A stretch of DNA of 63,525 bases, filler included, from Octopus bimaculoides (Eukaryota), in assembly GCF_001194135.2 (NCBI RefSeq). It is 5 parts of 4 records of this genome, joined end to end, with 100 filler letters (N's around TTAATTAATTAA, not from the genome) between each part and the next. Parts side by side here need not be neighbours in the genome. Positions count along the whole stretch, not along the records: positions 50,618 to 58,563 come from NC_068992.1; 4 more parts are not named here. One strand, 5' to 3'. Under the pieces are notes generated by a model. It was not told the DNA's origin, searched no databases, and worked only from the letters and a program-made list of their open reading frames with translations. The position numbers and the translations under genes were made by a program. Positions 1-63,525 of this stretch are shown piece after piece; the stretch's first letter is position 1; each line of letters begins with the position of its first letter.

Positions 1-27669: not shown

Positions 27670-28099
27670 TTTTATCTTTTGCTCGCTTCTGGCATTGGAC
27701 AGCGGCCATGCTGGAGCACTGCCTTGGAGTGTTTCATTCGAACGGGTCGACGTCTGTGCTTTGTTTGTTATTACGTTTGTTTGGTTTAAAGCCTGGTACT
27801 TATTCTATCGGTCACTTTGGCCGAACCGCGAGGTTACGGTGGACGTAAACAAACAAACATCAGTTGCCAATGGGTGGTGGGAGACAAACACACGCACACA
27901 CACACATATATGTATGTGTATATATATATATTGCCAAACATACATATATATATATAGTCAATTCAAACATGAACAAGCAAGAGACAAACAACGCAAGGAC
28001 GTGGAATAAGTACAGTGTTATTGGACGCTCAGGAAAGGAAAGAGAAGAAAGAGGATTTCACGTTTCGAGCGGAGCACTTCATCAGAACAACGGGCCGTC

Positions 28100-28155
<56 letters not shown>

Positions 28156-28320
28156 GACGGGCTTCTTTCAGTTTCCGTCAACCAAATCTACGCGCAAGGC
28201 TTTTAAGAGTCTGGTGCTACAGTAGAAAAACACTTGCTCAAGATGCCGTGCTGTGGGATTGAACCGAGAACCGTGCGTTTGTGAAGCAAACGATATACCT
28301 CACAGCCATGCGTGGCGCCT
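27670..28320 (-). mobile_element. SINE family A, full length, carrying an insert in its internal microsatellite
   Basis: 3' half at 27670-27895 and head at 28155-28320. Between them is (TA)n plus a ~135-bp unrelated block with a hammerhead-like core. Confidence 0.7.
28059..28085 (-). ncRNA. Degenerate minimal hammerhead ribozyme core (Penelope pLTR-type)
   Basis: Minus strand CUGAUGA-AGUGCUCCGCUC-GAAACGUG. Helix II has a mismatch and the cleavage triplet is GUG, so it is probably inactive. The flank matches 48950-49030 and 40855-40915. Confidence 0.55.
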
Positions 28321-28662
28321 AGATCTTCATAACGTTCTAAGGCATTTTGTTGTTGTTGCTGCTGCTAGTATTGTTGTTATTGTTGTTGTTGTTGTTGTTG
28401 TTGCTTTTTCTGTTCTGTTTTATTGGTAAAAGACCTGACCTCATACGGCAGAAATTAGAATAGGTCTTTGGTTTTCTGTTTTCCTTTTGACACAACGTGG
28501 CGCGTTAGTAAGTGTCACATGCATGAACCAAACGTGACTATACCATCTATAAACCTGCACCACGGGACAAGCTCCATGCAAGACAATTTGTTGCCCCTAA
28601 ATTGGGGCATCACGCGCATAGAACACAACATGCGTAATAATATATTATTCAAATATTATATG

Positions 28663-28696
<34 letters not shown>

Positions 28697-28702
<6 letters not shown>

Positions 28703-28909
28703 TGAATCGTGGCAAGGTATGGAAGGTTTTCGGAGGACTGGAGAGATTATGTCTGGGTGGAGAATTATACGAGGTATAGTACTATACAGAATACCGAAAG
28801 GATCTTCACCTCTTACATCACACCTTTCTTCCTACTTCAACGCCGAGGTGGTATAATTTCCTGGGAGAGAAATAATTTTGCGGCTGAGGATAGCTTTACA
28901 TTGTAAATT
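28697..28909 (+). mobile_element. Penelope-like element terminal (pLTR) fragment
   Basis: Colinear with the reverse complement of 56190-56410; contains TTTGCGG-CTGAGGA-TAGCTTTA (start of the hammerhead) and is then cut by a gap. Confidence 0.75.
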
Positions 28910-29587
28910 NNNNNNNNNNNNNNNNNNNNNNNNNNNNNNNNNNNNNNNNNNNNNNNNNNNNNNNNNNNNNNNNNNNNNNNNNNNNNNNNNNNNNNNNNNN
29001 NNNNNNNNNNNNNNNNNNNNNNNNNNNNNNNNNNNNNNNNNNNNNNNNNNNNNNNNNNNNNNNNNNNNNNNNNNNNNNNNNNNNNNNNNNNNNNNNNNNN
29101 NNNNNNNNNNNNNNNNNNNNNNNNNNNNNNNNNNNNNNNNNNNNNNNNNNNNNNNNNNNNNNNNNNNNNNNNNNNNNNNNNNNNNNNNNNNNNNNNNNNN
29201 NNNNNNNNNNNNNNNNNNNNNNNNNNNNNNNNNNNNNNNNNNNNNNNNNNNNNNNNNNNNNNNNNNNNNNNNNNNNNNNNNNNNNNNNNNNNNNNNNNNN
29301 NNNNNNNNNNNNNNNNNNNNNNNNNNNNNNNNNNNNNNNNNNNNNNNNNNNNNNNNNNNNNNNNNNNNNNNNNNNNNNNNNNNNNNNNNNNNNNNNNNNN
29401 NNNNNNNNNNNNNNNNNNNNNNNNNNNNNNNNNNNNNNNNNNNNNNNNNNNNNNNNNNNNNNNNNNNNNNNNNNNNNNNNNNNNNNNNNNNNNNNNNNNN
29501 NNNNNNNNNNNNNNNNNNNNNNNNNNNNNNNNNNNNNNNNNNNNNNNNNNNNNNNNNNNNNNNNNNNNNNNNNNNNNNNNNNNNNNN

Positions 29588-29621
<34 letters not shown>

Positions 29622-29889
29622 CGTAGGTGTGTATGTGTGACTGTGTATATGTGCATGCCCATATATGCAGCATCGTTTTTACTACTTAACGCCAAACGCT
29701 CGTCATTCCAATACAACCAGGACCAACACTACTGACGTCAGACATCGTACAAACTAATTAATCATGCCGCCCGAACATAATTAACTAGCTACCCACGTCC
29801 ATCATTACCAACATATCTAATTACTAATTAACCAATCACGTCCACCACCACCATTATCGTCATCTCCCACCATCGTCATGAACCAGCAG

Positions 29890-29975
29890 AGAAGCCTGTA
29901 TGTGGCCGCTTGCCCAGTTAGAAACAGCAGTCAAATCTCCCCTCAATTCGCCACCCTGCAGTCATAAAAGAGAAA
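29890..29975 (+). repeat. Interspersed repeat family E, unassigned
   Basis: Shared core resembling CTAGAAA.A.CAG..AAAT.TC.CTCA; related copies at about 20515-20560 (+, partial), 26925-26990 (+) and 43660-43720 (-). Confidence 0.5.
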
Positions 29976-31484
29976 AAGACACATTGGAGAGTGTACTCCT
30001 GGATATACTACGCTACACTGATTCTGAAGAATAGAATAAGTCAATGCAGGGTGGAGGTCACGGTTGGAACACATTTGATCATAGGTTTGCTGACTGAGGA
30101 GCAGAATGGATGGGGGATTGAAACTTAAACAGCAGCAGCACCACCACCACCACCACCACTACCTCCGTAAAAAGACAGGAAGGTCGTGGTAGGAATGTCT
30201 TTCTGATCATATAAGTCTGCTTGATTAGAAACTGACCAAAGGCTTAAAAACAACAATAACCCCACCACAAACCTTACTCACCCCCACCACCACCATCATC
30301 ATCATCATCATCATCATCANNNNNNNNNNNNNNNNNNNNNNNNNNNNNNNNNNNNNNNNNNNNNNNNNNNNNNNNNNNNNNNNNNNNNNNNNNNNNNNNN
30401 NNNNNNNNNNNNNNNNNNNNNNNNNNNNNNNNNNNNNNNNNNNNNNNNNNNNNNNNNNNNNNNNNNNNNNNNNNNNNNNNNNNNNNNNNNNNNNNNNNNN
30501 NNNNNNNNNNNNNNNNNNNNNNNNNNNNNNNNNNNNNNNNNNNNNNNNNNNNNNNNNNNNNNNNNNNNNNNNNNNNNNNNNNNNNNNNNNNNNNNNNNNN
30601 NNNNNNNNNNNNNNNNNNNNNNNNNNNNNNNNNNNNNNNNNNNNNNNNNNNNNNNNNNNNNNNNNNNNNNNNNNNNNNNNNNNNNNNNNNNNNNNNNNNN
30701 NNNNNNNNNNNNNNNNNNNNNNNNNNNNNNNNNNNNNNNNNNNNNNNNNNNNNNNNNNNNNNNNNNNNNNNNNNNNNNNNNNNNNNNNNNNNNNNNNNNN
30801 NNNNNNNNNNNNNNNNNNNNNNNNNNNNNNNNNNNNNNNNNNNNNNNNNNNNNNNNNNNNNNNNNNNNNNNNNNNNNNNNNNNNNNNNNNNNNNNNNNNN
30901 NNNNNNNNNNNNNNNNNNNNNNNNNNNNNNNNNNNNNNNNNNNNNNNNNNNNNNNNNNNNNNNNNNNNNNNNNNNNNNNNNNNNNNGGTGGGCCCCCACC
31001 AATATCCCTTAAATATCTGCCGGCAGCCTACAGTGTCCCCTATCAGATGACACTCCTTGCAAGTGCAGATGCAGAATAACACCCCCCACCACCACCGCCA
31101 CACACATGCTCACACCCACACGCGCACACGCACACGCACTCAGACACAGACCCACACGCACGCGGGGCCTAATGTCCTAACCCTCATTGCAACCTACCTT
31201 CACTGTGACAACCTCCAAAATCTTACAAAGCCATGGTCCCTATCTATGTCAGGGGTTACCTGACCCTTATCTATGCCAAGTCTTACATGGCTCCTGTTTA
31301 TACCAGGGATAACCAACTTCTCTTTATAATGGCCCCTTCTTCGTTTGGGGTTTGTATTTACCCACGACCTACGTTTCATTTGGGGTCTACATTAGCCCAT
31401 GACCTACTTATTGTTTTGGCTTTACATTTGCTCATGGCCCCTGATACATATTACATTATATATAAATATAAATCTGACAAACGT

Positions 31485-31740
31485 GAGGGCGCATGCGTAG
31501 CAGTGTGATAAGAAATTTGCTTCGCAACCAAATGGTTTCGTGTTCAATCCCACTGCACGGTGCCTTTAGCAAGTGTCTTCTATCCAGCCTTGTGGGTCAA
31601 TTCGGTAGACGGAAACTGAAAGAAGCCCGTCTACCAAATTCACTCACAAGGCATTGGTCGGCTCGGGGATACAGTAGAAGACACTTGTCCAAGGTACTAT
31701 GTCGCACAGTGGGACTGAACCCGGAACCATACAGCCATGG
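31485..31740. mobile_element. Two SINE family A heads fused tail-to-tail in inverted orientation
   Basis: The plus head ends GAAGCCCGTC at 31631 and continues directly into the minus head TACCAAATTCACTCACAAGG. Confidence 0.8.
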
Positions 31741-31924
31741 TCATTGAGAAAGCTTTAATCATAGATTATTGTTTCAATGAAGCTTTGATTTCGTACCAAG
31801 AAACAAAAATGGAAGATAAATGAACAGGGCAGTGAGTCGTACACAGCACTGCATGCGATGTGATTGACCACTGCACCAGTCCGTGTGCAGAAGAGTGCTT
31901 TGATTGTGCATTCTATATAAATCC

Positions 31925-32024
31925 NNNNNNNNNNNNNNNNNNNNNNNNNNNNNNNNNNNNNNNNNNNNTTAATTAATTAANNNNNNNNNNNNNNNNNNNN
32001 NNNNNNNNNNNNNNNNNNNNNNNN
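31925..32024. other. Synthetic scaffold-join spacer
   Basis: N44-TTAATTAATTAA-N44. Confidence 0.95.
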
Positions 32025-32184
32025 GTACTTGTGTGACTTGTTTTATGCGTGTGTTTAAGAGAATTTGCAATTTTGTGAAAGTGACTGTGACTGTATATTT
32101 CTGTGTTATTTTGAATATTTTAGTTACTATAGTGATGCTTTGAAATACGAGTGTATATTCATATTAGCGTGTATATGTGTATGT

Positions 32185-32261
<77 letters not shown>

Positions 32262-32721
32262 TGTGTGTGTGTGCGTTAATAAATTACATATACATATATA
32301 TATACATATATATATACATATATATACTCGTATATACCTACACACACTCACACCTACGGAAGCGTGTATATATATATATTTCTCATTCAGTATGTATTTG
32401 CATATTTGTTTTGGCTGCGAATATTTAAATAAGCTATTGTGATTTTTATGTTTGTGTTAGTTGAAACAGCTTTTACATTTAAAGTTTCAATTTTCAGTGA
32501 TACACTATACACGCGCGCGCGCACACTCTCACACACAAGAATGCATAAATGGATGAGTATTTGTACGTATATGTGCGTGTGTGCGTATGTGTATGCAATA
32601 TATATAGACATATTTATGTGAGTATATATATATATGTTCTAAAATATACACAGCCTTGGTTTTTTTTATCTCATTCCGGAAAGTAAATCCTTATGTGTGT
32701 ATATATATATGCGTGTATATA

Positions 32722-32766
<45 letters not shown>

Positions 32767-33536
32767 NNNNNNNNNNNNNNNNNNNNNNNNNNNNNNNNNN
32801 NNNNNNNNNNNNNNNNNNNNNNNNNNNNNNNNNNNNNNNNNNNNNNNNNNNNNNNNNNNNNNNNNNNNNNNNNNNNNNNNNNNNNNNNNNNNNNNNNNNN
32901 NNNNNNNNNNNNNNNNNNNNNNNNNNNNNNNNNNNNNNNNNNNNNNNNNNNNNNNNNNNNNNNNNNNNNNNNNNNNNNNNNNNNNNNNNNNNNNNNNNNN
33001 NNNNNNNNNNNNNNNNNNNNNNNNNNNNNNNNNNNNNNNNNNNNNNNNNNNNNNNNNNNNNNNNNNNNNNNNNNNNNNNNNNNNNNNNNNNNNNNNNNNN
33101 NNNNNNNNNNNNNNNNNNNNNNNNNNNNNNNNNNNNNNNNNNNNNNNNNNNNNNNNNNNNNNNNNNNNNNNNNNNNNNNNNNNNNNNNNNNNNNNNNNNN
33201 NNNNNNNNNNNNNNNNNNNNNNNNNNNNNNNNNNNNNNNNNNNNNNNNNNNNNNNNNNNNNNNNNNNNNNNNNNNNNNNNNNNNNNNNNNNNNNNNNNNN
33301 NNNNNNNNNNNNNNNNNNNNNNNNNNNNNNNNNNNNNNNNNNNNNNNNNNNNNNNNNNNNNNNNNNNNNNNNNNNNNNNNNNNNNNNNNNNNNNNNNNNN
33401 NNNNNNNNNNNNNNNNNNNNNNNNNNNNNNNNNNNNNNNNNNNNNNNNNNNNNNNNNNNNNNNNNNNNNNNNNNNNNNNNNNNNNNNNNNNNNNNNNNNN
33501 NNNNNNNNNNNNNNNNNNNNNNNNNNNNNNNNNNNN

Positions 33537-33599
<63 letters not shown>

Positions 33600-33941
33600 G
33601 AAAGTGAGTGAGAGAGAGAAGAGAGTGAGAAAGTGTTGAAAGAAAGAAAGGCGAAATTTGAAAAAGTTATATTGAAACCAACGAAGAAATTTTGTTAAAT
33701 TTAGGATATAAAGTCCGAAACGGAAGTGGGTAGGTTGGACAGACTGACGGGAACGTATAATCGGAGAGAGATGCAGGCATAAGAATTAGAGAGAAAGATT
33801 ATTAAATAGATAGCGTACTTATATAAGCACGCGTACCGTAATATACGTGTATAGTCATATACATATATACACTCGATATGTACTCGATAAACCGTGAAAT
33901 AAATCGACAATGCATACATAGGTAGATAGATAAACAGACAG

Positions 33942-34034
<93 letters not shown>

Positions 34035-34051
34035 AATAGATAGATAGATAA

Positions 34052-34104
<53 letters not shown>

Positions 34105-34135
34105 AAAACAGACGACAGACAGAAAGGCAGACGAC

Positions 34136-34192
<57 letters not shown>

Positions 34193-34193
34193 A

Positions 34194-34259
<66 letters not shown>

Positions 34260-34454
34260 TAACAATGTTGTTACGAAGATCGATTTGCAATCATATAATT
34301 TTAGACTTGATCCCTTTGCACAGGACCATCGCTGCAGGTTGTCCAATACTTAACGAGCGGAATTTGGTTGATGGGATTTTGAATCAGAGAAATCCGCCGT
34401 GTGTGTGTAGTATATATATATATATATACACCCATGTATGTGTGAGTGTGTATA

Positions 34455-34485
<31 letters not shown>

Positions 34486-35020
34486 ATATGTGTGTGTGTC
34501 CGGGTTTGTGCTTATGTTTTGAATTGCATTTACATCCCATCGCTTTGCAGCGGTTTGACAAACAGGGAACGATAATGAGTGTATCTGATTAAATCATATA
34601 CTAGGGTCGACCTGATCCGACAAAGCCTTGAGAGTGGAGTCTCATGGCTCTCTCTATATATACATATACACACATATATTATCTATATTATATATATATA
34701 TATATATNNNNNNNNNNNNNNNNNNNNNNNNNNNNNNNNNNNNNNNNNNNNNNNNNNNNNNNNNNNNNNNNNNNNNNNNNNNNNNNNNNNNNNNNNNNNN
34801 NNNNNNNNNNNNNNNNNNNNNNNNNNNNNNNNNNNNNNNNNNNNNNNNNNNNNNNNNNNNNNNNNNNNNNNNNNNNNNNNNNNNNNNNNNNNNNNNNNNN
34901 NNNNNNNNNNNNNNNNNNNNNNNNNNNNNNNNNNNNNNNNNNNNNNNNNNNNNNNNNNNNNNNNNNNNNNNNNNNNNNNNNNNNNNNNNNNNNNNNNNNN
35001 NNNNNNNNNNNNNNNNNNNN

Positions 35021-35051
<31 letters not shown>

Positions 35052-36518
35052 ATATATACATATACATACATGTATACATACACAACACACACATTTAAAG
35101 AAAGAGAAAGAGAAAGAGGGAGAGAGTGAAAGAGAGAGAGAGAAAGAGAAATAGATAAATAGGTAGATATGCTGAGAGCCAGCCAGCCAGCCAGACAGAT
35201 AGATAGATGAATAGATAGATGGATAGACAGACGGATAGATAGATGGATGGAATGATGAATTAGTTAGTAGATAGTTGGAATAGATGATCAAACTAATTGA
35301 TTAAAATAGATATATATTGAGAGAGATAGAGAGGTAAACAAAGGGAAAAATAAGCAACAAGGTACACAGTGTGTTTAGGTTGTTAGTAGTTAGGTTAGAG
35401 GATAAGGAGGCAATAATGACCTACCTCCGCATCAAATTCATAAGTCTCCGAATTATTTGTCGTACTCATTGTTGAGGTGATAAGGTCACAACAAACTTTG
35501 GTATGTGTAAAATAACCAACAGAAGATAGAGAGAACTTCTATTGAAGAACTCCTTGACGATTGTTTATTCCACTCCGGCTTCTTGAGAAACTCATTAAAC
35601 AGATCGATTTCCGATCGATAGATAAATATACAGAAAGAAGAATAAGGGAAGTAAATTCGTTGATGACAAAATACTCTTGAGGCAAAAAAAAATACTGAAT
35701 TCCGATTTTCAAATAGGACGTACTTGTTTATTTTAGCGTCGTTTTTTCTTTATCTTCTGTTTTTGTTGCTTTGTAATTGCTTAGGACTTTTGATTCTAAT
35801 TATAAATAATATATATATATATCTTAGGCCTTCTGTCACTCAGTGTACAGTGTATGGTTTTCTATATATATATATGTTTATTTATTTATATTTATACAGC
35901 ATATGTCACAAAAATATATATATATATCGGAGGTATATATATTTTTAACTCGAACGTAGTTATAATTCTCTCTTTACTCTCTATCTCTCACTCTCGTGCA
36001 TACATATATCCATATACGCGTATCTATATAAATATATGTGTATGTGAATTTCTATAAGTTTCTGATTGTTGCCTCTGTTAATAACCCTGCTCCTTTAGGC
36101 TGTTGTCGCTGTGGTTGTTGTTGTTGTTATTTAACTATTATTCCCATGTCCGGAGCCCCGAGTGTTTGTAGTGGAGCATGGACTTGGGATGGGAACGGCC
36201 GATAAAGCAACAAGCCCTTCTCACCATCTGACTGCAACAAGCAGCCTCTGTTTCGTGCTAGGCCGTACCTAAATATGGAAGTTGCCTCTCGTCTTTCAAC
36301 TAACATACTCAGGGACCCATAGTTCTAAGTATGGCAGCCACTTGGTTCTACATATTTGTTTTTATACTCCCAACCTACTCACTAAGTTATTTTACTCACA
36401 CATCTCCCTCTCTCTATGTTCCCTCTCTCTTTTCCTCTTTCTATCTATATCTGTATACACATGTTTTTTTTCTATTTATTTAACTGCCTCTCATACTTCG
36501 TCATTTGCATCTTAGCTT

Positions 36519-36572
<54 letters not shown>

Positions 36573-36788
36573 CGGTGATGATTTACATACACACAACCAT
36601 TCTTAGTCTTCTTTATCTCTCCCTCTCCCCTCACTTTTCTTTAATTTCTATTCATATTCTTCAAATATTTCTTTTTCTTCACAAGCTTCCTTTTTCTATA
36701 ACATTCTCTCACATTTTCTTTTCTTCATCCTACATGTTGATACTTTTTCCATTATTCCTTGTTCATTACTTATATTCTCTCTCTCTCT

Positions 36789-36824
<36 letters not shown>

Positions 36825-37208
36825 GCATCTACATATATGTGTGTTTGTTTTCGCTTTACACTCTCACCATCCCCTTTCTCTGACTATTTCACTCCTACCC
36901 CGTCATTACTTCTATTACAAAACTATTTCTCTACTTTATCTTCAAAACTTTTTCCCCCAACTTCACCTAATGTAATGCTTATTCTACTATCCCACCACAC
37001 TCTTTCTTTCTTTCCTTCTTCCTTTTCCTCTTTCTATTTCTCCACTCCCACTCCCTTCACTCTATACAATCTCTCACCATTCCTCCCCTTCTATACTGTA
37101 TTCACTCAATATTTCTAGTCGCCACCTCTATCCACCCTCATGACGCTGTTTTCATACCATTCATTTATTCATCCATTCAGTCTTCCTTATCTTTTCATAC
37201 AGACACAC

Positions 37209-37424
37209 TCTTTTACTCTTTTACTCTTTTACTTGTTTCAGTCATTTGACTGCGGCCATGCTGGAGCACCGCCTTTAGTCGAGCAAATCGACCCCGGGAC
37301 TTATTCTTTGTAAGCCTAGTACTAATTCTATCGGTCTCTTTTGCAGAACCGCTAAGTGACGGGGACATAAACACACCAGCATCGTTTGTCAAGCAATGCT
37401 AGGGGGACAAACACAGACACACAA

Positions 37425-37455
<31 letters not shown>

Positions 37456-38316
37456 ATACAAAGAATATATAGACATGTATACACACATATATGTACATAC
37501 TTACATCTACATGTGTATATACATGCATATCAGGGTACAGGACGTTAGAACANNNNNNNNNNNNNNNNNNNNNNNNNNNNNNNNNNNNNNNNNNNNNNNN
37601 NNNNNNNNNNNNNNNNNNNNNNNNNNNNNNNNNNNNNNNNNNNNNNNNNNNNNNNNNNNNNNNNNNNNNNNNNNNNNNNNNNNNNNNNNNNNNNNNNNNN
37701 NNNNNNNNNNNNNNNNNNNNNNNNNNNNNNNNNNNNNNNNNNNNNNNNNNNNNNNNNNNNNNNNNNNNNNNNNNNNNNNNNNNNNNNNNNNNNNNNNNNN
37801 NNNNNNNNNNNNNNNNNNNNNNNNNNNNNNNNNNNNNNNNNNNNNNNNNNNNNNNNNNNNNNNNNNNNNNNNNNNNNNNNNNNNNNNNNNNNNNNNNNNN
37901 NNNNNNNNNNNNNNNNNNNNNNNNNNNNNNNNNNNNNNNNNNNNNNNNNNNNNNNNNNNNNNNNNNNNNNNNNNNNNNNNNNNNNNNNNNNNNNNNNNNN
38001 NNNNNNNNNNNNNNNNNNNNNNNNNNNNNNNNNNNNNNNNNNNNNNNNNNNNNNNNNNNNNNNNNNNNNNNNNNNNNNNNNNNNNNNNNNNNNNNNNNNN
38101 NNNNNNNNNNNNNNNNNNNNNNNNNNNNNNNNNNNNNATATATATATATATATATACCTATATACGACGTGCTTCTTTCAGTTTCCGTCTACCAAATCCA
38201 CTCACAAGGCTTTGGTCGGCCCGAGGCTATAGTAGAAGACACTTGCCCAAGGTGCCATGCAGTGGGACTGAACCCGGAACCATGTGGTTGGTAAGCAAGC
38301 TACTTACTACACAGCC
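37209..38316 (-). mobile_element. SINE family A (bipartite), young, gap inside the internal microsatellite
   Basis: (AAAAGAGT)n tail and 3' half at 37209-37420, head at 38163-38316. That both halves belong to one copy is inferred across the gap. Confidence 0.75.
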
Positions 38317-38647
38317 GTCTTTAACTCTCTACCGACCATCAATCTTTTTTCTCTATCACCACCTCCCTTTTAATTCTTATCTAACCCCTACTCGTCTTAT
38401 CCCTTGCAAAATGTACGTTTATGGCTCCCTCTTCATTTATCTCCCATTCTTTCTCTGTCTGTCTGTTTGTCTATAGTTATACATAATACATGTACATATC
38501 TATATACATGCACACAGGTACACGCATATACTCACACATACATATACATGAGTACATATATACATATATATTTAATTATTTATCTAAATGTATATATGTG
38601 TGTATGTATGTGTGTCTAAAAACATGTATGTGCTTATGTCTATATAC

Positions 38648-38802
38648 AGGCGCAGGAGTGGCTATGTGGTAAGTCACATGGTTCTGGGTTCAGTCCCACT
38701 GCGTGGCAGCTTGGGCAAATGTCTTCTACTATAGCCTCGGGCCGACCAAAGCCTTGTAAGTGGATTTGGTAGACGGACCCTCGTATATATATATATATAT
38801 AT
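38648..38802 (+). mobile_element. SINE family A head with small deletions
   Basis: GGCGCAGGAGTGGCTATGTGGTAAG..GGTTCAGTCCCACTGCGTGGCAGCTTGGGCAAA. Confidence 0.85.
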
Positions 38803-39595
38803 NNNNNNNNNNNNNNNNNNNNNNNNNNNNNNNNNNNNNNNNNNNNNNNNNNNNNNNNNNNNNNNNNNNNNNNNNNNNNNNNNNNNNNNNNNNNNNNNNN
38901 NNNNNNNNNNNNNNNNNNNNNNNNNNNNNNNNNNNNNNNNNNNNNNNNNNNNNNNNNNNNNNNNNNNNNNNNNNNNNNNNNNNNNNNNNNNNNNNNNNNN
39001 NNNNNNNNNNNNNNNNNNNNNNNNNNNNNNNNNNNNNNNNNNNNNNNNNNNNNNNNNNNNNNNNNNNNNNNNNNNNNNNNNNNNNNNNNNNNNNNNNNNN
39101 NNNNNNNNNNNNNNNNNNNNNNNNNNNNNNNNNNNNNNNNNNNNNNNNNNNNNNNNNNNNNNNNNNNNNNNNNNNNNNNNNNNNNNNNNNNNNNNNNNNN
39201 NNNNNNNNNNNNNNNNNNNNNNNNNNNNNNNNNNNNNNNNNNNNNNNNNNNNNNNNNNNNNNNNNNNNNNNNNNNNNNNNNNNNNNNNNNNNNNNNNNNN
39301 NNNNNNNNNNNNNNNNNNNNNNNNNNNNNNNNNNNNNNNNNNNNNNNNNNNNNNNNNNNNNNNNNNNNNNNNNNNNNNNNNNNNNNNNNNNNNNNNNNNN
39401 NNNNNNNNNNNNNNNNNNNNNNNNNNNNNNNNNNNNNNNNNNNNNNNNNNNNNNNNNNNNNNTGGTGCGTTTCTTTTTCGAACACACCCCTACCACTTCC
39501 CTCACCGCTTTCACTCTAGAAAGCAGAAGCTCTTTACGGTTTAGCAGCGAGATAGTTAGTTGTAGGAGGGTGGGGTAGAGGAGTGGAGAGTGAGT

Positions 39596-39629
<34 letters not shown>

Positions 39630-39907
39630 AGTTAAAAGGAAAAAAAAAGACAACTGTAAAGAAGGGAAGATAAAGCAGGAAAGAAAGAAAGAAAGAAAGA
39701 AAGAAAGAAGGAAAGAAAGAAAGAAAGCAAGCACGAAGGAAATAAATAAAGAAAGAAAGAAAGAAAGAAAGAAACAAACAAACAAACAAACAAACAAAAG
39801 CAAAAGAAAGTAAGAATACAAGAATAGATAATGAAGACGAGCAAATGTCTGAATTCTTAATTACCATCAAAAGACTTGATGATAATGATGACGATGGTGA
39901 CGATGAC

Positions 39908-39947
<40 letters not shown>

Positions 39948-40276
39948 GTGATGATGTTCTCGATGATGATGATGATAATGATGATGATGATGATGTTCTC
40001 GATGATGTTGATGATGACGACGACAACGACGACGACGACGACGACGGCAAAGACGATTATGTACGTATGCTGTTCTCCATACTTAAAACACGGTGTAAAT
40101 GCCACACAAGACATACGAAACGTTATGCGAATATAATTGATGAACGAAGCCTTGTATGTTATCCCAAACTGTCTGCCCCCACCCCACCCCGCCTCGCTGT
40201 AGCTCACATCCAACATGTATGTACCATATTCTTACCTGTTTTTCGACAGATAATGCTGTGAATATAGTTTTGTCAC

Positions 40277-40400
40277 TATAGGGCAAGCCGCGGCACACTG
40301 GTGTGCTATGAGACGATGCTAGGTGTGCCGCAGTGTAACCTGAATTTGATCTTTGCCCTATACTTTTAGTTATATTTTTAGTTCAAGTGTGCCGCCGAAT
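40277..40400. mobile_element. hAT-like MITE remnant
   Basis: Repeated GTGTGCC/CGGCACAC motifs and a 10-bp inverted pair TATAGGGCAA / TTGCCCTATA (40277-40362). Confidence 0.35.
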
Positions 40401-41750
40401 TTTGAAAAGAATATATGCGTACAACAAGGGGAAAAAAAAGTAATGTGACATAGATACTACTACTTCTACTACGATTACTACTACTACTACAACTCAAAAA
40501 AGATTAACTAAAAATCTTATTATGACTTCATAACATTGAGTCATGATTAGCGAGGCCAAACCAGTCGGCGCTGTACCTATTGTAATGGATTAAATAATCT
40601 TTATCTACACAAACAAGATTTCTTGTGCTTTTTCACCTTAAATCTTATTTTATATATATTTATTTATTCATTATTTAAAAATATTTTTACATGTTTCAGT
40701 CATTTGACAGGTTTTAGTCGAAGAAATCGATCCTAGGACTTATTCTTTGCAAGCTTAGTACTTATTCTATCGGTCTGTTTTGCCGATATTTGTATATCGG
40801 GCGTGTGTGTGCTTGTATATATATCTATATCTATGTCTATATTCTCTCTCTTTCCTTTCCCGAGCGTCTAATAACACTATCCGTATCACGTCCTCACTTT
40901 GTTGGTTTTTTTTGTTATTGTTTTTTGTCTTTTTTTGAACCTATATATAAATATTTATATATATATATATATACATGCATACAAACATGCATACAAGCAT
41001 ACATACGTACATACATACATACATACAAACATACATATATACATATACACATGTATGTGTGTATTCAATGAAGTTTATCGATAATTAACCTAGGATTGAA
41101 TGGTGAATGCTTGATTACATTGAGATAATTTGCGAATACAAATCGTATAAGCTAATTTCTTTTTTATACTCTCACGTATACTTTTAATAATATCATCAAG
41201 CTCCGCTTCGTTTAATACTAAACACGTTTAAAATATTTGTTTCAAATAATCTCACCAAACTGGCACATGGTTTCAATTGAAGCTTCCATAAACAGGAAAT
41301 TGCTACGCAATTTTCTCAAGAAATAAATTTTAGCTGTCTTTTGTTCTTCTGTTTCTTTCTTCTTTAATTTAAAAAAAAATTTATGCTTTTTTGTTAATTG
41401 CGGAAGCAAGTAGTTTGTATTCAAAGCAACTACGGTAAGATAACGGAGTGATAATCTAAGAAACGGTGTAGAGTCAGGATTAGAATCAGGCTGAAGAACT
41501 GCAAGAATTTAAAAGTGAAATTTAACGTTGCAGCCATTTATTTGCAGCCAAGGAAATAACAGTCAAATTTCCATCGAATTATATCTTTTATTTTCTACTG
41601 TTTTATACTCTACCTTCAAGGGTATAGTTCCGGGGTTCTCAACCTGGGTCCATATGGCCATTAAGGGTTCATATATGATTTTCTTGTTAAAAATTTGTGC
41701 AATAAATCACTTAAACTTCTACAATACACAAAATATATATTTTTTAATAC

Positions 41751-41928
41751 AAGGCGGAGAGCTGGCAGAATCGTTAGCATGAAGGGCGAAATGCTCAGCG
41801 GGATTTCGTCTGTCTTTACGTTCTGAGTTCAAATTCCGCCGAGGTCGACTTTGCTTTTCATCCTTTCGGAGTTGATTAAATAAATACCAGTTACGCACTG
41901 GAGTCGATATAATCGAATTAATCCCTTT
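41751..41928 (+). mobile_element. SINE family B, 3'-truncated at a SINE A insertion
   Basis: AAGGCGGAGAGCTGGCAGAATCG head, GAGTTCAAATTCCGCCGAGGTCGAC, core present; CpGs retained. Confidence 0.9.
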
Positions 41929-42645
41929 ATAGGCGCAGGAGTGGCTGTGTGGTAAGTAGCTTGCTTACCAACCACATGGTTGCGGGTTCATTCCCACTGC
42001 ATGGCACGTTGGGCAAGTGTCTTCTACTATTGCCTCGGGCCGACCAAAGCCTTGTGAGTGGATTTGGTAGACGGAAACTGAAAGAAGCCCGTCATATATA
42101 TNNNNNNNNNNNNNNNNNNNNNNNNNNNNNNNNNNNNNNNNNNNNNNNNNNNNNNNNNNNNNNNNNNNNNNNNNNNNNNNNNNNNNNNNNNNNNNNNNNN
42201 NNNNNNNNNNNNNNNNNNNNNNNNNNNNNNNNNNNNNNNNNNNNNNNNNNNNNNNNNNNNNNNNNNNNNNNNNNNNNNNNNNNNNNNNNNNNNNNNNNNN
42301 NNNNNNNNNNNNNNNNNNNNNNNNNNNNNNNNNNNNNNNNNNNNNNNNNNNNNNNNNNNNNNNNNNNNNNNNNNNNNNNNNNNNNNNNNNNNNNNNNNNN
42401 NNNNNNNNNNNNNNNNNNNNNNNNNNNNNNNNNNNNNNNNNNNNNNNNNNNNNNNNNNNNNNNNNNNNNNNNNNNNNNNNNNNNNNNNNNNNNNNNNNNN
42501 NNNNNNNNNNNNNNNNNNNNNNNNNNNNNNNNNNNNNNNNNNNNNNNNNNNNNNNNNNNNNNNNNNNNNNNNNNNNNNNNNNNNNNNNNNNNNNNNNNNN
42601 NNNNNNNNNNNNNNNNNNNNNNNNNNNNNNNNNNNNNNNNNNNNN

Positions 42646-42690
<45 letters not shown>

Positions 42691-42924
42691 ATGTGTGTAT
42701 GTGTGTGTATATGTTTGTGTGTCTGTGCTTGTTCCCCCCAACATCGCTTGACAACCGATGGTGGTGTGTTTACGTCCCCGTAACTTAGCGGTTCAGCAAA
42801 ACAGACCGATAGAATAAGTACTAGACATCCAAAGAATAGGTTCTGGGGTCGATTTTCTCGACTAAAAGGCGGTGATCCAGCATGGCCGCAGTCAAATGAC
42901 TGAAACAAGTAAAAGAGTAAAAGA
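41929..42924 (+). mobile_element. SINE family A (bipartite) full length
   Basis: Head at 41929-42095, (TA)n, gap, (TA)(TG)n, then 3' half at 42720-42924 ending TGACTGAAACAAGTAAAAGAGTAAAAGAG. Confidence 0.85.
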
Positions 42925-43864
42925 GAGAGAGAGTAATTCCTAATAATATTTAAAATGGCTATAGGGGTCCAGCAGAGTAAATTAAGGATCACAAGGGTTC
43001 ATACACAAAAAATTGTTGAGAAAAACTGGTTTGGTTGAACAAATCTACCTCAGCGCACATTTTTTTAACTTCGGTATTTATTCTATCGGTCGCTTTTGCC
43101 GAAACCGCAATGTTACATGGACGCAATCAAACCAATACCTGGTGTAAGTAAATATAACTCCTCGCCTTCCTATAGTAAGATTCACTCTGAACCGGATTCC
43201 CGATCCAATCCATACACCGAATTTTATCTGGTGTTAGGACATAGAGAGTTCAGTATGACCCTTTCTAAGGGCACAGTTAGAGGAAGGAGGGCCNNNNNNN
43301 NNNNNNNNNNNNNNNNNNNNNNNNNNNNNNNNNNNNNNNNNNNNNNNNNNNNNNNNNNNNNNNNNNNNNNNNNNNNNNNNNNNNNNNNNNNNNNNNNNNN
43401 NNNNNNNNNNNNNNNNNNNNNNNNNNNNNNNNNNNNNNNNNNNNNNNNNNNNNNNNNNNNNNNNNNNNNNNNNNNNNNNNNNNNNNNNNNNNNNNNNNNN
43501 NNNNNNNNNNNNNNNNNNNNNNNNNNNNNNNNNNNNNNNNNNNNNNNNNNNNNNNNNNNNNNNNNNNNNNNNNNCGCTCATCACCATCTTTTTATTTATT
43601 TGTTTCTTTGTTTACTTATTTTTCCGTTTGTGCGTCACCCTTTCAAGCAGCATTAAGGTGTGATTAATTTGAAGGAAATTCAACTGTTATTTCTAGCAAA
43701 TCGAGTGAGCACATAAAAGTCTACAGATTTGTTTTAAAAGCAGCTGACAGAAACCCGAGCAGGGTAATCTGCAGTCTTTGAAGATTTATTTCTCATCAAC
43801 AACAATACTTCGTTTCTCATAGCAACGGTTATATCATATTACTTTCGAAGACAAGAGAAAAACC

Positions 43865-43928
<64 letters not shown>

Positions 43929-44411
43929 CTGGTGTATATATATATGAGCAATAACATTCCTAGCCCCCATTCAAATAGCGCGTGTTGCTCGTCACTCTAT
44001 CGTATTCATTCTTCTCCATTTCTCGCTTCTTTGCCCACCCTTATTATCTACCCCTTGCTCCCCCTAACCCTTGCAGATAGATTTCAATAGTAACGTATCA
44101 CATACCGGGTAAGATTCAGTCCTGACGACAATAATGAGCAGCAAATTCTTTTACACAGTTGCACCAGCCACGAGAGGTCGCTCGCTTGCCACGTGCCATC
44201 GCCAGACACCGACAAATTATTCCTGTTATTTATATATACATGCACATATATGCATACCACACGCATATATATATATACATACATGCATTTGTATACATGT
44301 ATGTATGTATGTATGTATGTATGTATGTATGAATGTATGTACGTATGAATGTATGTATGTATGTATGCATGCATGTATGCGTGTGTGTATGCGTGTATGC
44401 GTGTGTGTGTA

Positions 44412-44443
<32 letters not shown>

Positions 44444-44451
44444 TGTGTGTG

Positions 44452-44619
44452 TTATTTGGACCAGCTTGATTCGGCTCTAAGTGACTTAAAGTTTCGCAGG
44501 GCTTTAACAGAAGCCCGTTTCTTTCGTACTAAAGTATCTAAAACCTGAAGAAACGGGCTTTTGATAGGGGCCTGCAAAACTTTAAGTCTCATTGAACCGA
44601 ATCAAACTGTTTTAAATAA
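44452..44619. mobile_element. Palindromic MITE-like element, about 70-bp imperfect arms
   Basis: The left arm TTATTTGGACCAGCTTGATTCGGCT..AAGCCCGTTTCTT is the reverse complement, with scattered mismatches, of the right arm AAGAAACGGGCTT..CCGAATCAAACTGTTTTAAATAA. Confidence 0.7.
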
Positions 44620-45310
44620 TACGTGTGACCCCTCCTAAAGGTGCTGAGTGCCCTTTTCTTTTGTTTGTCCACTTATTCATACATAAGTATATATGTGTGT
44701 ATGTATGTATGTATGTATGTATATGTGTGTGTGTATACACACACGTATGTATGTATATAAGAATGCATGCATGTATACGTGTGTGTATGTAAGTACGTAT
44801 GTTCTCTTCTCTTTTTGATTATATAAATTCTTCCTCTGAGGAATGAGCTTGTTTCTAGTAAAGATATAAAGCTCTATCGTTGGAATGTAGATAAAAACAA
44901 AACATAACAAAACAAACAATGTCACATTTCAAACTTCAGAAGCGTCTTGCATATTTTTACTGTTCCGCTTACAGATTATATTTGTAATGTGCAAGTTGGA
45001 CGGTTGATTCTTTTTTTTTTTTTTTTGAAAACTCAGGTTTATCCAGAGTGTCATTTATTCAATTAGTCACAAAAAACATGTGCACCAACTATTATTGGTA
45101 TAAATGTGAATTGACAATCTGCCTATAGATGCTGGAGGTTTCAAAGTAGTTGTGTATGTATGTATGTATGTATGTAGGTAGGTATGTATGTATGTATGTA
45201 TGTATGTATGTGTGGTATGTATATATGTGTGGTATGTACATGTGCAGGTATGTATAAATATGTATGTGAGTGTGTATGTATGCATATATATGTCTATATG
45301 TTTATATATG

Positions 45311-45380
<70 letters not shown>

Positions 45381-45784
45381 TATGTATGTCTGTGTATATA
45401 CACATATATATGTACACACAAGTCACGAGTATGTGCATGAATACAAAACAAGTTTAGAAAAAAATAGTACTTGAATACTAAAAGTAGAGCAATATGTTAT
45501 TGTTAAAGCCATGCTGCCGTTTGTCTAACAGTTGTAATCATACTAAATTAAAATTTTAATAGCAGCACTGGAATCTCCAAGATTGAGTGGTCTCAATGAT
45601 AATGGTGCGAAACCACGATGATGTTTTAGGTTCATTGACTGACGAAGAAAACTCAGCTGCGTATATTCCGTGTATCGTGTCTTTGTCTATATTTCCCGTC
45701 CGTTAAGTTTTCGTCTAGTTTCCCCGTTTACTCTAACTTTTACTCCTTGATATGTTCCGTATGTTCAACGTTCAACTCTTTCTT

Positions 45785-45815
<31 letters not shown>

Positions 45816-45831
45816 GTATATATATATATAC

Positions 45832-45882
<51 letters not shown>

Positions 45883-46656
45883 NNNNNNNNNNNNNNNNNN
45901 NNNNNNNNNNNNNNNNNNNNNNNNNNNNNNNNNNNNNNNNNNNNNNNNNNNNNNNNNNNNNNNNNNNNNNNNNNNNNNNNNNNNNNNNNNNNNNNNNNNN
46001 NNNNNNNNNNNNNNNNNNNNNNNNNNNNNNNNNNNNNNNNNNNNNNNNNNNNNNNNNNNNNNNNNNNNNNNNNNNNNNNNNNNNNNNNNNNNNNNNNNNN
46101 NNNNNNNNNNNNNNNNNNNNNNNNNNNNNNNNNNNNNNNNNNNNNNNNNNNNNNNNNNNNNNNNNNNNNNNNNNNNNNNNNNNNNNNNNNNNNNNNNNNN
46201 NNNNNNNNNNNNNNNNNNNNNNNNNNNNNNNNNNNNNNNNNNNNNNNNNNNNNNNNNNNNNNNNNNNNNNNNNNNNNNNNNNNNNNNNNNNNNNNNNNNN
46301 NNNNNNNNNNNNNNNNNNNNNNNNNNNNNNNNNNNNNNNNNNNNNNNNNNNNNNNNNNNNNNNNNNNNNNNNNNNNNNNNNNNNNNNNNNNNNNNNNNNN
46401 NNNNNNNNNNNNNNNNNNNNNNNNNNNNNNNNNNNNNNNNNNNNNNNNNNNNNNNNNNNNNNNNNNNNNNNNNNNNNNNNNNNNNNNNNNNNNNNNNNNN
46501 NNNNNNNNNNNNNNNNNNNNNNNNNNNNNNNNNNNNNNNNNNNNNNNNNNNNNNNNNNNNNNNNNNNNNNNNNNNNNNNNNNNNNNNNNNNNNNNNNNNN
46601 NNNNNNNNNNNNNNNNNNNNNNNNNNNNNNNNNNNNNNNNNNNNNNNNNNNNNNNN

Positions 46657-46691
<35 letters not shown>

Positions 46692-46990
46692 TTATATGTA
46701 CGCATATATATTTACTTACCTGTATGTATATAAATAATATTTATGAGTAAATGCGATGCGTTGCATTATTACTCCGTTCACAATAGCTCTTAGCTGTGGT
46801 AACATACACATGGCACCGAGTCGGGTAAAGTTTCCAAAGTATGTCTAGTAATTACTGCAAATATTTCAGCTTCTTACAAACAGCAATAATTCGCCTAGTC
46901 CCCACTTTTCTAATGTTCGTACATGTATATGTGTAAACACACACATACATACACTCACACACGCACGCATTCACAAACGCACACACATAT

Positions 46991-47027
<37 letters not shown>

Positions 47028-47998
47028 AACAATGATGTATGTGCTCTGGTACCAATTCACCGACAAATGTATTGACACAAATGTTTATGATAGCCTCTAC
47101 TTAAGATTCACGTGTGTGCGTGTGAGTACACACGTACGCTTGTATGTGTGTATGTGTGTGTGTGAACACTATAGACATTCTTCTTCTTCTTCTTCATGAT
47201 GATGATGATCTCCACCAGCACCACCAACAGCATCACCAGCACCAACAGCAGCAGCAGCAGCAGCAGCACCACCACCACCACCATCACCACCAAAACCACC
47301 ATCACCACCACCACAACCACCNNNNNNNNNNNNNNNNNNNNNNNNNNNNNNNNNNNNNNNNNNNNNNNNNNNNNNNNNNNNNNNNNNNNNNNNNNNNNNN
47401 NNNNNNNNNNNNNNNNNNNNNNNNNNNNNNNNNNNNNNNNNNNNNNNNNNNNNNNNNNNNNNNNNNNNNNNNNNNNNNNNNNNNNNNNNNNNNNNNNNNN
47501 NNNNNNNNNNNNNNNNNNNNNNNNNNNNNNNNNNNNNNNNNNNNNNNNNNNNNNNNNNNNNNNNNNNNNNNNNNNNNNNNNNNNNNNNNNNNNNNNNNCC
47601 ACCACGACCACCTCCACCAAGACCACCTCCACCACGACCACCTCCACCACGACCACCTCCACCACCACCACCGTCGTCGTCATCATTATCAGTATTATTA
47701 TCATTGTTCAACGTTTGCTGATTTCACGCAAATTTCTACAGCGTCACCTGTTGGGGCGCGCGCAACATTGTGTGTTATTTTTGTTGCTGTTGTTGTTGTG
47801 AGTGTGCAAACTCTTCCCGGTATTGTATTGCATCAGTTTCTCCTTTCTTTCTATTGTTTTTTGTTTTTGTATTTGAGGTGTGGTGCAGTCTTTTGTTGTA
47901 TTAGTGTTTGGTGTTGTGTGTTGTGTGTATAATGCGTTGGGTATGCAGCTTGCTGGTAATAGTTTATTTCAGTGAGTATTTGCTGTTGTTGTTGCTGC

Positions 47999-47999
<1 letters not shown>

Positions 48000-48065
<66 letters not shown>

Positions 48066-48385
48066 GTTATTATTATTATTATTATATGAAAACTCACAGC
48101 TAATTTTGCTGTGTATGATGAAAAATGTCAGCTGTTCGCAGCCCGCAGACTAAGGTGACATTTGTTTACTGGTCATGCTTCAAGAACCTTGCAAAGAATT
48201 CTTGCAATTCCAAGCAATGCTGATTTCTGTAGATGCTCCACCTTCACACTTACACCAATCTTTTTCAGCCATGTTGGTAGTTGAGTGCTGATACTTTCCA
48301 GGTGCGCCAATTACTATTAGTATCACGTCCACTCTCCTTATTGACCACAACCTTCGTATTTCTTCCTTCAGATCGTCATAGTTTT
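48000..48385 (-). mobile_element. R4/Dong-like LINE 3' end with (TAA)n tail
   Basis: Frameshifted translation resembling EKYDDLKE..RRLWSIRRVDVILIVIGAPGK..TQLPTWLKKIGVSVKVEHLQKSALLGIARILCKVLEA*, then a short UTR and (TAA)n. Confidence 0.8.
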
Positions 48386-48387
48386 TT

Positions 48388-48630
48388 CCTGGTGGAAAGG
48401 GTCAGGTTTGATAGCGTGTATGATGGCTGGGAGGAATACTATAAAAATCGCTGGGGTGATGACACAAGCCTGCATGATTCTAGAGCTAACGTCGAAGAAG
48501 ACTTAGACGTCCATTGGTCAGGTTAGTTACCATCATGCCATTGAAACCGTTATGAATGTGATAAAAGTAAGGAGTCAACCAAAGACACGAAGGATTTCCT
48601 TAAGAAGACACCGTCGAAAAGCCTGGGGAG
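48388..48630 (-). mobile_element. RTE-like reverse transcriptase fragment
   Basis: Frameshifted QAF..LKEILRVFG*LLTFITFIT..NGMMVTNLTNGRLS..FDVSSRIMQACVITPAIFIVFL matches the KAFD..LHDGM..NG..GVKQGCVIAP.LF region of RTE RTs. Confidence 0.6.
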
Positions 48631-48820
48631 AACTATAAAGAATATACAAATGGGTGGCTGTTATAAAGGACTATAAAGTATTTGCAGAAGTGGTATTTGC
48701 TATAAAGATTATATAGAAGAATAGGTGCTGTAAAAAACTATAAAGGTCATGCAGAGACGTAGCGCCTCCTATAAAGAAATATTATAATTCTGTAGAGGAG
48801 CTAGTGTGTATATACTCATA

Positions 48821-48857
<37 letters not shown>

Positions 48858-48914
48858 GCATCGGTACCATTTTCCTCTTTCTCCGTTCTTCCATTCTCCG
48901 AACTTTCCATCTTT

Positions 48915-48941
48915 CCGACGAAGGGCTACGCCCGAAACGTC
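48915..48941 (+). ncRNA. Degenerate minimal hammerhead core (Penelope pLTR-type)
   Basis: CCGACGA-A-GGGC-UAC-GCCC-GAAACGUC. Helix II is perfect and the triplet is GUC with a palindromic ACGU helix III, but there is a U4-to-C change and helix I is lost. Confidence 0.55.
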
Positions 48942-50517
48942 ATACACTCTCTCTTTCCTTCCTGAGCGTCCAATAATACTATCCATATCACGTCCTCACT
49001 TTGTTGTTTTTTTGTTTCTTTGTTATTGTTTTTTTTAACTATATATATATANNNNNNNNNNNNNNNNNNNNNNNNNNNNNNNNNNNNNNNNNNNNNNNNN
49101 NNNNNNNNNNNNNNNNNNNNNNNNNNNNNNNNNNNNNNNNNNNNNNNNNNNNNNNNNNNNNNNNNNNNNNNNNNNNNNNNNNNNNNNNNNNNNNNNNNNN
49201 NNNNNNNNNNNNNNNNNNNNNNNNNNNNNNNNNNNNNNNNNNNNNNNNNNNNNNNNNNNNNNNNNNNNNNNNNNNNNNNNNNNNNNNNNNNNNNNNNNNN
49301 NNNNNNNNNNNNNNNNNNNNNNNNNNNNNNNNNNNNNNNNNNNNNNNNNNNNNNNNNNNNNNNNNNNNNNNNNNNNNNNNNNNNNNNNNNNNNNNNNNNN
49401 NNNNNNNNNNNNNNNNNNNNNNNNNNNNNNNNNNNNNNNNNNNNNNNNNNNNNNNNNNNNNNNNNNNNNNNNNNNNNNNNNNNNNNNNNNNNNNNNNNNN
49501 NNNNNNNNNNNNNNNNNNNNNNNNNNNNNNNNNNNNNNNNNNNNNNNNNNNNNNNNNNNNNNNNNNNNNNNNNNNNNNNNNNNNNNNNNNNNNNNNNNNN
49601 NNNNNNNNNNNNNNNNNNNNNNNNNNNNNNNNNNNNNNNNNNNNNNNNNNNNNNNNNNNNNNNNNNNNNNNNNNNNNNNNNNNNNNNNNNNNNNNNNNNN
49701 NNNNNNNNNNNNNNNNNNNNNNNNNNNNNNNNNNNNNNNNNNNNNNNNNNNNNNNNNNNNNNNNNNNNNNNNNNNNNNNNNNNNNNNNNNNNNNNNNNNN
49801 NNNNNNNNNNNNNNNNNNNNNNNNNNNNNNNNNNNNNNNNNNNNNNNNNNNNNNNNNNNNNNNNNNNNNNNNNNNNNNNNNNNNNNNNNNNNNNNNNNNN
49901 NAACTTGTTTCCAACGGCTTGCCATATTTGCTACGTCCTTCAGCTACAAGCTCAGACCACATTCACGTTCTTCACGATTATTCTAATCCATTTTCTTCAG
50001 CATTATTTCTTCATCGACAAATGTAGAAATCATATATCAAAAGTTGTATGTTATCGAATATAAACGACATTGGGGTTTTATTATTTCTTTTTCCTTTCGA
50101 CCTTTCGATCTGTTACTGTTTTTCTAAGCACAGCTATTTTGTTGTCGTTTTTGAATCGCAAGTTGAAGGGGGAAAATGATGGATCGTCGGGTGGAATCGT
50201 TTGCATTTAAAGATCTAGTGTTGCATGTTTGTTACTTATGTCTATATCCACAGCGAAGAAAGAATATCTCTTCCGAGATAATGTCGTTTCAGTAATTTTT
50301 GTTGACGTCAAAAAGTCTTAGAAGGGCGATACAGCCGTGATAGTTGAAGGTAAACTTTCGGAGGTGACAATTGTGACATCTTCTATAACTGTTTCAAAAT
50401 GGCGGTACTGACGGTGTGTATGTTGGCACTCCGTCGCTTACGACGTCGAGGGTTCCAGTTGATCCGATCAACGGAACAGCCTGCTCGTGAAATTAACGTT
50501 CAAGTGGCTGAGCACTC

Positions 50518-50617
50518 NNNNNNNNNNNNNNNNNNNNNNNNNNNNNNNNNNNNNNNNNNNNTTAATTAATTAANNNNNNNNNNNNNNNNNNNNNNNNNNN
50601 NNNNNNNNNNNNNNNNN
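50518..50617. other. Synthetic scaffold-join spacer
   Basis: N44-TTAATTAATTAA-N44. Confidence 0.95.
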
Positions 50618-53052
50618 GGCGATGGTGCTCAGGTCCATCCTAGGGAAAGAGGAGAGGATAAGGAAGGCCACCAGTTTCTACATCGACGACATTTTGGTTG
50701 ACGAGACTGTAGTGCCAGCCACCGAGGTAGTGAGACACCTGGAGAGGTTCGGGCTGATTGCGAAGCCGCCTGAGTCGATGGTGGGGGGAGCTGCGCTGGG
50801 GCTGAAGCTACAAAAAGACAGATCGGGTGAGCTGGTGTTCCGGAGAGGAAACGAGATCCCAGAGCTGAGTTCCAGCCTCAGCAGGAGAGAGTTGTTCTCA
50901 GTTTGTGGGAAGTTGATTGGACACTATCCGATCGCTGGTTGGCTGCGCACTGCATGTAGTTACACCAAGAGATGAGCAGATGGAGAGTTGGAGTGACAAG
51001 GTGGGAGATGATGCGGGAAATCCTAGAAAGAACAAGAGCGGAAGACCCGGTCAGAGGAAACTGGTATGTGCCCAAGACGGAGTGCGGGACGGTTTGGTGT
51101 GATGCCAGCAGTATAGCGATAGGGGTTGTGTTGGAGATCGAGGGTGCTGAGGTGGAGGATGCGGCCTGGCTACGGAAAGCGGACGACTTCAACCACATCA
51201 ATGTCACTGAACTAGATGCGGTGTTGAAGGGGGTGAACTTGGCCCTGAGATGGGGGCTGTGGTNNNNNNNNNNNNNNNNNNNNNNNNNNNNNNNNNNNNN
51301 NNNNNNNNNNNNNNNNNNNNNNNNNNNNNNNNNNNNNNNNNNNNNNNNNNNNNNNNNNNNNNNNNNNNNNNNNNNNNNNNNNNNNNNNNNNNNNNNNNNN
51401 NNNNNNNNNNNNNNNNNNNNNNNNNNNNNNNNNNNNNNNNNNNNNNNNNNNNNNNNNNNNNNNNNNNNNNNNNNNNNNNNNNNNNNNNNNNNNNNNNNNN
51501 NNNNNNNNNNNNNNNNNNNNNNNNNNNNNNNNNNNNNNNNNNNNNNNNNNNNNNNNNNNNNNNNNNNNNNNNNNNNNNNNNNNNNNNNNNNNNNNNNNNN
51601 NNNNNNNNNNNNNNNNNNNNNNNNNNNNNNNNNNNNNNNNNNNNNNNNNNNNNNNNNNNNNNNNNNNNNNNNNNNNNNNNNNNNNNNNNNNNNNNNNNNN
51701 NNNNNNNNNNNNNNNNNNNNNNNNNNNNNNNNNNNNNNNNNNNNNNNNNNNNNNNNNNNNNNNNNNNNNNNNNNNNNNNNNNNNNNNNNNNNNNNNNNNN
51801 NNNNNNNNNNNNNNNNNNNNNNNNNNNNNNNNNNNNNNNNNNNNNNNNNNNNNNNNNNNNNNNNNNNNNNNNNNNNNNNNNNNNNNNNNNNNNNNNNNNN
51901 NNNNNNNNNNNNNNNNNNNNNNNNNNNNNNNNNNNNNNNNNNNNNNNNNNNNNNNNNNNNNNNNTGCTATGCACCACTTGGGGGTGGACAGGACCCTGTA
52001 TCTGGCGAAAATGATTGATGCTGACGTCACTAGGAGAAACGTCAAGAAAGTGGTCGCGAAATGTGACAGATGCCAGTCCATTGACCCCGCCCCAGGTGGG
52101 CATGAGCAAGGGAACCTCTCAGTAGAGCGCAACTGGAGGAGACTAGCTGTGGATGTGATGCACTACCGTCAGGGAATGTATCTCAGCATGGTCGACTGTG
52201 GGACAGGCCTGCTGGCCATTTGGAGAGAGCTGAGGACAGGCATTGCCGATGAGATTGCCCGCATTCTGAACGGGATATTCTTGGAGAGGGGTCCCGTGGA
52301 AGAACTGCTAATGGACAACGGGGTGGCGTTTCGTTCGGAAGTGTTGGGAGAGATGCTTGACTGGTGGAATGTGCGACGATTATTCAGAGCGGTGTATAGG
52401 CCGAGCGGCAACGGAATCGTTGAGAGGCACCATCGCACGAAAGGGGGCACATTTCGCCCCTGGAAGCCGTCTACTGGTACAACATGTCTCCCCGATCTGG
52501 ACAAGCGGAAGAGTCTGTGCCGCACAGAGCAGTGTTCAAATATGAATGGAGGCATCCCAGTAAGACGCCGGATNNNNNNNNNNNNNNNNNNNNNNNNNNN
52601 NNNNNNNNNNNNNNNNNNNNNNNNNNNNNNNNNNNNNNNNNNNNNNNNNNNNNNNNNNNNNNNNNNNNNNNNNNNNNNNNNNNNNNNNNNNNNNNNNNNN
52701 NNNNNNNNNNNNNNNNNNNNNNNNNNNNNNNNNNNNNNNNNNNNNNNNNNNNNNNNNNNNNNNNNNNNNNNNNNNNNNNNNNNNNNNNNNNNNCAGGGTG
52801 GCGTGTGGTATGACGTCAGTGACTGGGGAGGCTGACCGGAAGAGGAAAAAGAGCAGAGGGAGCCTCGATTGGGATTCATGCCTTTTTTCGAACGGGGTCG
52901 TGGTCAGGAGAGGACGCGCCAAGCAACGGTCTAGGTTTGGGAGAAGCAGCTGCTATTCCTAGTGTTCTTTGGGTCGGGGTAAGCTTCAAGGATTGGATAC
53001 CGCAAGACAGACTCGCAGTCGACGACAGGAAAACTGAGGTAAGGCGATTACA
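50618..53052 (+). mobile_element. Ty3/Gypsy-like LTR retrotransposon, decayed pol (RT-RNase H-integrase) and probable 3' LTR
   Basis: RT FYIDDILV (50622-50975), RNase H WCDASS..HINVTELDAV (to 51263), integrase H..CDRC with VD..MDNG-35-E (51969-52440). Frameshifts near 50975 and 52440. The GC-rich segment 52794-53052 ends in TTACA (putative LTR end). Confidence 0.88.
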
Positions 53053-54076
53053 TCTACTCGCACGCATACACCACAGACTATGCCAAGGTGATTCTTTTAA
53101 GGTTTACACTTAATTATATTGATGACTTCTTTGGCACTTATTTTATTGCTCACTGTCAAATGGCTACAATTTTAGAATATAGGCGTAAAGAGACATAAAC
53201 TTGACAGTTAATATCCTGTATCTATCACTTACTGGAAAATTACATTACCAATTCTACTGTCTGAAATTGCATTTACATTAATATCTTGATATTTGATTCA
53301 TAATTCTATTCTTGAGGCTATTTCTTGTTGCAAACATTGAATCAAAGTAGCACACCTTGCTTTAATGGACAATAGTATAATAACCTAGCCTGCTAGCACT
53401 AAGTGACTGATGAATTATCTTGTGGAAATTGAGTAATACAGTTAAAATAATAGAAACAAGTTTGTTCATTCATTTAACATGTTTTTTTTTTATATTCTAG
53501 CATGAGTTAGATAAGGAAATATTTGAGGCAAGAATTTATAGTTGAATGCTCATCCAGTTCCCAGGTTAAGGGACATTTATTTTCCTAAGGTTTTTTGAAA
53601 GTGCAGAGTGAATAGTTACAATGTGAACATCAGTACTGCTTGCTCACATGATGACAAGTGAAATGCTTATGCACACATACACATTGCGATGGTCTTACTA
53701 CAGTTTCCACCAATGAAATTCACTCAAAAGGCATCGGTTGGCCAAGGGAAAAAGCAGAAGCTGCTTGTTCAAGGTGTTGTATAGAAGAATGGAACCCCAA
53801 ACCATGTACTTATCAGATAAATTTCTTAAATACACTGCAATTCCTGCACCAAATATCAAGTTCACACACTAAGAATGAAACCCAGGCTGCTTGATAAAAT
53901 GGTGTGGATCCTGTTAAAGCATCTAATTTGAGGGAAAGGGAATGGCAGTCCCCTGCAGTGTAATCAGAAGAGTGGTCACCCAGCAAATGACAGATATGGA
54001 GTTCAAATGCCATGAGGGAGACTGTTGTTGACTTCTGTCTCAAATCAGAATTTAAAAATGTCAAATATTAAAACAG

Positions 54077-54297
54077 TTAACTCTTTAGTATTTAAACCAG
54101 TCATATCTGGCCCAAATATTCTTCCGGTTTTATGTTCAAACTGGCCATATCAGGCCTCTCACACCTGCCCTACAATGTCATTCTAAAAATAAACAGTTAC
54201 TTCACTGAAATCTGCATGATAATGCATGATTAATTCAAAACAATGTGAATAAATAAGTGTTACATTTGACAGAGTAATCTGAATGTTAAAAGGTTAA
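54077..54297. mobile_element. piggyBac-type MITE
   Basis: TTAA at both ends (54077-54080 and 54294-54297) with degenerate TIRs CTCTTTAGTATT / AATGTTAAAAGG. Confidence 0.6.
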
Positions 54298-54306
54298 ATC
54301 TGTTAC

Positions 54307-54395
54307 CTTAAAATAATGAAACATATCAGCTTCTTTCTCAGCACCAATCACATGAACCACTAATTGTTTGGGAAGTTCTATGCCAAAATTTGGAT
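54307..54395 (-). CDS. ZMYND15: ZMYND15-like gene, internal exon (phase 1 to 0)
   Basis: ttccaaactgtag|ATCCA...TTTAAG|gtaaca. Splices in frame to the upstream exon giving H-YPNFGIELPKQLVVHVIGAEKEADMFHYFK, similar to my recollection of ZMYND15 KQSLKIHVVEAGKEFD. Confidence 0.78.
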
Positions 54396-54499
54396 CTACA
54401 GTTTGGAAAGAAAGGGAATATTTACTCCTGAACAACAACGTTATGCTATCATCAACAGTAATAACAACACAAGAACTATAATATGAAAACATCATAAAT

Positions 54500-54658
54500 A
54501 TCCTTTCTATTATAGGCATAAGACCTGAAATTTACGGGGAGAGGGTAAGTTGATTACATTGACCCCAGTGTGTAACTGGTACTTATTTAATCAAATCCGA
54601 AAGGATGAAAGGCAAAGTTGACCTCAGCAGAATTTGAACTTGGAATGTAGTGGCAGAC
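54500..54658 (-). mobile_element. SINE family B, CpG-decayed
   Basis: GTTGACCTCAGCAGAATTTGAACT versus GTCGACCTCGGCAGAATTTGAGCT in the copy at 3338-3557. Confidence 0.8.
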
Positions 54659-54919
54659 ATCATAAATATGACATAACAAAGACAGGACATTGGTATTGAC
54701 AGTAATAGCAACACAACAAAGATATGAGATTAACTAAGACTTGGTAATATAAATATGACACAAGAAATATAGGGCATCTTCATTTACAATAACACCCCAA
54801 TAAATGTTGATGGATGAGGGGACATTAGAAAGACAAACTATTAAAACAGGAAGAGGTTTTATTTAGAAGCCAGTCTGGGAATAGAGGCAAGAAAACCCAA
54901 CAAGGCCTAACAACAACAT

Positions 54920-55195
54920 CATCATTGTTTAACGTCCGTTTTCCATGCTGGCATGGATTGGACAGTTCAACTGGGGTCTGATAAGCCAGGAGGCTGCACC
55001 AGGCTCCAATCTGATCTGGCAATATTTCTACAGCTGAATGTCCTTCCTAATGCCAACCACTGAGCGTGTAGTGGGTGCTTTTTGCGTGACACCAGCACAG
55101 GGGCCAGAGGATGCTTTTACATTCCACTGATGGTGCTCTAACGTGCCATTGGCACGGGAGCCAGTAAAGGCAGCGCTGGCATCAGCCACGTTTGG
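54920..55195 (-). mobile_element. RTE-type retroposon 3' end with (GAT)n tail
   Basis: Homologous to 26283-26390 and extends through TGTCCTTCCTAATGCCAACC, a typical RTE/SINE 3' motif in reverse. Confidence 0.65.
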
Positions 55196-55445
55196 GGTCA
55201 GCTACTTTGAGAGAAGTGGATGGTGAGTTGTTTAGATTCTGAGTTCAAATTCTGCCACAGGCAACTTTATCTTTTATTCTTCAGGGGCTGACAAAGTACA
55301 AAATGAAGTACATATAAAGTACTAATCAACTTACTTCCTTTACTGGAAAATTGCTGGCCTTATAGCAAAATCAGAAATCATTATGTAAACAAACAAAATC
55401 ACACACACAATAAAACTGAAACCATAAAAAATCTCTGTTCCTTAC

Positions 55446-55676
55446 AATGTAGTTGAAGACATGAAGTTATGATGTAAAAAAGGGTCAAAGGGTAGGTGAG
55501 GAGGATAGCAATGGGACTGTCGAGGCTAAATGAACGCCATTTGTAGTAGGAAAACCAGTTGGCAATGTCTCCTATCTCTGTTTGGTGTGCATGTTGTAGC
55601 TGTTTCAATCCTGATAGACATCCTAGTTCTCGTTCTTCGACCAAAACAAATGGAAAATCAACTTCTGTAAGTTCAC
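55446..55676 (-). CDS. ZMYND15: ZMYND15-like gene, internal exon (231 bp, phase 1 to 1)
   Basis: ttaattacag|GTGAAC...CTACATT|gtaagg. Open frame ELTEVDFPFVLVEERELGCLSGLKQLQHAHQTEIGDIANWFSYYKWRSFSLDSPIAILLTYPLTLFYIITSCLQLH; W..YY.WR..SLDSPIA.LLTYPLT..Y.IT matches ZMYND15/MSS51-family sequence as I recall it. Confidence 0.82.
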
Positions 55677-55749
55677 CTGTAATTAATAATAATACAAATT
55701 AAATTCACCTATAATTAATAATAATGTAGTTAATAAATACATAGGAGTA

Positions 55750-55938
55750 AGGCGACGAGCTGGCAGAAACATTAGCACGTCATCTGTCTTTGTTCTGAGT
55801 TCAAATTCCACCGAGGTCGACCTTGCCTTTCAACCTTTCAGGGCTGATAAATTAAGTACCAGTTGCATACTGGAGTTGATCTAATCAACTAGACTCTCCT
55901 CCAAAAATTCGGGCCTTGTGCCTAGAGTAGAAAAGAAT
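55750..55938 (+). mobile_element. SINE family B, CpG-decayed
   Basis: GGCGACGAGCTGGCAGAAACATTAG head with core; multiple CG to CA/TG changes. Confidence 0.85.
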
Positions 55939-55944
55939 ATATAC

Positions 55945-56100
55945 ATAGTGGTAAGAATCTTGCTTTCCAACCACGATTCCAACTTCAGTCCCACTGTATG
56001 GCACCTTGAGCAAGTATTTTCTACCGTACCCTCAGGCCAATCAAAGCCTTGTAAATGGATTTGATAGATGAAAACTGAAAGAAGCTCATCGTATATATAT
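55945..56100 (+). mobile_element. SINE family A head, CpG-decayed
   Basis: CAGTCCCACTGTATGGCACCTTGAGCAAGT..GAAAACTGAAAGAAGCTCATCGT. Confidence 0.8.
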
Positions 56101-56145
56101 ATATATAAATTGTAAATGTAAAAATAAAAACAAAACACAAAGGAT

Positions 56146-56225
56146 TCTGCGGTACATGTGTTTCAAGCTTTATAGTTGTTACATCAGTGTATAATTGACA
56201 GTATAAAGCTATCTTCAGCCGCAAA
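56146..56225 (-). ncRNA. Type I hammerhead ribozyme fold
   Basis: UUUGCGG CUGAAGA U AGCUUUAUA-[27 nt]-UAUAAAGCU U GAAACACAUGUA^CCGCAGA: 7-bp helix I, 9-bp helix II, 3-bp helix III, intact core and GUA triplet. Confidence 0.75.
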
Positions 56226-57787
56226 TGTATTCTCTCCCAAGAATTATATCACATAGAAGTTAAAGGAGGAAGAAAGATGAGATATAAGAGGTGAGGTTCC
56301 GTTTGGTATTTTGCATTGTAATATACCTCGTAGAATTCTTAATTTGATATATTTATACATAATTTCCTCGGTACTCCGGAATCCGTCAATACCTTGCCAC
56401 AATTGAGTGTGTAGTGAACGCTAAGTAAACAATACTATTTTATATTAGTTAGAAGGGTAGTGTTAAAGGAGGGAATAAGTTGGTGGTTAAAACAATATAA
56501 CAAAAATGAAATAATAATATAAAATAAAATAAGGAATATAAAATACTAAGAAAAAAATACACAGATTTTCATACAAAAATAAAAATAAAAGGAGTCAAAT
56601 CGGTGGGGCGGGTAATCTAAGAAATAATAAGAGAAAATCTGGATAGTAAAGTAAGATACATCTAAGCTATTTAGACGGGTTGGAGAAGGGTGGTGAGGAA
56701 AAATCTAAATGTAGAAGATAAAAAGATAAATAGATATAGATACAGAGATCTTAAAGGTCGTAAGGGATAGATATATATGAGCTGACACAGCTCATATATA
56801 TCTATCCCTTATATCAGTGGTGGGTCGTAAATAAGTAGCGTCAGGCTAGAGTAAACTTGAAATATGATATTCTTGTGGTGAGTGGTCAGTCTAGGCGAAT
56901 TACAACTTAAGTATACGAACTTATCTATTATATTGGTGCATACGCTTATCTAGATGATGAATGGGTGATGGAAGTGGAAAGGGTAATTAGAACATATAAG
57001 ACCTTAAAGAATGAATAATTAGAAAATGTCAACAAGAAAAGGGAAATAAAGTATATGGGAGAGGGAGGGTTGGACGTTAAAATTCAAAATACAGAGTATT
57101 GGGGGCATTTCAACCGTAGTAATATAGTATAATAGTGATAGGAAATAATAGCACCCACAATAATAATGCAAAAAATCAGAAATAAAGAATAAGAGATAAC
57201 AAATAAAAAATAAGAGATAAGAAATAAAATAAAAAATAAAAAATAAAACAATAAAAAAATAAAGAAATTAAAGAATAAAAAAATAAAAAAATAAGAAAAG
57301 AATATAAAATAAAAATGTAAAGGTATAAAGTGAAAATATAAAATATATAAAATTTGAGAATATATATATATATATTTATATAAATAAAAGAATATATATA
57401 TATATAAAAATAAAATAAAAAATAAAAATATAAAGATAATGGAATAAAGAAATTAAAAGTAAAAACTATAAAAAAAACATTGATTAGTGTTATTTCGTGT
57501 TATTATTGTGTATTGTAGTGTCATTGGAGAGTTTCGAGTCAGTGACTGAAAGGTAGAACTATATCCATAGGTTTGGGATTATGGATCCGCTTTATTAAAA
57601 ATGTGTGTATATTATGTGGTCATAATCTAGCTATTCGAGGGTAAACAAAATTATTAAGGTACATAGTTAGGTTAGAGGTAGAGTACGGGCTTTGTTAATT
57701 CGATGTCTGAGTTGTGTTAGGCAGGATCTAACGTGGGAGTAGTTAATGAGAGGAGGTGTAGAAGTGCATATAACTAAAAGAGAGGAC

Positions 57788-58563
57788 TTAGGGGTTATAA
57801 TATCTAAAGGTTGTCATCATTTTATGGATACAGGAGGGTTTGAAATCTGACTTCTTATTAACTAGCTTATTCTTATCGGGGAATTTAATAATTTTCAAAA
57901 GTTCAAGGGAGCATAACTGGCAACCAGTTCTATTATCTTTATATGTTGGGGCCGGTCCAACAATTGACCATCTAAGGTTAAAATCAATCTTGTCGTCCTT
58001 AAGCTCCCAAATTCTACGAGATAATGAGGTATTGTTAGCCTTATGTCTGAGTCTAAACGAAGATCCATGGTTATAAAACCTAGATTTCCAGGATGAAGAG
58101 CATCCAAGGTAAGTGAGGGTGTTAGTTTCCGTGATAATTTCGCAAGAGTATATTACGTTTTTAGCTAAGCAGTTTCCACATAAGGGACATGTCGAAGGTG
58201 TTACACAATTGCAACCGATTTTATACTTGTTAGGTCGTCTTATGCTTACATTTGTGGGGTAACTGCTTATAGTATTATTATCTATGCCAGTTCCTGAGTG
58301 GTTAGGGTTTACGCTTACATTGTTGTTATAATTATTGCTGCTACCTCTATTTGGGTTGTTCGAAGTTCCATCACCTCGATTCGTTCTGCCGTTAACATTG
58401 GTATTATACATATTATTTCTATTAGTAATATTATTAGAATCGTGGCTGGTATAATTATTAGGATTATTATTAAAGGTTGAGTTGGGTATTCTATTATTAG
58501 TGGTAGTGTCATTATTTAATGCGGAAGGATTATAAGGTGTGCTGCTATTTTGTGTTGGGTCTA
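57788..58563 (-). CDS. Penelope-like polyprotein C-terminus: Asn-rich linker, Cys motif and GIY-YIG endonuclease
   Basis: CNC-x5-CPLCGNCL, VIY-x11-YLG, RFYNH, CQLC, LVNKKS. The frame stays open upstream of the annotated Met (58411) all the way to the gap at 58563. Confidence 0.88.
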
Positions 58564-58663
58564 NNNNNNNNNNNNNNNNNNNNNNNNNNNNNNNNNNNNN
58601 NNNNNNNTTAATTAATTAANNNNNNNNNNNNNNNNNNNNNNNNNNNNNNNNNNNNNNNNNNNN
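58564..58663. other. Synthetic scaffold-join spacer
   Basis: N44-TTAATTAATTAA-N44. Confidence 0.95.
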
Positions 58664-59053
58664 TGTGTGTGTGTGTGTGTGTGTGTGTGTATACATGTGT
58701 GTGTGTGTGTGTGCGTGTGTATACATGTGTGTGTGTGTGTGTGTGTATCTTATCTTTATCCTTATAAAAAGCAAAGCTTGTTTGTGAAGAATAGCTATCT
58801 TTGGTTACACATTCCCAATGGGCTGATTTCTGATAGTTTATGAGCTATAAGAGAGTATCAGTCATTTAATGCAGAACAAATACCGCAAATAGCTCAATGT
58901 AAAAATTCACATGTCACTTGCTTTCTTTAACCCATGATTAGATATTCTCTGATGCACATCAAAAATCAGACACACACACGGATTCTATATATTTCTATTA
59001 ACCATTCTCTATCCACAAATCATTAGTTAATCTAAGTCTATAGTAAAAGACTA

Positions 59054-59382
59054 GTGAAGGCGTGGTTAGAGCGTCGAGCTTACGATCGCGAGGTTGTGAG
59101 TTCGAATCCCGGACCGGGCTGCATGTTGTGTTCTTGAGCAAGACACTTTATTTCGCGTTGCTCCAGTTCACTCAGCTGTAGAAATGAGTTGCGACGTCAC
59201 TGATACCAAGCTGTATCGGTCTTTGCCTTTCCCTTGGATAACATCAGTGGTGTGGAGAGGGGAGACCGGTATGCATGGGCGACTGCTGGTCTTCCATAAA
59301 CAAGCTTGCTCGGACTTGTGCCTCGGAGGGTAACTTTCTAGGTGCAAGCCCATGGTCAGTCATGACCGAAGGGGGTCTCAGC
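59054..59382 (+). mobile_element. tRNA-derived SINE family C with 14-bp target site duplication
   Basis: tRNA-like head (GGTTAGAGCG..GAGTTCGAATCCC), GTGTTCTTGAGCAAGACACTT domain, and TSD ATAGTAAAAGACTA at 59040-59053 and 59383-59396. Confidence 0.88.
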
Positions 59383-59489
59383 ATAGTAAAAGACTATTGT
59401 ACAAGATGCTGCATGTAGCGATCGAAACCGGAACCATGTGGTTGTAAAACAAACTTCTTAACCGCGTAGTCCATATGTACTTGATAATT

Positions 59490-59810
59490 TTTTCTGATAT
59501 AGGAACAGGGCCTGAAATTTTGGGTGTGGAGGCCTGTCGATTACATCGACCCGTGCTCAACTAGTACCAATTTAATCGTCCCCGAAAGGAGGAAAGACGA
59601 AGTCGACCTCGACGATATTTGAACTCAGAACATAAAGAGCCGGAAACAATAATGATAATAATCCTTTCAAACTTTGGTACAAGGCCAGAAATTGGGGACG
59701 TGGGTAAGTCGATTACATTGACCTCAGGGCACGAATAGTAATCATTTTATCCACCCTGAAAGGATGAAAGGCAAAGACGACCTCAGCGGAATTTGATCTC
59801 AAAACTTAGA
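59490..59810 (-). mobile_element. Two tandem degenerate SINE family B copies
   Basis: AGTCGACCTCGACGATATTTGAACTCAGAAC (about 59490-59640) and GAAAGGATGAAAGGCAAAGACGACCTCAGCGGAATTTGA (about 59660-59810). Confidence 0.7.
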
Positions 59811-60444
59811 ACTAAAATAAAAAGTTTTTACAAATTTTGACATAAAGCCAACACTTTTTTCGAGAGAGAGAATGAGATTAATCGTTTAAGTGCTTAATAA
59901 AATTGAAATAAATAATCTGAAAATAAACTCAAGAACACAATTTTCTCACAAAGCACTTCTTAGTCTCAGACACAATCAGAAATTACCGAAAAATTATAAA
60001 TTCAACAGTGCTGGAATGTTTTCGTTGCATAGATATGTATGTGAGTATGTGGAAGGGATAGAAAGCGAACACAAAGAATAACATCTTAAACCATTCTTTG
60101 AAATAATAAGAAGCCATCTATCAGAATAAATGTTTTGAAAATAAACGCAGTGGCAGGAACTGTGTTTTTTCTTCTTTTTTTTTGTGTGTGTGTATGTGTC
60201 CAGGGACTTATAAGGTTGGTTATCGGGTTTCCGTGGCATAAAAGTAACTGAAATTACAATGTTCGCTAGTCCGTTCTAGAGTTCAGGGCTAGTATTGTTG
60301 AGAAGAGGGGTCTTGTAGATTACGTTGAACACAACATTTGATTAATATAGGAGAGTATTCACTTGAAGCATTGCGTATTGTTTGTAAAGAATAAAAAGTT
60401 TTGAATGGTCCAACAATGCACTATAATACAATGGGATATACACC

Positions 60445-61403
60445 TGTAGTGAAACTACCTATCGCCATTAGATACAAAACTACTATCGCCATTACATACA
60501 ATCTTCTCATTTAAATATAAACAAGCGCGGGCGTAGCGGAGAAAGCGGCAACTTCTTCGAACCGTTCCTGCCAGAACGCAAACTGACCAATCACAGCCCT
60601 TAATAAGGTCACGTGATAGTGTTTTTCTACTACCGTCTTGGAGCCCCCTGAACGCTTTAAATAGAGCAACTCATACCCAGCAAATTTGTCTCGGTTCAGT
60701 TTCTCTTTGAGATCTGTTCCGTGTACCACACGACAGCAGCAGCAACAATCAGCCANNNNNNNNNNNNNNNNNNNNNNNNNNNNNNNNNNNNNNNNNNNNN
60801 NNNNNNNNNNNNNNNNNNNNNNNNNNNNNNNNNNNNNNNNNNNNNNNNNNNNNNNNNNNNNNNNNNNNNNNNNNNNNNNNNNNNNNNNNNNNNNNNNNNN
60901 NNNNNNNNNNNNNNNNNNNNNNNNNNNNNNNNNNNNNNNNNNNNNNNNNNNNNNNNNNNNNNNNNNNNNNNNNNNNNNNNNNNNNNNNNNNNNNNNNNNN
61001 NNNNNNNNNNNNNNNNNNNNNNNNNNNNNNNNNNNNNNNNNNNNNNNNNNNNNNNNNNNNNNNNNNNNNNNNNNNNNNACTGCCACACACAGCCTCAACT
61101 TTCACATACAGACTCTTCCAATTGTGTACTCAAGAACTGGTATAAATGCTCACGTGTTACTGACTCTTTCTATCTGCTGTAATATCTCACATACACATTC
61201 ATGTATCACTCACACACTCTCTTTTCTTTGTACGACGGCCTGTCTTTTATTATGTTCTTATATGTCGCATTCACACTCTCACATACACACACATCTTTAA
61301 CGCTACAATAAATATCTATGTTATTCATTTTATACGGTTGTCTTTTCTATCGTCTCTTCATTACTGGTATTTACGAATTCACATATGTTATCGTAGTATA
61401 ACA
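60445..61403 (+). mobile_element. Possible solo LTR
   Basis: TGT...ACA boundaries, CCAAT, E-box and TATA-like motifs, AATAAA near the end; 61079-61330 is homologous to 63379-63525. No TSD found and the region spans a gap. Confidence 0.35.
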
Positions 61404-61532
61404 TTATTTGTATATCATCATTGATATATTATTTTGTGTGTTCGACCGTGCGACGCGTTTAAATAAAAGGAGTCCTTGTTTTTCCATTCGTCACCATTTC
61501 CCCTTTCTGAGTTCGCACGGTCGTTCTTACAC

Positions 61533-61693
61533 ACCTGTTGTAATTTAGTCATCCATAGTCTGATAATATTTCGGAATAAAATTCCTTCTTAAGGTATTCT
61601 TAGATGGAGTCGCTGCTATAATCTAAGAATATCTAAAGAAGGAATTTTACTCCGAAATATTATTAGACTATGGATGACTAAATTACAACAGGT
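61533..61693. mobile_element. Palindromic MITE, 73-bp arms
   Basis: Arms 61533-61605 and 61621-61693 are reverse complements with 4 mismatches; 15-nt spacer. Confidence 0.8.
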
Positions 61694-62340
61694 ATATAGC
61701 CCATTATTTGTATTATAGTGCATTGTTGTACCATTCAAAACTTCTGATTAGTATATTTTATGGATCCCGAAGGGGTGAAAAGCCAACTTGATTTTGGTGG
61801 GATTTGAACTCACATAAAAAAAGAAAGAAATACTGCGAAGTCTGGCGTCAAAACTATTCTGCCAACTCACCATTTTAAATAAATATATAATGAAAAAATT
61901 GTCTGCGCCATATAATGAGGCATTTTATAGCTTAATTTCAAATCACAATGAAGTTAACTTTATAATCAATCCTCTTAGTCTGGATAAAATGAGGTGGTGG
62001 TCACGTTGTGGATTGATTTATTCTTAGAATGCAAACCAGATATGAATAGTATTGTAATAAGGAAGAAGAAGAAAATTCTACTTACTTTTTACCCAAACAA
62101 TAATGACCAGGAGTAGTATAATAATGGAAACAATTTTGAGTGATCTTTTCCAAATTAACGAACGCATTCTTGAGAACTTTCGTATTTGTGGAGTTATCAA
62201 CTGATAATGCGCAATACAGCTGCAGTCAGCGAATGCTATAATGATATTTGACTAAAAAAATATCTGTTGTCATATAAGGCTTTCCTATAAGTAGGTTATC
62301 TCCCTTGGCTAGTCGATCTTCATGCATGGGCGACTCTTTC

Positions 62341-62378
<38 letters not shown>

Positions 62379-62607
62379 TATGTTTATACAAGTAGAGAAA
62401 TTTGAAAAGACAACACGAAAAAGGTTATTTCTCCAAATACAATGTTTATACACCCAAATTNNNNNNNNNNATAATGCGCAATACAGCTGCAGTCAGCGAA
62501 TGCTATAATGATATTTGACTAAAAAAATATCTGTTGTCATATAAGGCTTTCCTATAAGTAGGTTATCTCCCTTGGCTAGTCGATCTTCATGCATGGGCGA
62601 CTCTTTC

Positions 62608-62645
<38 letters not shown>

Positions 62646-62646
62646 T

Positions 62647-62849
62647 ATGTTTATACAAGTAGAGAAATTTGAAAAGACAACACGAAAAAGGTTATTTCTC
62701 CAAATACAATGTTTATACACCCAAATTTTATAACATTTTTCTGACAACAATTTAAATATATGTTATAAAATTTGGGTGTATAAACATTGTATTTGGAGAA
62801 ATAACCTGTTTCGTGTTGTCTTTTCAAATTTCTCTACTTGTATAAACAT
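62647..62849. repeat. 90-bp near-perfect inverted repeat
   Basis: 62647-62736 versus 62760-62849: one mismatch, 23-nt spacer. Confidence 0.85.
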
Positions 62850-62874
62850 TGTATTAGGAGAAATAACCAGTTTC

Positions 62875-63176
62875 TCTTCCGCAATGTGTTCGAGAAATGT
62901 ATAGAAATTCTCAAAGTTTTTCTTCGCAGTAAATCCATACTTTTCTCGATACATTGACTCATCGACGCGGGACCATTTCATGTCGCCCGATGATCCAGTC
63001 AAATACTTCAGCCGTCTTTTAATTCGGGACCAATAGGCCTCAATGTGATTCGTACAAGCGCCAGTTTCAGGGTCGACGAAATTTGTTGAGTGGGTAACTG
63101 TTTTGTGTATGTAACCCAGCAGTTGTAGATTCCTATAGCTGGCCCATTTGTCCGTATTTACTATAGTACCCGGTAA
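62875..63176 (-). mobile_element. Merlin/IS1016 (ISXO2-like) transposase C-terminal fragment
   Basis: LPGTIVNTDKWASYRNL..LGYIHKTVTHSTNFVDPETGACTNHIEAYWSRIKRRLK..SRVDESMYR, matching the second D and catalytic E region of IS1595-family transposases; the N-terminal half is missing. Confidence 0.88.
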
Positions 63177-63525
63177 TACTACCAAGCAGCCTTTTCTACC
63201 AAGCAGCCTTTGTACACCAATCCAAACCACCGCGGCACATCTCTCTCTTCGATTCTGTTAGGTGACTCAGCTTCACCACGATAAATAAACAGACAAGAAT
63301 CTCAGCCAGCGACGAGCATCTGTATAACAAGAATCACGGCCCGGCATCGATGCCACAACATCACAACTAGTGATCAGCACTGCCACACACAGCCTCCACA
63401 ACTTTCACATACAGACTCATACTATTGTGTACACAAGAACTGGTATAAAATGGTATATATGTCGCATACACACTTACACACAGACATACATCTTTAACGC
63501 CATAATAAATATCACTGTTATTCAT

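What the first reader, a model, noticed from the sequence alone, without database searches (positions are those of the whole stretch)
56146..56225. Near-intact hammerhead ribozyme on the sense strand of a host-gene intron
Seen: complete core (CUGAAGA, GAAA, GUA), 7-bp helix I, perfect 9-bp helix II and a short helix III containing the palindrome ACAUGU. It is on the same strand as the ZMYND15-like exons, with predicted cleavage between 56153 and 56152, 476 nt upstream of the acceptor and with no gap in between. A second copy at 28877-28909 shares helix I and the core with N7 varied (A or G). Established: Penelope-like elements carry hammerheads in their pLTRs, often acting as dimers. Inference: the pre-mRNA could be cut co-transcriptionally, affecting splicing or yielding truncated or circular RNAs, so this may be an exaptation candidate. 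Caveats: U-U replaces the usual G10.1-C11.1 pair, helix III may require a dimer, and upstream host exons are not visible.
Basis: partly seen in the sequence, partly recalled or inferred. Interest (0 to 1): 0.8.

Follow-up and report, generated by a model that had tools for sequence, protein, structure and literature searches.

The report
Hammerhead ribozyme from a Penelope-like retrotransposon
The motif is a real, complete hammerhead ribozyme, but it is the ordinary 3'-end module of a Penelope-like retrotransposon (Hydra clade) that landed in a TA microsatellite inside, or just upstream of, an MSS51/ZMYND-like gene, and nothing shows the host uses it.

Summary
On the minus strand, 56225..56146, there is a complete type-I hammerhead. 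It has a 7-bp helix I, the core CUGAAGA, a 9-bp helix II closed by U·U, GAAA, a short quasi-palindromic helix III, and the cleavage site GUA|C at 56153|56152. Chance is excluded: no comparable motif occurred in 200 Mb of composition-matched random sequence.

It is transposon-borne. On the same strand, 1.56 kb upstream, an open frame encodes the C-terminal GIY-YIG endonuclease of a Hydra-clade Penelope-like element (PLE), with the CxCX5C linker. I fetched 20 loci of relatives, representing about nine element families. Nearly all carry hammerheads just after the ORF, and these show strong covariation.

The window's oddities recur in those relatives. U·U at 10.1/11.1 occurs in three families. A 9-bp helix II occurs in the clam Solemya velum. 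All have a quasi-palindromic helix III. A 39-50-nt tail followed by (TA)n occurs in five; the window has 45 nt, then (TA)8.

Rfam hammerhead models miss both the window motif and the six relatives' loci scanned, so that negative result says nothing.

The motif is on the same strand as the MSS51-like exons, and an intronic position is likely but unproven. Exaptation or pre-mRNA cleavage is unsupported: this is a solo copy with a weak helix III, and published PLE hammerheads cleave poorly alone. This is a new member of a known kind and of low interest.

The parts
56146..56225 (-). Type-I hammerhead ribozyme motif. Helix I is 56225-56219 paired with 56152-56146. The core CUGAAGA is 56218-56212. 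U10.1 is 56211. Helix II is 56210-56202 paired with 56174-56166, with a 27-nt loop at 56201-56175. U11.1 is 56165. GAAA is 56164-56161. Helix III/loop CACAUGU is 56160-56154. A17 is 56153, and the cleavage site is 56153|56152.
   Evidence: Direct reading; fold; descriptor scan; null simulation.
56108..56145 (-). 3' 'tail' of the element. Together with the helix I 3' strand, it makes 45 nt between the cleavage site and the (TA)n target.
   Evidence: Relatives show the same layout: 39-50 nt after the cleavage site, then (TA)n, in L003, L016, L018, L015 and L115. An nhmmer profile of the relatives has its best hit in the piece at 56170..56091, E=0.0018. Craig et al. 2021 describe a 30-40-bp PLE tail and (TA)n targets.
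56092..56107 (.). (TA)8 microsatellite, the presumed insertion target at the 3' end of the element.
   Evidence: TRF. Hydra-clade PLEs insert into (TA)n (PMC8557442), and the same is seen in relatives.
56243..56250 (-). TATA-like box GATATAAT, starting 32 nt upstream of C3. This is a possible pLTR promoter element and is only a tentative assignment.
   Evidence: Relatives have GTATATAAG/GTATATATA 37-43 nt upstream of C3. The alignment of the window's upstream flank is not statistically significant.
57788..58561 (-). Open frame cut by the piece edge. It encodes an N-rich linker and the C-terminal GIY-YIG endonuclease of a Hydra-clade Penelope-like element. Motifs: CNCVTPSTC (CxCX5C), VIY...YLG, CQLC..E..N..CIH. 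The stop codon is at 57790-57788.
   Evidence: Translation. 4195 representative relatives. Full-length relatives of about 700-720 aa carry RWK, DKS/DKT, YRDDGL, then IWFNPPF, then this domain. All 12 invariant residues are kept. Clade features are from PMC8557442.
55446..55676 (-). Host exon A of an MSS51/ZMYND-like gene. It is an internal exon, with acceptor acag|G at 55677|55676 and donor T|gtaag at 55446|55445.
   Evidence: The spliced A+B peptide matches Pfam MSS51_C positions 1-42 across the junction, E=1.7e-5, 25 bits.
54307..54395 (-). Host exon B (PNFGIELPKQLVVHVIGAEKEADMFHYFK), in frame with exon A.

Best explanation
The motif is the hammerhead ribozyme of the 3'-terminal (pseudo-LTR) module of a Hydra-clade Penelope-like retrotransposon. 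The element inserted, in the sense orientation, into a (TA)n microsatellite upstream of an internal exon of an MSS51/ZMYND-like gene.

In the element's own cycle, such hammerheads sit just downstream of the RT-endonuclease ORF. They recur in every unit of tandem or partial-tandem copies. They are thought to cut multimeric element transcripts, pairing two copies through the quasi-palindromic helix III, possibly helped by the element's protein.

At this locus the copy is solo. It is either the end of the same element as the endonuclease ORF 1.56 kb upstream, with a non-coding insertion or expansion in the 3' UTR, or a separate, heavily 5'-truncated 3' fragment. It is most likely a passenger of the insertion that cleaves host pre-mRNA weakly or not at all.

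Shown: the motif, its non-random nature, the PLE endonuclease ORF on the same strand, the shared architecture with relatives' hammerheads, and the tail plus (TA)n. Inferred: physical continuity with the ORF copy, the intronic position, and low activity as a monomer.
For: 1. The complete core and helices are present, and chance is excluded.

2. The ORF at 58561..57788 on the same strand has the Hydra-clade endonuclease hallmarks: the CxCX5C linker, and CxxC and CxH around the conserved E and N. It belongs to a family of more than 4000 clusters. Full-length members carry a reverse transcriptase followed by this C-terminal domain.

3. Of the 20 relatives' loci fetched, nearly all have a hammerhead on the ORF strand; six with an intact ORF place it 91-185 nt after the stop. 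10 of the 13 modelled pairs show compensatory changes, and 0 of 500 shuffles reach the observed score.

4. The window's unusual traits recur in those relatives.
- U..U flanks helix II in L001, L002 and L004-13.
- Helix II is 9 bp in Solemya velum L115.
- The GAAAC...GU(A/C/U) helix III is quasi-palindromic in all.
- N7 is A in several.

5. A tail of 39-50 nt followed by (TA)n is seen in five relatives, against 45 nt then (TA)8 here.

6. A sequence profile of the relatives' TATA-hammerhead-tail region has its best hit in the piece exactly at 56170..56091, E=0.0018.

7. Literature:
- PLE hammerheads have a long helix II and a palindromic helix III and act as dimers with low in vitro activity (PMC4209133).
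- Hydra-clade elements universally carry hammerheads and target (TA)n (PMC8557442).
- An Anolis PLE hammerhead cleaves only with the element's protein (PMC11167929).
Against: - The hammerhead lies 1563 nt after the ORF stop, against 91-185 nt in relatives. The interval holds no PLE coding remnant and no significant internal duplication, so linkage to that ORF copy is not shown.
- A covariance model built from the relatives scores the window motif only 7 bits, E=2.3. The cause is the 37 extra nucleotides in helix II.
- No Rfam hammerhead model matches.
- No closer relative of this particular hammerhead was found, so there is no covariation evidence for its own long helix II.
- The nhmmer hit is partly carried by the TA repeat (bias 15.3).
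Confidence: 0.82

Rival explanations
1. Exapted intronic ribozyme. The sense-strand hammerhead cuts the MSS51-like pre-mRNA co-transcriptionally and so affects splicing or produces truncated or circular RNAs.
For: - It is on the same strand as the host exons, and exon A is an internal exon, so the site is probably transcribed.
- The core is intact.
- Domesticated intronic hammerheads exist in amniotes in RECK, CTCL and DTNB (PMC6155905).
- The U.U variant Amex2 still cleaves 22% per hour as a monomer (PMC7229834).
Against: - It is a solo copy with no partner for a dimeric helix III.
- Helix III has only 2-3 bp.
- No Rfam HH9/HH10 or other hammerhead model matches.
- The adjacent endonuclease ORF is still open with all 12 invariant residues, so the insertion looks young rather than conserved.
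- PLE min-hammerheads show no monomer cleavage or need PLE protein, and no RNA-seq ends map to the site in Anolis.
- A 2026 preprint abstract reports tandem hammerhead elements (non-LTR retrozymes) excluded from vertebrate introns.
- No cross-species or expression data could be obtained.
Confidence: 0.06
2. The hammerhead belongs to a separate short non-autonomous element: a retrozyme-like or solo pLTR fragment mobilised by PLEs. It would not be part of the copy that carries the endonuclease ORF.
For: - The gap to the ORF is 1563 nt and contains no PLE coding sequence.
- A second (TA)n/(AT)n tract at 57360-57406 lies about 380 nt after the ORF stop, where that copy's own 3' end would be expected.
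- PLEs are often heavily 5'-truncated, and most min-hammerheads occur as single dispersed motifs.
- Retrozymes are proposed to derive from PLE pLTRs.
Against: - There is no tandem repeat of 150-450 bp and no second hammerhead.
- The putative degenerate hammerhead/pLTR after the ORF (about 57541-57508) is not statistically supported.
- This is a sub-variant of the main explanation rather than a different kind of object.
Confidence: 0.3
3. Chance resemblance to a hammerhead in AT-rich intronic DNA.
For: No Rfam hit. The z-score of the fold is only -1.6. The relatives' covariance model is not significant.
Against: The expected number for this piece is about 1e-6 to 4e-6. The empirical null from 95 chance core matches never approaches helix I of 7 bp plus helix II of 9 bp. 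Independent context also argues against chance: a PLE endonuclease ORF on the same strand, and the tail plus (TA)n.
Confidence: 0.01

Closest known systems
Hammerheads of Hydra-clade Penelope-like elements (Craig, Yushenova, Rodriguez & Arkhipova 2021, PMC8557442). Examples fetched here: L001-L019 and Solemya velum L115.
   Same: - Same strand as, and downstream of, an RT/GIY-YIG ORF.
- CUGANGA / GAAA / GU-H core.
- U..U flanking helix II in three families.
- 9-bp helix II in Solemya.
- Quasi-palindromic helix III starting GAAAC.
- Tail of about 40-50 nt, then (TA)n.
   Different: - A 27-nt loop on helix II, against 4-5 nt in relatives.
- Helix I of 7 bp, against 4-6 bp.
- 1563 nt from the ORF stop, against 91-185 nt.
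- Solo copy, not in a tandem or pLTR pair within the piece.
Minimal hammerheads of metazoan PLEs (Cervera & De la Pena 2014, PMC4209133).
   Same: Long helix II (7-8 bp there), a short or palindromic helix III implying dimers, and mostly dispersed single copies from truncated PLEs.
   Different: Their consensus has one bulged nucleotide 5' of helix II and a conserved G10.1-C11.1. Here there is a symmetric U.U.
Axolotl retrozyme hammerhead HHR_Amex2 (Cervera & De la Pena 2020, PMC7229834).
   Same: A U.U mismatch at the base of helix II, and a helix III of 2 bp with a tetraloop. It is weakly active as a monomer and better as a dimer.
   Different: Amex2 sits in 350-bp tandem repeats (non-LTR retrozymes) with loop1-loop2 contacts. 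No tandem array or recognisable tertiary contact is present here.
Conserved intronic hammerheads of amniotes (HH9/HH10 in RECK, CTCL, DTNB; De la Pena & Garcia-Robles 2010, cited in PMC6155905).
   Same: A type-I hammerhead in the sense orientation in a presumptive intron of a protein-coding gene, probably descended from a retroelement.
   Different: Those are conserved across classes of vertebrates and have tertiary contacts. This one is attached to a fresh-looking transposon copy, conservation is untested, and no Rfam HH9/HH10 match was found.

Membership tests
Hammerhead ribozyme (type I) | Conserved core C3-U4-G5-A6-N7-G8-A9, G12-A13-A14, A15.1-U16.1, and H17 not G. | tested here: met
   CUGAAGA, GAAA, A15.1/U16.1 and A17 are all present.
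Hammerhead ribozyme (type I) | Three helices around the core, with helix I open-ended. | tested here: met
   Helix I has 7 bp and helix II has 9 bp. Helix III has 2-3 bp, or 3+3 bp in a dimer.
Hammerhead ribozyme (type I) | G10.1-C11.1 pair at the base of helix II. | tested here: not met
   U.U is present here. The same U..U occurs in 6 of the 13 aligned relatives' hammerheads and in the published Amex2, so it is a known natural variant.
Hammerhead ribozyme (type I) | Match to an Rfam hammerhead covariance model. | tested here: inconclusive
   No hit at E<=10 in the piece or in a 131-nt sub-window. No hammerhead hit at E<=1 in the six relatives' loci scanned, all of which carry clear PLE hammerheads, so the test lacks power.
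Hammerhead ribozyme (type I) | Self-cleavage at H17. | not testable with these tools
   Needs in vitro transcription or RNA end mapping.
PLE (Hydra-clade) 3' hammerhead module | Lies shortly downstream of the RT/GIY-YIG ORF on the same strand. | tested here: inconclusive
   It is on the same strand as the endonuclease ORF, but 1563 nt away, against 91-185 nt in relatives. No coding remnant lies in between.
PLE (Hydra-clade) 3' hammerhead module | Palindromic or quasi-palindromic helix III (dimer design). | tested here: met
   ACACAUGU contains the palindrome ACAUGU. Relatives have CUCAGAG, CUACUAG and CAAUUUUG.
PLE (Hydra-clade) 3' hammerhead module | Tail of 30-50 nt after the hammerhead, then the (TA)n target. 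| tested here: met
   45 nt, then (TA)8. Five relatives have 39-50 nt.
PLE (Hydra-clade) 3' hammerhead module | Significant match to a model built from relatives. | tested here: inconclusive
   Covariance model R1 gives 7.0 bits, E=2.3, a partial match. The nhmmer profile including flanks gives its best hit in the piece here, E=0.0018, with high compositional bias.
PLE (Hydra-clade) 3' hammerhead module | A second hammerhead copy nearby (pLTR or tandem). | tested here: not met
   The descriptor finds only one motif in 53100-58563.
Hydra-clade PLE (for the ORF 58561..57788) | C-terminal GIY-YIG endonuclease with a CxCX5C linker, and CxxC and CxH around the conserved E and N. | tested here: met
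   CNCVTPSTC; VIY..YLG; CQLC-SLE; N; CIH. Features are from PMC8557442.
Hydra-clade PLE (for the ORF 58561..57788) | Reverse transcriptase with an RWK motif and DKT in place of DKG. | not testable with these tools
   The reverse transcriptase part lies beyond the piece edge. Full-length homologues show RWK/RWR, DKS/DKT and YRDDGL.
Non-LTR retrozyme | Tandem repeats of 150-450 bp, each with a type-I hammerhead. | tested here: not met
   There is no such tandem array and only a single hammerhead.
Domesticated intronic hammerhead (HH9/HH10 type) | Conservation at the orthologous intron across species. | not testable with these tools
   The host exon query found no homologue in the protein index, so no orthologous locus could be fetched.

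The most novel reading that the evidence does not exclude
The solo sense-strand PLE hammerhead is active in the MSS51-like pre-mRNA. This could be helped by PLE protein supplied in trans, or by its unusually long and stable helix II. It would then act as a young, lineage-specific regulator of that gene through transcript truncation or altered splicing. That would be a caught-in-the-act example of how the conserved intronic hammerheads of amniotes arose.
Probability: 0.05. Interest if true: 0.55.

Novelty: new member of a known kind. Interest (0 to 1): 0.17.

Why it matters
As it stands this is routine transposon annotation. Penelope-like elements are known to carry hammerheads, and thousands of dispersed solo copies exist in invertebrate genomes.

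Three modest points of value came out of the work:
- Rfam hammerhead models missed the Hydra-clade PLE hammerheads in all six relatives' loci scanned, so standard annotation will overlook them.
- The U.U at 10.1/11.1 and a 9-bp helix II are recurrent natural variants in this clade rather than signs of decay.
- The layout of hammerhead, then a tail of about 40-50 nt, then (TA)n is a handy diagnostic of Hydra-clade 3' ends.

The locus would become interesting only if the motif were shown to cut the host pre-mRNA.

Tried and rejected
- Rfam cmscan on the piece and on a 131-nt sub-window found no hammerhead family. The same negative result on six relatives' loci shows the test is uninformative.
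- My first simple pattern scan missed the motif because helix II exceeded the allowed gap.
- A covariance model built from 13 relatives' hammerheads was not significant on the window, 7 bits.
- An exact-pattern scan of viral contigs gave 0 hits. The scan of metagenome contigs gave 95 hits, all chance, useful only as an empirical null.
- An exact-product look-up of the window ORF found nothing on record.
- The host exon peptide in the word-indexed protein search found no homologue, so the organism and orthologous introns could not be retrieved.
- I looked for a second, degenerate hammerhead/pLTR after the ORF stop (about 57541-57508: GUCA CUGAC UC GAAAC ...UGAC, with GGATATAG upstream). The alignments are not better than shuffles: 21 of 300 and 39 of 500 shuffles reach the observed score.
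- A self-comparison of 56080-57800 found only T-rich low-complexity matches.
- tblastn with 60 full-length PLE proteins plus the window's own endonuclease frame against 55677-57787 found no coding remnant.
- The supplement of PMC8557442 with the published Hydra hammerheads is not held.

Full report
**1. The observation.** The hammerhead is on the minus strand. Reading 56225 to 56146 gives UUUGCGG / CUGAAGA / U / AGCUUUAUA / 27-nt loop / UAUAAAGCU / U / GAAA / CACAUGU / A | CCGCAGA.

- All invariant core positions are present: C3-A9, G12-A14, A15.1-U16.1 and H17=A.
- Helix I has 7 bp, one of them G.U. Helix II has 9 perfect pairs closed by a U.U at 10.1/11.1.
- Helix III is 2 bp with an ACAU tetraloop. 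In a dimer it would be 3+3 bp around a 2x2 internal loop, and it contains the palindrome ACAUGU.
- The predicted cleavage site is 56153|56152, which is 476 nt upstream of the acceptor acag|G at 55677|55676. No N run lies in between.
- The MFE and centroid folds retain helices I and II.

**2. Is it more than chance?** A descriptor of my own requires the core, helix II with optional one-nucleotide offsets, GAAA, a short helix III ending in U-H, and helix I. It finds only this motif in 53100-58563 on both strands.

In 200 Mb of first-order Markov sequence with the same composition, no hit had helix I >=7 and helix II >=9. Extrapolation gives about 0.02-0.05 hits per 200 Mb, or about 1e-6 to 4e-6 for this piece.

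A metagenome scan for the core plus the first three helix II pairs returned 95 matches. All were chance, and none combined a long helix I with a long helix II. The motif is therefore real.

**3. What surrounds it.**

- On the same strand, an open frame runs from the piece edge (58561) to a stop at 57788. Its last 146 residues have 4195 representative relatives in an exhaustive search.
- Full-length relatives are about 700-720 aa. They carry an RWK motif, DKS/DKT, the reverse transcriptase motif YRDDGL, an IWFNPPF segment and then this domain at the C-terminus. Weak Pfam RVT_1 and GIY-YIG hits occur in two of them.
- The window frame has CNCVTPSTC (CxCX5C), VIY...YLG, CQLC, and the conserved E and N followed by CIH. 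These match the description of the Hydra clade of Penelope-like elements by Craig et al. 2021 (PMC8557442). That clade is also reported to carry hammerheads universally and to insert into (TA)n.
- The window endonuclease keeps all 12 invariant residues of the alignment, so the copy looks young.
- Named members among the hits come from Solemya velum and Apostichopus japonicus.

**4. Hammerheads of the relatives.** I fetched 20 loci, L001-L019 and L115, representing about nine element families.

- Nearly all carry a hammerhead on the ORF strand. Six loci with an intact ORF place it 91-185 nt after the stop. It is repeated once per unit in tandem arrays: period 2428 in L001 and 2513 in L014.
- On an alignment of 13 of them, 10 of 13 pairs show compensatory changes, and no shuffle of 500 reaches the observed covariation. 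A caveat is that these sequences were picked with a pairing descriptor.
- The window's two apparent defects are family traits. U..U flanking helix II occurs in L001, L002 and L004-13, for example CUGAAGA U CGCC UCCAA GGCG U GAAA. A 9-bp helix II occurs in the clam Solemya velum: CUGAAGA GAGAGGCUG CACU UAGCCUUUC GAAA CAAUUUUGU A.
- Helix III is quasi-palindromic throughout: CUCAGAG, CUACUAG, CAAUUUUG.
- The published axolotl HHR_Amex2 also has a U.U at the base of helix II. It cleaves 22% per hour as a monomer and much better as a dimer (PMC7229834).

**5. The 3' end.** In L003, L016, L018, L015 and Solemya L115, the cleavage site is followed by 39-50 nt and then a (TA)n tract. In the window it is followed by 45 nt and then (TA)8 at 56107-56092.

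- This matches the 30-40-bp PLE 'tail' and the (TA)n target preference in the literature.
- An nhmmer profile built from the relatives' TATA-hammerhead-tail regions has its best hit in the piece at 56170..56091, E=0.0018. The hit is partly driven by the TA repeat.
- Relatives also share a GTATATAAG box 37-43 nt upstream of C3. The window has GATATAAT starting 32 nt upstream (56250-56243). That resemblance is not statistically supported.

**6. What does not fit.**

- The hammerhead is 1563 nt from the ORF stop.
- The interval contains an A/T-rich minisatellite (57170-57480), an (AT)n tract (57360-57406) and a perfect 24-bp palindrome (56761-56811). It has no PLE coding remnant and no significant internal duplication.
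- So either the 3' UTR of the ORF copy has been expanded or interrupted, or the hammerhead unit is a separate, heavily 5'-truncated or non-autonomous fragment. I cannot decide between these.
- A covariance model built from the relatives scores the window only 7 bits, E=2.3, because of the 37 extra nucleotides in helix II.
- Rfam finds no hammerhead here. It also finds none in the six relatives' loci scanned, so this negative result carries no weight.
- No closer copy of this hammerhead was found in viral or metagenome contigs.

**7. The host gene.** On the minus strand, exon A (55676..55446) and exon B (54395..54307) have consensus splice sites and join in frame. The joined peptide matches Pfam MSS51_C positions 1-42 across the junction, with E=1.7e-5 and 25 bits against a gathering score of 27.

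Exon A has no start codon and has a stop immediately upstream in frame, so it is an internal exon. No MYND-finger exon is visible between 55677 and 58563. The hammerhead is therefore probably intronic and sense-oriented, but the upstream exons are outside the piece. The exon peptide found no homologue in the indexed protein search.

**8. Mechanism.** The best-supported reading is that the motif is the processing ribozyme of a PLE transcript, designed to act when two copies pair through helix III in tandem or pLTR transcripts. Its role in the PLE cycle is still debated.

- Min-hammerheads are inactive as monomers and weak as dimers in vitro (PMC4209133).
- The Anolis PLE hammerhead cleaves only with the element's protein, is not needed for insertion in vitro, and leaves no RNA-seq ends (PMC11167929).
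- A solo copy in a host intron is therefore most likely a passenger.

It has no support here: there is no partner copy, no tertiary-contact motifs, an apparently young insertion, and no conservation or expression data.

**9. Verdict.** The PLE origin is confirmed and refined to the Hydra clade. 'Near-intact' should read 'intact for its family'. Exaptation is unsupported. This is a new member of a known kind and of low interest.

Noticed in passing
window 56761-56811: Perfect 24-bp inverted repeat with a 3-nt spacer (TAAGGGATAGATATATATGAGCTG / CAGCTCATATATATCTATCCCTTA). It gives sub-threshold miRNA-family hits in Rfam, for example mir-4536 at 39 bits against a gathering score of 76. It could be an inverted-copy junction of the kind PLEs create, or a hairpin RNA. 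A long (TA)n-centred palindrome also sits between inverted hammerheads in relative L003 (3534-3686).
   Followed up: partly
window 50622-52835 (+): Fragment of an LTR retrotransposon: a DUF7047 hit at E=1.7e-15 and a weak integrase core domain (rve) hit. Its GC content is 55%, against about 35% in the rest of the piece, and it is interrupted by two N gaps (51264-51964, 52574-52793).
   Followed up: partly
window 55237-55330, 55793-55900 (+) and 54548-54700 (-): Three copies of a short interspersed repeat of about 100-150 nt, 70-80% alike, with a tRNA T-arm-like GAGTTCAAATTC core. ARAGORN calls no tRNA. From memory it resembles the abundant tRNA-derived SINE of octopuses, which would make the source a cephalopod; this was not tested.
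   Followed up: partly
window 57541-57508 (-): Possible decayed hammerhead about 250 nt after the PLE ORF stop: GUCA CUGAC UC GAAAC UCUCCAA UGAC, as if helix II were deleted. GGATATAG lies upstream, and an (AT)n tract about 100 nt downstream (57406-57360). It would mark the true 3' end of the ORF-bearing copy, but the alignments are no better than shuffles.
   Followed up: yes
L001-L004, L014, L018 (relatives): A conserved TATA-like box (GTATATAAG / GTATATATA) lies 37-43 nt upstream of C3 of the hammerhead in six Hydra-clade families. Transcripts from the pLTR would therefore start at or just before helix I, putting the ribozyme at the extreme 5' end of the element RNA. An AATAAA often lies next to the hammerhead.
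   Followed up: partly
L001, L014, L009-L013: Hydra-clade PLEs occur as head-to-tail arrays (period 2428 nt in L001, 2513 nt in L014). They also occur as many unit-length contigs of about 2.4-2.5 kb in Logan and ENA assemblies. This is consistent with very abundant, recently active or highly transcribed elements.
   Followed up: no
L002 5800-5830: In one relative, the hammerhead after the ORF is truncated exactly within the motif. A (TA)n tract is joined directly to GAAACUCAGAGUU|ACAGA, which is a 5'-truncated unit beginning inside the ribozyme.
   Followed up: no
window 57170-57480: A/T-rich minisatellite of about 300 bp (periods 7-8, 19 and 32) plus an (AT)23 tract, lying between the PLE ORF and the hammerhead. 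It accounts for part of the unusual 1.56-kb spacing.
   Followed up: partly
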